From positions 1 to 63,305 of the forward strand of contig CADBEI010000014.1 in assembly GCA_902793695.1 (NCBI GenBank): 63,305 nt of DNA, given 5' to 3'. The DNA is from an uncultured Pseudomonadota bacterium (GTDB lineage: Bacteria; Pseudomonadota; Alphaproteobacteria; RF32; CAG-239). The notes beneath the pieces are model-generated. The model ran no database searches. It saw only the letters and a list, made by a program, of their open reading frames with translations, and was not told the origin of the DNA. This document shows, in pieces, positions 1-63,305 of the stretch; the first letter of the stretch is position 1, and every line of letters begins with the position of its first letter. A program made the translations under genes and the position numbers.

Positions 1-657
1 GTTCATTCAATGTCTGATACTTCAGGTATTCCGGAAAGAATAAAAGAAGAAAACTACAAACGCGCCATTGATGCTGCCTTTACCATTCAGGTTAGCGATT
101 CGAATGGAAAAGTTTTTGATTTAAATGTTTATGATTATCTTACTCCGGAAAATAAGCAGTTGCTGACCAAAATAGCACCGCGGCACCAAATAAAAATTAA
201 CAATATTATTGCCCAAAATCGTGAGGAAATTATTGAAAATACGCAACAACGTTTATCGGATTGGCATAAAGTGGCTGAGCAAATAGCCGGTGTTAATCCG
301 AATTTAACGGTGGAAGAAGTTTTAAAAAAACAACACGATGATTTTATTAAATCGGCACGGGAATTTACTTTTCCGGGAAAAACCCACGGCCGTCGTCATG
401 ATGCCAAACACCGTGTTTCCGAGGTAATGGTTATGCCGAAATATGATGTGTATTTTCATCTGGCACCTGATTATTACGATTATATAGCCACTCAAAAGGC
501 CGCGGAAACTAATAAGCAGAAAATCGAACAAACCAGAGAACGTATACAGGGACAAAATAATAACTCGACATCTAAAAAAAATGCCGCGGATAAAGTACAA
601 TACCAAAAAAACGCCGCACGACATGCAAGGGAGGAGTATCTGACACTCCGACAATAA
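1..657 (+). CDS. hypothetical protein, possibly truncated at the window edge
   Basis: ORF 10..657. The frame stays open back to nt 1 (gtt cat tca). The C-terminus is K/Q/N-rich and I recognise no motif. Confidence 0.5.
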   Translation, partial: VHSMSDTSGIPERIKEENYKRAIDAAFTIQVSDSNGKVFDLNVYDYLTPENKQLLTKIAPRHQIKINNIIAQNREEIIENTQQRLSDWHKVAEQIAGVNPNLTVEEVLKKQHDDFIKSAREFTFPGKTHGRRHDAKHRVSEVMVMPKYDVYFHLAPDYYDYIATQKAAETNKQKIEQTRERIQGQNNNSTSKKNAADKVQYQKNAARHAREEYLTLRQ

Positions 658-729
658 TTTGTGAACGTTTAACCCTTCGGGCGGCAAAATGCAGAGTTTC
701 AAACATATTATTATTCAAATTTTTTATAT

Positions 730-1587
730 ATGGAAATAGATTTTAGAACCCAAGATTGGCTGGATGCTCAAACTGTGTTTGACTTTTTCCGCCACGAATC
801 TGACTGTATGGATAAATACGGCAGATTGTTGATTGAACCGCGTTTTGTGGTGGCAATCGGTGATGATCCGGTGTCGGCTTATTACGCCGCTACCATTGCC
901 AAACAAGCCAAGCGGCAATTCGGAAAATATCCGAACGTATTCTGCGTCGGAGGTTACGGACCGCTTTCCAAGCACCTTAACCGGCTGGATGACGGTACTA
1001 TGGTCAGCGAGGGAGCAAAGTTGCGTATGACGGTTATGCGACTGGGCAATTTTCAGACTACGGTGTTGGATAAAAGCAACAACATCAGCGATAACATCAA
1101 GGAAATCGCCGATTATCTGACTTGTAGGTTCTCATCAGGTTGTCCGCTCATTTTCTGCGTTACTCAACGGTTAAGCAAACTTTTGGAGCGCACTGTGGAA
1201 TTTTTACCGCAGCAGTTTCCGGAAATCGGAAGCCTGAACGCATATTATTACGTTCCGGGGGAAGATATCAGGGAAGTTTGCCAGATGTATAACGGTATGG
1301 CTCTTGCCGACGGATTACCGCTGCTATCGGAAGCTGCCGCTCTATATGACCGAGTCGGTACCGAACGTTACGCCGGTCGTTGTATTGCGGACTTTGACAG
1401 GATGATTCCCAAGCGTGTTATACAGGCCGGTATGCGTCTGTCCGAGAAGTATCCGTTGCGCGTTGCCCGCAGTCCGTTTATGGCACCGAGGCAATGTGGA
1501 AAATTATTTTTCAATGTGCTGAAACACCGCAAGGATGTTGAAGCCGATTATGAACAAAAAATTTTCGATTGGATTGCCAGAATTTAA
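730..1587 (+). CDS. DUF218/YdcF-like protein (putative)
   Basis: 285-aa ORF. 'VFCVGGYG' and 'SEGAKLRM..LG....LDKSNNISDNIKEI' resemble the GG / SEA..M / S.NT.EN signature of DUF218. Distant paralogue of 47866..49116. Confidence 0.45.
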   Translation: MEIDFRTQDWLDAQTVFDFFRHESDCMDKYGRLLIEPRFVVAIGDDPVSAYYAATIAKQAKRQFGKYPNVFCVGGYGPLSKHLNRLDDGTMVSEGAKLRMTVMRLGNFQTTVLDKSNNISDNIKEIADYLTCRFSSGCPLIFCVTQRLSKLLERTVEFLPQQFPEIGSLNAYYYVPGEDIREVCQMYNGMALADGLPLLSEAAALYDRVGTERYAGRCIADFDRMIPKRVIQAGMRLSEKYPLRVARSPFMAPRQCGKLFFNVLKHRKDVEADYEQKIFDWIARI

Positions 1588-1592
1588 AAATA

Positions 1593-1630
1593 ACCCTTGT
1601 CCGTAAAATCGGGCAGGGGTATTTTTTTTA
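1593..1630 (+). terminator. intrinsic terminator after 730..1587
   Basis: 11-bp stem acccttgtccg/cgggcaggggt (2 G-U pairs), 6-nt loop, followed by a run of eight T. Confidence 0.7.
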
Positions 1631-1640
1631 TTAAATATGC

Positions 1641-1670
1641 TTGACATCATTCTTGTATTGCACTAAAAAT
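1641..1670 (+). promoter_or_regulatory. sigma70-like promoter candidate
   Basis: TTGACA at 1641-1646, 17-nt spacer, then TAAAAA/T at 1664-1670. Confidence 0.45.
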
Positions 1671-1676
1671 AAAATA

Positions 1677-1924
1677 CCATTTGTATTATTATAATATAAT
1701 TAAACATTTAAATGTTGCATAGGGCGTTGTGAAACGTTTTATGTTGGGTATTTTTACGTGCAAACAGAGATGACCGTCAGTTGTGAAATTGACGCTTGTC
1801 ACTCGATGCGGCTGTCGACAGATACCCCCATCGAGCTGAATTTTCAGTATCAAAAGTATTTATTCGGAGCAAAGCGTTGCTCTTTTATAATCCTCCGTTT
1901 TATTGTTTTACGGAGGATTTTTTG
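1677..1924 (+). ncRNA. candidate small RNA or leader (unclassified)
   Basis: Lies between the promoter candidate and a strong terminator (9-bp stem aatcctccg/cggaggatt at 1889-1919 plus T-run). Hairpins at 1718-1743 and 1775-1794 are both capped by GTTGTGAAA (GUGA loops). Further hairpins at 1802-1835 and 1867-1882. The only ORFs here run through the terminator. Confidence 0.3.
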
Positions 1925-2013
1925 TTGTTTAAAATTTTACATACCATCAAGTTAAATTTTTTGATTGATTTATTGTAAGTTCGTTATATATTATGTTGTC
2001 AGGGAATGAAAAA

Positions 2014-2790
2014 ATGAAAAAGATATTTAAAATTTTATGCTATACAACCTGTTTGGCGGCGCTGTCTGCCACTCCGGTTTATGCCGAAGAAGAAAACGAT
2101 GAAGGCGTGTTGGAAAGTTATAACCGTGCCATGTTTACTTTTAACGCTATCGCCGACCACTATGTGATTAAGCCGGTAGCATTGGGATATCGTGCCGTTA
2201 CCAATGACTTTGTCCGCGAACGTGTGCGCAATTTCTTTGATAATATGAAAGAGCCGATTTCTGTGGTTAACCATACTTTACAGGGAGATTTACTTGATTC
2301 CGGAAAATCGTTGGGGCGCTTTTTGATAAATTCTACGCTGGGTTTGCTCGGTACTTTTGATGTGGCCTCAGGTTGGGGAATCTCCAAGAATCTGACGGAT
2401 TTTGACAGGACGCTTGCCGCTTGGTGCGTGCCGGACGGACCGTTCTTTATTTTGCCGTTATTCGGACCGAGCACTCCGCGTGCCACGGCCTCTATGGTTG
2501 CCGATGCTTATATGCACCCTGTTTATTGGGTGGGAAAATACTCATCATTCGGCGAGGATTGGGAACGTTATTCGTTCTACTATGGCATCAGTGCCCTCGG
2601 TTTTGTCAGTCTGCGTGAGGCAAATATCGAGTTTTTGGATAAATTGACCGCCAATTCGGTTGATCCGTACAGCACCATTAAATCGGCGTATATTCAGAAT
2701 CGTCTGAAAATAGGTGTTTGCGGCCAAAAAGAAGTTTCGGCCGAAGATGCCGGTTATGATTTTGATTTTGACGATATGGATGACGAATAA
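2014..2790 (+). CDS. mlaA: MlaA/VacJ family outer-membrane lipoprotein
   Basis: 'NRAMFTFNAIADHYVIKPVALGYR...FFDNMKEPISVVNHTLQGD...RFLINSTLGLLGTFDVAS' is the VacJ signature. Signal peptide MKKIFKILCYTTCLAALSA. Start moved to the internal ATG at 2014. Confidence 0.85.
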   Translation: MKKIFKILCYTTCLAALSATPVYAEEENDEGVLESYNRAMFTFNAIADHYVIKPVALGYRAVTNDFVRERVRNFFDNMKEPISVVNHTLQGDLLDSGKSLGRFLINSTLGLLGTFDVASGWGISKNLTDFDRTLAAWCVPDGPFFILPLFGPSTPRATASMVADAYMHPVYWVGKYSSFGEDWERYSFYYGISALGFVSLREANIEFLDKLTANSVDPYSTIKSAYIQNRLKIGVCGQKEVSAEDAGYDFDFDDMDDE

Positions 2791-2812
2791 TTTATTGGAA
2801 AGGAACTTAAAA

Positions 2813-3409
2813 ATGAAAAAGTTATTAGCATTTTTGTTTGCCGGTTTATTTATGTTTGGGGCAGAGGCAAATGCCGAAGTTAACGCCGCCAAGGCCGAGC
2901 AGTTTATTAAAGATGTTACCAAGCAGGGTATTGAAGAATTGGTCAACTCGGATATATCTGACAGCGAGAGAAGAGCACGTTTTACCAAGTTGTTCAATCA
3001 GGATTTGGACTTGGATTTTATCGGCAAGTTTGTGCTCGGACGTTATTGGCGTACCGCTACACCGAAACAGCGGAATGAATTTATTGACGTTTATCGCAAG
3101 CTGAACGTGCAAACTTGGTCGGAACGCTTTAATGACTTTAAGGGCAAACATTTTGAATTTTTGGGAACGGAAAATTCCAAGTCGCCGGACCAGGTGTTTG
3201 TAAATACTCAGGTTCCGATGCAGGAGGGAAAACCTGCTTCCGTAAAATGGAGAGTTAAAGAAACCAACGGCAATATGCGCATTGTCGATATCATTATCGA
3301 AAACGTCAGTTTGGCGCAAACATCACGCAGCGAATATACGTCATATATTCAAAAGTCGCCGAACGGTATTGACGGTTTGATTGCCGATTTGAAGGCAAAA
3401 CTGAAATAG
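2813..3409 (+). CDS. mlaC: MlaC/Ttg2D-like periplasmic phospholipid-binding protein
   Basis: Signal peptide MKKLLAFLFAGLFMFGAEANA, then 'FIGKFVLGRYWRTATPKQRNEFIDVY' typical of the toluene-tolerance Ttg2D/MlaC family. RBS ggaaaggaa precedes the ATG at 2813. Confidence 0.75.
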   Translation: MKKLLAFLFAGLFMFGAEANAEVNAAKAEQFIKDVTKQGIEELVNSDISDSERRARFTKLFNQDLDLDFIGKFVLGRYWRTATPKQRNEFIDVYRKLNVQTWSERFNDFKGKHFEFLGTENSKSPDQVFVNTQVPMQEGKPASVKWRVKETNGNMRIVDIIIENVSLAQTSRSEYTSYIQKSPNGIDGLIADLKAKLK

Positions 3410-3428
3410 TCAGTGAGTTATAAAAAAA

Positions 3429-3462
3429 AGGCCGTCGCTTATTTTAGAGCGGCGGCTTTTTT
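3429..3462 (+). terminator. intrinsic terminator after mlaC
   Basis: Stem gccgtcgc/gcggcggc followed by tttttt. Confidence 0.7.
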
Positions 3463-3557
3463 GTTTGGGGCGTAAATCGGTTGTACATTCTGCTTGACTT
3501 GTCGCGGTTTTTATACTAAAATTGCGCCCAATATGTTATAATTTAAAAATTATTTAT

Positions 3558-4472
3558 ATGGAAAATTTCAAAAAAATTGTGCCGCTTAATTCGTTTGAAC
3601 AAAACGAAAAAATGTTTTGGTATTGTTTGGAACACCATGAAATCGGGCGCTTTAAACAATTGGTGCAGAGCAATATGCCGCTGACGGCAGATATGCTGAC
3701 AACTCTGGTATTTTTTGGTTATTTCAAAGATACAATCAAAGAAGTGTTGACCTTAGTGACAAAGTACACGGTGCCGGTTATTGATTGGATGAGAGCCTAC
3801 TTTACGGTAGAGGAACTGGCCGACGTTTTGCCGTATTATCAGGATAAGCTGCCAGACGATTGGCCTACCGATGATGAGTGTCTGGAACTGAAGCTGTGGG
3901 AAACTCTGTGTCGGCGTCACAAATTTGATTTGGTGGCGCAAAATGCTCCGGAATTTCTTGAAAAAGAAGGTGAATGGATGACGTATTCCGATGTGTGCGT
4001 CGCGCTATTGAAGCAAAATTTTGCCAAGTATGCGCCGATGATGATGGAACAGAAGCGTTTTTCCTGTTTATTGGCTTTGAAAAACGGATGGAAATATCTG
4101 ATTGATAACGGAATGGCAATAAAGATATTGGAAATGAAAGATGCCTGCGGTTTGTTGCCAAAGGACGAAATTATCGATTATTGTCTGCAGAAACAGTTGT
4201 ATGAAGAGCTCTATCTTGCGGGGTGCGATGACAAGCTTTTGGAAAATAAAAAGTTTGACTTGTTTGTAAAACACCATAGTTTATACAATAAATTTCTGAC
4301 CGAATATCCGGAAGAAGTTGATTGGGAAGACTTGTGGAAGTATTATAAATACGATGCAAAATCGCGCAAGAAACTTTTGGAAAAAGCCAAGCTGAATAAG
4401 AAAGTGCCGAAGTGCTATGAATTTTTGATTAACCACTTAGGTCTTTGGGGACAATTTTGCTTGTTTATCTGA
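3558..4472 (+). CDS. hypothetical protein (W/C/E-rich, no TM segment)
   Basis: Long ORF. Start set at MENFKK (3558). I recognise no motif. Confidence 0.6.
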   Translation: MENFKKIVPLNSFEQNEKMFWYCLEHHEIGRFKQLVQSNMPLTADMLTTLVFFGYFKDTIKEVLTLVTKYTVPVIDWMRAYFTVEELADVLPYYQDKLPDDWPTDDECLELKLWETLCRRHKFDLVAQNAPEFLEKEGEWMTYSDVCVALLKQNFAKYAPMMMEQKRFSCLLALKNGWKYLIDNGMAIKILEMKDACGLLPKDEIIDYCLQKQLYEELYLAGCDDKLLENKKFDLFVKHHSLYNKFLTEYPEEVDWEDLWKYYKYDAKSRKKLLEKAKLNKKVPKCYEFLINHLGLWGQFCLFI

Positions 4473-4493
4473 TGTAATTAAAAAAATTATTTT

Positions 4494-4829
4494 ATGAAAA
4501 AAATGAAATTTGTCGGTACGGTGGATACTTTGTATTTCGTACCTAACGGCGAAAATGAAACGGCAGTTCTTTATCTGAACGTGACTGAAGAACAAAAACT
4601 TCCCGACGGGAAGGTCGAAAAATTGGAAAAGCCGAGGTGTATGCGCTTTATGCTGGATACTCGTGAAATACGAGGTTTAAGCAGTACTAAAGCCGTGTTT
4701 AGAGGCGACAAGATGTCTATTTACGTCAATGAAGCTTCCGATGGCGAATTTTCGTACAGTATCGGGCTGATTGAACATAATACATCGATTGTTGATGCTA
4801 TAGAATACGCCAGACACATATCCGATTGA
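4494..4829 (+). CDS. hypothetical small protein
   Basis: 111-aa ORF 22 nt after the previous gene, followed by a terminator. Confidence 0.55.
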   Translation: MKKMKFVGTVDTLYFVPNGENETAVLYLNVTEEQKLPDGKVEKLEKPRCMRFMLDTREIRGLSSTKAVFRGDKMSIYVNEASDGEFSYSIGLIEHNTSIVDAIEYARHISD

Positions 4830-4836
4830 ATCGTAG

Positions 4837-4877
4837 AACAAACGCTCTGTTTAAAAACGGGCGTTTGTTTTTTTTAT
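4837..4877 (+). terminator. intrinsic terminator
   Basis: 9-bp stem aacaaacgc/gcgtttgtt followed by a T-run. Confidence 0.7.
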
Positions 4878-4990
4878 GTGCAAAAGTTATTAAGTCGGCA
4901 AAAATGCTTGTTTTTTGAAAAAAAGCCCCTTAATATACGCGTAATTGAGACTACTTATATGAGAGTTTGTATTTTGTTTGGGATAATTAA

Positions 4991-6856
4991 ATGAAGTTTG
5001 GTAAAAGCGCTGTTATTTGGGTTTTGGTTCTTATCGGTCTTACGGCCTTTTTCAGTATGGCAGAAAAACGGACGATGACGGCCGCGACCGAAAGTGTGTC
5101 GTTTTCTGATTTTATGGATAACGTCAAGAATAAACGGGTTACAAATGTTTCCATCAGCGGGGCGGAAATATCGGGTATGACCGCCGATGGTAAAAAGTTT
5201 ACGACTTATGCGCCATACAGTCCGACTACGGTGGATACGTTGTTGGAAAACAATGTTAAAGTTGAGGCAAAACCGCAAGATACATCAACCGAAACTTTTT
5301 GGAGCGTTGTTATTTCATGGCTGCCGATGTTGCTTTTGGTCGGTGTATGGGTGTTTTTTATGCGTCAGGCCAGTGCCGGCAATAACAAAGCGTTGAGTTT
5401 CGGTAAATCACGTGCCAGATTAATAGAAAACAATAAGAAAGTTACATTTGCCGATGTGGCCGGTGCCGATGAATCCAAGCAGGAATTGGAGGAAATAATC
5501 GACTTTTTGAAAGACCCGATTAAGTTTCAGCGTTTGGGCGGAAAAATTCCGAAGGGTGTGTTGTTGGTGGGCCCTCCGGGAACCGGTAAAACCTTGCTGG
5601 CCAAGGCGGTTGCCGGCGAGGCCGATGTGCCGTTTTTCTCGATTTCCGGCTCCGATTTTGTGGAAATGTTTGTCGGTGTGGGCGCTTCGCGTGTACGTGA
5701 TATGTTTGAACAGGCCAAGAAAAACGCCCCGTGCATTTTGTTTATTGATGAAATTGATGCGGTCGGGCGTCATCGCGGTGCCGGTTTGGGCGGCGGTAAT
5801 GACGAGCGTGAGCAAACACTTAATCAACTGTTGGTGGAAATGGACGGCTTTGAACCGAATGAAAACGTTATTCTGATTGCAGCCACCAACCGTCCGGACG
5901 TGTTGGATCCGGCGTTGTTGCGACCGGGGCGTTTTGACCGTCAGGTTGTGGTTAGCAATCCGGATATTAAAGGGCGTGAAGCTATTCTTCATGTTCATGC
6001 ACGCAAAGTTCCGCTGGCTAAAGATGTGGATTTATCGGTAATTGCTCGCGGTACTCCGGGGTTTTCCGGTGCCGATTTGGCCAATTTGGTTAATGAAGCG
6101 GCTTTGTTGGCGGCGCGTCGTAATAAGCGCAAAGTGACGGCGCAAGACTTTGATAATGCCAAAGATAAAGTGTTGATGGGTAACGAACGCAAATCAATGG
6201 CAATGGATGAAGAAGAAAAGAAACTGACGGCTTATCACGAAGCCGGTCACGCCATTTGCTCGTTGCATGTACCGGAAACCGATCCTATTCACAAGGCGAC
6301 GATTATTCCGCGGGGACGTGCTCTCGGTATGGTGCAACAGTTGCCGGAAAAAGACCAATATTCGTACACTCGCGCCAAAATGTTATCGCGTTTGGTGATA
6401 TGTATGGGCGGCCGTGCCAGCGAGGAGTTGAAGTTTGGTTATGATAAAGTTACATCGGGCGCTTCGGCCGATATTTCGGCAGCAACAAACTTGGCTCGCT
6501 CCATGGTTACAGAATGGGGTATGAGTGATTTGTTGGGGCCGGTTTTGTATGCCGAAAATTCCAATGAAGTGTTTTTGGGCCGTGCCGTTACGCAAAACAA
6601 AAATATGAGTGAAGAAACTGCACGCTTGGTAGATGCCGAAATCAAACGTCTTTTGACCGAGGCACACGCACAAGCTACGGAAATTTTGAAAAAATATGAC
6701 AAAGAACTCGAAACATTGGCGCAAGCTCTGATTGAGTATGAAACGCTCTCCGGCGATGAAATCAAAGACGTTATTGCCGGAAAGTCGCTTAATCGCTCGG
6801 AGTATTCTCCGGTTCCGCCGGAAAAGCAGACCAAAGTTTCACTACCGGAAGTATAA
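4991..6856 (+). CDS. ftsH: ATP-dependent zinc metalloprotease FtsH
   Basis: Walker A GPPGTGKT, Walker [32 protein letters not shown], zinc site HEAGHA, N-terminal TM segments. Confidence 0.97.
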
Positions 6857-6866
6857 GAGGTTAAAA

Positions 6867-7748
6867 ATGGATTTTAAAGAACTGGGATTATCCGAAAAAA
6901 CAATACAAGCCGTTACGGAAGCCGGAATTATCACGCCTACAACGGTGCAAGCCGATGTTATACCGTCGATTTTGCATGGCAAAGATGTGTTTACGATTGC
7001 TCCGGCCGGTTGTGGCAAAACATATTCGTATGTGTTGCCGCTGATTGATATTATTGCCGATAAAAAAGCGCATAATATTTTGATTATTACTTCGGGCGCG
7101 CAGGCTTCGGTTACCGTTTCCGACAGATTCGCCGTGTTTAACAAATACCACGAAATTACGGCCGGCAATGTTGACGATGTCGAAGAAAATATCGATGATG
7201 AAGCCAATGTGGTTATTGCATCGCCGAAACTGCTGTCCGATTTGTTGGATGAAGATAAAATCGACTTGTCGCAAACCGATGTTTTGGTGGTTGATGATAT
7301 CAATCTGATTAAAAAAACGCATCAACTGGAACAGTTGGAAAAAGTTTTAGCGGTTTTGCCGTCGGAAAAACAAAATATCGTTTATACCAATCGTCGTTCC
7401 AAAGAAACTCAGGCATTGTTGGATAAGATTTTGCAAACACCGGAAGAAATAAAAATCAACAAAGATGAGGAGTTGAAAGCAGGAGCTGAAGAAAACGCAT
7501 CTGCCGTTGCCGATACCCCGAAAGAGGTTATGCCGAAAGAAGTGTCGCAGCCGATACCGACACCACAGGCAGAGCCAAAAAAAGAAAAGGCTCGCAAAGA
7601 ATCCAAAACCGAGCCGAAAAAAGTTTTGCCGCGCCGCGAAAACAGTAAAGACGCCGAAGCTTTGAATTTGGTAAAAAGATACCATACTTTCGGACGCAAT
7701 ACACCGGCTTTTCTGCTGACGGCCACCGAACTGGTTGAAGATAATTAA
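6867..7748 (+). CDS. degenerate DEAD-box helicase N-domain-only protein with K/E/P-rich tail
   Basis: Q-motif 'PTTVQ' and Walker A 'APAGCGKT' are intact. Motif Ia (TSGAQA), Ib (SPKLL), II (VDDI for DEAD) and III (YTN for SAT) are degenerate. There is no RecA domain 2. RBS agagg precedes the ATG at 6867. Confidence 0.7.
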   Translation: MDFKELGLSEKTIQAVTEAGIITPTTVQADVIPSILHGKDVFTIAPAGCGKTYSYVLPLIDIIADKKAHNILIITSGAQASVTVSDRFAVFNKYHEITAGNVDDVEENIDDEANVVIASPKLLSDLLDEDKIDLSQTDVLVVDDINLIKKTHQLEQLEKVLAVLPSEKQNIVYTNRRSKETQALLDKILQTPEEIKINKDEELKAGAEENASAVADTPKEVMPKEVSQPIPTPQAEPKKEKARKESKTEPKKVLPRRENSKDAEALNLVKRYHTFGRNTPAFLLTATELVEDN

Positions 7749-7843
7749 TAAAATGTGTGTTTTTTTTGCAAAAAAAACTTGAAAAAAAATATATAATTAA
7801 GTTATAAAGGCGCATAACAGACGATTGAATTTAGGAGATAAAA

Positions 7844-8602
7844 ATGTCAGGACACTCGCAATTTAAAAACATTATGTATCGCAAGGGCGCTCAAGACGCC
7901 AAAAAAGCGCGCGTATTTGCCAAGCTCGCACGCGAAATTACCGTTGCCGCAAAAAGCGGCTTGCCGGAACCTGATAAAAACCCGCGTTTACGCTTGGCTA
8001 TTCAGGCCGCTCGTGCCGAAAGTATGCCGAAAGACAATATCGAACGCGCCATTGCCAAAGCAACCACGGTTGCCGGCGGTGCCGATTTCGTGTCTATGCG
8101 CTACGAAGGTTTTTCGCCGAATAAAGTTTCGGTTATCGTTGAAGCTCTGACCGATAATAAAAACCGTACGGCCGGTAATGTTCGGACGATTTTCGGCAAG
8201 CGCGGCGGTCAGATGGGTGAAAGCGGCTCGGTATTGTTTAACTTTGAGCGTATCGGCTATATTCAATATCCGGTCAGCGTTGCCGGTGCGGATGAAATGT
8301 TTGAGGCGGCTTTGGAGGCAGGTGCCAATGAAGTGGTAACCGATGAAGAAAATCACGAGATTGAGACTTTGCCGGATGATTTGTCGGCGGTAACCTCGGC
8401 TCTTGAAGCCAAATACGGCACTCCGTCAGCTTCGCGTTTGGATTGGAAACCGATGGTAAAAGTTGATATTACCGACATTGAAACCGCGCGCAAGTTTTTG
8501 GACTTTATCGATGCGTTGGAAGATGATGAAGATGTGCAACACGTTTATCACAATGCGGAAATTGCCGAAGATGTGATGAACGCGCTCGCCGGAGAAGAAT
8601 AA
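7844..8602 (+). CDS. yebC: YebC/PmpR family DNA-binding transcriptional regulator
   Basis: 'MSGHSQFKNIMYRKGAQDAKKA..FAKL.REITVAAK.G..DP..NPRLR' is the canonical N-terminus. Confidence 0.93.
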   Translation: MSGHSQFKNIMYRKGAQDAKKARVFAKLAREITVAAKSGLPEPDKNPRLRLAIQAARAESMPKDNIERAIAKATTVAGGADFVSMRYEGFSPNKVSVIVEALTDNKNRTAGNVRTIFGKRGGQMGESGSVLFNFERIGYIQYPVSVAGADEMFEAALEAGANEVVTDEENHEIETLPDDLSAVTSALEAKYGTPSASRLDWKPMVKVDITDIETARKFLDFIDALEDDEDVQHVYHNAEIAEDVMNALAGEE

Positions 8603-8605
8603 TTT

Positions 8606-9082
8606 ATGCGCATCTTAGGCTTAGACCCGAGTTTAACCTCGACCGGCTGGGGTGTGATTGATGTAAACGGAAACCGTCTGCAATATATTGCGGACGGTTT
8701 TATTCCGACTGACCCAAAAATGCCGATTGAAGACCGCTTGGAGATTATTTTTAAAACGCTTAACGATGTAATTACGGCATATCAACCGCAGGAGGCGGCG
8801 ATTGAAAAGACTTTCTTGAATAAGAATCCGGAAACTTCACTCAAATTGAGTATGGCACGCGGTGTGGTAATTTTGGCTGTGGGGCATAATCATTTGCCGC
8901 TGTATGAATTTGATCCGACTAAAGTTAAAAAAGCACTGGTCGGGGTAGGGCGTGCCGAAAAAACGCAGGTGGAAACGATGGTAAAGATTTTACTTCCGGG
9001 GTGTCAGCCCAAAAACAACGATTCGTCCGACGCTTTGGCTATGGCCATTACGCGCAGCCACTATCGTACTGCCGTGAAATAG
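8606..9082 (+). CDS. ruvC: crossover junction endodeoxyribonuclease RuvC
   Basis: 'MRILGLDPSLTSTGWGVI', 'AAIEKTF', 'DSSDALAMAI', and synteny with yebC. Confidence 0.93.
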   Translation: MRILGLDPSLTSTGWGVIDVNGNRLQYIADGFIPTDPKMPIEDRLEIIFKTLNDVITAYQPQEAAIEKTFLNKNPETSLKLSMARGVVILAVGHNHLPLYEFDPTKVKKALVGVGRAEKTQVETMVKILLPGCQPKNNDSSDALAMAITRSHYRTAVK

Positions 9083-9190
9083 CAGGCATTTGGTTTTGCA
9101 CTCGCATAAAATTAATCAATATCTTGATTTTTTGCAATAATTGTGCTAAAAATCACAAAAAATTAGCAACTTACAGAAAAGAACTACACA

Positions 9191-10579
9191 ATGAAAAGAG
9201 AAAATTTTTCGAGCAAATGGGGTTTTATTTTAACCGCTGCCGGTTCCGCTGTCGGTTTGGGAAATATCTGGCGTTTTCCGTATTTGTGCGGACAATACGG
9301 CGGTTTGAGCTTTATTTTGGTGTATCTGTTGATTTTGTTGCTGATCTGCAATCCGTTGATGGTGGCGGAAATTTCCATCGGCCGTACCGCCAAAAGCAAC
9401 TGTATTGATTCTTATAGGCTAATCGGCGAACAAACCGGAATGAAACACTTGGGACTTTGGTCGTTTTTCGGCGGTTGGTTTTCGGCTTTCGGTGTGTTTT
9501 TGTGCCTCTCATTTTATTTTTTGGTGGCAAGCTGGGTGCTGTATTATTTTCTTGAGGCGGTCAGCGGCAAGTTGATGTTGATAAGCCAAAACAATCTTGA
9601 AAACGAGTTTCAATCGTTGACGCAGAACTTTACGATTCAATACAGCAGCGGTTTGATTTTCTTGTTGGCGACGGCTGTTGTGGTTATCGGCGGAGTGCGC
9701 AAAGGCATTGAGAAAACCGGACTTTATCTGATGCCGGTTTTGTTCTTGATATTTATTCTGTTGAGTGTGCGGGCGCTAACCTTAAACGGAGCAGAGAAGG
9801 GGATTGATTTTCTGCTGACGATTGATAAGACGCATTTGGGATTTACGGCCGACGGTTTCCGTTGGACGCCGCTGTTTAAAACCTTTACCGCCGCTTTGGG
9901 ACAGGCCTTTATTTCGCTGTCGCTCGGCTTTGGCATTTTGTTGGTTTACGGCTCCTATTTTTCGCCGCGGGAGAATTTGTTTAAGTCGGTGCGCAGTATT
10001 GAATTTTTTGATACGATGGCGGCGCTTTTGAGTGCGATAATCATTATACCGGCAATTTTTTCCGCCGGAATGTCGGCAGAATCCGGTCCGGGGCTGACGT
10101 TTATCAGCCTGCCTTTAGTCTTTCAACAATTAAACGGAGGACACTTCTGGGCATTGGCTTTTTATTTGCTGCTGATGTTGGCGACCGTAACTTCGACGGT
10201 TTCGCTGTTTGAAATGCCGACCAATTTGTTTATTGATAAGCTGAAAGTTTCGCGTTTTACGGCGGCTTTGTTGGTAATGCTGATTTCCGGCTTGGGCTTT
10301 ACGGCAGTAACGGCCTCATTTTCCGGCCTGTTAGATTGGAAGATTTTCGGACGCGATTTGTTCACGTTTGCCGATTGGCTGGCCTCGACATATACGGCGA
10401 CGATTGTATCGCTGACGATGGCGCTGTTTGTGGGCTATAAGGCGATGAAACCGATTATCCATAACATTCGCCGCAGTGCACACGTATCGAGCGGTTTTAC
10501 CCGTTATTTTCTGGTAACATTGCGCTATATTGCTCCGCTCGGATTGGGCTTGCTTTTGATAATGGCCGTGTTTAACTGA
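9191..10579 (+). CDS. sodium-dependent neurotransmitter:sodium symporter (SNF/NSS) family transporter
   Basis: 'GSAVGLGNIWRFPYLCGQYGG' NSS signature, with about 11-12 TM segments. Confidence 0.9.
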   Translation: MKRENFSSKWGFILTAAGSAVGLGNIWRFPYLCGQYGGLSFILVYLLILLLICNPLMVAEISIGRTAKSNCIDSYRLIGEQTGMKHLGLWSFFGGWFSAFGVFLCLSFYFLVASWVLYYFLEAVSGKLMLISQNNLENEFQSLTQNFTIQYSSGLIFLLATAVVVIGGVRKGIEKTGLYLMPVLFLIFILLSVRALTLNGAEKGIDFLLTIDKTHLGFTADGFRWTPLFKTFTAALGQAFISLSLGFGILLVYGSYFSPRENLFKSVRSIEFFDTMAALLSAIIIIPAIFSAGMSAESGPGLTFISLPLVFQQLNGGHFWALAFYLLLMLATVTSTVSLFEMPTNLFIDKLKVSRFTAALLVMLISGLGFTAVTASFSGLLDWKIFGRDLFTFADWLASTYTATIVSLTMALFVGYKAMKPIIHNIRRSAHVSSGFTRYFLVTLRYIAPLGLGLLLIMAVFN

Positions 10580-10614
10580 GTGCGGTTTATCCGGATATTT
10601 TACTCATATAAAAA

Positions 10615-10637
10615 AAGGCTCTCCACCGAGAGCCTTA
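10615..10637. terminator. hairpin after the SNF transporter gene (bidirectional appearance)
   Basis: Stem aggctctc/gagagcct with loop cacc. An A-run lies upstream, which gives a T-run on the minus strand. The T-tract on the plus strand is poor. Confidence 0.5.
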
Positions 10638-10649
10638 AATTGTATTATG

Positions 10650-10709
10650 TTGATACAAAAAAATATGCAGCTTAAAAATGTTGCAAAAAAAATTTTAGTT
10701 TGTTATTCT
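10650..10709 (+). promoter_or_regulatory. two tandem sigma70-like promoter candidates
   Basis: TTGATA (10650) with a 17-nt spacer and TAAAAA (10673). TTGCAA (10681) with a 17-nt spacer and TATTCT (10704). Confidence 0.4.
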
Positions 10710-10715
10710 AATTTC

Positions 10716-10983
10716 AGCCGAAATTTTCGGTTAGTACCTAAATAAAAAGGTGCGGGCTGTCGTAAGCCTATATTGGTATCGGTGTTAGGGTATAACATCG
10801 TTAAGTTGTCGGTTATTTGTAGCAACCGACGGCAAATATATCCCCGATTCATAGCAATATGGTCGGGGAGCTTTTAGCGTATGTCCAAAAATCACAAGTG
10901 GTTTGAAAGGCTAAAAGAATCATTGATACCAATATGATTTACGAACTCTCCGACCACCTTATTTATTTAAGGTGGATTTTTTT
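10716..10983 (+). ncRNA. unclassified hairpin-rich structured RNA, possibly a cis-regulatory leader of the downstream islet
   Basis: An 11-bp perfect long-range helix (10770-10780 with 10925-10935) extends to 16 bp with G-U pairs. It encloses three hairpins: 10808-10830, 10841-10869, and 10871-10878 with 10910-10917. An alternative 10-bp pairing joins 10861-10870 to 10946-10955. An 8-bp terminator (10954-10961 with 10968-10975) plus T-run ends 24 nt before the next start codon. Confidence 0.45.
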
Positions 10984-11006
10984 ATGGTGTGAAAGGGGAT
11001 ACGATT

Positions 11007-11699
11007 ATGAGTAATAGTGAAGAAATAAAAAAATTTCTACAGGAAGAAATAGAGCAGATGCAACAATCTATAGGCGGGGTAAAACATAATAATTACTACT
11101 ATAATGATAGTGATAATCAATGTTATTATGAAGGAGTAGATACCGACGATAGAGATTGTTCTTATTATGAAGATGCTTACTATAATATAATTGATATGAT
11201 TGATAGACAGTATGAAGAAATGGAAGATGCATATTATGATTTGGAAGAGTTTTATGCAAATCAAGAATTTTTAATAGAGCCAGTGAAAACAGAATTGCAA
11301 AAAGCAAAAGAATTCAGAATGTCTCAAGAATATCAAAAAGCCATTGCTATATGTGATGATTTACTTAAGAAAAATGAAAATAATCGTTATGCGGTTGACT
11401 TAAAAATAGCTGCTCTTGGAGATATAGGTAGTCCTGAAGCTTACAATTTAGCAATTTTTTATATGAAAAAATATGCACGTAAATTAGATTATATACACAC
11501 AATGTTTGGTTTATTGCAAAAAATGCATTCTAGAAAGGATGAATTCATCAAAGCTCTTTATAAATATTGTCCTGAATGTCTCGAAGTCTATGTAGAAAAC
11601 TTAGGAGAGAATAATCCGAAGCGAACATATCTGAAAGAATTGATGAGGTTAGTAAATAAATCTCAAATCAATAATCTAACCAACCCCGAAGGAGACTAA
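11007..11699 (+). CDS. hypothetical protein (acidic Tyr/Asp-rich N-terminus, helical-repeat-like C-terminus)
   Basis: ORF in an AT-rich islet. ATG at 11007 follows RBS gaaagggga. Codon usage differs from the neighbouring genes. Confidence 0.6.
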   Translation: MSNSEEIKKFLQEEIEQMQQSIGGVKHNNYYYNDSDNQCYYEGVDTDDRDCSYYEDAYYNIIDMIDRQYEEMEDAYYDLEEFYANQEFLIEPVKTELQKAKEFRMSQEYQKAIAICDDLLKKNENNRYAVDLKIAALGDIGSPEAYNLAIFYMKKYARKLDYIHTMFGLLQKMHSRKDEFIKALYKYCPECLEVYVENLGENNPKRTYLKELMRLVNKSQINNLTNPEGD

Positions 11700-11700
11700 A

Positions 11701-12606
11701 ATGAAGAAAATTACAGTGATTATTGCTAGTATGGCGGCAATTTTATGTATCGGCGGCATCGGTGCTTATGCATATATGAACAGCAACACATTTTTAATCA
11801 ACAAATATATCAAAACATGCTCGGTAGAAGCACCAAATTCACCTGATTATTGCAAATGCAAAGCATATTTTAACAGTGAATATAATAAGGATATATTCAA
11901 ACAATTGGCTTATGCCGATAAAGTAGCGCATAGCGGAATAATAAGTTCTCTCCCTTTGGATAAAAAAGATGCTTATTATAAGCAAGTAAGCCGTTGCTAT
12001 CATTATTTGAGTGATGACGATTATTTGGCAAATTTTGAATATCCGTTTTCTAAATCAGAAGAATGCGTCAAAGAAGCATTTTATAAAATGCCACAATATC
12101 AACGCTGGTATATTAAAACGCATAACAAAGATGAAAATGACAGTAAGTTAGTGAAAATTGGTAATTTCTACTCGATATTAACTACTAAATGCTTGAAGAA
12201 ATATGATTCCGATGAAGAATATAAAAAATATCTCGTATATAATTATTTTTTGGAAAATAATGGCTTACCGAATGGCAGTTTTGAAAAATGTATCAACCAA
12301 TTATCTCGTGAAGAAATGGAAGCATATAATGAGAATGACATAAAAGCCCTTATAAAGGTTGAGGATTGCATATTCTCCGAATATAGCGTAGATGAAATTA
12401 TTTCAACAACAGCCAAGGCGAAAATTATGCTTATGGAAGAAAATGCAAAAAAGAAAATGAGTGACTACGGAAAAAACATCATACGCAAAAAAGTTCTTAA
12501 ATGTATGGAAGATAAAATCAGCAAATTATCAAAAGAAGAATTACAAAAATTTAAGGATAATGCACCTGATTCTGAAATTTTGCAAAGTTGTATTGATGAA
12601 AATTAA
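11701..12606 (+). CDS. hypothetical membrane-anchored, Cys-containing protein
   Basis: N-terminal TM 'ITVIIASMAAILCIGGIGAYAY'. AT-rich, and starts 1 nt after the previous stop codon. Confidence 0.6.
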   Translation: MKKITVIIASMAAILCIGGIGAYAYMNSNTFLINKYIKTCSVEAPNSPDYCKCKAYFNSEYNKDIFKQLAYADKVAHSGIISSLPLDKKDAYYKQVSRCYHYLSDDDYLANFEYPFSKSEECVKEAFYKMPQYQRWYIKTHNKDENDSKLVKIGNFYSILTTKCLKKYDSDEEYKKYLVYNYFLENNGLPNGSFEKCINQLSREEMEAYNENDIKALIKVEDCIFSEYSVDEIISTTAKAKIMLMEENAKKKMSDYGKNIIRKKVLKCMEDKISKLSKEELQKFKDNAPDSEILQSCIDEN

Positions 12607-12611
12607 ATATT

Positions 12612-12645
12612 AGCCCCGTACCTCTTCTGGTACGGGGCTGTTTTG
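12612..12645. terminator. intrinsic terminator between convergent genes
   Basis: 11-bp perfect stem agccccgtacc/ggtacggggct, then gttttgtg. Confidence 0.75.
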
Positions 12646-12662
12646 TGCAATGACGGACAATA

Positions 12663-13208
12663 TTATTTTTGTATATCTGCCAGAACTTTCATCGAAACAA
12701 TAACGTCCGGATTTGTAACCGTACCGTTGTCGGCCGGATCGCCACGTTTAATGTTGTCTACAAATTCCATACCTTTGATAACCTGTCCCCAAACGGTGTA
12801 TTGACCGTCCAGAAAACCGGCATCCTTAAAGCAGATAAAGAACTGGCTGTCGGCAGAATCCGGATTGGCGGCTCTGGCCATCGAAACCGTGCCGCGTCCG
12901 TGGTGCTTGTTGTTAAATTCGGCCTTGAGGTTTTGCCCGCTGCCGCCGGTACCGTTACCGCGCGGGTCGCCGGTTTGCGCCATAAATCCGTCAATCACGC
13001 GGTGGAATTTTAAGCCGTCGTAAAAGCCCTGACGTACCAGTTCCTTAATGCGCGCCACATGATTCGGTGCCACATCCGGATATGTTTGAATATAAACATC
13101 GCCGTCTTTGAGTTTAAGCACAATCACGTCTTCCGGATTAACCTCTTGCGCCGAGGTGTTGAAAGAGGCTAAAAATAGCGCCATACAAGCAAGTAGAAGT
13201 TTTTTCAT
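12663..13208 (-). CDS. ppiA: periplasmic cyclophilin-type peptidyl-prolyl isomerase
   Basis: 'FHRVIDGFMAQTGDP.GNGTGG', 'GTVSMARAANPDSADSQFFI', plus a signal peptide. Confidence 0.92.
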   Translation of the reverse strand: MKKLLLACMALFLASFNTSAQEVNPEDVIVLKLKDGDVYIQTYPDVAPNHVARIKELVRQGFYDGLKFHRVIDGFMAQTGDPRGNGTGGSGQNLKAEFNNKHHGRGTVSMARAANPDSADSQFFICFKDAGFLDGQYTVWGQVIKGMEFVDNIKRGDPADNGTVTNPDVIVSMKVLADIQK

Positions 13209-13232
13209 AAGTTTTCCTTTCTTTGGTTAAAG

Positions 13233-14981
13233 TTATTGCGGTAAGGATTTTACGCTGAAAAACAGCGGTAAAATCTCGTATTTGCCTTGATGATAATACA
13301 CATAAAGCGGAATGGCGTCGCGTCCGTAAGACGAAAGCGCAGTTCCCAAATCTTCCTGATGTTCGGTTAAATCGGCCACAAATAATGCCACATTATTTTC
13401 TTGCACAAATTCCTTAAATCTTTGACTTTTCAAAATAAATCTCTCATTAAACTGGCAAGTCAAACACCAATCGGCGGTAAAGTCTACAAAAATATTGCGC
13501 CCTTGCTCGTTAAGTTCGGCAATTTTCTCGGCATCAAACGGTTGCCAATCAAGTTCTGTGGTGTCGGCGGCATAAGTATCGGTCATAATTTGCGTATAAA
13601 AAATGGAACCAAGCCAAATCGCCGTAATCAGAATCGGCACGGAGAGAATGATTTTCAGCTTTTGCATCCAAGCTCCCGGCTTCGGCAAAATTCGGTGCAA
13701 AGCCTGCGGAAACATCTCAATCAGAGCATAGGGCAGGGCATAACCGAGCGCTAATGCCGTAAAAATTGCCATAACTTCGGCGTTGGTGCGCATAAAGGCA
13801 TAGCCGATGGCCGCCCCCATAAACGGACCGGCACACGGACTGGCTACCAATACCGCAAAAAATCCGGTGGTAAATTCGTTAAAGCCGGACAGACGATGAA
13901 TGGTATTGCCTGCAAAATTCGGAAAATGCAGAATGTCGGCCATAAATAAAAACAACAGCAAAAATATTATGGACATAATCCCCACAAACCACGATGATTG
14001 CAGTTGAAAACCCCAGCCGATGTTATTGCCTTCGGTTTTCAGCCAAAGCATAATCACTGCCAGAACAATAAATGACAACAGCACTCCGAGCGTGTAGAAA
14101 ACGGCATTTTTATAAGGCGTTATTCCGGTTTGCGGCTGTTTCAAAAGCGTAAATATTTTCAGGCTCAAAATCGGAAACACGCAAGGCATGGCATTGAGAA
14201 TAATGCCGCCGATAAAAGCCAAAATAATCATATACAGCAGAGTATCCGTGAGCGTGCTTTTATATTCTATATCCGCCAAATAAGCATTATTCGGAGTAAT
14301 AATCAGAGCCTGTTTGAGTTGTTGCGGCTTATCCGATTGCCATTTAACGCTTATACCTTCGGCATTCGGCTCGGTTTCAATACTCATTTCATCAATAATA
14401 TCTTTTTTCGTCGGGGCAAAATAGAGAGGTGTTTGCGCATCCATATTCAACTGTAAGCGATTTTCACCGAGCGGGCTGGTTAAGGTTATTTTTTGCGGAA
14501 AAGTAGCTTGTGCCCGTTGTTGCATTTCCAGCCATTGTACATCAGGCGATGCCGCGATTTCCGCCATCTTAAAGGTTAGAGATTCCGGCTTGCAAACATC
14601 ATTACATTCCACAAAGCTGAAGGTTATTTCCGCCTTATCGAGATTATCGACCTGCAAAGCATAATAAGCAGTGTTTTCATACAGATATTCGTGCATAATG
14701 TCATAGATAGTGCGCGCCACCGGAATTGATTGAGCCGTTACTTCAATTTTGGAATTGATAGCCGTGACTTCGGTAGGTTGACCTACATCGCCGGGATTGC
14801 TCCACGAAATATGCCAATCCGGCTGCATCACAAACTCGGCCAACACCTTATCTTCGCCGTTATGATAAAGGCGGATGGTGGTATTTTCCGTACTTTTAAT
14901 CGCGTCATCTGCGTATGCGGCAGAAAAACTCAACAAACCATATAGAAGCGCAAAAACCAGACATATCTTATTTTTCATCAT
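13233..14981 (-). CDS. dsbD: DsbD/ScsB-family thiol:disulfide interchange (protein-disulfide reductase) protein
   Basis: N-domain 'ECNDVCKP', membrane cysteines 'MPCVFP' and 'ASPCAGP', C-terminal thioredoxin 'WCLTCQ'. Confidence 0.85.
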   Translation of the reverse strand: MMKNKICLVFALLYGLLSFSAAYADDAIKSTENTTIRLYHNGEDKVLAEFVMQPDWHISWSNPGDVGQPTEVTAINSKIEVTAQSIPVARTIYDIMHEYLYENTAYYALQVDNLDKAEITFSFVECNDVCKPESLTFKMAEIAASPDVQWLEMQQRAQATFPQKITLTSPLGENRLQLNMDAQTPLYFAPTKKDIIDEMSIETEPNAEGISVKWQSDKPQQLKQALIITPNNAYLADIEYKSTLTDTLLYMIILAFIGGIILNAMPCVFPILSLKIFTLLKQPQTGITPYKNAVFYTLGVLLSFIVLAVIMLWLKTEGNNIGWGFQLQSSWFVGIMSIIFLLLFLFMADILHFPNFAGNTIHRLSGFNEFTTGFFAVLVASPCAGPFMGAAIGYAFMRTNAEVMAIFTALALGYALPYALIEMFPQALHRILPKPGAWMQKLKIILSVPILITAIWLGSIFYTQIMTDTYAADTTELDWQPFDAEKIAELNEQGRNIFVDFTADWCLTCQFNERFILKSQRFKEFVQENNVALFVADLTEHQEDLGTALSSYGRDAIPLYVYYHQGKYEILPLFFSVKSLPQ

Positions 14982-15104
14982 TTACCCCTTAATGATGATA
15001 TATTAATCCCAAAAGATAAATAAAATATTAGCGTAAATTATTTTGCCAAACGAAAATCATCGAATAAATTCGTTTTATATTTCGGCACTTAAATCGGGCA
15101 GAAA

Positions 15105-15755
15105 TCAATAAAAGAAAAATTCAAGATAGTTGTCTTTTATGTCGGAACACGCGTGAGCGGCTGCCTCTTTGAGCATAATTCCGTCTTTTGCACAATGAAT
15201 GGCCGAACCCATCCTGTTTATCGGAGTCGGAATACAGTTATTTTGCCGCAATTCCTGCGGAGCCGGAATGTTGATAACCACACCTATATAGCCGGTATCA
15301 TTTGTTGCATCCCACGGCGTGGTGGCCAATTCGATACAAGCCGGTTTCGGAATAAAGTCATAACGGAGGGCAAAAGCCGCTTTGTCGCCTTCTTTTAATT
15401 TATCGCTGTTGCGAATCTTTAAGCTGCCTTTGAACGGGTTTTTAAAGGCATACGGTTTGATAATATTACCTTTGGCATCGCGTATAAGATATTCCGGAGG
15501 AATAATATCGGCACCCACCATAACCGAGTTAACATCGGATTCATCGCCTCCCATGCCGCTGTAACTTTTTTGCCCGATGAAAGCCAAACGTATACGGGCA
15601 ATAATATGAGACATCTGGTTTACGGTATTATTAAGTCTGTATTTCATCATGGCTTTGGAATAACCGGCTATACCACCGACGGAAAGTACGCCGATTATGG
15701 CCAGTACACCTAGCATTTCTATCATCGAACGACCGATTTGCTGGCTTTTTTGCAT
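15105..15755 (-). CDS. type IV pilin-like (prepilin N-terminal cleavage/methylation domain) protein
   Basis: 'GRSMIEMLGVLAIIGVLSVGGIAGY' has a class III signal with Glu at +5. Cysteine pairs in the C-terminal part. Confidence 0.7.
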   Translation of the reverse strand: MQKSQQIGRSMIEMLGVLAIIGVLSVGGIAGYSKAMMKYRLNNTVNQMSHIIARIRLAFIGQKSYSGMGGDESDVNSVMVGADIIPPEYLIRDAKGNIIKPYAFKNPFKGSLKIRNSDKLKEGDKAAFALRYDFIPKPACIELATTPWDATNDTGYIGVVINIPAPQELRQNNCIPTPINRMGSAIHCAKDGIMLKEAAAHACSDIKDNYLEFFFY

Positions 15756-15890
15756 AGATAAATCCCTCCAACTGATTGAATTATATACGGTTTTTTGTGT
15801 ATGTAAAGTATTATGTTTTCAATTTATTAAAAAAATAAAAAAAGAAGCAATTTCTTGCCTCTTTTTTTTGTGCATATATCTTATCGCTTT

Positions 15891-17246
15891 TTAGCGTTGC
15901 TGAAGATTTTTTACAGCGTGTACGCTGTTAATATATTTTTGCTTCAAATCCTTCGAAGCCATATCGTAAGCACTGTGATTGCCGAGAGCACGCCCTATGC
16001 GTTTGCTTTGTAATGCGGCAATTTTCTTAACGCCGACACCGTTTTCTCCGGCAATTTTAATTGCTTCTTCAACAGCGGCTTGTTGTTCGGCGGATAATCT
16101 TTGCATACCGTTGACAACCGCATCCAAGGGCGAATTAAGCCCGTGTGCCTTATACATTAAATGTGTATAAGCAAAACGTTCGACGCTGACATTTTCCGGC
16201 ATTGTAAAAATACCGGCCTGTTGCTTGTTTTCTATTTTCTTATACAGGTCATTGAGGTCAATTTTGGCATCGGCCGCCTGAATTTCGTTTTTGGTATTAT
16301 AAAAGTTTTTCCAAATCTTCTGTTCAGCCGTCATTTCTGCCGCCACCGGAACAAATGCATCGGTTTTGATAGATGTATCTTGCTGTTTCGGTGCAGTATC
16401 TTTTTTGATTTCCAATCCGAAAGGGTTGCGAGAATCCTTTGCTGTGGAATCGGATTTAAATAAAGAAAGACCGGCCAGAGTGAAAAGGGTGGAAACAATG
16501 GCAACATCAGCCCAGTTGCTGCGACTCATTTTGACTGTTACGGCTTTTTTCGGCTTGAAACTTGCAACCATACCGTTCCACTTATTTTTAACCGATTGTG
16601 TAAATCTTTTCCAGAGAGGAGTTCTCTTTTCGGCAAAATTGGACAGCGGTATTGTGTCGATTTCATTCAATGCATTGGCAATATTTGTTGCATTGAGCTG
16701 ATTTTGAAATGTGCCGAAATAAGTTTTCAGTGTCGGAATTTCATCACGCGTAACTTCAATACTTCCCTTAAGAAAACCGGCCGCATAATTCTCGGCTTCG
16801 CTTTCGAAAATATACTGTTTTTGATAGTCTTTTTCACTATGATACCAACCATCGGACAATCTGCGGTTTAAGCTGTTATATTTGTTGATTCGGCGCTTCA
16901 TACCGGCAACCGAAATATGTTGTGTTTCCGGCTGTAGGTTAAACAGCTTCTGCCAATAATTACGTTTACTGTCAGCCAGATATTTTTTGACATCAAACAG
17001 AGAGCTTTTTTGTAATTTATTCAGTAAATGCTCACGGCGATAAGTGTCGGAAAATGTCTCAATGTATTGAGCCATAATCTTTTTATCTTTGTCACGCACA
17101 TCAATCCGTCCGTCGGCATAATCCTTCAATACGGATTCGCTTTGTTTAAGCGTTGCATTCAGTTTTTTGCTGTTGGTAATTTTATTTTTCAAACGGCGAT
17201 AATCAAAAATATCCCCTTTGAGTTTGGTTCCGCTGATGTAACTCAT
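15891..17246 (-). CDS. hypothetical protein with a central TM segment
   Basis: Long ORF. Start set at MSYISG (17246) after RBS gaggaa. TM 'VAIVSTLFTLAGLSLF'. Confidence 0.6.
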   Translation of the reverse strand: MSYISGTKLKGDIFDYRRLKNKITNSKKLNATLKQSESVLKDYADGRIDVRDKDKKIMAQYIETFSDTYRREHLLNKLQKSSLFDVKKYLADSKRNYWQKLFNLQPETQHISVAGMKRRINKYNSLNRRLSDGWYHSEKDYQKQYIFESEAENYAAGFLKGSIEVTRDEIPTLKTYFGTFQNQLNATNIANALNEIDTIPLSNFAEKRTPLWKRFTQSVKNKWNGMVASFKPKKAVTVKMSRSNWADVAIVSTLFTLAGLSLFKSDSTAKDSRNPFGLEIKKDTAPKQQDTSIKTDAFVPVAAEMTAEQKIWKNFYNTKNEIQAADAKIDLNDLYKKIENKQQAGIFTMPENVSVERFAYTHLMYKAHGLNSPLDAVVNGMQRLSAEQQAAVEEAIKIAGENGVGVKKIAALQSKRIGRALGNHSAYDMASKDLKQKYINSVHAVKNLQQR

Positions 17247-17477
17247 TTTCTGTTCCTCTCTGTTATAGTATCGCATTATATAAAAACGGGCGCAAATATG
17301 ACCGTTCCTTAAACTCGTAAGGTCGGAATTAAACTCAAACCGAGATATTTGCACCAAAGCTGATTTTTAAGCAGTTCGTTCGGATACAATACGATAGATA
17401 ATTTTACGCAAATATAATGTATTAATTTGCATTATACATAAAAAAATTTATTTGTCAATATTATATTTAATAAATTT

Positions 17478-18740
17478 TCATAATTTAAAATATTTTTGCA
17501 TTTGCTCAAAATCCGGATACTTCTTTAAATTACCGAGCAGAGTATAAGTCATCGGGCTGCCGAAAATCATCTGCGCCGCCGCCATCACGTCATCTTTGGT
17601 AATACTCTCGATTTTATCGATGATTTCTTCCATCGGGATAAAACGGTTATACAGAATATGACGTCTGGCCACCACTTCGGCCGTAGATGACGAACTTTCA
17701 AGCCCCATCAGCATCCCTGCCTTAAATTGCACCTTTACGCGGCTAAGTTCGGCATTGCTTATCGGCTCGTTGACAATACGTTTAACTTCGTCCGCCACCA
17801 CCGGAATATAATTTTTGATTTCGTCGGCTTCCAAACCGGCATAAATACCGAACAAGCCGCTATGCATATGGTTGTTATGATAAGAATAAACACTATAAAC
17901 CAAACCGCGTTTTTCTCTTATTTCCTGAAACAGGCGTGATGACATATTGCCACCCAAAACGGTTGACATAATAGATACGGGATAACGTTTGTCGCTGTAA
18001 TAATCGGTGCCTTTAAAGCCCAATAAAACCTGAGCCTGTTCGATATCGCGCTTTTTGATGAATGAGCCGCCGGTATATATTTGTTTATCCTTAACAAAAT
18101 CGGTGTGCGGCTGCAATTCCGACATTCTGGCCGCGGTCATTTTTACCAGTTCATCGTGTTTTAAGTTGCCGACGGCGCAGACAATAATATTTTCCGCCGC
18201 GTAGTTATGTTTCATATAATCGCGCAAGGTGTCGGCATTAAACGAGCGCACTTTTTCCGCCGGTCCGAGAATACTGCGTCCCAGAGCCTGATTTTGAAAG
18301 GCTGTTTCCTGAAAATAATCAAACACAATATCGTTGGGGTCATCGTTGGTCTGCTTAATTTCCTGCACCACAACTTCGCGTTCTTTAAGCAGTTCATCTT
18401 CCGCAAAAGCGGGAGCCATAACCATATCGGCCAAAACATCGAGCGCCAACTCCAAATCATTTTTAAGCATTTTGGCGTAAAAAACCGTAAATTCGCGCGA
18501 AGTGTAGGCATTGGTACTGCCACCGACATTTTCAATATCTTCGGAAATTTGCAAAGAGGTGCGCTTTTGTGTGCCTTTGAACACCATGTGTTCCAAAAAG
18601 TGTGAAATACCGTTGTTTTCCGGCTTTTCACAAGCGCTTCCGGTATTAATCCAAATTCCGACCGATACGGTTTCCGTCTGCGGTCTTTCCACAGAAACAA
18701 CACGTAATCCGTTATTCAATGTCGTTAAATTCACATCCAT
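17478..18740 (-). CDS. M16 (pitrilysin) family zinc peptidase
   Basis: 'GISHFLEHMVFKGT' HxxEH zinc motif. Start at MDVNL after RBS ggagga. Confidence 0.9.
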   Translation of the reverse strand: MDVNLTTLNNGLRVVSVERPQTETVSVGIWINTGSACEKPENNGISHFLEHMVFKGTQKRTSLQISEDIENVGGSTNAYTSREFTVFYAKMLKNDLELALDVLADMVMAPAFAEDELLKEREVVVQEIKQTNDDPNDIVFDYFQETAFQNQALGRSILGPAEKVRSFNADTLRDYMKHNYAAENIIVCAVGNLKHDELVKMTAARMSELQPHTDFVKDKQIYTGGSFIKKRDIEQAQVLLGFKGTDYYSDKRYPVSIMSTVLGGNMSSRLFQEIREKRGLVYSVYSYHNNHMHSGLFGIYAGLEADEIKNYIPVVADEVKRIVNEPISNAELSRVKVQFKAGMLMGLESSSSTAEVVARRHILYNRFIPMEEIIDKIESITKDDVMAAAQMIFGSPMTYTLLGNLKKYPDFEQMQKYFKL

Positions 18741-18835
18741 GAAAATATTCCTCCGCACTAAAAAAATTGATTTGACAGCATTATATTGTCTGATTAGGAT
18801 AAATCAACAGAAATATTAAAAAAAGGAGTATGTAA

Positions 18836-19504
18836 ATGAACAAAAATCCACATTTTGCCGTAATACTTTCCGGTTGCGGACGCGCCGATGGTTCAGAAAT
18901 TCATGAGGCGGTTTTTGCGCTTTTATGTATTGAAAATATGGGATGTACTTATCAATGTTTTGCCCCGAATATCGAACAGGCGGCAGTGATAAACCACCTG
19001 AATAACCGGCCTATGAATGAAAATCGTAATGTTTTGGTGGAGGCGGCACGGATTGCTCGCGGTAATATCCTTGATTTGAAAGAGTTTAAGGCGCAAGATT
19101 TTGATGGAATAGTATTTCCGGGCGGTTTGGGTGCGGTTACCAATTGGTGCGATTTTGCCGCCAAGGGTGCGGATTGTGATATTAATCGCGGTATTTACAA
19201 CGTTATTCGCGAATGTTATGATAAGAAACTTGTTATCGGTGCCATGTGTATTGCTCCGGCCATGGTGGCGGTTGCGTTGGCGGATAAAAAAATACACTTT
19301 ACTCTCGGCGCCGGCGGCACAACGGTCGAAAAGTTGGAAAAACTCGGTGTTGTGCACGAAGAGGTAGGGGTTACCGATGTTTGTATCGACCGTGAAAACC
19401 GCGTTTGTACCACTCCGGCCTATATGCTTGCCACCAATATGACGGATGTTTGTCAGGGAGCGCAGAATTTAATCGGTGCCATGTGTCAGTTGATTCAAGC
19501 GTAA
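18836..19504 (+). CDS. elbB: ElbB, DJ-1/PfpI-family isoprenoid biosynthesis glyoxalase-like protein
   Basis: 'AVILSGCGRADGSEIHEAV..L' N-terminus and 'GAMCIAP' nucleophile elbow. Confidence 0.8.
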   Translation: MNKNPHFAVILSGCGRADGSEIHEAVFALLCIENMGCTYQCFAPNIEQAAVINHLNNRPMNENRNVLVEAARIARGNILDLKEFKAQDFDGIVFPGGLGAVTNWCDFAAKGADCDINRGIYNVIRECYDKKLVIGAMCIAPAMVAVALADKKIHFTLGAGGTTVEKLEKLGVVHEEVGVTDVCIDRENRVCTTPAYMLATNMTDVCQGAQNLIGAMCQLIQA

Positions 19505-19584
19505 AAATACATAAAATGCTTGCATTCCTTATTTTTTGTTTTATTCTGTAAGCTAATTGCTGTTTAAATTATAAGGAAGAAAAA

Positions 19585-21024
19585 ATGAAAACCAGAACCA
19601 GATTTGCCCCGAGCCCGACCGGATATATGCATATCGGCAACTTGCGTACGGCACTTTATGAATACTTGATTGCCAAATCGGACGGCGGTGACTTTATTTT
19701 GCGCATTGAAGATACCGACCAAAAACGTTATGTGGAGGGTGCTACCGACATTATTTACAAAACTCTGAAACGTGTCGGTATGAATTGGGACGAAGGGCCG
19801 GATATCGGTGGTAATTACGGACCTTATGTGCAATCCGAGCGTAAACTGCTATATGCCGAATATGCTCACAAATTGGTTGAACTTGGTGGTGCACATTATT
19901 GTTTTTGCGCACAAAAAGAAGAAGATAAGGATGTTGATGAGGATACTCCGGAAGCACATATTAAACTAAAAGACCCATGCAAACATATTCCGCTTGAGGA
20001 AGCAAAGGCACGTATTGCCGCCGGAGAGCCGTTTGTGGTGCGGCAAAATATCAATAAAAAAGGCACCTCGGTCTTTCATGATGTGGTTTACGGCGATATC
20101 GAAATCGATTACGATGAACTTGATGAAGGTGTTCTGTTGAAAAGCGACGGCCTGCCGACCTATAACTTTGCTAATGTAATCGACGACCATTTGATGCAGA
20201 TAACTCATGTGGTGCGCGGTAATGAATATATTTCATCAACCCCGAAATATAATCTGATTTATGAGGCTTTCGGCTGGACACCGCCGATTTATGTTCACGT
20301 TCCGCCGGTAATGAAAGATGCACAACATAAGTTGAGTAAGCGTAACGGCGATGCCTCGTTTCAAGATTTAGTGACTAAAGGTTATCTGCCTGAGGCGATT
20401 TTGAATTACATAGCTTTGCTCGGTTGGAATCCTGGTGATGAAAGAGAAATCTTTTCACTTCAAGAACTTGAAAAATGTTTTTCAAGTGAAAGATTAAACA
20501 GATCTCCGGCAATTTTCGATATTACCAAACTGACTTGGATGAACGGTTGCTATATTCGCAATTTGTCGGCTGAGGAATTCCATAAACTGGCATTGCCTTA
20601 TTATAACGATTTACCGCAAACACTTGATTTTAAAGCATTGAGTGCAGTGTTACAACCTCGTGTTGAAACTTTGGGACAAATTCCGGCCGAAACCGTATTT
20701 TTGGCGCAGGTTCCGGAATATTCAGTCGAACTTTATATCAATAAAAAGATGAAAACCGATGCCGATATCGCTTTAAAAGCTTTGCAATTGGTGTTGCCTG
20801 TTTTGGAAAAAACAATCGATTGGACCAATGAAAATTTGTTTGAAACAATGAAAAAAGCTGCACAGGAAAACGAAATGAAAAACGGGCAAATTCTTTATCC
20901 GGTGCGTATTGCGCTTTCGGGTTTGGAAACAACACCGGGCGGTGCCACCGAATTAGCGTGTGTTTTGGGTAAGGATGAAACATTGAAGCGCATTAACAAT
21001 GCAATCAATAAATTAAGCAAATAA
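19585..21024 (+). CDS. gltX: glutamate--tRNA ligase
   Basis: 'RFAPSPTGYMHIGNLRTAL' (HIGH) and 'KLSKR' (KMSKS). Confidence 0.96.
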   Translation: MKTRTRFAPSPTGYMHIGNLRTALYEYLIAKSDGGDFILRIEDTDQKRYVEGATDIIYKTLKRVGMNWDEGPDIGGNYGPYVQSERKLLYAEYAHKLVELGGAHYCFCAQKEEDKDVDEDTPEAHIKLKDPCKHIPLEEAKARIAAGEPFVVRQNINKKGTSVFHDVVYGDIEIDYDELDEGVLLKSDGLPTYNFANVIDDHLMQITHVVRGNEYISSTPKYNLIYEAFGWTPPIYVHVPPVMKDAQHKLSKRNGDASFQDLVTKGYLPEAILNYIALLGWNPGDEREIFSLQELEKCFSSERLNRSPAIFDITKLTWMNGCYIRNLSAEEFHKLALPYYNDLPQTLDFKALSAVLQPRVETLGQIPAETVFLAQVPEYSVELYINKKMKTDADIALKALQLVLPVLEKTIDWTNENLFETMKKAAQENEMKNGQILYPVRIALSGLETTPGGATELACVLGKDETLKRINNAINKLSK

Positions 21025-21033
21025 GGAGGAAAA

Positions 21034-21513
21034 ATGAAACATCTTATCGCTTTATTGGCAAGTATATTATTTGCGGCTCCGGCTATGGCTGACCGTGTAT
21101 CTCAAGATTTTAATTTGGCGGATTCGGACGGAGACGGTTATCTTACACTTGAAGAAATTACCGTAATTCAGGAACAGTCGTTGGATAAGCAAAATTCAGA
21201 TACATACGAGGTGTTGGATGCAAACAAAGACGGTATCGTTGATAAGCAGGAATATATTGCCTTTTATTCAAAAGTGGCGGCAGCTCAGTCTGAAGAAACT
21301 CCCGATTTAAGTAAAAATTTCGATACGTTGGATACAAACGATGACGGTAAATTATCCCGAGAAGAATTAAAGGCTTTTCGTACAAGCACCAAAGATACCA
21401 CCAATCATATGGTTATTGAGGTGATGGACACCGATAAAGACGGCAAAGTATCGCGCAAAGAATATAACGACTTTGTTAAGACAATGGAAGCTTTATTTGA
21501 AAAATTCCAATAG
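21034..21513 (+). CDS. secreted EF-hand calcium-binding protein (4 EF loops)
   Basis: Signal peptide. Loops DSDGDGYLTLEE, DANKDGIVDKQE, DTNDDGKLSREE and DTDKDGKVSRKE. Confidence 0.85.
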   Translation: MKHLIALLASILFAAPAMADRVSQDFNLADSDGDGYLTLEEITVIQEQSLDKQNSDTYEVLDANKDGIVDKQEYIAFYSKVAAAQSEETPDLSKNFDTLDTNDDGKLSREELKAFRTSTKDTTNHMVIEVMDTDKDGKVSRKEYNDFVKTMEALFEKFQ

Positions 21514-21524
21514 TCGGTCGCAAA

Positions 21525-22910
21525 ATGTATTACAGTCTGTTTGAAATATTTTCCGTCGGTATCGGTCCGTCAAGTTCTCATACTGTCGGTCCGATGCGTG
21601 CAGCCAAGCGCTTTGTTGATAATTTGCAGGCGCAGAATTTATCAGATAAAGTTGCTTGTCTGAAAACGCATTTATATGGTTCGTTAGCACTGACCGGCAT
21701 CGGTCATGGTACTCTCAATGCCGTGGCTTACGGATTATCCGGCCTGAATGCGGAAGATATTGAGCCACAGACCGATTATATCACGCAGATTAAAGAAAGC
21801 GGAAAACTTAGTCTCGGCGGCCGGCAGAAGATAGATTTTTCGTTTGATGATGATATTGTTTTAGATAAAAAAATCTGCCTGACCGAACATTCAAACGGTA
21901 TGATGTTTACCGCATACAATGCATCCGGCAAGGTTCTGCTTGAAGAGGTCTATTTTTCCGTCGGCGGCGGCACCATTGCCCGACGTGATGAAATTACACA
22001 CCGCATTGATCGCCAGCCTTATGAGGTGCCGTATCAATTTGAAACTTGTGCCGAATTAATGCAGATTTGCAAACAAAATAAAATGACGATTGCCGAGCTG
22101 GTGTTGCAAAATGAGAAAAAAATCTGGGGTAAACAGTTCTCAATCAGTAAACAGATACTGAAATTGGCACAGATTATGCAGGAAAATATCGATATCGGTA
22201 TGCAAAAAGACGGCTATTTGCCGGGCGGATTAAAAGTAAAACGTCATGCCAAAGAAATGTATGAGCGTTTGCAAAATCGCTTCAATAATAATGATACGGA
22301 CTCGCTGACGGCGATTGATTGGATAAATATATGGGCATTTGCCGTAGCGGAAGAAAACGCTTGCGGCGGACGAATGGTTACAGCTCCGACTATGGGCTCA
22401 GCCGGTCTGATTCCGGCGGTAATGCGCTATATGGAACGCTATGGTAAATTCCGTAATGAAACCGAAAAGAAAAATGCCGCGATTACGTTTCTGGCCACGG
22501 CTTCGGCCATTTGCAGTTTATATCGCACCAATGCCTCAATTTCCGGTGCCGAAGTCGGATGTCAGGGAGAAGTAGGTGTTGCCTGTTCAATGGCAGCTGG
22601 CGGATTGACGGCAGCATTCGGCGGGAATAATGCCCAAATTGAAAACGCCGCAGAAATCGCGATGGAGCATAATCTCGGATTGACCTGTGATCCGATTAAC
22701 GGCTTGGTACAGGTGCCATGCATTGAGCGTAATGCCATGGGAGCAATTAAAGCGGTTAATGCGGCCCGTCTGGCTTTGCAACGCACCGGAACACATATCG
22801 TGAGCTTGGACAGTATTATTAAAACCATGTACGAAACCGGTTTGAGCTTGAATCAGGACTATAAAGAAACCTCCTTGGCCGGTATTGCCAAGAATGCGAT
22901 GAATTGCTAA
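21525..22910 (+). CDS. sdaA: L-serine ammonia-lyase (iron-sulfur dependent)
   Basis: '[19 protein letters not shown]' N-terminus and '[18 protein letters not shown]' motif. Confidence 0.95.
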
Positions 22911-22961
22911 ATTTTACTTTGTGGCAGATATAATGCACTCAAACAAACAAAGGAGCAAGCT

Positions 22962-24029
22962 ATGTCGCGGGCGGAAGATATATTTGAAAAATTGGTTTAT
23001 TTCGGCGAAGATGCGTTGGATGAGTTTATTCGCAGCCGCCAAACCGAGGAGCTGTTTATGGACTTTAAGCAGGCTTCTTCCACCGGCAAACACGGTTGGT
23101 CTTTGAGTCCCGATGACAGGCGCAACTTGGCAAAGTGTATATCCGGTTTCGGTAATTCCGAGGGCGGTGTAATCGTCTGGGGCGTGGAATGCTCGCGCGA
23201 TATGGATATCGGCGATGTAGCCAAAGCCAAAGTGAAGGTAGGTAATGTGCACCGTTTTATGAGCTGGGTGGAAAGCGCCATTTCCGGCTGTACCATTCCG
23301 AGCCATAACAAAGTGCGCAATCATATTATTTGCGAAGATAAAAACGGTGACGGCTATCTGGCAACCTATATTCCGAAGTCGGAGATTGCGCCGCTGATGA
23401 CTACCGTCGGCAACACTATGTATATTCGCTCCGGTTCCAACAATGTGCCGGCACCGTATGCGGTTATTGCCGGTATGTTCGGACGCCGTCCGCAACCGAA
23501 TGTGGCACTTAAATTAGAAAATCGCACTCTGGAAGTGGTGGAAAATGATGAGGAAGATGTGTTGTATCCGAAAACCATTGATACTCCGCCGCAAAAATAT
23601 GTTAAAATCGGTTTCGACGTGCTTTGTTTGAACGACAGCAACGCCATAGCACGCGAGTTGTACTTAACTTGCACTACCGATAATACCGGCGGCGAATACA
23701 ATCGGGTGCGTTTTTCCGATTATAATATGACGGCGAATATGCTCGGCTTAGAGGGGCATCTTAACCTTATAACCAAACCTGAGTTGCGTTTGCCGCCGCG
23801 CGGAATTATGAAGTTTGCGCATATTGAAATTGTATTGTCGGAATTTATTGAAGATGATTTGCTGATAAACGGAGTTGTCGGCGCCGATGGAGCAATGCCG
23901 AAATCTTTCCGTATTTTCGGTGCCAAAAACAATCTGCGCTCGTTTGTGGCGAAGGCCATACGTTCCGAAGATAATGCCGAGTTGCTGATAAATGAGTTTT
24001 TCAGCGAATTTTTGAAGGAATTTGAATGA
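22962..24029 (+). CDS. AlbA_2/Schlafen-like domain protein with an uncharacterised C-terminal half
   Basis: 'EELFMDFKQ', '[16 protein letters not shown]' and '[12 protein letters not shown]' match the E..LEFK / AFANT.GG.L..GV / Y.R.GS signature of AlbA_2. The C-terminal 200 aa are unrecognised. 4-nt overlap with rnhA. Confidence 0.6.
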
Positions 24030-24472
24030 CGGCACGGGTGGAAATATTTACGGACGGCGCTTGTTCCGGCAATCCGGGAGCAGGCGGATGGGGCGCGATT
24101 CTGCGCTATAAAGACGTAGAAAAAGAATTAAGCGGCGGCGAAGAAAATACCACCAACAATCGGATGGAACTGATGGCGGTGATTGCGGCATTGAGTGCCT
24201 TGAAAAAAACTTGCAATATTTCGCTTTATACCGACAGCCAGTATGTGATGAAAGGTATTACCGAGTGGATGGCAAAATGGAAACAAAACGGCTGGCATAC
24301 GGCGCATAAAAAACAGGAAGTGAAGAATATTGACCTGTGGCAACGGCTTGATGAATTGGTAAATCGGCACGAAATACGTTGGGTGTGGGTAAAAGGGCAT
24401 AACGGCCACGCCGAAAACGAGCGCTGCGATGCACTTGCCCGCGGCGAAGTGGAAAAAATCAAAGCCGGATAG
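24026..24472 (+). CDS. rnhA: ribonuclease HI
   Basis: '[17 protein letters not shown]', 'TNNRMEL', 'TDSQY', '[15 protein letters not shown]'. Confidence 0.96.
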
Positions 24473-24496
24473 AATATACGCGTTATTATGAGTCTG

Positions 24497-24949
24497 TCAG
24501 CGTTTTTGCTTGAAAAAATCTTTGAGCAAATTGCCGCATTCATCGGCACAAATTCCGCCGATAATCTGCGGTCGATGGTGGCAGGTAGGGGCTTCGTAAA
24601 ATTTAACTCCGCTGACGATTGCCCCGCCTTTTTCATCGGTTGCGCCAAAATAAAGATTACGGATACGGGCAAACGAAATCGCCGCCGCACACATGGTGCA
24701 CGGTTCGAGTGTTACATACATATCCAAATCCCACAAGCGAGTAGTGCCGAGTTTGGCGCAAGCGCGCCGAATGGCTAAAATTTCGGCATGAGCCGTGGCA
24801 TCGGAGCCGTGGGCACTTTCATTGGCAGCAGAAGCAATAATCTCGCCGGTAGTCGGATTGACTATCAACGCAGCAATCGGTACTTCGTCTTTTTGCGCCG
24901 CCTGATGTGCCAAATCAAGCGCAAATTGCATATATTCTTCGTGTGTCAT
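24497..24949 (-). CDS. tadA: tRNA adenosine(34) deaminase
   Basis: 'HAEILAI' and 'TLEPCTMCAAAI' CDA zinc motifs. Confidence 0.93.
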   Translation of the reverse strand: MTHEEYMQFALDLAHQAAQKDEVPIAALIVNPTTGEIIASAANESAHGSDATAHAEILAIRRACAKLGTTRLWDLDMYVTLEPCTMCAAAISFARIRNLYFGATDEKGGAIVSGVKFYEAPTCHHRPQIIGGICADECGNLLKDFFKQKR

Positions 24950-25012
24950 TGTTCACTCTTTTTTTATACTTGTCTGTTACTATAAAACACAATTATCAAA
25001 AAAGGAAGAAAA

Positions 25013-25729
25013 ATGACGGAACGAATTGCAAAATTTATGGCACGGAGCGGAGTTTGCTCCAGACGACAGGCCGAGGAGCTGATTAAGCAGAAACGGGTGA
25101 GCGTAAACGGTGTACTGATTGAAAGTCCGGCTTTTAATGTGGAGGGCAACGAGAAAATCCTGCTTGACGGCGAGAAACTGCCGGCAATCGAACAAACACG
25201 GCTGTGGTTGTATCATAAGCCGACCGGTTTGCTGACCACCCATAAAGATACGGATAATCGGCCGACGGTATTTGATAATTTGCCGCCGGAAATGCCGCGC
25301 GTTATCAGCGTAGGGCGACTTGATTTAAATTCGGAGGGTTTGCTTTTGTTGACCAACAGCGGCGAACTTTCACGCAAACTGGAACTGCCGGCCAACGGTT
25401 GGAGTCGTCGCTATAAAATACGGGTGCACGGCAAAGTTGAACCGAAAAAATTGGCGGAACTGGAAAAGGGCGTAACCATCGACGGGGTGCAATACGGTAA
25501 GGTCAAAATAGAAATGGAAAGCCAAAACGGATCCAACAGTTGGCTTTTGATTACGCTTAACGAAGGTAAAAATCGCGAAGTACGTAAATTGATGAAGTCA
25601 ATCGGACTGGAAGTGGCACGGTTAATTCGCCTTTCGTACGGGCCGTTTCAACTCGGCAGCTTGAAAAAAGGCGAAGTAAAAGAAGTGCCGCAAAAAGTGC
25701 TTAAAGAACAACTCGGAGATAAGCTATGA
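25013..25729 (+). CDS. rluB: RsuA/RluB-family pseudouridine synthase
   Basis: S4 domain 'RIAKFMARSGVCSRRQAEELI' and catalytic 'VGRLDLNSEGLLLLTN'. Confidence 0.85.
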   Translation: MTERIAKFMARSGVCSRRQAEELIKQKRVSVNGVLIESPAFNVEGNEKILLDGEKLPAIEQTRLWLYHKPTGLLTTHKDTDNRPTVFDNLPPEMPRVISVGRLDLNSEGLLLLTNSGELSRKLELPANGWSRRYKIRVHGKVEPKKLAELEKGVTIDGVQYGKVKIEMESQNGSNSWLLITLNEGKNREVRKLMKSIGLEVARLIRLSYGPFQLGSLKKGEVKEVPQKVLKEQLGDKL

Positions 25730-26268
25730 GAATCGTGGGCGGAAAATATCGCGGCAAAAAATTATGGACTCCGGAGGGGAAAGAAGTGCGTCCGACTTCG
25801 GAGCGGGCACGTGAAGCAATATTCAATATTTTGTATTCTAAACTTGGGGGCGATTATTCTAATTTGAACTTATTGGATATTTTTTGCGGCACCGGCGCTT
25901 TCGGTTTTGAAGCACTTTCACGCGGTTTTGCACACATTACGTTTGCCGACATCGATACTGTACCGGTTAATAAAAATGCTAAATTGTTTGTCGCGGAAAA
26001 AGAGCGGTTTGATATTATAAAAACCGATGCCACACATCTGTCGCGGGCACGTCGCAAATATGATATGGTGTTTATGGATGCACCGTATGCCAAAGGATTG
26101 ACGGAACAGGCTTTGGAACAACTTTTGTTGCAAGGTTGGCTGAACGAAAAAGCAATATGTGTGGTTGAATTGCGTAACGATGAACGTTTTTTGTTGCCGG
26201 AAACATTGGAATTACTTGATGAACGGGTTTACGGATTGGCCAGAGTTTTATTTCTGCGTAAATGTTAG
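25726..26268 (+). CDS. rsmD: 16S rRNA (guanine966-N2)-methyltransferase
   Basis: 'MRIVGGKYRGKKL......RPTSERAREAIFN' and 'LDIFCGTGA', 'DAPY'. ATGA overlap with rluB. Confidence 0.88.
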   Translation: MRIVGGKYRGKKLWTPEGKEVRPTSERAREAIFNILYSKLGGDYSNLNLLDIFCGTGAFGFEALSRGFAHITFADIDTVPVNKNAKLFVAEKERFDIIKTDATHLSRARRKYDMVFMDAPYAKGLTEQALEQLLLQGWLNEKAICVVELRNDERFLLPETLELLDERVYGLARVLFLRKC

Positions 26269-26346
26269 AATTTTTTGTCAAAAGTTGTTGCTATTTGCAA
26301 AAAAGTGTGTTATATTACAGGCAAATTAAAAAAATAGGGGGTATTC

Positions 26347-28917
26347 ATGGCCGAAAATCAGATGGAAAAAGATGACGTTATCGTTGCTCAGTCTTACCTT
26401 GAAAACAAAGGACTTGACCGGCTTCCGCAGGAATATACGGAAGAAGAGTTGCGCAAAAAATTTGTCGCCACACAATCTTCTTTGCAAGAAGAATTGAATG
26501 AATTTGATGAATATCGTCATGAGTTGGATACAATCAGCGAACAACAACAAAACGGCGATGACAACGGTTATAGCGAAGATGAACTGAAACGTGAATATAT
26601 CTATCTCAATCGCTCACGTCAACCGATACAGAAAGAATATGATTCGGTTAAACAATATGCAGGTTATCTGCGTGAATACGGCGATGAATTTGCTCAACTT
26701 TATCGCATTAAAGATAATAACGAAAAATACGGTAATCCCGAAGAAATACAATTTGTTGAGGTGGATATAACCGACAACGGCGATATTTTAACACAAGACC
26801 AATATTTCAAAATGCGCGCCGACAGAAACGAGAGGGTTAAGCAGTTGGCTCTGCATATCAGCGATAAAGAAGCCGATGTGGAATATAATATCGGGATGAT
26901 GGAATATAATCAGCCGAATACGCCGCCGCAAATTAAAATGCAGCTTTCGTTAGATGAAGAAACACAGGATAATCTCGACGACGAAAAGCTTAATGCAATT
27001 TTTGCGTTTTGCGAACAGCACGGATTGTCTGTTATGGATATGGAAATCCGCAATTTTGACGGCACATTGGCCGAAGCTGCCATCAGAGAAAAAATAAGTC
27101 AGGTGTTAGAGGCTCGTCAGGCCGAAAAAGCCGCACAGATTGCCGAAGAAAACGCCAAAGAATATGCAATGCAACAACAGCGCAAAAAAGAGTTGAACGC
27201 CGAGTTGCAGAATATCAGCCTGACTACCGACGGTAAATTGCCGGAAGGTGTGTCCGAAGATGATTTGTCGTACGATTTACCGGAAAAAGAACAAGTTTCG
27301 GCAGCTGTTTCGGAAACATTATCTCAAGATTATGATTCCGAAACGGCCGTGGCGGAACAAACTCCGGAAAATATCGGCAAAATACAGCGACTGGCGCGAG
27401 GTGTTGCCACCGCCGCCGTACCGGATAGTGATGTTCCGGATAATTTAGATGCCCATGCGGCAGAAGAAATCGACAACATCAATGCTCCGGAAAATACCGG
27501 TACCATTAATGCAGCAAGGTCGGTATCGGTGCCGACGCAAAATTCGGCCAATGCGGCTCCGAAAAAAATCAGCAAAAAGAAAGCGGTTGAGGCTTTTGAA
27601 AAACTTATCGGTGAAAAAGGTTGGCATAAGCAAAAGAATTTGTCGTATTGGAAAACAAGCACCGGAGTCTTCGGAAGCGGTTGGACCGAGTTCATTATTT
27701 ATGATAGCGAAGATAAGGATAATCGCAAAAAAGACGGCTTAAAAACCAAAGACGGCGGTGTAAAATATACATATTCAATGAAGCTGTTTATTGATGTTGA
27801 CAACAAAGGAGTTTTGCATTTTGCTTATCGTGTTCCTAACCACAAAAAAGTTGATGAAAGTATGTTGGGAGATGTTGTCGGCCAACTTAAAGATTTGGGA
27901 TATACGGCAATTACATTTCCGGCAGGTATGCCGAAGAATGATGAAAAAGGAATGTGGCGTAAAGCTATGGCTGAAAAGGGTATAGTTCCTATCGGAATGG
28001 GGCTCGATTCGAGCAAGGTGAAAGGTATGTTGAAAGCGGCTCAAGAAAAATTAACGGCTGAAGAACTTGCCGATTACAAATATCGCTTGGCTAAACAAAT
28101 GAATAAGCATAATCGGGCTAACGGTAAACGTGTCAGCGAGAGCGAACAGGCGTTTATCGACGGTATGATCAACTCGTATCGCTATTCGGCGTTTACCGAT
28201 GCGTATGCCAATGTGTTTAAGAGTAAAATCAAAGGAATCTTACGTGAAAACGATACCGAAATAGGTGCGGTTAAAAAGATTGCCGCTTATAAAGCCTTGC
28301 GGAAAACGTTTGAAGTCTATAAGTCGGCTCTCGAACACGGCGGAAATATTATGAACGCGGCCGGTATAAACGGTTTGTTGCCTGATGAAAAGGCTCAGTT
28401 ACAAGCCTTGGGTGCCCCGATACAAAAATTCAACAATCAGCAGATGGAAAGAGTGTTCGATATTTTGTATCAGCACGATTTAAGAACAAAACAAACCGAA
28501 TTTTATTTGCGTGACCAGTTGATTGAAAGAGCATACGGCGAAGCCTCGGTTTATGGTCCGCGTGTTGCGCCTCATATTGCGCTTAATAAAGTCAGAGATG
28601 AGGAAATCGGCAACTGCGACAGTATTAATGACGACTTGACCGCTTTGGGTATTGATGAAATAAAAATCATTAAAGTACCTAATGTTCGTCTTGATTTTAA
28701 GAAGTTTGACCATGAATATTTGCCGGAATATCGCCGTACTCATCCGAGGAATAATTCGGCAACACAGGCGTCTGAAGAAAATTCTGCCGGAGAAAATCGT
28801 TCACAGATAAGGAATGCGACAATCGCACCGGAAAAATCCGTAGCTGTAAAATCAGATAAACCGGATAATACGGTTGTTCAAAATTTAACCAAAAACAAAT
28901 CAAATATTTACAACTGA
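26347..28917 (+). CDS. large hypothetical protein (856 aa; acidic N-terminal third, Ala/Pro-rich linker, basic C-terminal part)
   Basis: Uninterrupted ORF with RBS aggggg. I recognise no catalytic motif. Confidence 0.65.
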   Translation: MAENQMEKDDVIVAQSYLENKGLDRLPQEYTEEELRKKFVATQSSLQEELNEFDEYRHELDTISEQQQNGDDNGYSEDELKREYIYLNRSRQPIQKEYDSVKQYAGYLREYGDEFAQLYRIKDNNEKYGNPEEIQFVEVDITDNGDILTQDQYFKMRADRNERVKQLALHISDKEADVEYNIGMMEYNQPNTPPQIKMQLSLDEETQDNLDDEKLNAIFAFCEQHGLSVMDMEIRNFDGTLAEAAIREKISQVLEARQAEKAAQIAEENAKEYAMQQQRKKELNAELQNISLTTDGKLPEGVSEDDLSYDLPEKEQVSAAVSETLSQDYDSETAVAEQTPENIGKIQRLARGVATAAVPDSDVPDNLDAHAAEEIDNINAPENTGTINAARSVSVPTQNSANAAPKKISKKKAVEAFEKLIGEKGWHKQKNLSYWKTSTGVFGSGWTEFIIYDSEDKDNRKKDGLKTKDGGVKYTYSMKLFIDVDNKGVLHFAYRVPNHKKVDESMLGDVVGQLKDLGYTAITFPAGMPKNDEKGMWRKAMAEKGIVPIGMGLDSSKVKGMLKAAQEKLTAEELADYKYRLAKQMNKHNRANGKRVSESEQAFIDGMINSYRYSAFTDAYANVFKSKIKGILRENDTEIGAVKKIAAYKALRKTFEVYKSALEHGGNIMNAAGINGLLPDEKAQLQALGAPIQKFNNQQMERVFDILYQHDLRTKQTEFYLRDQLIERAYGEASVYGPRVAPHIALNKVRDEEIGNCDSINDDLTALGIDEIKIIKVPNVRLDFKKFDHEYLPEYRRTHPRNNSATQASEENSAGENRSQIRNATIAPEKSVAVKSDKPDNTVVQNLTKNKSNIYN

Positions 28918-29064
28918 CAACGGGAAATGGAGTAAAAATATTAAACCGCAAACACTTAACGAAGCAATTAAACATACTAGTGAAAAAACGACGGCAGAAA
29001 TTGCTAAAAAAGCCATTGCTTTTGAAAATGAAGTCAGAGATTAATCCTATAATTGCTTCAACAT

Positions 29065-29097
29065 AAAAAACGCCGATGATTAGTCGGTGTTTTTTTA
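29065..29097. terminator. bidirectional intrinsic terminator
   Basis: Stem aacgccga/tcggtgtt flanked by an A-run and a T-run, between convergent genes. Confidence 0.7.
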
Positions 29098-29114
29098 TAT
29101 CATTTTACCTGAAA

Positions 29115-31787
29115 TCAATCTAATAAGAGTTCCATATTTTCTACTTCAACTTCGCTGTTTAGTACTATTCCCTGCGGATATTTTTCGGTATACAGAATGT
29201 AGAAAGGCAAATCATATTGTTCTTTATCGTACATATATTGTGCTACATAAGGCGTTTGCGATATCCGAACAATCTCTATATCATAACGATCTTGCCATTG
29301 TTTCAGTATTAGCGGATTAAGTGTCCAGCGACTGTTGATTTGGCATTTGAAACACCAATCGGCACCGACAATAACCAAAAGGGGCTTTCTGATGCCGACA
29401 GAAACTTTTTGCTCAACTTCTTGCGGCGAAGTCAGATTTATCACTTTTCCGGCGCGTATATGTTCGGCCGCATAAACACAGCCGCAGAAAAACAGCATAA
29501 ACATCATCCCCATAAATACCGCACTGCCGCGGCGGATATTTTGAATTTGTCTGACAGTTATGTTTTCATCAAGTGCACCGCCGAGATAGTCCAAAAATTT
29601 TTGATACAATTCGCAAACAAACATCCAAATTATGATTATTAAAAACAGTAACAAGGCATACGGCAAACCATATAAAAAGATGCCAAACAACCAAATATAC
29701 AACAATGACGCCCAACCGGCAAAGCGTATCAGTTTGATAATATCTTGCTGGCAACCAAACAAATAGCGTTGTATTCGCAGTTTAGTCAGCAGATAATACG
29801 CCGACAGCGGTATTGTCGCAAGTCCGGTTACCATCGGTATCAATATCGTAAAATTCTGCAATATCGAAAGCGATAAGGCTATATTCATAAGTTGTGATAA
29901 ATACGGGGAAATACCGAATATAAACATAACTCCGCCGATTATTGCGCTTCCGAAAAATATTGAGCGCCGGTTGGCGGCGGCCATATCAGTAATATAAGTC
30001 AATATATTCGGCAAAATCTTCAATAAAGCACCGAAACCGAGAAGCAGAAAAATCAGCGCGGCGGTACAATCATATTGGATTCCCCAAATGACGTTACTAC
30101 GCGTATATTTTTGACCGATGAAGAGCAATGCGGCAACTGACATACCTACGGTACATCCCTTTATCCAGTCTGTCACGGTTTTACTCATCATTTTCGGTTT
30201 TTTGCGGGAAAGGCGAATGAGTACCAATATGATAATCAGCATAAAAGGAGCCAGACACGGCAAAAAATTCAACATTATACCGCTTATAAAGGCAAGTAAC
30301 ACGGTTTTGGCAGTTGTCGGAATGTTGGCCTTTTGCAATGATAAGATTGTATTCGGCACCAAATTATCTCGATAGAATATACGGTTGTTCAGGTTGAGGG
30401 ATATGGTATATTCCGTGTTGCTCAAATTTTTATTTATATCATCTTGCAACGGTTTGAAATAAATTTTCACGGCGTCATCACCCACTATATAATCTGGAGC
30501 CGTAAACTGGGTAAATCCTTTTGTATCTTCAATATAAGCCTCAATGTCTTTGATTTTTTTAGAGGTGGCTACTTCCAAGAAAAGTTGCTGACCGACAGGG
30601 GTTTCAATAACATTAAACTGCTGTAAAGATAAATATTTTTGCATGGCAGACGGAACTCGTCGCAAACTGTTGAAAAACAAATTATCGAATCCGTTATCAA
30701 ACTTATCAGGACCGGTAACTGCCGAATACAGATGCAAATCAAATTCTTGCGGTCGGCAGTTGAGTTCATAATCGCACAACGTCAAATTTACACGAGTCTG
30801 CAACGTAATGCCTTCATCTCGTTTTTGCGGCGTTATCTTCAGCGGAATGATAAAATTACCGAAATATTTATGTGCTTGCGGCAAAATGTCGGTTTTTTGC
30901 GGCATCGGATATAATATTTCGGCTGCGGCTACATTTTTTGAACCGGTAAAATCCATTTGCGGCTTTAATAAATCTTTATTTAAATTGTTGGCTAAAACAA
31001 AGCGTCGCGGATGAGTTACTATTTGTACACCGTAATCCAGAGTTTCTTTACCTTCGGTGTAGGTATGTCGTGCCAATAGACGCACGTTTACACCGTCACC
31101 GCGCTGCGCTTCACCGATACCCAGTTCGGAAAACAGCGGATTTTTGTATACCGTACCGTAAAGCCAGACTTTTTTCCAATCTACTTTTTCCGCAATTCGG
31201 TCAATCTGCGTTAAAATATCATTATTGTTTTCGCTGTTGCGCTTAAAATCGGAAATTGCATTCAACTCGTCGGAATTATTGCTGTAAGTCAGAAACTTTT
31301 TGAAATTATATACCTTTACATATTCATCGTCGGCCGTCGGAATATATGATATTTCATTAGGGTGGTCAAACTCCGATTCATCATGTACCTTGCGATAAAC
31401 GTGCGGAACCAAATATTTATTGGCCATTTCTATATATAAATCACGCCCCATCTGATACAAAGAGGCAGTATTTATCAGATATTTGTGCTTTTTCTTCAAT
31501 AATTCTTCGCTGTCGTAAGGAAAAAATACGCGGACTTTTTCAATAAAATCATCTTGAATTATTTCTTCCCACGGATATTTCTGATACAAATACGAACCGA
31601 TTTCATAATAAATATTCAGATTTTGTAAAAAAGTCGTTTCGTAGGTATCGTCTTCAATATAATTGGCAATATATTCCCGTGTCTGCTCCCCCGCAAAATC
31701 ATCGGGAAGTTGCGGCGCTTCCAAAGCGTCGGCCGTGCGGTTGAAAAGTGCCAAAAAGCAAACTATATAAAAAAACAGGTGTTTCAT
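29115..31787 (-). CDS. enlarged DsbD/ScsB-like protein with a degenerate membrane redox centre
   Basis: C-terminal thioredoxin 'ADWCFKCQ'. First membrane Cys 'FLPCLAPF'. The second motif reads 'ISPYLSQ', with Tyr in place of the Cys in 'SPC'. N-domain 'LCDYELNCRP'. Long N-terminal extension. Confidence 0.7.
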   Translation of the reverse strand: MKHLFFYIVCFLALFNRTADALEAPQLPDDFAGEQTREYIANYIEDDTYETTFLQNLNIYYEIGSYLYQKYPWEEIIQDDFIEKVRVFFPYDSEELLKKKHKYLINTASLYQMGRDLYIEMANKYLVPHVYRKVHDESEFDHPNEISYIPTADDEYVKVYNFKKFLTYSNNSDELNAISDFKRNSENNNDILTQIDRIAEKVDWKKVWLYGTVYKNPLFSELGIGEAQRGDGVNVRLLARHTYTEGKETLDYGVQIVTHPRRFVLANNLNKDLLKPQMDFTGSKNVAAAEILYPMPQKTDILPQAHKYFGNFIIPLKITPQKRDEGITLQTRVNLTLCDYELNCRPQEFDLHLYSAVTGPDKFDNGFDNLFFNSLRRVPSAMQKYLSLQQFNVIETPVGQQLFLEVATSKKIKDIEAYIEDTKGFTQFTAPDYIVGDDAVKIYFKPLQDDINKNLSNTEYTISLNLNNRIFYRDNLVPNTILSLQKANIPTTAKTVLLAFISGIMLNFLPCLAPFMLIIILVLIRLSRKKPKMMSKTVTDWIKGCTVGMSVAALLFIGQKYTRSNVIWGIQYDCTAALIFLLLGFGALLKILPNILTYITDMAAANRRSIFFGSAIIGGVMFIFGISPYLSQLMNIALSLSILQNFTILIPMVTGLATIPLSAYYLLTKLRIQRYLFGCQQDIIKLIRFAGWASLLYIWLFGIFLYGLPYALLLFLIIIIWMFVCELYQKFLDYLGGALDENITVRQIQNIRRGSAVFMGMMFMLFFCGCVYAAEHIRAGKVINLTSPQEVEQKVSVGIRKPLLVIVGADWCFKCQINSRWTLNPLILKQWQDRYDIEIVRISQTPYVAQYMYDKEQYDLPFYILYTEKYPQGIVLNSEVEVENMELLLD

Positions 31788-31869
31788 TGTTTATTTTAAA
31801 CTTTTAATTCATAATAAAATATGATATACTCAAAAGGTAAAGAAAAGATTATTTAATTTGTGTGCAAAT

Positions 31870-32445
31870 ATGGAAAACTTTGATGAAAAATATGCCTTAA
31901 ACGGCAAATTATTGGTGGCAACTCCGGCGCTTGCGGATGATGAGATATTTAAGCGCTCGGTGGTGTATGTTTGTTCGCACACAAAACGCGGTGCCATGGG
32001 AATCATCATTAACAAACCGCTGGATAAATACACTTTTTCTGATTTAACCATGCAGTTGCCGTTGCAAAGTTATGAAAAACTCAATGAAATCAATTTATAT
32101 ACCGGCGGTCCGCTCGAACAGGTCAGGGGAATGGTGCTTCACTCCACCGATTATTTCAAAGACGGCACGATTATTGTCGGCAACGGTATAGCTATTTCTT
32201 CCACCACCGAAATCATCGCCGATATTGCTTTTGACCACGGACCGGATGAAAAACTGGTGGCGCTCGGCTATTCGTTTTGGCAGCCGAAACAATTGGAAAC
32301 TGAAATCTACAATAATGATTGGATTGTGGTAAATGCCAATAAAGAATTAATGTTTCGTACCAACGATTCCGATAAATGGCAACGCTCGTTGGATGAACTC
32401 GGCTTAAATTTAGAGCGCTTTGTCGGTATTACCGGTAACGCCTAA
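31870..32445 (+). CDS. yqgE: YqgE/AlgH family protein
   Basis: 'GKLLVATPALADDEIFKRSVVYVCSHTKRGAMGIIINKP' UPF0301 signature. Confidence 0.88.
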   Translation: MENFDEKYALNGKLLVATPALADDEIFKRSVVYVCSHTKRGAMGIIINKPLDKYTFSDLTMQLPLQSYEKLNEINLYTGGPLEQVRGMVLHSTDYFKDGTIIVGNGIAISSTTEIIADIAFDHGPDEKLVALGYSFWQPKQLETEIYNNDWIVVNANKELMFRTNDSDKWQRSLDELGLNLERFVGITGNA

Positions 32446-32454
32446 ATCGCATAT

Positions 32455-33549
32455 TCAGATACATAATTCGCCGATGATTTGATTTAATACCGGAAATCCC
32501 TGTTTGCTGGCGCGTAAATGGGTATCGCTTTCTTCCAGTAGCCCAATTTCTTTGAGCATTTGCAGTTTGTTGTGATTGACGCAATCATAAATATCGAGGC
32601 CGCAGATTTGTTTAAATAATTGCTTGTTTATACCTTTTACTAACCGTAAACCCATCAGAATCAGTTCTTCTGCACGCTCGGCGGCACTTAATTGTTCCTC
32701 CGTAAACGGATATTCGGCGGCAATGAATTTACCTTTGCATGAATATCTTCCGTGTGCCGATTTGCCGATGCCGATATAGTCACCGCCCTGCCAATATGTA
32801 AGATTGTGCGCCGATTCGTATCCGTTGGCGGCAAAATTTGATACTTCATATTGCGGGTAACCGTGATCTGCCAAAAAATCACGGGTAAAATCGTACATTT
32901 CAACAGCGGCATCATCTTCAAGCGGCCGAATATTTTTGCGGGCAAACACGGTATTTTCTTCAATTGTCAACTGATATAAAGACAGATGTTTCAACCCGTA
33001 AGAAGTAATTTCTTCAAGTTCTTGTTGCCAAGAGCGGAGTGATTGTTGCGGACGGGCATAAATCAAATCGGCGGAATGATTATCAAAGATTTTAACAATT
33101 TCCTCAAGACATTGCCGTGCCGTAGCCAAATTATGTGTACGCCCCAAAAAACGCAAATCTTCATCATTCAATGCCTGTACACCGAGCGAAAGCCGATTGA
33201 TGCCGGCACTTTTGAAATCGGTAAACAATGTTTCCGAGCGGGTATTGGGATTAGCTTCCAAACTGATTTCGATATTTTCTTTCAGCGGCCATAATTTGCT
33301 GATTTCCCCAATTATTTCTGCAATATTATGCGGCTCTATCAATGACGGAGTACCTCCGCCGAAAAAAATAGACTTTACGGTGCGCTCCGGCAATATTTCG
33401 TGATATTTTCGCAAGGCGGAGATATACTCGGCAACAATTTTATCCTGCTTAACATTGTGCGCCAATTCTTTATAAAAGTCGCAATACGGACACTTGCTTT
33501 TGCAATACGGCCAATGAATATATACGGCAAGTTCTTCGGAAAAACTCAT
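32455..33549 (-). CDS. hemW: radical SAM heme chaperone HemW
   Basis: 'YIHWPYCKSKCPYCDF' CxxxCxxC, 'IFFGGGTPS', HemN C-terminal domain. Confidence 0.9.
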   Translation of the reverse strand: MSFSEELAVYIHWPYCKSKCPYCDFYKELAHNVKQDKIVAEYISALRKYHEILPERTVKSIFFGGGTPSLIEPHNIAEIIGEISKLWPLKENIEISLEANPNTRSETLFTDFKSAGINRLSLGVQALNDEDLRFLGRTHNLATARQCLEEIVKIFDNHSADLIYARPQQSLRSWQQELEEITSYGLKHLSLYQLTIEENTVFARKNIRPLEDDAAVEMYDFTRDFLADHGYPQYEVSNFAANGYESAHNLTYWQGGDYIGIGKSAHGRYSCKGKFIAAEYPFTEEQLSAAERAEELILMGLRLVKGINKQLFKQICGLDIYDCVNHNKLQMLKEIGLLEESDTHLRASKQGFPVLNQIIGELCI

Positions 33550-33695
33550 TTTTTACCCTCGATTGTTATGGCTGTTTCAGCATAGCCGATTTTTACGACA
33601 GGTCAATCATAATGTGCATTTTTTTATAAAAAGTACTTGAAAATATATAAAAAATGGATAACATAGCAACGAAAATCAAATATAAGGAGATTATA

Positions 33696-34172
33696 ATGTC
33701 TAACGAAAACAGAATGAATTACGGTTTAATCTTTTTGGTAGCTATTATCGCTGCTGTTTTGGGTTCATTGGTTACATACAAAACCGTATGCGCCAACAAG
33801 GCTGCTTTTGCGGTTGTTGATTTGCAACGCGTTGTATTGTCTTCCAAAGAAATTGCCGCATTGAGCAATAATCGTCAGCAACAGTTGCAAGAATTGCGCA
33901 AAATGGCTGATGAAGCTAATGAAAAAATCAATGCCGAAAAGAAAGAAAATGCCAAAAAAGAATTGTCGCAGAAATTCCTCGGCGAAATCAATGCCAGAAA
34001 AGATGCATTTGATAAAGAACACGCTTCAGGTTTACAAGCTGCGGAACAGAATCTTAACAACATCATCAACGATGTTGCAAAATCCGAAGGCATGACCGTG
34101 GTTCTGACCAAATCTTCCGTTGTTAACGGCGGTAAAGATATTACTGATGCGGTTGTTGAATTGGTTAAATAA
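33696..34172 (+). CDS. OmpH/Skp-like periplasmic chaperone
   Basis: N-terminal TM/signal, 'AVVDLQRVV' start, and a long K/E/Q coiled region. RBS aaggag precedes the ATG at 33696. Confidence 0.55.
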   Translation: MSNENRMNYGLIFLVAIIAAVLGSLVTYKTVCANKAAFAVVDLQRVVLSSKEIAALSNNRQQQLQELRKMADEANEKINAEKKENAKKELSQKFLGEINARKDAFDKEHASGLQAAEQNLNNIINDVAKSEGMTVVLTKSSVVNGGKDITDAVVELVK

Positions 34173-34278
34173 TAAACAATCGTTTTTAACGCATAAAAAC
34201 TCCTCGCATATTATCGAGGAGTTTTTTGTATGCAATCGCCGCCTTGAAAAAACGCTTACACTGACTACAATATAGTGT

Positions 34279-35181
34279 ATGTTATGGGTAATCAACGGTT
34301 TAATATACGGTTTTTTTACGGCAATATATCTGCTGTTTAATCAGCATTTTAAAATCAACGGCTATATTCTGGGAATTTGGCGCGGTTTCGGAATATGCCT
34401 TATTTTTTTGCCATGTCTGCTGTTTTATCCGATTCCTCGCGATGGCGTTTATTGGTTGTTGCTGATAGTGCAGGGAATATGTATCGGAATTTATGATTCG
34501 CATATTTTTTCCGCATCGGCCAAATTCGGCGCCGGTCCGACGTCGCGTTTTATGGCGGTTACTGTTTTGCTGACCACTTTCGGTTGGTGGTTATTAACCC
34601 CGACAAAATTTATATTATTGCTCGGGCAGGGTAATGTATTTGTGACGCTGATACTGATATTATGCGGCTTCAGTTATTGTTATTGGCAAATGTTGAACAG
34701 TCAGGTTTCGCGTGCCGCCGCCTTATACACCCTGCCGGCGGTTGTTGCTTTGGCGGCAATGAGTATTATCACCAAATATATTGCGATACAGGCCCATTCA
34801 CTGGGGCAGGGACTTACCTATTATCTGACGGTTTCCACTTTTGTCAGCGGTTGTTATAATTTGCTTTTATATATACGGCAGAATGCAGGAAACAAACAAA
34901 AATATTTCAAAAAAATCCTATCGGTCAAAACCCGCCGTATCGGTTGTATATTGGTAAGTTTCAGTTCGTTGTTGATTATTGCAAAAACCATGGCACTGCG
35001 AATCGCCCCCAATCCCGGATATGTTACGGCTCTGCTTTTGGTGGCTCCGGTGTTTGTGTATGCCTTAAATCGCAATTATAAAATATCAGATACCGTTTCG
35101 GTTAAGGCCGGTTTTGCCATGATGTTTTTTTTGGCGCTGTTGGTGCTTGTGGTTAACGGCAATTACGGTGTTACGGAATAA
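34279..35181 (+). CDS. polytopic membrane protein (DMT/EamA-like, tentative)
   Basis: About 10 hydrophobic segments. No diagnostic motif seen. Confidence 0.5.
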   Translation: MLWVINGLIYGFFTAIYLLFNQHFKINGYILGIWRGFGICLIFLPCLLFYPIPRDGVYWLLLIVQGICIGIYDSHIFSASAKFGAGPTSRFMAVTVLLTTFGWWLLTPTKFILLLGQGNVFVTLILILCGFSYCYWQMLNSQVSRAAALYTLPAVVALAAMSIITKYIAIQAHSLGQGLTYYLTVSTFVSGCYNLLLYIRQNAGNKQKYFKKILSVKTRRIGCILVSFSSLLIIAKTMALRIAPNPGYVTALLLVAPVFVYALNRNYKISDTVSVKAGFAMMFFLALLVLVVNGNYGVTE

Positions 35182-35281
35182 CTTCGGTTTTAAGCTGTGT
35201 GCAAACTGATTTAATCCTTGTTTTTTTTGTATATTTTCGATAAAATACCGGCAGATAGTTTATTTAATGAAAGGGAATACC

Positions 35282-35794
35282 ATGAATAAAATACTTTCTG
35301 TTTTTGCTCTTGTGTTGTTGCTCGGCGGGTGTTGTTGCAACAGGGGCTCTTTGTTTGAGGGACCGGATTGCAATCGCACATTGGTTCCGGCACCGCAGCC
35401 GTGCATTACACAGCCTGTTCAACCGGTTGTCGTCAGAACATCGCATTTGGCCGGTATTATTTATTTTGCTGATGGTTCCGATTATCTGAATCCTACGGAA
35501 ATTGCCCAGTTGGGACAAATCGCTCAGGTGGCGCGTGCCAATAATGCCACAGTAAAAATCGCCGGTCACGCTTCACACAAAGTAAATACCAATATATTGA
35601 GCCGCAAAGAGGCTATTAATATGGATATTTCCGCCAGAAGAACCCTCAAAGTTGCCAATACTCTGGCCGGAATGGGGGTGAACCCGCAAATGATGTCCGG
35701 TGCGGCGTATTCCGATTACCATCCGGTAGCGATTGAAACCAACGCCAAAGGCGAGGCTTTAAACCGCAGAGTTGAAGTTTATTTGGAATATTAA
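35282..35794 (+). CDS. OmpA-family (Pal-like) lipoprotein
   Basis: Lipobox 'LLLGGC'. OmpA-like 'FADGSDYL...IAGHAS......N..IS.RR......L...GV.......A.......NRRVEVYL'. Confidence 0.8.
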   Translation: MNKILSVFALVLLLGGCCCNRGSLFEGPDCNRTLVPAPQPCITQPVQPVVVRTSHLAGIIYFADGSDYLNPTEIAQLGQIAQVARANNATVKIAGHASHKVNTNILSRKEAINMDISARRTLKVANTLAGMGVNPQMMSGAAYSDYHPVAIETNAKGEALNRRVEVYLEY

Positions 35795-35813
35795 ATGCGG
35801 AAAATCTTTTTAT

Positions 35814-35843
35814 TAAAAGGCATATCGGTGTGATATGCCTTTT
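35814..35843. terminator. bidirectional intrinsic terminator
   Basis: 12-bp stem aaaaggcatatc/gatatgcctttt, loop ggtgt. Confidence 0.75.
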
Positions 35844-35847
35844 TTGC

Positions 35848-38235
35848 TTAAACTTTACTCAAGTATTCACTCATTATTTTTTTACGGCCACAATCGTCAA
35901 ATTCCACTTCGCACATTTTGCCCGACATTTTTACGATTTTGCCATAGCCGAAACTTTCATGATAAACGCGTACTCCGAGGTATTTTGCGGTTGATTGTGC
36001 TGAATATCCGCCGTATGAATTATATTCGGTCGGCTCATAAGAATACAAATGTTCTTCCTCATCTTCGTTATAACTTTGATAGCTTGGTTTGGTGGAAAAC
36101 GCCGGTTTATACGATTTCTTTTTGCCGTAACTGTATTTATTGTAAGAATATCCGCGCTTATTGTAACCGTTTTGATAGCCGTCGTCATATCCGCCGTAAC
36201 GGTTGCCGCTGCCGTTGAAACAGTTGTTGGTTTGATTATTCAGTTGCAAGCATACCGGCGGAATTTCGTTCAAAAAACGCGAAGGCTGATTGTTACGCCA
36301 CTCGCCATAAATGCGGCGGTTTAAAGTGGTGGTAATATAGAGACGGTGTTTGGCGCGGGTGAGGGCAACATAAGCCAGACGGCGTTCTTCTTCCAGCGAA
36401 TTTTCTCCGCCTTCGTCCAGACTCTTTTGGTGCGGAAACAGTGCTTCTTCCCACCCCGGTAAAAATACCGTTTCAAATTCCAAACCTTTGGCCGAGTGTA
36501 GAGTAATCAACATAACTTTGTTAGTATCGAGATTACTGTCGTTATCCATCACCAGACTGACGTGTTCCATAAATTCGGATAAAGTCGGATAATGCTCGGT
36601 GTCAGTCATAACATTGATGAGTTCACGTAAGTTTTCAATCCGTCCTTCGGCTTCGGCGGAAGTATCATTTTTAAGCATATCCATGTAGCCGGAATCATTG
36701 ATTACATCCTCTGCCAAATCGGCCGGATCGACCAGACTGACAATCCGCCGCCATTCTGTAAATTTTTGCAACAAATCTTCAAGACTGGCCTTGGCCTTGC
36801 CGCTCAAGCCGCCGTTTTCAAACATTGATTGCACCGCCGCAAACATAGACGTCCTGTTGTTGCGAGCAATCTGTTGTACTTTTTCTACGGTTTTGGCACC
36901 TATACCCCGTGCCGGTTTATTGATAATGCGCTCAAAAGCCAAATCGTCATTCGGTTGCAAAATTACACGGAAATAGGCCAAAATATCGCGGATTTCGGCA
37001 CGTTCATAAAATTTAGGACCGCCGATGACCTGATACGGTATGGCTTCGGATATAAAACGTTCTTCAAATTCGCGAGTTTGAAAAGCGGTGCGTACCAATA
37101 CCGCCATATCGGAATACGCTGTGCCGTCGCGATGTAACGCCTCAATTTCGTCGGCAATCCATTTGGCTTCTTCTTCGCCGTTATACAGACTGACCACTTT
37201 GATTTTGTCGTTGCTGCATTTGGCGGCCGGACTGTTTTCCGCCACTTTCAGAGTTTTACCGAGTCTGGTTGAATTATGTGCAATAAGCGCGGAAGCGGCG
37301 GTCAAAATATTGGCGGTAGAGCGATAATTGCGTTCCAGTCGGATAATTCGCGCGTCAATAAAATCTTTTTGAAAACGCATAATGTTTTCAATTTCGGCAC
37401 CGCGCCACGAATAAATCGATTGGTCGTCATCGCCGACACAACACAGATTATGAGATTGTTGCGACAACAGGCGCAAAAACAGATATTGCGTAACGTTGGT
37501 ATCTTGATACTCGTCAACCATAATATATTTAAACTTATCCTGATAAATCTTTAAAATATCCGGATTACTCATCAACAGGGTCAGCGTATACAAAAGAATA
37601 TCGCCAAAATCCACACAGTTAAGCTCAAGCAAGCGAGTCTGATATTTTTGATAAATTGAGAGCAAAACGGTTGAACGGAAACTTTGCGCGGCTTTTTCCA
37701 CGGTTATACCTTTGTCTTTGAGACGGGAAATGCTGTCCACAAAACTCTGCGGCGTATATTTTTTCTCATCCAAACCTTCGTTTTCCAAAATGTGCTTAAT
37801 CAGGCGTTTTTGGTCATCTTCGCCCAAAATGGTGAAATTGGCGTGTAACCCCACCAGTTCGGCATGAGCTCGCAATATTTTAACGCATACGCGGTGAAAA
37901 GTGCCGAGCCAGACGGAATTGGCGGCATCACCGATAAGATTTTGTACCCGCTCCTTCATTTCGTTGGCGGCGCGGTTGGTAAACGTTACCACCAGACAAT
38001 TCCACGGTTGTATCGGCTTGGTCGAAAGAATATAAGCCAAACGGGTGGTCAATACCTTGGTTTTGCCGGTGCCGGCGCCGGAAAGCACCAACAGCGGACC
38101 TTCGGTGGTCTCAACTGCCTGTCGTTGTTCCGGATTAAGCTCATCAAGCCACGGTAAAGAGCGTTTGAGCGCGCTGATATTATCATAAATCGGCGCGGCA
38201 CTGTCATCATCCAAATCAAAAATTCCGTCAGACAT
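35848..38235 (-). CDS. uvrD: UvrD/PcrA-family ATP-dependent DNA helicase
   Basis: 'LVLSGAGTGKT', 'VDEYQDTN', 'NYRS', 'LHSAKGLEF', 'RRLAYVALTRAK'. A Tyr/Gly/Asn-rich linker precedes the small C-terminal domain. Confidence 0.93.
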   Translation of the reverse strand: MSDGIFDLDDDSAAPIYDNISALKRSLPWLDELNPEQRQAVETTEGPLLVLSGAGTGKTKVLTTRLAYILSTKPIQPWNCLVVTFTNRAANEMKERVQNLIGDAANSVWLGTFHRVCVKILRAHAELVGLHANFTILGEDDQKRLIKHILENEGLDEKKYTPQSFVDSISRLKDKGITVEKAAQSFRSTVLLSIYQKYQTRLLELNCVDFGDILLYTLTLLMSNPDILKIYQDKFKYIMVDEYQDTNVTQYLFLRLLSQQSHNLCCVGDDDQSIYSWRGAEIENIMRFQKDFIDARIIRLERNYRSTANILTAASALIAHNSTRLGKTLKVAENSPAAKCSNDKIKVVSLYNGEEEAKWIADEIEALHRDGTAYSDMAVLVRTAFQTREFEERFISEAIPYQVIGGPKFYERAEIRDILAYFRVILQPNDDLAFERIINKPARGIGAKTVEKVQQIARNNRTSMFAAVQSMFENGGLSGKAKASLEDLLQKFTEWRRIVSLVDPADLAEDVINDSGYMDMLKNDTSAEAEGRIENLRELINVMTDTEHYPTLSEFMEHVSLVMDNDSNLDTNKVMLITLHSAKGLEFETVFLPGWEEALFPHQKSLDEGGENSLEEERRLAYVALTRAKHRLYITTTLNRRIYGEWRNNQPSRFLNEIPPVCLQLNNQTNNCFNGSGNRYGGYDDGYQNGYNKRGYSYNKYSYGKKKSYKPAFSTKPSYQSYNEDEEEHLYSYEPTEYNSYGGYSAQSTAKYLGVRVYHESFGYGKIVKMSGKMCEVEFDDCGRKKIMSEYLSKV

Positions 38236-38352
38236 TAGTTTAAAATTTTGCTTGTATTTATTTTTTTAACAAATTATATATAGATTTATAATATTATTGC
38301 CCCAATGCAACGCGTTTTTGCGTTTTACAAACAAGTTTTTGAAAGGTTTGAT

Positions 38353-39231
38353 ATGTCTGAAATCAGAGAAAAAATCATCGGTTTACAACAATATATGCAA
38401 CAAAACAAAGCCATTAAGAAACTTTCCGATTGTATTGAGGGAACCTTTAATCGTATTCAGTTTACACCGGATTTATTGCCGTCAGATATTACCGGCAGTG
38501 AAATTTATGTGGCTTCCACCGGTTATTTTGAATTTCGTTCCGGTCCGATATTTGCCAATATGGTACTGGCCGATGAAATCAACCGTGCACCGGCAAAAGT
38601 GCAGTCGGCGTTGTTGGAAGCTATGGCCGAACGTCAGGTAAGTATCGGCGGTAAACAATATAAATTGCCGCGTTTGTTTATGGTTATGGCCACTCAAAAC
38701 CCAATTGAGCACGAGGGAACTTATAATTTGCCGGAAGCGCAACTCGACCGCTTTTTGATGTATATTCGCATAGATCAACCGGATATCAATGTGGAACGCA
38801 GGATTTTGCATTTGGTGCGCGAGGAAGAAATGAATGCGCTGGATAATAAAAAACAGGAAAATATTTGCGCCATCAGTATGAAAGATATTTTTGAGGCACG
38901 GCGTGAGGCATATTCCGTACAGTTCAGCGATTCTATGGAAGAATATCTGGTACAACTGGTTATGGCAACTCGTCATCCGGAAAAATATGATGCAAGTTTG
39001 AAAAACTCTTTGGCATACGGAGCCAGTCCGCGTGCCACCATTGCTTTGGATAAATGCGCCAAAATTCATGCGTGGATGGCCGGCCGCAACTATGTGACAC
39101 CGGATGATATTCATGCCGTGGTATTTGATGTTTTGCGCCATCGCATTATTTTGAGTTTTGAAGCTCAGGCTAACGGTATTACGGCCGATGACGTGATTGC
39201 GCGTTTGCTTAAACTGGTACCGTTGCCGTAG
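38353..39231 (+). CDS. MoxR-family AAA+ protein lacking the Walker A segment
   Basis: 'RIQFTPDLLPSDITG', Walker B 'LADEINRAPAKVQSALLEAM' and 'ATQNPIEHEGTY.LPEAQLDRF' are present. No GxxGxGK(T/S) lies between 'KIIG' and 'FNRIQF'. Confidence 0.75.
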   Translation: MSEIREKIIGLQQYMQQNKAIKKLSDCIEGTFNRIQFTPDLLPSDITGSEIYVASTGYFEFRSGPIFANMVLADEINRAPAKVQSALLEAMAERQVSIGGKQYKLPRLFMVMATQNPIEHEGTYNLPEAQLDRFLMYIRIDQPDINVERRILHLVREEEMNALDNKKQENICAISMKDIFEARREAYSVQFSDSMEEYLVQLVMATRHPEKYDASLKNSLAYGASPRATIALDKCAKIHAWMAGRNYVTPDDIHAVVFDVLRHRIILSFEAQANGITADDVIARLLKLVPLP

Positions 39232-39239
39232 GGAAAAAT

Positions 39240-40166
39240 ATGAGCGGATTTACTGAAAAAACAACTGATGATATTCACGAAAATAAAGGGTTATCGGTTA
39301 CCATAGAGGAATTGATTGCCCAACAACAGTATTTGCCGTATATGTCGTATTGCAACAACAAGCCGACTTCGCAACGTTCGGGCAATAATAAGTCTGCATT
39401 TCGCGGTCGCGGTATGGAGTTTGAAGAGGTGCGTGCCTATATTTTCGGCGACGACGTACGGGATATTGATTGGCGGGTTACGGCGCGTAAATCCGAGCCT
39501 TATACCAAAGTTTTTAATGAGGAAAAAGACCGTGAAATCATTGTGGTACTTGATTTATCGGCTTCTATGGTGTTCGGTACCCGTAATGAACTTAAATCGG
39601 TAACTGCCGCCAAAATCGCCGCATTAATCGGCTGGTTGACCATCAAAAATAAAGACAGATTCGGAATGTTGTTGTTTGACGGCAAGAATACAACTTATTT
39701 CCAACCGCAGAACAATTTAAAAAATCTTATGAACATTTTTACGCAAATAAGTCGCAAAACGCACGAAATATTGATGGAACAACATCATGCTGATTTAAGC
39801 GAAGCCTTGAAAATGTTGCAGTTTCATCAAAAAGGGCAGGGAACAGTGTTTATTTTGAGCGACTTCAGTCATTTTGATAACGAAAAATTTCGCAAAATTG
39901 CCACTCTTTCCAAAAAACATCAGGTATGTTGTATTAATATCTTTGATGTGTTGGAAGAAATCGCACCGCAGGACGGTGTTTATGCCGCGCAATATGAGAC
40001 ACAGAAAGCGGTTTTTGATACCGGTGTCGAGGGATTTGCAACCAATTATCAGCAATATTTTCATCGGCAACGCGAATTAATGCGTCAGAATTGTCAAAAG
40101 TTTTTATGCCGATATATAGAAGTTAGAACAGATGTACCTATTTTCAAACAGTTATCGCTGCTATAA
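39240..40166 (+). CDS. DUF58 domain protein (MoxR partner)
   Basis: 'G.EFEEVR.Y..GDD.R.IDWRVTAR......K.F.EE' DUF58 signature. Confidence 0.85.
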   Translation: MSGFTEKTTDDIHENKGLSVTIEELIAQQQYLPYMSYCNNKPTSQRSGNNKSAFRGRGMEFEEVRAYIFGDDVRDIDWRVTARKSEPYTKVFNEEKDREIIVVLDLSASMVFGTRNELKSVTAAKIAALIGWLTIKNKDRFGMLLFDGKNTTYFQPQNNLKNLMNIFTQISRKTHEILMEQHHADLSEALKMLQFHQKGQGTVFILSDFSHFDNEKFRKIATLSKKHQVCCINIFDVLEEIAPQDGVYAAQYETQKAVFDTGVEGFATNYQQYFHRQRELMRQNCQKFLCRYIEVRTDVPIFKQLSLL

Positions 40167-40233
40167 AAAACTTGACATAATCATCTTTATATGATATTCA
40201 TTAAACAATTATTCTGTAAAGAAAGAGGTAAAA

Positions 40234-41175
40234 ATGGTTAAATTAAACGAAAATACATCATATAAAAGAGGACAAGAACTCCTCGATTCCGGACAATATG
40301 AAGAAGCAATTGAGCGCTTTTCCGAAGTTATTGCGGATAATCCGCGTGCGTGGAAAGCGTTGAATTCACAGGGTTTTGCATATCAAAAAATGAGTAAATA
40401 TACGGATGCGGTAGCGTGCTTTGATAAAGCACTGGCTATAAATCCGAAGTCGGTTGAAGTTTTGAATAATAAAGGCGTAACCTTAAGTATGCGCGGTTTG
40501 TATAAAGAGGCTATTACTTGTTTTGACGAAGCTTTTGCCAATGACAGAACATCTTTGGAAGCTTTGAACGGTAAGGCCATTGCTTTGCAACATATGTTCT
40601 CGTATAAAGAAGCGTTGGATGTGTTGGAAGAAGCTATGAAAATAGATAACAAACATCCGCAAACCCTCTTGAGTATTGCCGTAACGTTGCAAAAACTCAA
40701 GCAGTACGATCGCTCAATCTCTTTCTTTAAAAAGGTTTTGGCCGGCGATAAGTATAATACCAAAGCTTGGAACGGTATCGGTGTAACCTATCAGTTGATG
40801 GGGGATAACGATTCGGCCTTAAAATGCTTTACCAAGATTCTGAACATCAACAGTTCGGATTTACAGGCTTGGATAAGCATCGGTTATGTATATCAAAAGA
40901 TGTTTAAGTTCAAAGATGCATTGAAATGCTATAAAAAAGCACAGGCCGTCGTTAACGGACGCTATACACATAAGCTGTATGACGGATTGGCATCTTGTTT
41001 GACCAAATTATCCGAGTTTGATCAGGCAATAGAAGTTTATAAGGTGATTTATCAGAGTGAAGAAGGTAAGCGCAAATGGGATGCTCAACGCTCCATCAAG
41101 TTTGTTAACAAATTGAAGCGTAAGCAGGCAATCGGTGCTTTACCTGATATTATTCCGCACGATGATGAAGAATAA
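40234..41175 (+). CDS. tetratricopeptide (TPR) repeat protein
   Basis: Roughly 7 consecutive 34-aa repeats of the 'A...F..AL..NP......N.G' type. Confidence 0.85.
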   Translation: MVKLNENTSYKRGQELLDSGQYEEAIERFSEVIADNPRAWKALNSQGFAYQKMSKYTDAVACFDKALAINPKSVEVLNNKGVTLSMRGLYKEAITCFDEAFANDRTSLEALNGKAIALQHMFSYKEALDVLEEAMKIDNKHPQTLLSIAVTLQKLKQYDRSISFFKKVLAGDKYNTKAWNGIGVTYQLMGDNDSALKCFTKILNINSSDLQAWISIGYVYQKMFKFKDALKCYKKAQAVVNGRYTHKLYDGLASCLTKLSEFDQAIEVYKVIYQSEEGKRKWDAQRSIKFVNKLKRKQAIGALPDIIPHDDEE

Positions 41176-41188
41176 AATTTCAACAGAA

Positions 41189-41218
41189 AGAGCGCTGCAA
41201 ATATGCGGCGCTTTTTTA
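41189..41218 (+). terminator. intrinsic terminator
   Basis: Stem agcgctgc/gcggcgct followed by tttttt. Confidence 0.65.
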
Positions 41219-41326
41219 TGCATAACAAAAAATACCTGATATTGTGTATTTTAGTGAATTTATATAAAGAATATCTTGAAAATTGATGCAAATTTAAGTA
41301 AAATTGCTTCTGATGGGAGTTAGGTT

Positions 41327-41878
41327 ATGGGTTTGGGAATTTATATTTTAATTGCGCTCGGCGTTGTCGGTATTTTGCTGATTTGGGGATACAATCGCGG
41401 GGTTTGTTATCGCAACTATATGCAAGAAGCTTTTTCCACAATGGATGTATATTTAAAAAAACGCTGGGATTTGATTCCAAACCTATTGGAAACCGTAAAA
41501 AGCTATGCTAAACACGAAAAAACGGTGCTTACGGATATTGCCGACCTCCGTTCGCGGACTTACGGCGATTTATCAAATGATGAAAAAATTAATACAAACG
41601 TGCAATTGGGACAGGCTTTATCGCGGTTTCATGCCGTGGCGGAAAATTATCCGGAATTGAAGGCAAACGAGACTTATATCCAATTAATGAAGCAAATGAA
41701 CTCGGTGGAAGATGATATCGCCGATGCCAGAAAATATTATAACGGAACGGTGCGAGAATATAATAATTTTGTAGATTTATTTCCGACTTCCGTAATTGCC
41801 GGAATATTCGGTATGCGCCGCGCCGAAATGTTTGAAATTGAGGCCGAACAGCGCGAAAATATAAAGGTTGATGCATAA
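41327..41878 (+). CDS. lemA: LemA family protein
   Basis: N-terminal TM, then 'MDVYLKKRWDLIPNLLETVKSYAKHEK' and 'YPELKANE....L' LemA signature. Confidence 0.9.
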   Translation: MGLGIYILIALGVVGILLIWGYNRGVCYRNYMQEAFSTMDVYLKKRWDLIPNLLETVKSYAKHEKTVLTDIADLRSRTYGDLSNDEKINTNVQLGQALSRFHAVAENYPELKANETYIQLMKQMNSVEDDIADARKYYNGTVREYNNFVDLFPTSVIAGIFGMRRAEMFEIEAEQRENIKVDA

Positions 41879-41890
41879 ATGAGAGTAATA

Positions 41891-43648
41891 ATGAAAAGAT
41901 TGTTTTATCTGTTTTTTGTTTTAAGTTTGATTATAGGGGGGGATGCCCGTGCCGAAAAAAGTTACGATTCTTCATCGGAAATTCCGTATTATGCGGAAAA
42001 GTATGATTATTTTATTCAGAGTTATGATGTTCTTTTGACGGCTGAAACCGATCGCAGTGTTAATGTTCAGGAAGTTATCACGGTATATTTCAATAATCCG
42101 GACACAAAAAGCATAAAACATATTATTCCGAAATATCACGGACGCATTTCGGACGTTCAGGTATCGGTTCCTTACAAAGAGAACAACGGACTGGGAAAAC
42201 TGCAGCTGCGGGTATTGGTCAATGACGAACAAAAAAACGCGCTGAAACAATATAAGGTAAGTTATAATTACCAGATTTTCAGCGACGAGAACGCCTTTGA
42301 TTTTAAAATTGTTCCGCCGGAATGGAAAGTTCCGGTGCAACGTGTTCGTTTTAAGTTGCAATTGCCAGATAGCGTGAAAAACAAAGATATTCATTTGTTT
42401 ATCGATAAAAAAGAAATAAAAAATGCTACTGAAGGAGCCGAATATCTGCTTAAAGAAGACCGTATTATCGGCAGAACCACGTCAGACGGACTGAAACCGA
42501 AACAAACTTTTCGCATCAGAGTTGATGTTGCCGACGGTTTCTTTATTAACAACGGAAAAGATTATGCCTCGTATGTTTGGATTGGATTATTGCTGTTGAC
42601 ATTGATTTCGTTTTTTTTGTGGTGTGCATACAGTCAAGACGACCGTGTTCCGGCAATTGTATCGCAGAATCCTCCGCGCGGTATTAATGCTGCCGAAGCA
42701 GAGATTATACATTCGGGTAACCTAAGCGAAAAGGGATTGACGGCCATGATTATCTCTTTGGCTAACAAGGGATATTTGGCCATCAATACCATCGGCAAAA
42801 ATTTTACGTTGGTTAAGATTAAAAACTATACCGGCAGAAACCGCTTTGTTAAACAAATTATGCAGATGTTGTTTGCCGATAAAGATATCGCCGAAAGCTC
42901 TGATTTGAAGTCGTCCGGCAGATTTTATGCCAAATGGAATCAACTTCTTGATTTATCGAAAGATCCCGAGACATTACGGCGTTTTTATAAGAAATCCGGC
43001 GCGCAATATTTACGTCGTGCCATAATGCTCGGTTGCGTAATCGGCAATTTTTTACTGACTCTGTTTGTTATGCGTGATTATATGATATCCGAAGGATATA
43101 TGTTGATTGCGGCGTTGGTGCTTATATCGGGCTTTATCGGTATTAAATTGTTTCATCGCAAAAATAACTTGGTTTTCAAAATAATAGGCGGGTTGTTCTT
43201 ATCATATGCAATAGGTTTGTTGTGTTTGAGTTACAGTCCGGATATTCAAAAAGAAGATATGTTACAAATTATAATCGGTATCGGTTGTACGATTATTTCG
43301 TTGGTATGTTTTCTGCAAATGCCAACGCCTAATGCCATCGGTAGACTATATCGGGGACAGATGTTCGGATTAAAAAACTTCATCAAATTTGCAGATAAAG
43401 AGAGTATGGAAAAAACTCTGCGCAGTAATCCGTCGTATTTCTATAAGGTGTTGCCGTATGCCTTTGTTTTGGGCTTAAATGGCGAATGGTTGAAATTGTT
43501 CGAGGGTGTTGAAATTCCGATACCTACTTGGGCAGAAAACGACAATTTTAAAATCAAAAATTTTATGCGCAATTTTACGTCGGGAGTGACTAATGTACTG
43601 GAAGCATCATCTTTGTGTGAAGATGAGCAGCCTGCGGAAAAAGAATGA
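41891..43648 (+). CDS. DUF2207 domain membrane protein (copy 1)
   Basis: Signal peptide, N-terminal beta-rich domain, TM cluster, 'NPSYFYKVLPYAFVLG'. An alternative ATG lies at 41879. Confidence 0.8.
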   Translation: MKRLFYLFFVLSLIIGGDARAEKSYDSSSEIPYYAEKYDYFIQSYDVLLTAETDRSVNVQEVITVYFNNPDTKSIKHIIPKYHGRISDVQVSVPYKENNGLGKLQLRVLVNDEQKNALKQYKVSYNYQIFSDENAFDFKIVPPEWKVPVQRVRFKLQLPDSVKNKDIHLFIDKKEIKNATEGAEYLLKEDRIIGRTTSDGLKPKQTFRIRVDVADGFFINNGKDYASYVWIGLLLLTLISFFLWCAYSQDDRVPAIVSQNPPRGINAAEAEIIHSGNLSEKGLTAMIISLANKGYLAINTIGKNFTLVKIKNYTGRNRFVKQIMQMLFADKDIAESSDLKSSGRFYAKWNQLLDLSKDPETLRRFYKKSGAQYLRRAIMLGCVIGNFLLTLFVMRDYMISEGYMLIAALVLISGFIGIKLFHRKNNLVFKIIGGLFLSYAIGLLCLSYSPDIQKEDMLQIIIGIGCTIISLVCFLQMPTPNAIGRLYRGQMFGLKNFIKFADKESMEKTLRSNPSYFYKVLPYAFVLGLNGEWLKLFEGVEIPIPTWAENDNFKIKNFMRNFTSGVTNVLEASSLCEDEQPAEKE

Positions 43649-43674
43649 GGTAAATAAAAATGAGGTAAATAAAT

Positions 43675-45447
43675 ATGAAGCTTTGGCGAATAATCGTATT
43701 TTTAATATCCGTAACCGTTGCCGGTGCGGCATATGCCGAAAATTTTTATATTGAAAATTATGAAGTTGATGTTCGGGTTTTCAAAAATAAAACAATCACG
43801 GTTAAAGAAAAAATATCGGCGGTATTTACCGCTCCGTCGCATGGTATTATTCGCTCGATTCCGCGCAAAGGAAGTGAAATTTACGATATTGACGTTGATG
43901 AAGAATATACCGCCGATTATGGGAGTAATGTTGAGTTGCAAATCGGCAACGCCGATGAATTGATTACCGGACCGAAGGAATACAATATTGAATTTACGCA
44001 ACAAATTTTGGATAATAAGCCGGAATTTTATTATAATCTCATCGGTACGGATTGGGATGTGCCGATTCAACACGCCGCATTCAGAGTAATAATGCCGGAA
44101 GCCGTCGATGAAAATAACGTAGGAATTTCCATCGGCAGATACGGTACAAGCGGATTTGACGGTGAGGGCGAATATATTGTTGACGGCTCCGTTGTAACGG
44201 GACAAACACGATATGTTTTACAACCGGGTGAAGGTGTTACCATACGGATTGAGGTGCCGAAGGGATATTTTGATACGGCGGCTTACGATAAAATGGTAAA
44301 GGCTGTATGGCTCGGGTTGTTTTTATGCACGTTTTTAGCCTTTATTATATGGTATTTGTACGGTAAAGACGAACATGTAACTCCGGTTGTGACTTTTCGC
44401 GCACCGGAAGAAATGAATGGTGTTGATGCCGAGTTGATTATGAATGAAAAAGTTACGGAAAAAGGTTTGATTGCGCTGATTGTCAAGCTGGCCAATGATG
44501 GTTATTTAAAGATAGATACCAAAGGCAAGAGTTTTACCTTGTTCGATTTTCAACCGTATCAAGGGGATAATGAGAACGAGCGGGAACTGCTGTTGTTGTT
44601 GAGTTCCGAGGCTGACAAAGATGGTAAAGTAACGGATAAAATGCTTAAAATATCTCCTTTATTTTATGCCGGATGGAACGGATTGCTTGAAGATGTCAAT
44701 ACGAACAAGAAAAGAACCCGTTTTTATGAAAAAACTTCCGTAAGCGGTATTTTCCCTTCAACGGTGTTTATGTGTTTCGTCGGCAATATAATGCTGACTA
44801 TATTTTCTCTTTTGGGATACAAAATTTATTCTGACAGCTTAATGTTGATAGCGATTGTGGCGTTTATGTTATTAATGTTTGTGCAGACAATTATCAAAAA
44901 AGACACTCCGTTGAGTGCCAAATTGTATATGGGAATATATGCTCCGTTTTTTATACTTCCGATTTACGGCGCAATAGCGGACTATATTTCATATATCAAT
45001 ACCACACAGGTTGTGGGCGGAATGATAGGTATAATAATTACAATCGTTTGCTATACGGAAATGTTGAAACCCAATAATAAAGGGCGCTTGCTTAAAGGCA
45101 AATTGCTGGGGTTGAAAAAGTTTATTGAGGTAGCGGAAAAAGAGCGTTTGGAAAAAATGGTGGAAGAAAATCCGTCTTATTTCTATAAAATTCTGCCTTA
45201 TGCTTATATTCTCGGTGTTTCCGCCGTATGGATTAAACGCTTTGAAGGCATCAGTATGTTGCCGCCGCCGTGGGCGGTGAATGCCGCGTACAACATAAGC
45301 AGTTTTAATAACTTTATCGGCGGCTTTCATTCGGCAGTGATGCCGAGTATCGAAAACGGCGGAATTACCCGTTCGAGCACAAGCAGCAGCGGAGGCGGCG
45401 GTTTTTCCGGCGGCGGATTCGGCGGAGGCGGCGGTCGCTCGTGGTAA
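43675..45447 (+). CDS. DUF2207 domain membrane protein (copy 2, Gly-rich tail)
   Basis: Same architecture as copy 1. 'NPSYFYKILPYAYILG' and C-terminal 'SSSGGGGFSGGGFGGGGGRSW'. Confidence 0.85.
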   Translation: MKLWRIIVFLISVTVAGAAYAENFYIENYEVDVRVFKNKTITVKEKISAVFTAPSHGIIRSIPRKGSEIYDIDVDEEYTADYGSNVELQIGNADELITGPKEYNIEFTQQILDNKPEFYYNLIGTDWDVPIQHAAFRVIMPEAVDENNVGISIGRYGTSGFDGEGEYIVDGSVVTGQTRYVLQPGEGVTIRIEVPKGYFDTAAYDKMVKAVWLGLFLCTFLAFIIWYLYGKDEHVTPVVTFRAPEEMNGVDAELIMNEKVTEKGLIALIVKLANDGYLKIDTKGKSFTLFDFQPYQGDNENERELLLLLSSEADKDGKVTDKMLKISPLFYAGWNGLLEDVNTNKKRTRFYEKTSVSGIFPSTVFMCFVGNIMLTIFSLLGYKIYSDSLMLIAIVAFMLLMFVQTIIKKDTPLSAKLYMGIYAPFFILPIYGAIADYISYINTTQVVGGMIGIIITIVCYTEMLKPNNKGRLLKGKLLGLKKFIEVAEKERLEKMVEENPSYFYKILPYAYILGVSAVWIKRFEGISMLPPPWAVNAAYNISSFNNFIGGFHSAVMPSIENGGITRSSTSSSGGGGFSGGGFGGGGGRSW

Positions 45448-45508
45448 ACCTTCCGGTAGCTTAAATTTTGAAAAAAACGCATTATTTCCATATAAAAAAG
45501 GAGGAAAA

Positions 45509-45820
45509 ATGCGTTTTGTGAAACCAAGTGGCTTAAAAAGTAACTCCATAATTCTGGATGTGCGAACGGCTGAAGAATATCGGCGTGCGGCACTGCGCAT
45601 TCCACATATTCATAAAGAATTGAATGAACTTCAGCCGATTGAATTTATTAAAGAAAACGGATTAACAGATAAAGATACGCTCAATATTTTGTGCGCCTCG
45701 GGCAATCGCGCTTCGCAAGCGGCGGAAATGTTCGAAAAAGCCGGATTTGACAATGTGGCTGTTATAATCGGCGGCATTGTCGAAGCCGAATATTCCGGTC
45801 TGGAAATAGTTAAACAATAA
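45509..45820 (+). CDS. single-domain rhodanese-like sulfurtransferase
   Basis: 'ILDVRTAEEY' and active-site loop 'CASGNRAS'. Confidence 0.85.
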   Translation: MRFVKPSGLKSNSIILDVRTAEEYRRAALRIPHIHKELNELQPIEFIKENGLTDKDTLNILCASGNRASQAAEMFEKAGFDNVAVIIGGIVEAEYSGLEIVKQ

Positions 45821-45855
45821 AAAATCCTCCGCCGAAATAAGTTCGAAGGAGGATA
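45821..45855 (-). terminator. terminator for the minus-strand gene 45876..46340
   Basis: Stem atcctcc/ggaggat. The T-run is present only on the minus strand. Confidence 0.55.
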
Positions 45856-45875
45856 AATAAGAGTTGAAATTGTCG

Positions 45876-46340
45876 TTATTTTACATCGTTTTTGGCGTAC
45901 ATTCGGCTCTTTCTTTGGTCTTCAATATAAGCAAGAAAGAGTATGCCGACAACACAAATCAGAATTCCGCCCAAAGCCACAACAAGTATGGTGTAGTTTC
46001 GGTGAAATGCTTGTTCAATCTGTTCTTCGGTCCACTTGCCGAGCATAAACTGCACACCTTTATAAGAGGTATTACCCTCCATCATAACAACCGTAACCAA
46101 CATACCGTCGACCGGCACGATGGTAATGTCACCGCCGACACGCGGATGTGTCTCTCCTACATATACACATTTTACGGGATAACGTACGGAATCAATCTCA
46201 ACAAAAACTAAACCGCTATCGTCAACAATGTTGGAAACTCCCAAAATTTTCGGTTCAACAGGGGCACTGTCAAAACAGGAACAGCTGACAAACAGTAATG
46301 CAATAAGCACACCGACCAAAATCAATAAAACTTTTTTCAT
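45876..46340 (-). CDS. hypothetical lipoprotein with a C-terminal TM segment
   Basis: 'MKKVLLILVGVLIALLFVSC' lipobox-like. C-terminal 'ILVVALGGILICVVGILFLAYI'. Confidence 0.55.
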   Translation of the reverse strand: MKKVLLILVGVLIALLFVSCSCFDSAPVEPKILGVSNIVDDSGLVFVEIDSVRYPVKCVYVGETHPRVGGDITIVPVDGMLVTVVMMEGNTSYKGVQFMLGKWTEEQIEQAFHRNYTILVVALGGILICVVGILFLAYIEDQRKSRMYAKNDVK

Positions 46341-46521
46341 AATTATATATGTTAAGTTAAAAATTTCATCATAATTTATATTCGGAGACAATGTAACAAA
46401 ATAAAACGGTTAAGTCAATGATTTTTCATAAAATGACAAATTTTATTGAAAAACAAAAGATTAAATATAAGGTATTATAATACCTCTATGTTAAAATATT
46501 GAAAAAATATAAATTTTTTAG

Positions 46522-46550
46522 TTGACAAGTGCAAAACTTTATGTATATTA
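46522..46550 (+). promoter_or_regulatory. sigma70-like promoter of rplM-rpsI
   Basis: TTGACA at 46522, then TATATT 16 nt downstream. Confidence 0.55.
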
Positions 46551-46586
46551 ACACCGAATTAACATTAACTTTAGAGAGAGATTAAA

Positions 46587-47057
46587 ATGATTTCTACACA
46601 TACAACAAAACCGTCGGACATCGAAAGAAAATGGTATGTTGTCGATGCCGAGGGTGTTATTTTAGGTCGTCTTTCCGCTGAAATCGCCAAGATTCTGCGC
46701 GGCAAGAATAAGCCTTATTTCACACCGAACTTGGATTGCGGCGACTATGTCGTTGTTATCAATGCCGACAAAGTTAAATTGACCGGCAAAAAGCTCGCCA
46801 ATAAACACTATTATAAACACACCGGTTATATCGGCAGCGTAAAAGATACCACAGCCGGTAAAATCTTGAGCGGTCGTTTTCCGGAACGCGTAATTCAAAA
46901 GGCTGTTGAACGCATGATTTCGCGTAATCCGCTCGGCCGTCAGATGATGACAAAACTTAAAGTTTATGCCGGTTCTGAACATCCGCATACAGCTCAAAAT
47001 CCGATTGTTTGGGATTTTGCTTCTCAAAACTCTAAGAATAAAAGGAGTGCATTATAA
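46587..47057 (+). CDS. rplM: 50S ribosomal protein L13
   Basis: '[40 protein letters not shown]'. Confidence 0.97.
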
Positions 47058-47500
47058 TGGTTGCTAAAAAGAAAATTGAATCTTTGCAGGATATTAAAGC
47101 TGCAACAGCCGCGGCCGAAGAGCCGAAGGCAACCCGTAAGGCGGTAAAAGATAAGAAAGGTCGTTCTTATGCTACCGGTAAACGTAAAGATGCCGTTGCT
47201 CGCGTTTGGATTATGCCGGGTAAAGGTAATATTACCATTAATGATAAATCCATCGACGAATATTTTGCTCGTCCGGTTTTGAAAATGGTTATCAATCAAC
47301 CGTTTGCCATCACCAATCGTGAAAATGAGTTTGACGTTATCTGCACCGTTAAAGGCGGCGGATTGTCGAACGAATACGAGCCGGAATTGCGTGCAACATT
47401 GAAGAGCGCAGGCTTCTTAACTCGTGATGACCGTGTGGTTGAACGTAAGAAATACGGTAAAGCTAAAGCTCGTCGTTCTTACCAATTCTCCAAACGTTAG
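47057..47500 (+). CDS. rpsI: 30S ribosomal protein S9 (with an apparent internal deletion)
   Basis: '[24 protein letters not shown]', 'TVKGGG', '[25 protein letters not shown]'. The segment equivalent to E. coli '[14 protein letters not shown]' is absent. Confidence 0.9.
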
Positions 47501-47523
47501 TCTCGTTTGCAAGAACAAAATTC

Positions 47524-47553
47524 AAAAGGTCGCTTTCTGGCGGCCTTTTTTTT
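47524..47553 (+). terminator. intrinsic terminator after rpsI
   Basis: Stem aggtcgc/gcggcct followed by tttttttt. Confidence 0.7.
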
Positions 47554-47612
47554 GTTGCATATATGGCATAAATATGTTATAAACGTTGCATAACAATAAA
47601 AGGAGTAAAATA

Positions 47613-47837
47613 ATGTTATCATATAAGCCGACGGTGTATGAACAAATCGTAACTGATTTTTTAAACGGCAAAAAATTACGCTATAAAGATTATAAAAAAG
47701 AACTTACCGAACGCGGTTGGGCGGATAAACGCTATTTTGATGCTTATGTCGAGGATATGCGATTTATTCGCGATATGATGTTAAAGGACGGATTTAATCG
47801 CGAACTTGCCGAGAAAATATCGGGTAAATTATACTAA
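47613..47837 (+). CDS. small hypothetical protein (74 aa), possibly the frameshifted N-terminus of the next gene
   Basis: RBS aaaggag precedes the ATG at 47613. Its end overlaps the open frame of the downstream gene. Confidence 0.45.
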   Translation: MLSYKPTVYEQIVTDFLNGKKLRYKDYKKELTERGWADKRYFDAYVEDMRFIRDMMLKDGFNRELAEKISGKLY

Positions 47838-47865
47838 AAAGCAGTTGTCTTCTTTTACCGATGAT

Positions 47866-49116
47866 ATGAATTCGGTGCAAAAACTGATTAAAAATCCGAA
47901 GTTTAATCTGCGTTTGGCTGCCGACATCGTTAAAAATTACCATCCATCGAATAATAAAGACGTGTTGCGCTATGCTTTATTTGATAAAGAAAAACAAATT
48001 GTTCTTGAGGCCGAAAAAATGGGAATGTTTCAAGACGGCGAAGTGATTGAATATGATGGTTACAAGCGCAAAATAGAAGCGCATGATTATCTTAATTTAC
48101 CGGATAAAGCCGATGCTTTTGTGATTTTCTCCGGCCATCCGGGATCGGCCGAGCCGGCAATGGAAGCTTGGTTTGAAGACTATAAACGCACCGGTAAAGC
48201 TAAAAAACTCATCTTTTTGGGGTTGTATGACAATCAGGGCAATACCGATTTCAGCCATGAAGATTTGAAATTCAATACCGGCAGCGAAGTCGAAATGTAT
48301 GTGCGCTATTGCCGCGGGTGTGGAATTTCCGAGGAAATTATCAAAGAATGTCTGGTAACGCCGAATGATACGTCAACCGAAGAAAATACCGCCCTGTTGG
48401 CCGAGATTCGCAACAAATACTTTGCCGCCGATAAGGAGGTTAATTTTGTGATGTTCGGCTATCCGGCTTATCAAAAACGCATTGCTTCGGAGTTTTCCTT
48501 TAAATTCCAAGAAATGGAAGATGCAGGGAAGGTGGCTCCCAGCAATTTTATCATGCCGGTAGTACAACCCGAACAAAGGGAGGCCTATCGCTATCTTTCG
48601 TATGATAATTTGGATGGGATAGCTTTGGATATTATTCTCAGTAATTGTATGGCGCATCCGTATCGGGTTTCTGCCGGCGGGCGCTTTGATTCTAAATTAG
48701 GAGAATATCCGGAAAGATTTAAGCCATATTTGCCGTTGGGGCTGGTGTATTCTTATCCGAATGTGGCAAACGAATTGGCCGGTACCGATACCGATGTTGC
48801 CACGGTGATGAAGCTGTTGCGGGCAATACAAGACAAAGCATACGGCTGGGAAGATGCCAAAAAAGTTGATAACACCATTGCCTACAATGTTCTGACTTTC
48901 CGTAAACGTATGGCGCGTAAAGGGATGCTTTCTGCCGAAGTGGCATTTCACGGCAATAAACAAAGCAAGGAACAAAACTTAAAAGTGATTGCCGCTACAA
49001 CTCACAGCTATGAAGACGAGGCCAAAATCATTATGGGTTCGGATACGGTCAGCCCGAAAAAATTACAGGGTGTTGTTGAATATTTACAACACGAAAATAC
49101 CGTAAAGGAGAAATAA
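47866..49116 (+). CDS. DUF218/YdcF-like protein (putative)
   Basis: 'AFVIFSGHPG', 'GSEVEMYVRY....GI........PNDTSTEENTALL' (S.NT.EN-like). The frame is open from 47806. The first ATG is at 47866. Confidence 0.55.
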   Translation: MNSVQKLIKNPKFNLRLAADIVKNYHPSNNKDVLRYALFDKEKQIVLEAEKMGMFQDGEVIEYDGYKRKIEAHDYLNLPDKADAFVIFSGHPGSAEPAMEAWFEDYKRTGKAKKLIFLGLYDNQGNTDFSHEDLKFNTGSEVEMYVRYCRGCGISEEIIKECLVTPNDTSTEENTALLAEIRNKYFAADKEVNFVMFGYPAYQKRIASEFSFKFQEMEDAGKVAPSNFIMPVVQPEQREAYRYLSYDNLDGIALDIILSNCMAHPYRVSAGGRFDSKLGEYPERFKPYLPLGLVYSYPNVANELAGTDTDVATVMKLLRAIQDKAYGWEDAKKVDNTIAYNVLTFRKRMARKGMLSAEVAFHGNKQSKEQNLKVIAATTHSYEDEAKIIMGSDTVSPKKLQGVVEYLQHENTVKEK

Positions 49117-49727
49117 TGCTTAAAACAGTAGGAATTATCGGCGACAGTATCGCTCACGGTTTTTATGATGCAGAGGATTTAGGTTGGGTTGCCCGTTTAG
49201 GTAAAATGATGTTGCGGGCATATAGCGGCAGATATGTGTTCAACAATATGTCGCAATCCGGCGATAATATAGCCGATGCCTATCATCGCGCCGTACACGA
49301 AGTCGGTTCGCGAGAGCTTGATTTGATTATCGTTAATGTAGGTATCAATGATTTACGCCGTCGTAAGAATAGCAATTTACAACTCGATTTTTCGGAAGGC
49401 GCTCGCATGATGTATTGGCAGAAGATGCTCAAGTTTCTGCAATCAACCGGCGCTAAAATTGTGGTAACCGACTTACTGCCTGTGGTTGAAACAAAATATA
49501 CAGAGGATGCAAGTTTAATTCGGTACAATAGCGATGTTGTGCGTTATAACGAAATAATCAAAGATATATGCGCCGAATATAAGATATTGTTTTTTGCGCG
49601 TTACGATGTATGGAAAGTTCGCGATTTGGATAGTCTGTATCAGGATGCGACTCACCCTAATGCTGAAGGTCATCAACTGTTGGCTGAAGAAATTTTTGAG
49701 TTTTTACAAAACAATTCTTTATTATAA
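49116..49727 (+). CDS. SGNH/GDSL-family hydrolase
   Basis: Block I 'IIGDSIAHG', block III 'GINDL', block V 'DATHPNAEGH'. Confidence 0.85.
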   Translation: MLKTVGIIGDSIAHGFYDAEDLGWVARLGKMMLRAYSGRYVFNNMSQSGDNIADAYHRAVHEVGSRELDLIIVNVGINDLRRRKNSNLQLDFSEGARMMYWQKMLKFLQSTGAKIVVTDLLPVVETKYTEDASLIRYNSDVVRYNEIIKDICAEYKILFFARYDVWKVRDLDSLYQDATHPNAEGHQLLAEEIFEFLQNNSLL

Positions 49728-49729
49728 AA

Positions 49730-49761
49730 TTAATCCCCACCGGTTTAGAGGCGGGGATTAA
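49730..49761. terminator. hairpin between convergent genes
   Basis: 9-bp stem ttaatcccc/ggggattaa. The T-run is present only on the minus strand. Confidence 0.5.
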
Positions 49762-49765
49762 ATCG

Positions 49766-50266
49766 TTAAAGCATACCGCAGTAGCGCACGTTAGCAACCG
49801 TGGCGGAAGATACACTGTCTTCGGGCATAGCAACACGGTTACCGTTGAAGGTAATCACCCAATTGAGGCGACCGCCGCGGGCAAAGTAGTTTCCTTCAAG
49901 CGGAGACTGGCCCATAGCAAGCAACTGTGCATTGAGGGCGTCCTGTAACTTGTAGACTTCGAGCCAGATGTCGCGATCGGGCAGGCGTTTCTCGTCAACG
50001 TGATGACGGAGCTTTCCTTCTTCCTGTGCCAGTTCCAGATACCAGTTGCCGGCAAACGGGAAAATACCGATGGGATTCATCTCGCATCCTTTGTCAAACG
50101 ATAAACGTTTGGGAACACCGTTAACCAGACACAACAAGTCGAACTTCTGTAGCAACAACTCGGGATTCTGTGCCATCTCATTTTTCAAATCTTCAAAACC
50201 AATGCCGGTAGCCGACATCTGACGTAAGATATTAATCATTACGTTCTTTTTGATATTGTCCTTCAT
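49766..50266 (-). CDS. hypothetical protein with atypical codon usage
   Basis: 166-aa ORF. It prefers ccc/gac/ctc/aag, whereas the rest of the window prefers ccg/gat/ttg/aaa. Confidence 0.6.
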   Translation of the reverse strand: MKDNIKKNVMINILRQMSATGIGFEDLKNEMAQNPELLLQKFDLLCLVNGVPKRLSFDKGCEMNPIGIFPFAGNWYLELAQEEGKLRHHVDEKRLPDRDIWLEVYKLQDALNAQLLAMGQSPLEGNYFARGGRLNWVITFNGNRVAMPEDSVSSATVANVRYCGML

Positions 50267-50381
50267 ACGCTAAATAATATAATAATTGTAAAAATATTGC
50301 ACTGATACTAGCACAATTTATCATAAAATCAACAAAAATTTTGTCTGAAATTCAATCTTGTTTTCGATTTGCTTTATAAAC

Positions 50382-50409
50382 TTGACAACGCAAAATAAAA
50401 AAATATAAT
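50382..50409 (+). promoter_or_regulatory. sigma70-like promoter
   Basis: TTGACA (50382), 16-nt spacer, TATAAT (50404). Confidence 0.6.
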
Positions 50410-50453
50410 CGGAAACAGATAAGGATTATTGATAAATTTTAATAACTATAATT

Positions 50454-50795
50454 ATGGCAAAAAAAGAAATTACGCTCCGTGAATTTAAAAAAACGATAGA
50501 GCAAATGATTGAAGGAGACCGCATTATCTCCGATCGCGGAAAAAACAACAACTATCTGAATGTGTTGAACAACATCCGACAAGCTGCCGATGAAGATTTA
50601 CTGAAGGCTAAGCTTTATGCCGATTTGGGGCTGGATTCACTCGATTTGTGGGAGACAGTCTGTATGATTGAACGCGATTATGACGTGCATGTCATCGATG
50701 AAATTGATACGGCTTTCGGCACCGGCATTGGTCTGACGGTGGAAAAATATCTGCAAGCCGTGAACGAATATCAGATTGATTCGGAAAACTTATAA
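50454..50795 (+). CDS. acyl-carrier-protein-like protein
   Basis: 'DLGLDSLDLWETVCMIERDY' matches the ACP phosphopantetheine-attachment motif (DSL). N-terminal extension of about 40 aa. Confidence 0.6.
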   Translation: MAKKEITLREFKKTIEQMIEGDRIISDRGKNNNYLNVLNNIRQAADEDLLKAKLYADLGLDSLDLWETVCMIERDYDVHVIDEIDTAFGTGIGLTVEKYLQAVNEYQIDSENL

Positions 50796-50919
50796 AAACA
50801 AGCGTCTGTATATAAATTACGGACGCTCGTTTTTTTATTATAAACAACCGCTTGCGGCATCGCTTGACTTATCGATTGATTTTATATATTTTGAGGCGGA
50901 TTTGAGAAAGGATAAACAG

Positions 50920-51698
50920 ATGATGAAAATTGCATATCAGGGCGTACCGGGGGCTTATTCGCATATTGCTTGCGGAACTTTGTTTCCCAAACAGGAATAT
51001 ATTCCGTGCGATACATTTGAAATTGCGATGGAATTGGTCAAGAACGGTGATGTCGATAAAGCGGTGATTCCGGTGGAAAATTCCAATGCCGGTCGTGTCA
51101 GCGATGTGCATTTTTTGTTGCCTGAAGCCGGACTTCATATTGTCGGTGAACATTTTATGCGTATCGAACATCAGCTTTTGGCCGTTAAAGGAGCCAAATT
51201 GCAAGATATTCAAAGTGCAGCCTCACATCCGCAAGCGTTGGCGCAATGTTCGGAATTTCTGAAGGCTCACAGTATTAAAGCAGTTTCCCGTATTGATACA
51301 GCCAAGTCGTGCGAAAAAATAGCGGTAGAACAGGATAAGACCAAGGCAGCAATAGCCTCCAAACTGGCAGCGGAAATTTACGGACTTGATATTTTGGCTG
51401 CGAGGAGGAGTTTCCGGTAAATGACGGCGGACGCTTTATTACATCAATCGTGTTTGTAACCAAGCATATTCCGGCGGCGCTGTATAAGGTTTTGGGCGGA
51501 TTTGCCACCAACGGTATCAATATTTCCAAGCTGGAAAGTTATTTGATTAACGGTAAATTCTTTTCGGCACAGTTTTATGTTGAGGTGGAACAACACGTCC
51601 ATTCACGCGCTTTACAATATGCTCTGTCCGAGTTAAAATTCTTTTCGGAAGAATATCAAATTTTGGGATGTTATCCGGCGAGCGAATATCGCAGATAA
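50920..51698 (+). pseudogene. pheA: prephenate dehydratase, interrupted by a frameshift
   Basis: The PDT domain ('IAYQGVPGAYSH', 'VIPVENSNAGRV') ends at a stop at 51418. The ACT domain ('PAALYKVLGGFATNGINISKLESY') continues in the -1 frame, which is open from 51390. Confidence 0.75.
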
Positions 51699-51702
51699 AA
51701 GC

Positions 51703-53175
51703 TTATTCTTCAATTTGTTTACCATAAAGCAACCAATCGTAAATTTTAGATGATTTACGAATTTCGTTGTTCATATCTTCAATAGATATTTTATCTTCCG
51801 TCAGCGTAGGTTCGGCAGAAAATAACGAAGTACCGAGTCCTAAACGGTGTCCGTTGATTTGTGCTCCCATACTTTCCATAATCGTCGGATAAATATCAAA
51901 CGGGGTAAATATACGGTTTTTGCTGTTTTGTGTCGACACTGCCGAATTGATAAAAATGTTCAACGGTTTGCGATTCATTTCCGGCTTAAAAGCATCGTTC
52001 ATCATCAGATGGTCGCCGAGCAAAACTACGGTAGTATTTTCATAATACGGCTGTTGTTGTAACCACTCCACAAAATTATTGATTTGTCGACTGGCACAAG
52101 AAACCACATTTGGCAGATTTTGTTCATCGCCGTATTTACGCTCGCATATCGTATCGGAAAAATCCTGCGTACCGAAATGCGTATCCAAGGTCATCAGTGT
52201 GAACACAAACGGTTTTTTTTGTTCGGCCAATAAGTTAAGTTCTTCCTTTGCCAATGGAAACAGTTGCTCATCCGGCATATTTTGCCGCCGCTTTTTGTAC
52301 GAGAATTTGCTCATGGAACGCGTAAAGTACAAAGTATCCAGAAAACGCTGTTCGCCGTGAGTTTTAACAAACCGATCCATACCGCCGAATTCGCCGTTTG
52401 AACCTATCATAAAGCTTTCGTTATAACCTTGTTGGCGCAAAACGTCATACAAACACCACGCGTTCGGATAAAATTCATTTTTCGGCTGGAAAAAATTGGC
52501 TTCGCGTATCGGTAGTTGAATCGGGGCGCCACAGGTTTTGGCAAACAATCCCGCCTGAGTCCATTGAGTGCCGTCCACCGGATGTGCCCCGCCGATATAC
52601 GGATTATCGCTGAAGTTAATGTTATTATCGGCCAAAGCGTGCAGTTCCGGAATTAAATCGGCATTCCAATAATCGTGCAGAGGAGTTTGGGCAAAAGTCG
52701 CCTCAATGCTTTCCATAAAAATGATCACCAGATTGCGCGGACGCTCCGGAAATGTTATTTGTGTCTGTTGCGGATATACATAGTATTGCTCATAAAAGTT
52801 TGAGGTCTGTCTTTTGTAATGCTGATGATTAATCATCGCCCAAACATTCATCTTAAGGCAATAGTAAACCACGCAAAAAACAAACCATAGCAGCGATATG
52901 GCCCAACGATGCCGATATATATAATTTCGGCAGTTTTCGATTTTTTTAAACTTCCAATGATATTTTTGCGAAAATAAAATCCATAACACCAACGCAATAA
53001 TGGCACCGGTCATCACAGTATTTTGCAAATAGCTCAAAACCAACCGTATTTCTGAGCTGAACGGCATATTCAAATGAAAGATTATCTGCTCGTAAGTTAC
53101 CGGACCGTATTTGCGAATTACCCAACTTGCGGATGATAAAAACATATAGCCGAAAAAAAATATCAGCAAAGGCAT
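51703..53175 (-). CDS. LTA-synthase/phosphoglycerol-transferase-like sulfatase-family membrane enzyme
   Basis: N-terminal TM segments, then 'NLVIIFMESIE', 'TLDTHF' and 'VVLLGDH' of the alkaline-phosphatase superfamily. An alternative TTG start lies at 53220. Confidence 0.8.
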   Translation of the reverse strand: MPLLIFFFGYMFLSSASWVIRKYGPVTYEQIIFHLNMPFSSEIRLVLSYLQNTVMTGAIIALVLWILFSQKYHWKFKKIENCRNYIYRHRWAISLLWFVFCVVYYCLKMNVWAMINHQHYKRQTSNFYEQYYVYPQQTQITFPERPRNLVIIFMESIEATFAQTPLHDYWNADLIPELHALADNNINFSDNPYIGGAHPVDGTQWTQAGLFAKTCGAPIQLPIREANFFQPKNEFYPNAWCLYDVLRQQGYNESFMIGSNGEFGGMDRFVKTHGEQRFLDTLYFTRSMSKFSYKKRRQNMPDEQLFPLAKEELNLLAEQKKPFVFTLMTLDTHFGTQDFSDTICERKYGDEQNLPNVVSCASRQINNFVEWLQQQPYYENTTVVLLGDHLMMNDAFKPEMNRKPLNIFINSAVSTQNSKNRIFTPFDIYPTIMESMGAQINGHRLGLGTSLFSAEPTLTEDKISIEDMNNEIRKSSKIYDWLLYGKQIEE

Positions 53176-53259
53176 TGTTTGTGTTCCCAAAGTTTTAATT
53201 ACATACCTTAATACAAACAATAAGTCTTTATATCAAGTGTTTTCTTAACATTATGCGCA

Positions 53260-54414
53260 TTATTTAAATTCGATGCATTTCTTTTTGGGATTATATGAAA
53301 TCGTCAGTTTGCCGCGGCACAATTGTTCGGCAAATTGTCCGAAAATCTCATGGCGCCAACCCTGCATGGTGTGAGTATTTTCCGGCTGATTTAAAATGAT
53401 ATAGCGCAAATCCTCGTCCGAAGCAATTAATCGGGCAATAACGCCGGATTCCTGACTTTTGATTTTGAGCAACAGTTTCAATATTTCTGCCAGACTTTGT
53501 TCGTGATTCGGGATATTACAACTTTGCTTACGATCGGCACGACAAACATCTGCCGGCATCGGATTTTCTCTGGCTTTATCAAGAACTTCCATAATTTCGG
53601 CACCCAGACGGCCGTTGGCAATTTCACTTTTGAGATTGCGTACGTGCTTTAAATCATCAATGGTTTTCGGACAGGTACTGGCAATATTAAGCAAAACTTC
53701 GTCTTTCAGAATACCGGAACGCGGAGTATTGAATTTTTGCGCACGTCGCTCGCGCCATTCGGCCAAATATTTCAAAGCCGCCAAAAAATGCGCAGAGTGA
53801 GCAGTATGCTTAACCCGAAGCCACGCTTCTTCCGGCTTGATGCAATAGGCGTTTTCATCACACAGACAACAGATTTCTTCGTCAGCCCAATCGGTACGGT
53901 TGTGTTCTTCCATATATTTTTTCAAATATTTATAACACTCAACCAGATAAGTTACGTCGCATATGGCATATTGCAGTTGCGATTCGTCAAGCGGACGAAG
54001 GCTCCAATCGGTCAGACGTTGCGATTTATCCAAGTCAACATGTGTAATTTCTCGCACCAGATTACCATAGCCGATGTTTTCGGCAAAACCGCAGACCATT
54101 GCGGCAATTTGTGTATCAAATACATTTTTCGGAGTTTGTCCGGTCAAATTATAGAATATTTCTATATCTTGTTTGCCGGAATGAAACACTTTGACAACAT
54201 TCGGGTTTTGTAAAACCTCAAAAAATGCGGATAAATCAGCCTTGGAAAGCGGATCTATAATAGCCGAGTCGCCGTCATAAGCCACTTGTATCAGGCACAA
54301 TTTCGGATAATACGAATGTTCGCGGATGAATTCGGAATCAACGGTTATAAATGATTGTTTTTGCAATATTTTACAAAATTCATTCAATTTTTCGGTATTG
54401 TCAATCAAAAGCAT
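53260..54414 (-). CDS. rnd: ribonuclease D
   Basis: DEDDy exonuclease 'ITVDSEF', 'VFHSGKQDI', 'YAICDV', plus an HRDC region. Confidence 0.9.
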   Translation of the reverse strand: MLLIDNTEKLNEFCKILQKQSFITVDSEFIREHSYYPKLCLIQVAYDGDSAIIDPLSKADLSAFFEVLQNPNVVKVFHSGKQDIEIFYNLTGQTPKNVFDTQIAAMVCGFAENIGYGNLVREITHVDLDKSQRLTDWSLRPLDESQLQYAICDVTYLVECYKYLKKYMEEHNRTDWADEEICCLCDENAYCIKPEEAWLRVKHTAHSAHFLAALKYLAEWRERRAQKFNTPRSGILKDEVLLNIASTCPKTIDDLKHVRNLKSEIANGRLGAEIMEVLDKARENPMPADVCRADRKQSCNIPNHEQSLAEILKLLLKIKSQESGVIARLIASDEDLRYIILNQPENTHTMQGWRHEIFGQFAEQLCRGKLTISYNPKKKCIEFK

Positions 54415-54533
54415 TTTTTTACCTCCGCGTTAATAATAACAAACAGTGCTTAATATTTTTTTAATTTAAGGTTGATTTTATCATAATTTAGCTTTAGAAC
54501 AAGGTAATGGTTTTAATAATTAAAGAGGAAATA

Positions 54534-56291
54534 ATGAACGAATATCGGACTCATACCTGCGGCGAACTGCGGGCGGAACATATCGGTCAAAAAGTTAAAC
54601 TGGCCGGCTGGATACATCGTAAACGTAATTTGGGAAATTTGTGCTTTATTGATTTGCGCGACCATTACGGTATCACCCAATGTGTTTTTGACAGCTCGTC
54701 CGATTTATTTGATAAGATTAAAGATCTCAGGGTTGAAAGTGTAATCGGTATTGTCGGCAAAGTGGCGGCGCGTGAAAGTGTCAACAAAAATATGCCGACC
54801 GGCGATATTGAAATCAAAGCCGAGGAAGTTATCGTATATTCCGCCGCTGATGTACTGCCGGTACAAGTTGTCGGCGAATGTAACGAGCCGGAAGAATTGC
54901 GCTTGAAATATCGCTTTTTGGATTTACGTCGCGAAAAAATCCACAACAACATTTTGTTGCGTTGTAAAGTAATTTCCGAAATGCGTCGTTTGATGCACGA
55001 GCAGGGATTTAATGAATATCAGACGCCGATTTTGACCGCGTCTTCGCCGGAAGGCGCACGTGACTTTCTGGTGCCGTCGCGCTTAAATCCGGGTAAGTTC
55101 TATGCTTTGCCGCAAGCCCCGCAACAATTTAAGCAATTGTTGATGGTTTCTGGTTTTGATAGATATTTCCAGATTGCTCCGTGTTTCCGTGATGAAGATC
55201 CTCGTGCCGATCGTTCGCCGGGCGAGTTTTATCAGCTTGATATGGAAATGTCTTTTGCTACTCAAGAAGATGTGTTTAAGGTTATTGAACATACCATGGG
55301 AACTGTTTTCAACGAATTTGCCAACGGTAAAACCGTGACACAGGCGCCGTTTATACGTATTCCGTTCCGCGAGGCTATGCTGAAATACGGCAGCGATAAG
55401 CCTGATTTGCGAAATCCGTTGATTATTGCTGATGCAACCGAGTTTTTCAATAATTCCGGTTTCGGTGTTTATGACGGAAAAGCGGCGGCAGGCGAGCAAA
55501 TCAGAGCCATTAAGGCTCCGAATGCCGGCAGTAAACCGCGTTCGTTCTTTGATAAGTTTGATGCTTATGCCAAAGAGCAGGGAATGGGCGGTATGGCCTA
55601 TGTGGCGTTTAATAACGGCGAGGCTAAAGGAATTGCCAAATTCTTCAGCACGGAAAAATTAGCCGAATTGAAACAAAAGTTTGATGTTAGCGACGGTGAT
55701 GCGGTGTTCTTTATGGGAGGAGCCAAAAAAGTTATCAACAAATTTGCCGGAACGGTACGCAATATGATTGGTGAAGCGCTGGATTTGTTTGATAAAAACT
55801 CATTTAAATTGTGTTGGATAGTGGATTTTCCGTTCTATGAAGAAAATGAAGAAACCGGCGCCGTGGAATTTTCGCACAACCCGTTTTCTATGCCGCAGGG
55901 CGGTTTGGAAGCACTTAATACCAAAAATCCGTTAGATATTTTGGCCTATCAATTCGATTTGGTCTGCAACGGGGTGGAATTGGCTTCGGGTGCGGTGCGC
56001 AATCATAGTCCGGAAATTATGTATCGCGCCTTTGAAATTGCCGGATACGACCATAGCGTGGTAGATAATAAGTTCGGCGGTTTAATCAGTGCCTTTAAAT
56101 TTGGCGCACCTCCGCACGCCGGCTGTGCTCCAGGGATTGATCGCACGGTGATGTTATTGTTGGATGAACCGATTATCCGCGATGTGATTTTGTTTCCGCT
56201 CAACGGTAAAGCACAGGATTTGATGATGCAAGCGCCGAATACGGCTACCGCAGAGCAATTAAAGGAATTGCATATTGAGATAAAACTTTGA
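54534..56291 (+). CDS. aspS: aspartate--tRNA ligase
   Basis: 'RTHTCGELR', '[16 protein letters not shown]', '[11 protein letters not shown]', 'HNPF', '[20 protein letters not shown]'. Confidence 0.96.
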
Positions 56292-56396
56292 TTTTTTGAG
56301 GTCGGCTGTTGACAGTCGGCCTTAAAAAATGTTGCAAAATAAATAAAAAGGGTTATTATCAAAAAAAAGTTTTTGACGCGTTCAAAGGAGAAAAAT

Positions 56397-57551
56397 ATGA
56401 AAAAAAGTTTATTATTCGCGTTTGTTATGCTGTTTTCGGCACAAGCTAACGCTTCGTTGCCGGAATTGATTGACGGAGTTAAGAATAACAATAAAGAGGC
56501 GGTTTTACAGCTGTTAAAAGCAGGGGAAAATGTTAATGCCGTAAATGAACAGGGCAATTCCGCTTTGCACTATGCCGTGGCTTTGAATAATGCCGAAATG
56601 GCAGAGATTCTGTTGCGTTACGGCGCCGATATGAATATCAGCAATGCACAAGGTTGGACTCCTTTGAAAATTGTGGAAAAAAAGAAAGTTGAAGATGTGG
56701 CAGCAGTTTTACACAATGCATTGGCGAAAAATTCTGTTCCTGTTCCGGTTTCGGCACCTGCGCCTGTTCCGGCGGTTGAAGCGGCACCTGCTCCTGTGGC
56801 ACCTGCGCCTGTTCCGGCGGTTGAAGCGGCACCTGCTCCTGTGGCCCCTGCACCTGTTCCGGCGGTTGAAGCGGCACCGGCATCAGTGGAAAACAGCAAT
56901 ATTACCAATGCGGAAACCGCTCGTTTATACGCGCTCATAGAAAGTGCAAAGACCGCTGTGGTTGAGGCTAAAAAACAACAGGAAGAACTTGCTTTGCAAA
57001 ATGAAAAATTACAAAAAACAACAGAATTATTGCAAATGCAAAACAATGTTTTAACTAATCGCCTTTTGAAATATGAGGAAGAAGAACGTGCCGCCGAAGA
57101 AGCTGCGGCAAAAGCTAAAAAAGAAGCTGAAGAAGCCGCCGAAAAGGCTAAAAAAGCCGCCGAAGAAGCAAAGGCAAAGGCAGCGGCGCGCAAAGCCGAG
57201 TTAGAGAAAAACGCTCCGAAACCGGTAATAAAAAAACCGGTGTTCAAACCGCGTAAATCTGACCTTAACAGCAATATTTATGCCGGCGATGAAGAAATTG
57301 TTTATTGCTTGAGTTATCTTGGTAACGGTGAAAATACCGGAATGCGCAATGCCGCCGGTTTTTTTGCCGCTTCTGCCGGAATTAACGAGGCACGTTATAA
57401 TCAAATTGTACAAATGTCTGATTCGTTCTTCAATCAATCTGCACCTGAAAGTTTGCAAAAACGCAGTGATGATTGTGCCAAAATCATTACCCCGACGGAT
57501 ATAAATAAGCAAAATCAGATTATTCGCAGTTTAAACAACTCAATCAGATAA
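56397..57551 (+). CDS. secreted ankyrin-repeat protein with Pro/Ala tandem repeats and a coiled coil
   Basis: Signal peptide MKKSLLFAFVMLFSAQANA. ANK repeats ('GNSALHYAVALNNAEMAEILLRYGADMN'). About 2.8 copies of 'APAPVPAVEAAPAPV' (see the repeat feature at 56754..56882). E/A/K coiled coil. Confidence 0.85.
   Translation: MKKSLLFAFVMLFSAQANASLPELIDGVKNNNKEAVLQLLKAGENVNAVNEQGNSALHYAVALNNAEMAEILLRYGADMNISNAQGWTPLKIVEKKKVEDVAAVLHNALAKNSVPVPVSAPAPVPAVEAAPAPVAPAPVPAVEAAPAPVAPAPVPAVEAAPASVENSNITNAETARLYALIESAKTAVVEAKKQQEELALQNEKLQKTTELLQMQNNVLTNRLLKYEEEERAAEEAAAKAKKEAEEAAEKAKKAAEEAKAKAAARKAELEKNAPKPVIKKPVFKPRKSDLNSNIYAGDEEIVYCLSYLGNGENTGMRNAAGFFAASAGINEARYNQIVQMSDSFFNQSAPESLQKRSDDCAKIITPTDINKQNQIIRSLNNSIR
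56754..56882 (+). repeat. 45-bp in-frame tandem repeat, about 2.8 copies
   Basis: The unit gcacctgcgcctgttccggcggttgaagcggcacctgctcctgtg is repeated at 56754, 56799 and 56844. Confidence 0.9.
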
Positions 57552-57583
57552 AAATAAACATATTCCTATATAAAAAACTTCCG

Positions 57584-57616
57584 GATTTATTTCGGAAGTT
57601 TTTTATTTTTTTGGGC
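57584..57616 (+). terminator. intrinsic terminator
   Basis: 10-bp stem aaaacttccg/cggaagtttt followed by a T-run. Confidence 0.75.
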
Positions 57617-57716
57617 ACTTTTACAGGTGGATAAAACTTAAAAAAAACTTCCTATTTTATGCCGTGTTTGCTATATTTAATCAGTTTTATTTATAAGTAA
57701 ATTGAAGAGGTATGAA

Positions 57717-60536
57717 GTGACTGAAGAAATTCAAGAAACACAGGAAGTTAGTGTGGTTAAAACCGATAATATCGCCCCGACCATGATTTCGGAAGAAATG
57801 CGCCGCAGCTATTTGGATTATGCCATGAGCGTAATCGTTTCGCGTGCGTTGCCGGATGCGCGTGACGGTATGAAGCCGGTGCATCGCCGTATTATTTACG
57901 GAATGTATGAAAACGGCTATGATTCAACCAAACCTTATCGTAAATCGGCGCGTATCGTCGGCGATGTTATGGGTAAATATCACCCGCACGGCGACAGTTC
58001 CATTTATGAAGCAATGGTGCGTATGGCACAACCGTTTTCTATGCGGGTGACGCTGGTTGACGGACAGGGTAACTTCGGCTCGATGGATGGCGACGGTGCG
58101 GCGGCCATGCGTTATACCGAGGCGCGTTTGGCTAAGGTTTCCGCTTGTTTGACCGACAACTTGGATGAAGATACCGTTGACTTTATGCCGAACTATGACG
58201 AATCTTTGCAAGAACCGACGGTGTTGCCGGCACGTTTCCCTAATTTATTGGTAAACGGCGGCAGCGGTATTGCCGTAGGTATGGCTACCAATATTCCGCC
58301 ACATAATTTGGGCGAAGTAATCGACGCTTGTTGCGCTTATATTGATAATCCGGAAATCAGCGTGGAAGAGTTAATCAGCATTGTTCCTGGGCCGGATTTT
58401 CCGACCGGCGGTCTGATTTTGGGTTACGGCGGTGCCAAACAGGCATATTTGACCGGCCGCGGCTCAATTATGATGCGCGCCAAATGCTCGATTGAAGAAA
58501 TTCGCAAAGATAAAGAAGCTATTATCGTGCACGAAGTGCCGTATCAGGTAAACAAAGCCAACTTGGTGGCGCATATTGCCGAACTGGTGAAAGACAAGCG
58601 CATTGAGGGAATCTCCGATATCCGTGATGAGTCCGACCGTCAGGGTGTGCGCATCGTGATTGAGATCAAACGCGATTTTCAAGCCGATGTGATTTTGAAT
58701 CAGCTTTATAAATACACCGAATTGCAAACCAGTTTCGGTATGAATATGCTTGCCATCAACGGCGGTCGTCCGATGATGATGAATCTGCGCGATATTATCT
58801 CCACCTTTATCGAGTTTCGCGAAGAAGTAATTCGTCGTCGCACTGTGTTCCGCTTGAATAAAGCTCGCAACCGCGCGCACGTTTTGGTTGGTTTGGCAAT
58901 TGCCGTGGAAAATCTCGATCCGGTGATTGAATTGATTAAAAACGCACCGACGCCGCAAGACGCTCGTGAACAATTGGTCAGCCGCGAATGGCCGGCCGGT
59001 ACAATTGAAGACTGGGTTAAATTGATTGATGAGCCGGACAGAAAGGTTGAAAACGGTGTTTACAGAATGTCGGAAGACCAAGCTCGCGCGATTTTGGATT
59101 TGAAATTGCAACGCTTGACCGGTTTGGAACGCGATAAAATTCACGAAGAATTGGTGGATTTGGGTGCGGCAATCAAAGAGTTTCTGTCGATTCTTTCAAG
59201 CCGTGAAAAACTTTACGGCATTATGCGTGACGAGTTGGTGGCGGTTAAAGATGAATACGCCACTCCGCGTATGACCGAAATTCAAGACATTGAATATAAT
59301 CAGGATATTGAATCGCTGATTCAGCGTGAAGAAATGGTAGTTACCGTGACCGAAGAAGGTTATATCAAACGCGTACCGCTGAACGCTTATAAAGCGCAAA
59401 AACGCGGCGGTAAGGGTAAATCAGGTATGACCACCAAAGACGAGGATTTTGTGACGCGTCTGTTTGTAGCCAGTACACACACCCCGGTATTGTTCTTTTC
59501 CAGCCGCGGTATTGTGTATAAGATGAAGGTTTATAAATTGCCGCTCGGTTCGCCGACTTCAAAAGGTAAGCCGTTCATCAATTTGTTGCCGTTGCAAAAT
59601 GGCGAAAACATTACCGCCATTATGAAATTGCCGGAGAATGAGGAAGAGTGCAAGGGTGTTTCGATTGCTTTTGCTACCGCCAGCGGTAACATTCGTCGCA
59701 ACAGCCTGATGGACTTTGTCAACGTTCAATCTAACGGTAAGATTGCAATGAAACTTGACGAAGGCGATAAGCTGATTAATGTTGCCATGTGTGATGAAAA
59801 CAACGATATTATGTTGGCAACGCGCCAAGGTAAATGTATTCGCTTCCCTGTAACCGATGTCCGCGTGTTTGTCGGCCGTAACTCCACCGGCGTGCGCGGT
59901 ATTAAGTTGGCAAAGGGCGATGAAGTTATCTCAATGACCATGCTTAAGCATATTAAAGCCCCGATTGAAGAACGCGATGAGTATTTGAAAGTCTCCGGTG
60001 CCATGAAACGCATTGATGCCGAAAGTGGCGAAACCAGCTGCATTACGGCTGATCAGACCGGCTTATTGAACCTGCTCAGCTTGGAGAAGTTTGAAGAAAT
60101 GCAAAAGATGGAAGAATTCATCTTAACCGTGACCGTAACCGGCTACGGCAAGCGTTCTTCTTCGTATGAATATCGCGTGACCGGTCGTGGCGGTTCGGGT
60201 ATTGCCAATATGGAAATGTCGCCGCGCAATAAGGAAGTTGTCAGCTCGTTCCCGATTACCGAAGATAAGGATATTATGATGGTAACCGACGGCGGTAAGC
60301 TTATCAGAATGCCGGTTGATGACATTCGTATTGCCGGTCGTAAGACGCAGGGCGTGATTTTGTTCCGTACTGCCGAAAATGAGAACGTTGTTTCGGTAAC
60401 CAAACTTGATGCCGATGAAGGTACCGACGAGGAAATCGATGAGGAGAACGACAACGTGATTGATACCGAGGCCGAGAATGCGGAAATCGCAGCCGAGGCA
60501 ATCAGCGAGCCGCGTACCGACGAGGCCGACGCCTAA
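57717..60536 (+). CDS. gyrA: DNA gyrase subunit A
   Basis: '[28 protein letters not shown]', '[11 protein letters not shown]', '[22 protein letters not shown]'. The GTG at 57717 follows gaagagg by 6 nt. The TTG at 57702 is an alternative start. Confidence 0.96.
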
Positions 60537-60560
60537 AAACGGCTGAAATTAATTCATAAG

Positions 60561-60595
60561 GCGCCTTGCACCTCAAAAGTGCAGGGCGTTTGTGT
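60561..60595 (+). terminator. intrinsic terminator after gyrA
   Basis: 10-bp stem cgccttgcac/gtgcagggcg followed by tttgtgt. Confidence 0.7.
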
Positions 60596-60722
60596 ATAGA
60601 TGATATTAAGGGCAGAGCTTTTCAGGCGTTCCTCCCTATAAATCAATACCTGTTAAGGATAATCCTTTGTTGACTTTCACAATATATAATTTATTATAAT
60701 TACAATTTTAGGGAGCATTAAA

Positions 60723-61169
60723 ATGAAAAAGTTGGTTTTGATTTTAGGACTAGTATTGAGTTTAGGCGCAAATGCTCGGGCAGATGATAATGTAAATAAA
60801 CAAGAGTTTGTTAATCCGATTTTTTATCAACCGTTAGAACCATTGAGTAGCACTGTGGGGTGGACTTATTTGACACCTAAAACAATTGATTTTAGAACAC
60901 CATTAGATAAAAATCTTGTTGATAGCACAGGGGAATGTGAACTTGTTGAAAATAAACAAGACCACATTACCCTGTTGTGCGATGTTACATGGCGTAACGA
61001 AAAAAAGAAAGAATATTACACATATGTAATAAAAGGTTTATTTATGCCAGATTGCCTACGCATATTAGAATACAATTATCGAAAAATAGAAGATTTTTCC
61101 GAAAATGAAATGCATGCAGCAAAATACTGTGTTACTCCTCCTGATTACGTTCCGTCAGAATCGGATTGA
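60723..61169 (+). CDS. small secreted Cys-containing protein, putative immunity protein (copy 1)
   Basis: Signal peptide MKKLVLILGLVLSLGANA. Paralogous to 61945..62400 ('NPIFYQPLEP' vs 'NPLFYRPLEA'; 'ELVENKQDHITLLCDV' vs 'NLIENEHDHVKYDCYV'). Its 3' end overlaps the toxin-like gene. Confidence 0.6.
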   Translation: MKKLVLILGLVLSLGANARADDNVNKQEFVNPIFYQPLEPLSSTVGWTYLTPKTIDFRTPLDKNLVDSTGECELVENKQDHITLLCDVTWRNEKKKEYYTYVIKGLFMPDCLRILEYNYRKIEDFSENEMHAAKYCVTPPDYVPSESD

Positions 61170-61894
61170 GCGCGCCGTATCTCTTGTCCAATTATTACGT
61201 CTTTGAGCCACATCCCTACGATTGACATTTTCAACAATGCCGTTGACATCGCGGTTTCTGATTGCACGGTATAAGTTTGGCCAATTATGCCTATTTACTC
61301 CCCCTTTGACATTATACTGAATATCTAATAAAATTTCTTTCAATGGTAATGGAAAATTATCAAAATCAGAAAATTCTCCACGCAAATGCGCTAAATCATT
61401 ATTCATGTGATTTTGGGCTAAACCGCGTGCTTCAGCATCAGATATGCGAATGTTTGTATAGGGCACAAAATTCTCTGCTGTTGTATTCCTATTAACATAA
61501 TTTCCATTAGCATCTTTTTCATCACTAAGTTGACGCATACGATTATATGCTTCTCGTTTCTGCGCCTCTGTCGCCGGAACAATTTTCTGTGTGGTTGTCT
61601 GGAATTCTGTTACTTTCGGCTTTGGTGACGGAATAGGGATAAGTGGAACATTGTGCACTTGGTTATCGGATTTTTCTGTTTCCGGTAATTTCAAAAATTG
61701 CACCGGAGTATCAGTTGTCATATTACCTTGTTCAGTGATATAACTTCCTTCGGGTATTTTCTTATCTTTGTTTGCATTTTCCGGCAAAATGCCGCTGACA
61801 TCTATAATCATCGGCTTATCGGCATATCTTTCCGGTTTATACGGTTCAGCCCAGCATCGACAGTTATAATCTTCCCCCGGATGCCCGTCGGTTT
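61155..61894 (-). CDS. orphan toxin C-terminal cassette, degenerate T4-lysozyme-like
   Basis: The frame is open from the stop at 61895-61897. It encodes 'KTDGHPGEDYNCRCWAEPYKPERYADKPMIIDVSG' with no ATG before 61811. The C-lobe 'ILLDIQYNVKGGVN...' is homologous to 62387..63305. The N-lobe catalytic motif is degraded. Confidence 0.55.
61812..61894 (-). repeat. conserved pre-toxin junction, copy 1
   Basis: By eye about 80-85% nucleotide identity to 63221..63305. Both encode YNCRCWAEPYKPERY..KP.I.DVSG. Confidence 0.8.
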
Positions 61895-61944
61895 TTTATT
61901 GTATTTTAACGAAACTATGCTATATAAACTCCAGAGGTATAAAA

Positions 61945-62400
61945 ATGAAAAAGTTGGTGTTGATTTTAGGAGTGTTTGCGGTGATTGCAGGTTCAGTTGC
62001 TGCATATTTCGCTTACAATAAGCCTAAAATCATTCTACCAAAGCCGATAGAACAAGGATTCAAAAATCCTTTATTCTATCGACCGCTTGAAGCTTACGGT
62101 CGTACTTCATGGCATACTTTTTTAACACCCTACAGTATTACTTTAACCCCGCCTTTTGATGAAGCAAAAAAAACATCTAAGGTTATCGCTGAATCATACT
62201 CATGTAATCTAATTGAAAATGAACATGACCACGTTAAATATGACTGCTACGTATGTGCAGAATTTATAACCTATCAACCTTGTCACCGCGAATGTCAGAA
62301 TTTTATTGTAAAGCGCTACGATGAATACGGTAAAGGTTATATAATCAAGAAAGATGACTGCACGGGCAACTTAGAACACTTTATTATTAAAATGAACTAA
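61945..62400 (+). CDS. small membrane-anchored/secreted Cys-rich protein, putative immunity protein (copy 2)
   Basis: The first 27 nt are nearly identical to 60723 (atgaaaaagttggtNttgattttagga). Its 3' end overlaps the toxin gene by 14 nt. Confidence 0.6.
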   Translation: MKKLVLILGVFAVIAGSVAAYFAYNKPKIILPKPIEQGFKNPLFYRPLEAYGRTSWHTFLTPYSITLTPPFDEAKKTSKVIAESYSCNLIENEHDHVKYDCYVCAEFITYQPCHRECQNFIVKRYDEYGKGYIIKKDDCTGNLEHFIIKMN

Positions 62401-63305
62401 CCATATTTTCGTATGCTCTTAAAATTCTTTCTGCAGTTTTAACATTTCTGTCGTTGTCCACGTCTTTCCTGTGAGACTGTTTTAACATTTCAGTAAAATA
62501 CTCCTTATTGTGTGTTTGCATAAAGCCATCGTATGCATCAATGAATTTACCAAAAGAGTTTATTCCACCTCTCACATTATATTGAATATCAAATGCAGCT
62601 TCCTTAAAACTTAATGGCTGATTATCAAAGTCGGTAAAGGTTCTTTTTAGTACATCATAATCATTCTGCAAGTGTGTAAAGGTGTGGTAATCAACCTCTT
62701 TTTGGCTTATCCTTATATTGGTATATTTAGTATAATAACCGGCAGTATAATTAAATGGTCCATGGTCTTTCTTCTTACTTTCCGGCCATCTCGCATATTC
62801 TAATGGGTGCTCGCGTTTAAACTTTTGCACTTCATCATATTCTTTTTTTAATCTTTCTCGTTGTCTTCCAAGTTCATCATACATAGCTTTGACTTCATCT
62901 TCGGTTGCCGGTCTGTTTCCTATCATCCAATTTACGGATTTGAATTGTTCCCAGCGGTTGATATTATTACCTCTGCCTGTTGTAATTAGTCCTTTAGAAT
63001 CAAGATAAGGATGTCTTTTCTCATCTTCAGATTCCACAATTACGTCAGCCATATGTCGCAGCAACTTTTCCTCTTCAGGTGAGCGGAATTTTACTTCGCG
63101 ATGTGTGTATGCAGAATTTGAAGTATACGCAGCATCGCTTGCCACATTTGCCTTATCATTGGCGGCATATTGTGGAAAGTTTTTGTTGTTTAAATCAACC
63201 GGTTTTAACTCCTTAAACATATCAAGTCCGCTGACGTCTACAATTACCGGCTTATTCTTATATCTTTCCGGTTTATATGGCTCCGCCCAGCACCGACAAT
63301 TATAA
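62387..63305 (-). CDS. T4-lysozyme-like (GH24-type) toxin C-terminus of a larger protein continuing beyond the window
   Basis: 'ESEDEKRHPYLDSKGLITTGRG' has Glu/Asp/Thr with the same spacing as T4 lysozyme E11/D20/T26. C-lobe 'AAFDIQYNVRGGINSF...RNVKTAERILRAY'. The frame is open through 63305 and encodes YNCRCWAEPYKPERYKNKPVIVDVSG. Confidence 0.7.
   Translation of the reverse strand, partial: YNCRCWAEPYKPERYKNKPVIVDVSGLDMFKELKPVDLNNKNFPQYAANDKANVASDAAYTSNSAYTHREVKFRSPEEEKLLRHMADVIVESEDEKRHPYLDSKGLITTGRGNNINRWEQFKSVNWMIGNRPATEDEVKAMYDELGRQRERLKKEYDEVQKFKREHPLEYARWPESKKKDHGPFNYTAGYYTKYTNIRISQKEVDYHTFTHLQNDYDVLKRTFTDFDNQPLSFKEAAFDIQYNVRGGINSFGKFIDAYDGFMQTHNKEYFTEMLKQSHRKDVDNDRNVKTAERILRAYENMVSSF
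63221..63305 (-). repeat. conserved pre-toxin junction, copy 2
   Basis: See 61812..61894. Confidence 0.8.

Follow-up and report, generated by a model that had tools for sequence, protein, structure and literature searches.

A probable riboswitch-like leader RNA, absent from Rfam, precedes accessory genes in uncultured gut and rumen Alphaproteobacteria

The window analysed here is a stretch of 63,305 nucleotides from an uncultured alphaproteobacterium (assembly GCA_902793695.1, contig CADBEI010000014.1), and it contains, downstream of an SNF gene, a 2-kb AT-rich islet. The islet is an insertion missing from related genomes, as a first, sequence-only reading of the window had supposed when it placed a structured element at the edge of foreign DNA; indeed, at loci L009 and L006 the SNF gene abuts a PPI gene, and the element and both AT-rich genes are absent. 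Such empty-site genomes lack the whole module of promoter, leader and terminator. The hairpin at the left border of the islet is present between SNF and PPI also at these two loci; where the locus is uninterrupted, the convergent SNF and PPI genes have it in common as their terminator. Sequence searches with the two genes of the islet, p230 and p301, against Pfam, PADLOC, NCBIfam and PDB yielded no match, and only eight homologues of p230 were found. The element itself, at the left edge of the islet, is a densely folded RNA of about 270 nt (10716-10983, plus strand; the family range is about 250-270 nt). The features of the locus are collected in Table 1.

Table 1. Coordinates of the leader RNA, its parts and the islet genes in the window.
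Feature	Position	Strand	Details and basis
G+C-rich hairpin with U-run on the minus strand, left islet border	10615..10636	.	Terminator scan
Promoter, sigma-70-type	10681..10709	+	TTGCAA (10681-10686), 17 nt, TATTCT (10704-10709); retained in L005, L064, L008
H1, 5' hairpin, variable sequence	10716..10732	+	7 bp in MFE; 5/6 pairs covary in the family
H2 hairpin	10734..10753	+	GUACCU...AGGUGC; MFE, family alignment helix 2
Closing stack, 5' strands	10754..10780	+	P1 GGG 10754-10756, P1b 10759-10766, P1c 10769-10780; MFE
P2 hairpin	10781..10799	+	Loop GGGUAUA (10788-10794); stem 10781-10787/10793-10799; MFE, family helix 7
P3 hairpin, variable, dispensable	10805..10833	+	MFE stem 10805-10814/10824-10833; all 7 pairs covary; missing in diverged L032a, L032b
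J3/4 and P4	10837..10870	+	UCCCCGAU (10841-10848) / GUCGGGGA (10862-10869); MFE
P5/P5b hairpin	10871..10917	+	MFE stem 10871-10878/10910-10917; conserved internal loop GUAUGUYCA / AAAG; 7/8 and 3/4 pairs covary
Closing stack, 3' strands	10925..10955	+	P1c 10925-10936, P1b 10938-10946, P1 UCC 10949-10951; MFE, family alignment
Intrinsic terminator	10954..10983	+	CCACCUUA / UAAGGUGG, then A U7; stem 10954-10961/10968-10975; terminator scan, covarying pairs (helix 12)
SD-like sequence and p230, first gene	10993..11699	+	AAAGGGGA; ATG 11007, 230 aa; ORF
p301, second operon gene	11701..12606	+	301 aa, hydrophobic N-terminus, Cys-rich; ORF
Terminator-like hairpin closing the islet	12612..12645	+	AGCCCCGUACC...GGUACGGGGCU, then GUUUUG; read from sequence

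The minimum free energy (MFE) computed for 10712-10985 is -96.7 kcal/mol, while 200 dinucleotide shuffles of the same stretch gave -60.5 +/- 4.6 kcal/mol (z = -7.9), none of them as good; the fold of the minus strand is weaker than that of the plus strand by about 26 kcal/mol. The features that the sequence-only reading had listed are all found in the sequence at the positions it gave. The perfect 11-bp repeat, ATATTGGTATC (10770-10780) with GATACCAATAT (10925-10935), is present and corresponds to the hypervariable closing helix P1c; the helix had been said to extend beyond 11 bp, and in the MFE it has 12 bp, with 6, 2 and 3 bp further along the stack. The three hairpins described inside it are those of P3, P4 and P5, and a fourth one, P2, had been overlooked. 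The terminator was also correctly located, with its stem followed by ATTTTTTT and its end at 10983, 24 nt before the ATG of p230. As for the two -35/-10 pairs that had been proposed, comparison favours TTGCAA/TATTCT, on the plus strand, while the consensus scan taken alone remains within background. TTGACA/TATAAT-like hexamers align with this promoter at a fixed distance 5' of the RNA in the 45 members of the alignment described below, and transcription would start near 10716.

The window stretch is a member of a widespread RNA family of gut and rumen Alphaproteobacteria that is absent from Rfam. The sequence-only reading had asked for homologues, and relatives proved abundant: the family, searched with an nhmmer profile, includes 98 stretches of rumen or human-gut origin matched by one metagenome motif scan, and is carried also by one IMG/VR contig and by GTDB genomes. 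Forty-five non-redundant representatives, with mutual identity <93%, were used for the alignment, in which the members have 12 helices, comprising 68 pairs, in common. In these helices 94.3% of the cells are paired, with respect to 80.4% in shuffled alignments and 40-48% in controls with slid partners; cells with a double change amount to 452, against 145 +/- 11 in the shuffles. Compensatory changes occur in 44 of the 68 pairs, and for all five measures of covariation none of 500 shuffles and none of the slid controls reached the observed value; the covariation called for at the outset is thus strong. Many of the exchanges are from G-U to A-U or G-C, which fixes the strand of the RNA.

In the closing stack, six of seven pairs of P1b and seven of eight pairs of P1c covary, and the diverged copy L032a has compensatory changes in P1; a comparison of the window with L005 shows four consecutive compensatory pairs in this stack. 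The arms of P1c pair mutually in 88% of the cells, and P1c is on average only 80% identical in pairs of sequences that are otherwise 93-97% identical. By contrast with these variable helices, P4 is near-invariant in sequence, since six of its eight pairs never change in the family. On its 3' side the closing stack lies within the near-invariant ACUCUCCGACC, whose final two C also belong to the base of the terminator stem, and the terminator is seen in all aligned members at a conserved position. A pseudoknot is possible between the P2 loop GGGUAUA and UAUAUCC (10837-10843); it is paired in 96% of cases across the family and shows GGAUAA/UUAUCC co-variants as well as G-U variants. The fold is a five-way junction with, probably, a pseudoknot between a loop and the junction.

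Multiple or tandem copies of the RNA were found at L056 (three copies), L148, L067/L112, L083 and L032 (two copies, each preceding a pilin paralogue), and two copies were observed on one contig. Near-identical leaders are placed ahead of different genes on different contigs, as in the window, L064 and L145. The contig of L132 has a recombinant appearance.

No known identity could be assigned to the RNA. At gathering score, Rfam 15 gave no match in the whole window, and at E <= 10 the best score in 10300-11300 was 23 bits, with respect to a threshold of 80 bits, the hits being terminator-type or low-scoring noise; eleven other family members were also compared, with no match on the element, and the Rfam search proposed at the beginning thus returned nothing relevant for any of the twelve. 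The families covered include those of the lysine, cobalamin, T-box, c-di-GMP-I/II and ydaO RNAs, as well as tmRNA, RNase P, 6S, SRP, EAR and JUMPstart. The motif is not described in the literature searched and is missing from the Fremin and Bhatt supplements consulted. The suggestion that the 3' end resembles a tRNA acceptor with a CCA end found no support, as ARAGORN calls no tRNA or tmRNA in the window, which also speaks against a tRNA-like attachment site. A retron msr-msd RNA was discarded, because neither p230 nor p301 matches anything in Pfam or PADLOC and the genes downstream of the other members are unrelated to reverse transcriptases; the lack of PADLOC matches in p230 and p301 likewise disfavours the non-coding RNA of a defence system. 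There is no plasmid match. The IMG/VR contig has no phage hallmark near its copy; two unverified virome scaffolds bear a copy, and the one inspected, MT835859, has no capsid or terminase gene within 16 kb. Attenuation by a leader peptide was rejected as well, since the sole in-frame AUG (AUGGUCGGGG...) is not conserved and the covariation of P5 would alter the peptide.

Conservation of the RNA is accompanied by a strict relationship with the gene that follows it. At 99 of 101 loci an ORF with the same orientation lies downstream, the median spacing from the U-run being 26 nt (24 nt in the window), and at most loci it starts 9-56 nt past the U-run. This gap leaves no room for a promoter; thus, the downstream genes depend on read-through and, given the position of the terminator ahead of the ATG, transcription of p230-p301 would be solely by read-through. 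The leader is not linked to p230 or p301, since homologues of p230 exist without it and it precedes 30 unrelated gene families; nor is it tied to the upstream SNF gene, as most SNF loci lack the element and in two of them SNF abuts PPI. The 30 families encode mostly exported, surface or accessory proteins: autotransporters, pilin-like proteins, SNase and PLD nucleases, BspA LRR proteins, Bor, lipoproteins, a GT2 glycosyltransferase and an epimerase; there are also a methylase, an HTH regulator and proteins with no assigned function. They share no metabolic theme that could point to a ligand, and what they have in common is ecological. Such a heterogeneous set is unusual for a metabolite riboswitch, and it suits equally well a protein-dependent system or the sensing of a global signal.

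The sequence-only reading had also remarked that a second pairing competes with the fold and abuts the terminator, as in a riboswitch or an attenuator. The complementarity is there: 10860-10870 and 10946-10956 match at 10 of 11 positions, and the core of this pairing, GGUCGGGGAG (10861-10870) with CUCUCCGACC (10946-10955), is near-invariant on both sides and preserved by a double change in one diverged copy. As P4 and CUCUCCGACC are almost invariant, most sequences cannot separate the competing pairings; moreover, folding predictions place the state containing GGUCGGGGAG/CUCUCCGACC 7-19 kcal/mol above the one with the terminator. Comparison and folding lend more support to another alternative, based on the complementarity between H2 (3' half and loop) and the terminator (5' half and loop). 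Of the 45 members, 37 pair the 3' half of H2 with the terminator's 5' half when the nascent RNA, lacking the 3' arm of the terminator, is folded; in the MFE of the full-length RNA, 40 form the terminator, and the difference is 8.4 kcal/mol on average. H2 fits its own terminator better than those of other members (mean z -0.9; z < -1 in 16 of 45; z = -3.3 in the window), a coupling that is statistical and uneven, being clear in about a third of the members. The role proposed for H2 is that of an anti-antiterminator. In a subset of members (z < -1 in 18 of 48) there is complementarity between the start region downstream and the 3' side of the closing stack; the window copy shows no special complementarity to its own start region (z = +0.8), and sequestration of the start region is unsupported there, though present in other members. 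Overall, a mutually exclusive choice between the terminator and an alternative pairing is predicted, as an expression platform requires. Since both antiterminators are predicted to be less stable than the terminator state, switching would have to be kinetic or driven by an effector.

These structures, their conservation, the linkage to genes and the alternative folds were all established computationally, and the interpretation that we consider somewhat better than even is that the window contains one copy of a cis-acting, riboswitch-like leader family acting by conditional termination. The conservation as a unit of promoter, structured domain and terminator, with a co-oriented gene close behind, is consistent with the riboswitch or attenuator logic that had been proposed for the element. 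In this model, the module would be a portable promoter, leader and terminator placed ahead of accessory genes in uncultured gut and rumen Alphaproteobacteria. The RNA starting from about 10716 would fold into H1, H2 and the five-way-junction domain containing P2-P5, which the P1/P1b/P1c stack would close and the pseudoknot of the P2 loop would probably lock; the 3' strand of the stack, ACUCUCCGACC, leads straight into the terminator, which ends 24 nt before the p230 ATG. Two competitions may then operate: in the first, the 3' half of H2 and the 5' half of the terminator would extend P1 outward, while in the second GGUCGGGGAG would pair with CUCUCCGACC at the expense of the terminator. By default H2 and the terminator would form and an RNA of about 270 nt would be released; a putative effector, either a small molecule or a protein, may stabilise the domain, favour the first pairing and allow read-through, thus working as an ON switch. 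What is inferred, as distinct from computed, is the outcome of the regulation, together with its direction and the effector. A bolder version of the same idea, possible but doubtful, is that of a new, large riboswitch class, defined by the five-way junction and pseudoknot, which senses a global signal such as a nucleotide second messenger; the RNA would then be a portable, multi-copy cassette of promoter and leader coordinating the entire set of surface, secretome and accessory genes in an abundant, uncultured lineage of gut Alphaproteobacteria, with the fast-evolving P1c serving for copy-specific tuning or insulation.

A protein-dependent attenuator, or a processive-antitermination element of the put, EAR or LoaP type, would have the same layout, with a promoter followed by a structured RNA, a terminator and the genes; in such a system the leader would bind a dedicated RNA-binding regulator or the RNA polymerase, no small molecule would be involved, and the bound factor would license read-through into horizontally acquired genes for surface proteins. 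Systems of the RfaH/LoaP/EAR type govern comparable sets of surface and accessory genes, and the regulated genes found here, heterogeneous and belonging to no single pathway, agree with this, as does a conserved GGA motif in the P2 loop. However, the inspected loci have no consistently adjacent partner gene, all the antitermination families of Rfam are without match, and large domains of this kind, built on a five-way junction with conserved nucleotides and a probable pseudoknot, are more often those of RNAs that sense a ligand directly; this explanation is rather unlikely, although it is the strongest of the competitors. Less probable still is a free-standing gene of about 270 nt for a trans-acting sRNA, with several paralogues per genome, for which gene proximity would be incidental and P1c would confer target or partner specificity. 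The RNA does possess a promoter of its own as well as a strong terminator, is multi-copy, with two copies on one contig, diverges faster in P1c than in the remaining sequence, and is predicted to have the terminator state as its ground state; but the next ORF is too close to accommodate a promoter, with the same orientation and short spacing at 99 of 101 loci, the arms of P1c are not free, being engaged with each other, and subsets of members are complementary to their own downstream start region.

An explanation at the level of DNA, namely a mobile element of the miniature inverted-repeat type or else a site for recombination or integration, with a tRNA-like attachment sequence, at the border of an island, appears very improbable. 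The position on the left border of the 2-kb AT-rich insertion, the long inverted repeats inside the element, the near-identical leaders before different genes in the window, L064 and L145 and the recombinant look of the L132 contig would all suit it. It is contradicted by the G-U pairs, which appear in the covariation of one strand only, and by the constant arrangement with the promoter 5', the terminator 3' and the next gene co-oriented; furthermore, the 63-kb window has no second copy, no tRNA-like sequence is called and the annotated neighbours include no integrase or transposase. A MITE or REP-type repeat was rejected for the same features: single copy in the window, strand-specific G-U covariation and an orientation fixed to the gene.

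With the leader regarded as a riboswitch-like regulator, its closest parallels are the lysine riboswitch (L-box, RF00168) and other large junction riboswitches, with which it shares a domain of about 200 nt, five helices around one junction, a long-range tertiary pairing, occasional tandem copies and the entry of the P1 3' strand into an intrinsic terminator just upstream of the regulated gene. Unlike the lysine riboswitch, the new RNA has no covariance-model match at any threshold tried, its conserved nucleotides are different, and the genes behind it have no relation to lysine, nor to any single pathway. The c-di-GMP-I/II (GEMM) leaders act on terminators, are sometimes in tandem and precede genes for pilins, adhesins, secreted proteins and polysaccharides, a gene set similar in flavour to the one described here; however, the new RNA is about twice as large, has another architecture and no Rfam match, and a link with c-di-GMP is pure conjecture. 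T-box leaders resemble it in being long (>200 nt) and multi-helical, with one segment varying by gene and with a long-range interaction that stabilises the antiterminator in its competition with the terminator, but the new RNA lacks the T-box sequence, the specifier-loop architecture and a T-box match in Rfam, its variable segments pair together, and its genes are not those of aminoacyl-tRNA or amino-acid metabolism. The HK022 put, EAR, LoaP-dependent and JUMPstart/ops elements are also promoter-proximal, followed by a terminator and located ahead of horizontally acquired genes for surface components, polysaccharides or secreted proteins; these consist of one or two hairpins or of a 12-nt DNA signal, whereas the new RNA has 12 helices and no similarity to them in sequence or by covariance model. 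No gene for a NusG paralogue was seen near the new RNA.

Large and intricate bacterial RNAs with strong covariation and no assigned function are rare, and earlier examples led to new ligands or mechanisms. The RNA described here is common in human-gut and rumen metagenomes, in a lineage that has no cultured model, and it precedes genes for adhesins, pilins, secreted nucleases and capsule, that is, genes that shape the interactions with the host and the community. If the proposed model is true, it would account for the arrival of small AT-rich gene islets, such as the one in this window, with conditional expression built in, it would provide a usable regulatory part and an orphan-aptamer target for ligand discovery, and a single RNA fold would offer a handle on the switching of the surface repertoire in these bacteria.

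The gap between the SNF transporter gene (9191-10579) and the next ORF, p230, whose ATG lies at 11007, contains all the features that the sequence-only reading had listed there, each where it had been placed. Folding of 10712-10985 on the plus strand gives a minimum free energy (MFE) of -96.7 kcal/mol, against -60.5 +/- 4.6 for 200 dinucleotide shuffles (z = -7.9), and on the opposite (minus) strand the fold is weaker by about 26 kcal/mol. The resulting structure comprises two 5′ hairpins (H1, H2), a closing stack (P1, P1b, P1c) around a five-way-junction domain, and a terminator; the perfect 11-bp helix noticed previously is contained in P1c. The remark that the element resembled no known RNA family was borne out by Rfam 15, which returned no match at the gathering score over the whole window and, at E <= 10, terminator-type or low-scoring noise only; ARAGORN found no tRNA or tmRNA.

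Features of the leader and its neighbourhood in the window (A3, family alignment)
Feature	Coordinates	Strand	Remark
Promoter	TTGCAA 10681-86, 17 nt, TATTCT 10704-09	+	
H1 hairpin	10716-10732	+	MFE fold
H2 hairpin	10734-10753	+	MFE fold
P1 of closing stack	10754-56 with 10949-51	+	MFE fold
P1b of closing stack	10759-66 with 10938-46	+	MFE fold
P1c of closing stack	10769-80 with 10925-36	+	MFE fold; A3 columns 168-181 / 350-359
P2 hairpin, enclosed by stack	10781-99	+	MFE fold
P3 hairpin, enclosed by stack	10805-33	+	MFE fold
P4 hairpin, enclosed by stack	10841-69	+	MFE fold
P5 hairpin, enclosed by stack	10871-10917	+	MFE fold
Terminator hairpin	10954-75, U-run to 10983	+	Last in MFE fold
PPI, cyclophilin gene	12663-13208		Convergent with SNF

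The window derives from an uncultured rumen alphaproteobacterium, and relatives of SNF were found on 38 GTDB contigs labelled Alphaproteobacteria, Rhodospirillaceae or 'Azospirillum sp.' MAGs. In contigs L009 (9366-9460) and L006 (1382-1470) the spot is empty, SNF and PPI being about 50 nt apart with only a shared hairpin terminator between them. The same hairpin is found in the window at 10615-10636, followed by an insertion of about 2.0 kb with 31% GC, which includes the promoter, the structured RNA, p230, its operon partner p301 and a terminator at 12612-12645. Contig L008 carries at this spot (9386-14078) a different 4.7-kb insert, coding for a 1131-aa UvrD-like helicase and a 362-aa PBP-like protein, in which the promoter sequence is kept and the structured RNA is absent; the SNF-PPI intergenic spot (window 10580-10660 and 12600-12665) is an insertion hotspot. 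The hairpin has its U-run on the minus strand; in the empty-site genomes it alone serves both convergent genes, SNF and PPI, as terminator, and in the window it now lies between SNF and the inserted promoter.

The RNA is not private to the SNF-PPI locus or to p230/p301. In L005, from the same species (SNF 99.8% and p230 99.6% identical), the element DNA is only 90% identical, with differences concentrated in loops and P1c; within the latter, four successive pairs are exchanged compensatorily. L021, whose SNF is only 74% identical, has a recognisable homologue after SNF and before a DUF1796 gene; its P1c and terminator sequences are wholly different from those of the window, with pairing kept. 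A motif built from conserved segments shared by the window and L021 retrieved 98 stretches from rumen and human-gut metagenomes, plus one IMG/VR contig; one match, L072, is a GC-rich chance match. The human-gut contigs are flanked by genes for CtrA and superoxide dismutase, proteins present on more than 1000 contigs and named from Alphaproteobacteria or 'Acetobacter sp.' MAGs. A profile search yielded 119 copies in 106 loci, including tandem arrays in L056 (three copies), L148 (two), L067/L112 and L083, while the MAG contig L032 has two diverged copies (L032a, L032b) 10 kb apart, one before each pilin paralogue (3328-4153; 13768-14628).

Every tandem unit of L056 (1-800) repeats promoter, leader, terminator, RBS and the initial codons of the gene downstream; L112 (7074-7903) has, besides its array, two partial copies, truncated and GC-richer. 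The PilS/bundlin-like pilin gene of the window (15105-15755, minus strand) has no leader in front of it. L132 (4294-4649), set against L061, L142 and L076, has a 5′ half from one leader allele joined to a 3′ half from another, which leaves its P1c arms without complementarity; it arose either by natural recombination between copies or as a chimera of assembly across the repeated element. Members also occur on two virome scaffolds labelled 'UNVERIFIED Bacteriophage sp.', MT837206.1 and L151 (MT835859.1 8527-24642), the latter with a downstream gene for an XRE-like HTH regulator; the IMG/VR contig is L150 (IMGVR_UViG_3300029734_000183). Around the copies of L151 and L150 no capsid or terminase-type gene was found, and the copies on the scaffolds and on the IMG/VR contig are probably bacterial DNA in virome data.

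The family alignment included 45 representatives with less than 93% identity to one another, for which RNAalifold gave 68 pairs, 44 of them with compensatory double changes. Standard pairs occupy 94.3% of cells, against 80.4 +/- 0.4% after shuffling and 40-48% once partners are slid by 1-3 columns; the double-change cells number 452 (145 +/- 11 in shuffles), and the covariation score is 0.453 (about 0.09 when slid). None of 500 shuffles attained any of five measures, a statistic that overstates significance on related sequences; the slid-partner controls, which are fairer, are also clear. Covariation is found in H1, H2, P1b, P1c, P2, P3, P5, P5b and the terminator. Hardly any variation is seen in P1 and P4; for P4 and CUCUCCGACC this is partly by construction, since the collecting motif demanded invariant segments, and only the profile search and the copies L032a, L032b and L151 are free of this bias. 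In L032a, P1 is kept through G-C to A-U and A-U to G-C changes, and P4 through wobble-pair changes; P3 is missing from both L032 copies and is thus dispensable. Frequent exchanges of G-U for A-U or G-C identify the plus strand as the transcribed one. The P2 loop, GGAUAUA or, in the window, GGGUAUA (10788-94), has its complement in UAUAUCC (10837-43), and where the loop is shortened to GGAUAA the partner reads UUAUCC; 96% of cells pair (15-75% in slid controls), which makes a P2-loop pseudoknot likely, with few independent changes behind it.

Evolution is faster in P1c than in the remainder of the RNA: its identity averages 80% in sequence pairs that are 93-97% identical elsewhere, and its column entropy is 1.17 versus 0.69 in other columns. 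Between otherwise near-identical copies both arms change together; possible reasons are that paralogues undergo gene conversion, that switch strength is tuned or that cross-pairing is avoided.

A TTGACA/TATAAT-like pair lies upstream at a fixed distance in nearly all members, and a short G+C-rich hairpin with a U-run ends every aligned one. A co-oriented ORF, usually with an SD, follows in 99 of 101 loci and starts at a median of 26 nt past the U-run (interquartile range 15-35 nt; 24 nt in the window). This gap is too short for a promoter and the downstream genes thus need read-through transcription, which is the main argument for a cis-regulatory role. Computationally, the element is a multi-helix RNA that is conserved, strand-specific and served by its own promoter, and its terminator is set directly before a gene that has none.

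At least two conserved pairings are predicted to be mutually exclusive with this terminator. The one proposed by the sequence-only reading, GGUCGGGGAG (10861-70) with CUCUCCGACC (10946-55), is real and nearly family-invariant, and L032a keeps it by a G-C to A-U double change; it would abolish P4 and P1 as well as the two G-C pairs at the terminator base, and structures forced to contain it lie 7-19 kcal/mol above the terminator state in free energy. In the second alternative the 3′ half and loop of H2 pair with the 5′ half and loop of the terminator, lengthening P1 outward; this complementarity spans both loops in the window, L005 and L021 despite unrelated sequences. Across 45 members H2 fits its own terminator better than those of others (mean z -0.9; z < -1 in 16; window z = -3.3). 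The H2/terminator pairing is predicted in 37 of 45 nascent RNAs stopping just short of the terminator 3′ arm; for the complete RNA, H2 plus terminator is predicted in 40 of 45, a state favoured by 8.4 kcal/mol on average. A subset (18 of 48 with z < -1) shows complementarity between the downstream start region and the 3′ strand of P1/P1b/P1c, which suggests an added translational layer there; the window copy shows no start-region complementarity of this kind.

During transcription H2 would form first; docking of the five-way-junction domain, probably helped by an effector and the pseudoknot, would let the closing stack place the 3′ half of H2 beside the emerging 5′ half of the terminator, and the extended P1 would replace the terminator, allowing RNA polymerase to continue into p230-p301. 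If docking failed, H2 and the terminator would stay and an RNA of about 270 nt would be released. The element is probably a cis-acting conditional terminator; that it responds to a small molecule as a riboswitch can be proposed only tentatively, and an ON direction of the switch is at best an even guess.

In function the element recalls large junction-type riboswitches with terminator platforms (lysine, cobalamin), and also T-box leaders, whose antiterminator is stabilised over a long range; by gene content it is like c-di-GMP riboswitches or antitermination leaders of the RfaH/LoaP/EAR type. From all of these it differs in architecture and conserved nucleotides, and since no covariance model matches either, it belongs to none of them. 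As no description was found in the searchable literature, it is placed among the cis-regulatory leader RNAs, a known kind, as a structural class that is new.

A leader for protein-dependent or processive antitermination is quite possible, if rather unlikely. A purely trans-acting sRNA is improbable given the tight, co-oriented linkage to promoter-less genes, and a DNA-level mobile element or attachment site is highly implausible, as the G-U covariation is strand-specific, the orientation is fixed and tRNA-like features are absent.

Conditional termination, the preferred reading, would act in the window on the genes of two proteins without matches in Pfam, PADLOC, NCBIfam or PDB and with only eight database homologues. 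The p230 homologues in other loci lack the leader: in L048 (2044-6431) one stands with a p301-like partner after an N6_Mtase/Methylase_S fusion and a 179-aa gene, beside a tRNA gene, and in L043 (4101-5642) another follows an RNase_T-like gene. Their occurrence in other contexts suggests that the pair is a mobile accessory module. L043 (3835-4085; also L044-L047) has a different, strongly structured leader (MFE -79.7, z = -6.4), whose terminator ends about 25 nt before the RNase_T-like gene and the p230 homologue; this leader gives no Rfam match, has a homologue in another MAG (L019, 2349-2655) and may represent a second leader family in the same bacteria.

Downstream of the family as a whole, the proteins belong to 30 unrelated families: autotransporters with PMP repeats (36 loci), prepilin-like proteins (12), SNase-type (6) and PLD-type (3) nucleases, a BspA-type LRR protein, Bor, lipoproteins, GT2 and capsule glycosyltransferases, an NAD-dependent sugar epimerase, DUF805 membrane proteins, an ankyrin protein, DUF1796, an EcoRI-like methylase, an HTH regulator and several unknowns, p230 among them. 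The theme of the downstream genes is one of exported, surface or accessory functions, not of a metabolic pathway.

Follow-up and report, generated by a model that had tools for sequence, protein, structure and literature searches.

Muramidase toxins that act in the periplasm, such as those of the Pesticin/Pim (Yersinia pestis), Tse3-Tsi3 and VgrG3-TsiV3 pairs, are encoded next to the gene for a small immunity protein, either periplasmic or a lipoprotein, that protects the producer. In the MuF polymorphic toxins of temperate phages (PMC5576092, PMC3482391; Apk2 and Bxa, PMC11699363), a PF04233 motif ending in H..NCRC..P directly precedes a variable toxin domain of a type common to other polymorphic families, and the immunity candidate is a short ORF next to the toxin gene. 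Phage capsids are presumed to carry these toxins, whose biological role has yet to be explained; the N-terminal MuF region of Bxa spans 322 residues (PMC11699363). The word 'lysozyme' does not occur in the main text of Jamet 2017 (PMC5576092). The orphan arrays of CdiA, Rhs and MafB toxins repeat a pre-toxin junction before promoter-less and start-less modules with their own immunity genes, and cassette displacement is expected by recombination at this junction (PMC3482391).

The array analysed here lies downstream of gyrA in an uncultured rumen alphaproteobacterium. The window is the whole stretch of DNA that was analysed (63,305 nt); its contig runs 749 nt past the window end, and the extended locus is called L001. 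It is likely a chromosomal polymorphic-toxin locus belonging to a short branch of the MuF toxin family, which we call mini-MuF. It shares with the phage MuF toxins the motif and its position, small adjacent ORFs (148 and 151 aa) and, among its relatives, the toxin domains VgrG3-C, Tlde1 and Colicin E5. However, only the C-terminal half of MuF is present (profile positions ~56-111), within a module of about 115 aa, and the loci lie among housekeeping genes rather than in a head-morphogenesis module. They come from a Gram-negative alphaproteobacterial host and carry mainly predicted peptidoglycan hydrolases. The immunity gene also differs in being convergent with the toxin gene, overlapping its 3' end and encoding an exported product, and cassettes occur as tandem orphans.

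Pesticin and the T6SS muramidase effectors resemble this locus in pairing a T4-lysozyme-like or related muramidase toxin with an adjacent immunity gene. Here, however, there is no FyuA-binding or translocation domain, no VgrG and no PAAR; the immunity proteins are not related in sequence and have no convincing fold match, and the Pesticin score stays under the gathering threshold. The repeated junction before promoter-less, start-less modules with their own immunity genes is as in the CdiA, Rhs and MafB arrays, but the delivery module is tiny and the expressed copy is itself interrupted. Moreover, because toxin and immunity genes are convergent, a second conserved block (immunity promoter, RBS and signal peptide) is found on the other side of the cassette, unlike in those arrays.

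Genomic context and cassette layout

The gyrA gene (57702-60536) encodes the DNA_topoisoIV and DNA_gyraseA_C domains. It is followed by a terminator-like hairpin (GCGCCTTGCAC..GTGCAGGGCGT, 60560..60596, plus strand) and a T-rich tail; this hairpin was read directly from the sequence, is absent from the list of a simple terminator scan and forms the proximal border of the array. Within gyrA the GC content is about 0.48-0.50; past position 60500 it drops to 0.33-0.40, the AT-rich turn that a sequence-only reading of this DNA had noticed. Only housekeeping genes neighbour the array, both in the window and in the related loci L006, L017, L035 and L037, and none of these places shows a phage or prophage head-morphogenesis context with portal and terminase. 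Searches within 50 kb revealed neither prophage genes nor markers of Rhs, CdiA, MafB, T6SS or T7SS. No transposase was found in the 63-kb window, no delivery machinery (portal, terminase, T6SS) near any locus examined, and no close relative in IMG/VR.

Two minus-strand ORFs are homologues of each other (BLASTP E 6e-31), the identical residues being densest at the junction and in the segment YTNIRIS..DFDN.PL..KE...DIQYNV.GG.N. The junction (YNCRCWAEPYKPERY..DVSG) is a 103-nt direct repeat with 82% identity, common to both ORFs. The sequence-only reading was thus right on the shared junction and the homologous C-terminal halves. This conserved segment of about 100 nt encodes the end of the MuF core, ~25 residues long (HPGEDYNCRCWAEPYKPERY). 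That reading had also connected H..NCRC..P with the C-terminal end of Phage_Mu_F, and the profile searches verify this connection: phrog_324 (head morphogenesis) matches residues 3-43 of the proximal ORF at 9.5e-7, and PF04233 is reached with 43.3 bits (cut-off 29.6; profile positions 57-110 of 112), though only after in-silico joining with an upstream 130-aa ORF, since the domain is split in the contig by a 163-nt element. Intact homologues pass PF04233 unaided.

Each cassette thus carries, on the minus strand, the junction, a linker and a variable domain predicted to be a peptidoglycan hydrolase and, on the plus strand, a gene for a small exported protein with its own promoter/RBS/signal-peptide block. 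The small gene converges on its toxin and overlaps the 3' end by 14-15 nt in both cassettes. This orphan layout, with a repeated junction before start-less toxin modules that each have an immunity gene, is also present in L017.

Predicted toxins and their exported partners

The proximal orphan cassette (61155..61895, minus strand) has its junction, 'KTDGHPGEDYNCRCWAEPYKPERYADKPMIIDVSG', at about 61791-61895, with a stop codon directly upstream. A non-homologous Pro-rich stretch follows and then the C-terminal lobe only of a lysozyme-like domain; the lobe with the catalytic E-x8-D-x5-T and G.G motifs is absent. The protein matches Pesticin (PF16754) at E 1.6e-4 with 22.1 bits, under the gathering score of 25.8. 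This cassette is probably a relic. The polymorphic array of toxin and immunity genes proposed by the sequence-only reading stands, with orphan cassettes, but its two lysozyme-fold toxins were an overstatement since the proximal copy has no catalytic lobe.

The distal cassette (62387..63305, minus strand) is open at the window edge and its coding sequence runs 16 nt further, to position 11377 of L001. The ORF within the window (62387-63304) reads 'YNCRCWAEPYKPERYKNKPVIVDVSG..' and comprises the junction, (HPGED)YNCRCWAEPYKPERYKNKPVIVDVSG, a linker, LDMFKEL..PQYAANDKANVASDA, and a GH24/T4-lysozyme-like domain. The open edge had been taken as a sign that this copy is the tail of a large delivery protein of the Rhs, CdiA or MafB type continuing past the window, and it is the sole observation in favour of this idea. 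The sequence beyond the window contradicts it: stop codons precede 'KRHPGEDYNCRC', 16 codons upstream of the edge, followed by the 163-nt element and, beyond it, by the 130-aa ORF, which has a start of its own and lies downstream of AT-rich sequence. As the full-length relatives are also small (372-419 aa, none beyond ~420 aa), the large-protein tail was rejected, and we give it almost no chance.

The distal toxin is 88% identical to the C-terminus of P0038, an intact relative of 419 aa. It is intact itself, and modelling gives it a two-lobed T4-lysozyme fold (AF2, pLDDT 84.5). The E-x8-D-x5-T motif ('SEDEKRHPYLDSKGLITTGRG') is kept as E65, D74 and T80, numbered from the M at 63220, with codons near 63028, 63001 and 62983. 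Residues E65, D74, G77, T80 and G84 hardly vary within the toxin family (64 sequences). When the model was compared with the PDB by Foldseek, the best 8 matches and nearly all of the top 50 were T4 lysozyme or T4 gp5, with best values of 0.99 for the probability and 0.56 for the TM score on the target but a weak E of 0.046. The toxin-family profile matches P21/RrrD-type lysozymes weakly (E 0.003). Relatives are annotated as GH24 or PF00959 and some have a precomputed PF16754 match, a domain that is not matched in the distal copy itself. For the distal copy, the lysozyme-like domain recognised in the sequence-only reading is thus borne out.

The small plus-strand proteins are paralogues (E 4e-18), each starting with MKKLVLILG and a hydrophobic N-terminus and containing conserved Cys, in line with the signal-peptide or TM-anchored Cys proteins described earlier. 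The proximal gene (60723..61169, plus strand; 148 aa) encodes a cleavable-looking signal peptide (MKKLVLILGLVLSLGANARA) and the family motif FxNPIFYxPLE..C.L.EN..DH, and is unchanged on four independent contigs. It is preceded by a leader (60670..60722, plus strand) with an RBS and, from the promoter scan, a promoter-like site (TTGACT, 16 nt spacer, TATTAT; 60670-60697, or L001 8726-8753); such sites are not more numerous in the region than expected by chance, so that its position alone is suggestive. The distal gene (61945..62400, plus strand; 151 aa) encodes an N-terminal hydrophobic anchor or uncleaved signal and a predicted beta-rich exported domain with conserved Cys87, Cys101 and Cys139.

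These proteins belong to no described family, and the sequence-only reading had recognised none. No match was obtained in Pfam, NCBIfam or PHROGs, and the model of the distal protein (AF2, pLDDT 79) gave weak lipocalin-like matches only in Foldseek (TM ~0.35, E at least 0.16). The lysozyme inhibitor and immunity families PliC/MliC, PliI, PliG, Pim and Tsi3 show no sequence likeness and no convincing fold likeness to them. Their 159 homologues (~145-165 aa) are all without Pfam match, and the few with source names are all from Alphaproteobacteria MAGs. As a group they are candidates for a new lysozyme inhibitor family.

A conserved immunity leader block (TTTAACGAAACTATGCTATATAAACTCCAGAGGTATAAAA and ATGAAAAAGTTGGTGTTGATTTTAGGA, 61905..61971, plus strand) emerged from the comparison with related loci. 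It is nearly identical in L017 and L035, corresponds to a direct repeat, D4, with 94% identity, and can be recognised even where the immunity genes that follow encode unrelated mature proteins (L006, L037 and a 271-aa gene of L017). This block may serve as the second homology or recombination arm of the cassette. In L017 and L035 the GH24-type toxins have homologous partner proteins as neighbours; the VgrG3-like toxin of L006 has an unrelated one. Gene linkage, the export signal and this co-variation of partner type with toxin type all point to an immunity role.

The split mini-MuF gene and its 163-nt element

Intact relatives measure only 372 to ~420 aa, with a ~115-aa N-terminal module that holds the C-terminal half of the MuF domain only, followed by the toxin. 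In P0038 (419 aa) and P0040 (415 aa), PF04233 is fused to the same toxin with 82-88% identity; the C-terminal extension of ~280 aa carries the variable toxin domain and exceeds the 100-aa minimum of the MuF polymorphic toxins (PMC5576092). An exhaustive search yielded 3981 matches, of which ~20 cluster representatives have the full N-terminal module near their own N-terminus. Six C-terminal domain types were found fused to this module or to a bare MuF core close to the N-terminus: GH24-like, GH108+PG_binding_3, VgrG3-like_C, Tlde1, Colicin_E5 and DUF6861.

Almost all of these domains act on peptidoglycan, and phage MuF fusions to cell-wall-acting domains have been described (PMC5512222). MuF being a phage head protein, the genes might instead be remnants of phage lysis or virion lysin genes, with a MuF-lysin fusion that aids DNA injection and small proteins that act as lysis accessories. 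We regard this origin as very unlikely: no structural, lysis or integrase genes of phages were found around the examined loci, none turned up in IMG/VR, the MuF domain is represented by its C-terminal half alone, and Colicin_E5 and Tlde1 occur on the same core. The tandem orphan cassettes, the repeated junction and the partners that change with toxin type also argue against it. Such cassettes and junctions, together with toxin-matched partners and shared toxin domains, are hallmarks of polymorphic toxins (PMC3482391).

In L001 a separate ORF of 130 aa, starting ~500 nt past the window end, encodes the N-terminal module. The 163-nt structured element sits between this ORF and the distal cassette, so that neither window cassette is now joined to a start codon and an N-terminal module. 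With no cassette attached to the N-terminal module in the genome, the locus may make no toxin at all. The same split architecture recurs in L017, beside ftsK. Exact removal of the element restores the reading frame, with a predicted joined sequence of 'CCGGATGGCG' directly followed by 'GACATCCGGG', and removal of exactly 163-164 nt restores both frame and consensus (PPDGGHPGEDYNCRC) at two different insertion sites. The exon ends in GCG, the element extends from CGAGGAT to GCAAGA and the following exon begins with GG. The element is identical at 163/163 positions between L001 and L017, where the coding flanks are 82% and 91% identical. Its structure is supported by covariation (8 compensatory pairs), and 0/500 shuffles reach the observed score. 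It is always sense-oriented, and the toxin ORFs downstream of it are intact in all interrupted loci that were read through (L001, L006, L017).

These features would suit a functional split gene, in which the element is removed as RNA (by an unrecognised mini-intron or by processing plus ligation) or bypassed, giving a MuF-N-lysozyme toxin of ~416 aa from the distal cassette. The element is probably made as RNA, since a promoter-like site and a terminator accompany a free-standing copy. Like mobile introns in phage genes, it interrupts a phage-derived gene in sense orientation at conserved codons, and its removal restores the ORF; however, no maturase is linked and neither its size nor its boundaries fit any intron class. 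Group I introns follow an exon ending in U and themselves end in G, and group II introns have the form GUGYG...AY. No self-splicing intron as short as 163 nt is known to us. Rfam, including the group I and II introns, gave no match at E <= 10 and, the boundaries being non-canonical as well, a self-splicing group I or II intron was rejected. Reading through would moreover need two shifts in all three frames, a search for an intact allele or spliced product of the strain found none, and in the L018/L028 allele the exon between two insertion sites is missing, a loss against which an intron would not protect. Removal or bypass at the RNA level thus appears unlikely.

A non-autonomous DNA insertion, such as a PATE-like one moved by a HUH/Y1 transposase, that silences the toxin gene, perhaps reversibly through precise excision, is a reading that we hold as possible but tentative. 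The insertion is exact, without target duplication, and always 3' of GCG at both MuF sites (GGCG^GGCAT, CGCG^AGAAG), as for the IS200/IS605-derived PATEs, which insert beside a short constant motif. Near-identical copies occur in diverged genes, two copies lie in one gene in L008 and in L012, and the L018/L028 allele is a deletion between two insertion sites. The element-encoded peptide terminates 6 of the 37 MuF-N protein clusters. The left end has a conserved subterminal hairpin, and an IS200-type tnpA exists in the clade (L010). This gene, however, adjoins only one element copy, in one related contig. In a further apparent contrast to PATEs, the ends are dissimilar, the right-hand (3') hairpin varying between copies, and copy number is low, with 1-2 exact cores per species genome. 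Nor are the other copies at random GCG sites: they occupy a stereotyped tRNA-linked context or form a free-standing sRNA-like gene. Copies in these settings often lie in tandem and are flanked by tRNA 3'-end mimics, and GCG also precedes the element at most tRNA-linked sites. Here the element resembles tRNA-linked small RNAs, which are structured and have tRNA-like flanks, but it differs from them in having no Rfam match.

In a further reading, the element would be a new mobile structured RNA, existing as a free-standing or tRNA-linked sRNA gene and inserted at two conserved mini-MuF codons. There, as a mini-intron of unrecognised type or through precise excision, it would be a removable switch gating the toxin while immunity is constitutive. 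Together with the phage-independent mini-MuF delivery module and its peptidoglycan hydrolases, this would constitute an undescribed toxin system under a control element of its own; we consider the whole combination speculative and rather doubtful. Being conserved beyond the level of synonymous sites and exactly removable with restoration of the gene, the element could represent a new class of mobile or regulatory RNA.

Proposed function of the mini-MuF system

Junction and immunity leader bracket the variable toxin-immunity pair, which offers a clean model of cassette exchange: homologous recombination would swap cassettes onto the single N-terminal module. The toxins are predicted to be exported and to hydrolyse peptidoglycan in the periplasm of competitors, and the small exported proteins would be periplasmic proteins that inhibit and neutralise them. 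Since the immunity genes appear to be independently transcribed, the cell would stay protected whether or not toxin is made. If the element is a DNA insertion, its precise excision would lead to phase-variable toxin production with immunity staying on.

The least supported step is export, for which the MuF core would probably bind a carrier that is encoded elsewhere, either a phage-like particle or something else. In this widespread chromosomal branch the MuF part is down to a core of ~55 residues and a short leader, joined to cargo predicted to act in the periplasm and accompanied by exported immunity proteins, which poses a choice: the core is either a portable packaging or secretion tag acting in trans, or it has another function. 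Mini-MuF provides a minimal system in which this delivery question becomes testable. The convergent orientation of toxin and immunity genes is unlike that of classical polymorphic toxin loci.

Two convergent cassettes downstream of gyrA

The window (63,305 nt) lies inside ENA scaffold STEW19-1_SAMEA5383953_METAG-scaffold_309 (118,364 nt; source metagenome ENA ERZ28613933, sample SAMEA5383953), which supplies 749 nt more past the window end. Its own locus, L001 among the related loci compared, is the last 12,110 nt of that scaffold (window coordinate = L001 coordinate + 51,944). The 50 kb upstream of the array carry only housekeeping genes (aspS, rnd, ribosomal proteins, uvrD, gltX and others), and no phage, GTA or secretion-system genes were found there. 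Past gyrA (ORF 57702-60536) the GC content drops from ~0.48-0.50 to 0.33-0.40, confirming the AT-rich turn seen in the sequence-only reading. Directly upstream of gyrA, the plus strand (56373-57551) encodes an ankyrin-repeat protein with a signal peptide, three tandem 'APAPVPAVEAAPAPV'-type repeats and a long Lys/Glu/Ala-rich coiled-coil-like stretch. Free-living bacteria do not usually have such a protein, a hint that this one lives in association with a host or protist.

The two minus-strand toxin ORFs, proximal (61155-61895, reading 'Q*KTDGHPGEDYNCRCWAEPYKPERYADKPMIIDVSG...') and distal (62387-63304, reading 'YNCRCWAEPYKPERYKNKPVIVDVSG...'), are homologous at the junction and over their C-terminal ~75 residues (BLASTP 6e-31). 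At the DNA level a 103-nt direct repeat, 82% identical between the cassettes, makes up the junction. Each toxin faces a convergent plus-strand small gene (60723-61169 proximal, 61945-62400 distal), with an overlap of 14-15 nt at each toxin 3' end. The small genes are paralogues (4e-18) and both start MKKLVLILG. The homologous pair with a common junction and the pairing of each toxin with a small paralogous gene, both proposed from sequence inspection, are thus upheld. NCBIfam returned no match for any of the four proteins, and Pfam matches to HALZ, Int_N and Ldh_2 were disregarded as chance-level. Where protein relatives carry a source name, it is that of a rumen or gut MAG labelled Alphaproteobacteria (Rhodospirillaceae in one case).

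In the distal toxin, E65, Y72, D74, G77, T80 and G84 are nearly invariant (64-sequence alignment) and correspond to the E-x8-D-x5-T pattern of T4 lysozyme. Its AF2 model (pLDDT 84.5) has T4 lysozyme or gp5 as all top PDB matches in Foldseek (prob 0.99, TM on target 0.56, E 0.046), and at sequence level the profile finds the P21 and RrrD lysozymes (E 0.003-0.017). Individual E-values are weak, yet the lysozyme fold is well supported, and the domain would act as a muramidase toxin. Of the earlier proposal that both tails are lysozyme-like, the distal half stands and the proximal half is an overstatement: the proximal toxin is alignable only from 'VPATEAQ' on and carries 'NQVHNVPLIPIPSPKPKVT' in place of the catalytic lobe, for which reason it is regarded as a decayed orphan, a relic. 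In its closest full-length relatives (P0091 type, 403 aa) the N-terminus is N/Q-rich and unrelated, so this toxin domain is common to another delivery type. A large set of such 403-aa proteins with the proximal-type lysozyme-like domain was collected (P0078-P0128; P0091, for example, on 40 contigs). The ~200-aa N/Q-rich region preceding their toxin domain has no Pfam match and may deliver the same toxin as a distinct, uncharacterised module.

The family of the small exported proteins went unrecognised in the sequence-only reading, and they fit no described one. A profile search found 159 relatives of ~145-165 aa, none with Pfam domains, and the few with source names are from Alphaproteobacteria MAGs. 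Invariant residues are F39, N41, F44, P47, C87, E91, N92 and C101. The AF2 model (pLDDT 79) comprises an N-terminal helix (signal peptide or anchor) and a beta-rich domain, for which Foldseek gave weak lipocalin-like matches only and no known lysozyme inhibitor. Homologous partners adjoin the GH24-type toxins of L017 and L035, and unrelated ones accompany the VgrG3-like toxin of L006 and the toxin of L037. The partner changes with toxin type, which is the switching expected of cognate immunity. These proteins would neutralise the toxin in the periplasm.

The immunity genes share a leader block consisting of the first ~27 nt of coding sequence and ~40 nt upstream (TTTAAC..TATATAAA..AGAGGT..ATGAAAAAGTTGGT.TTGATTTTAGGA). 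This promoter/RBS/'MKKLVLILG' block is kept across loci and species, even with unrelated mature proteins (window 61905-61971 and 60683-60749; L017 5446-5512; L035 11521-11587, minus; also L006 and L037). The proximal cassette ORF starts at 61895, 9 nt away from the distal block (from 61905). With toxin and immunity genes convergent, each cassette is bracketed by leader block and MuF junction, which are inferred to act as its two arms of homology during cassette exchange.

The mini-MuF module and its setting

The earlier, tentative link of the junction to the C-terminal end of a MuF domain is correct. The junction matches PHROG 324, 'head morphogenesis' (9.5e-7). Past the window end, a minus-strand ORF of 130 aa (L001 11464-11856) encodes an N-terminal module whose residues 66-103 match positions 57-95 of Pfam Phage_Mu_F. 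When this ORF and the junction are joined in silico, they score 43.3 bits over positions 57-110 of 112 (gathering score 29.6). Two intact homologues, P0038 (419 aa) and P0040 (415 aa), unite this N-terminal module and the 'PPEGGHPGEDYNCRC' motif with the same toxin (82-88% identity).

An exhaustive HMMER search with P0003, a protein made of the N-terminal module only, gave 3981 matches. The whole module lies near the protein's own N-terminus in ~20 cluster representatives of 180-491 aa in total. Many other matches listed have only a ~55-residue core (Y.W.T..D.KVR..HA...G.IF.W..PP.GGHPGE.YNCRC), 25-100 residues from the N-terminus. The distal ORF, which runs off the window edge, had been taken for the tail of a large delivery protein. 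This is not borne out: in L001 stop codons occur just upstream of 'KRHPGEDYNCRC', and module-bearing relatives reach only 180-491 aa, which leaves no large delivery protein. C-terminal domains found on the same module or core include GH24- or pesticin-like lysozyme, GH108 with PG_binding_3, the VgrG3-like C-terminal domain, Tlde1, Colicin E5 RNase and DUF6861. The mini-MuF family is polymorphic, with mostly cell-wall-directed cargo.

The 417-kb scaffold L035 and the human-gut contigs L037-L039 have the intact gene with its convergent partner; around it are metabolic, regulatory and R-M genes. The L006 locus follows rplJ-rplL and that of L017 lies beside ftsK. No portal, terminase or capsid genes were found near these loci, and an IMG/VR scan gave no close relative of the N-terminal module. 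A two-partner secretion pair (L035 1-5319; a 4205-aa protein and a ShlB/POTRA transporter) lies ~5 kb from the intact mini-MuF gene; it is the sole secretion system seen near any locus and is probably unrelated to that gene. Any delivery route proposed for mini-MuF toxins would be conjectural.

In the published definition, MuF toxins have a long N-terminal region and lie in a prophage head module (PMC5576092, PMC3482391, PMC11699363). The mini-MuF branch has neither. It belongs to this known kind of polymorphic toxin but differs in its minimal N-terminal module, non-prophage setting, cargo that targets peptidoglycan and comes with a new family of exported immunity proteins, convergent cassettes and an unclassified structured element that splits the gene.

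A structured element that splits mini-MuF genes

In L001 the distal cassette is separated from its N-terminal module ORF by a 163-nt element (11378-11540, minus strand, 17-179 nt past the window end). It follows 'NWHVPPDG', and beyond it the gene resumes 'GA CAT CCG GGG GAG GAT TAT AAT TGT'. Other copies in MuF genes lie at L006 10281-10443, L008 6901-7064 and 7125-end, and L017 ~6790-6952. The element (163-164 nt) follows the pattern 'CGAGGATAAAAACAACC..GGTTGTTTTTACCGCAAGCGGCGAAG..GAGTGACCGAAGCG..GCAAGA'; pattern and covariance-model searches found no copy inside the window itself, and an IMG/VR scan found nothing. The intact L035 allele reads 'GAG GGC GGG CAT CCG' and interrupted alleles 'GGCG|CGAGGAT...GCAAGA|GGCAT' (or |GACAT), so that exact removal restores the intact sequence and the ORF without duplication. 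The expected joint is CCACCGGATGGCGGACATCCGGGGGAGG.

The same element interrupts the diverged MuF-N genes of L006, L013, L016, L017 and L019. L008 and L012 have a second insertion site (..KVR|), giving two copies in one gene; both sites are conserved codons of mini-MuF genes. In L018 (~1500-1680) and L028 (~14590-14770) the exon between the sites is lost: the 'GKHAEREG..PPEGG' segment is absent and a single element is left, the product that recombination between twin copies would yield. Six of the 37 MuF-N protein clusters end in element-encoded 'ARIKTT[IV]APVVFTASGEVLL..'. Between loci the element is 87-100% identical and the flanking 150 nt 45-91%; L001 and L017 agree at 163/163 positions, with flanks at 82% and 91%. 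The consensus structure comprises 34 pairs, 8 of them with compensatory changes, and 97.7% of cells are paired; shuffling 500 times never reached the observed values, and slid controls collapsed.

Our leading guess, a tentative one, is a non-autonomous DNA element that inserts precisely and possibly excises. Removal at the RNA level is a less likely possibility. Ribosomal read-through or frameshifting was rejected: one frame is open across the element, but its exit is out of frame for the toxin.

As assembled, the window has no toxin cassette with a start codon and N-terminal module attached, and independent assemblies (L002, L004, L017) reproduce the split. A single exact excision or splice separates the intact distal toxin from expression. 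Both immunity genes are intact with their own upstream regions, the proximal one preceded by a promoter-like site. Given these states and the relic proximal toxin, the 2.7 kb most likely now provide immunity and a silent or switchable toxin reservoir.

Element copies beside tRNA genes

The covariance model identified 39 element copies among the loci compared. In collection scans the core is confined to rumen alphaproteobacterial contigs, with 1-2 exact copies per species genome. Copies outside MuF genes (tRNA-linked or free-standing: L009, L010, L011, L014, L015, L020-L027, L029-L034) are often tandem and directly follow the terminators of tRNA-Met or tRNA-Trp genes. Within such a unit the tRNA and its terminator come first, then an antisense-like copy of the tRNA 3' half; the module follows, and after it a direct copy of the tRNA 3' end, CCA included, and a second terminator. 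No RT, integrase or TnpB recurs as a neighbour of the tRNA-linked copies. An IS200-type Y1 transposase gene (tnpA; L010 53-370, plus) directly adjoins a tandem pair of modules; tblastn finds it at no other locus, and IS200 linkage of the element was discarded.

Some traits recall tmRNA: a tag-like 'ASGEVLL[IM]SKLA*' in the MuF-N frame, a GCA 'resume' codon and the tRNA-like ends flanking the other copies. This identity was rejected, since ARAGORN detected no tmRNA and Rfam matched no family, the copies, which are tandem or multiple, do not conserve the stop codon, and the flanks mimic tRNA-Met or tRNA-Trp, not tRNA-Ala. One free-standing module (L026 3650-3820, minus) lies between an upstream promoter-like site and a downstream terminator. 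The tRNA-linked and free-standing modules look like a family of small RNAs, so far undescribed, in rumen Alphaproteobacteria.
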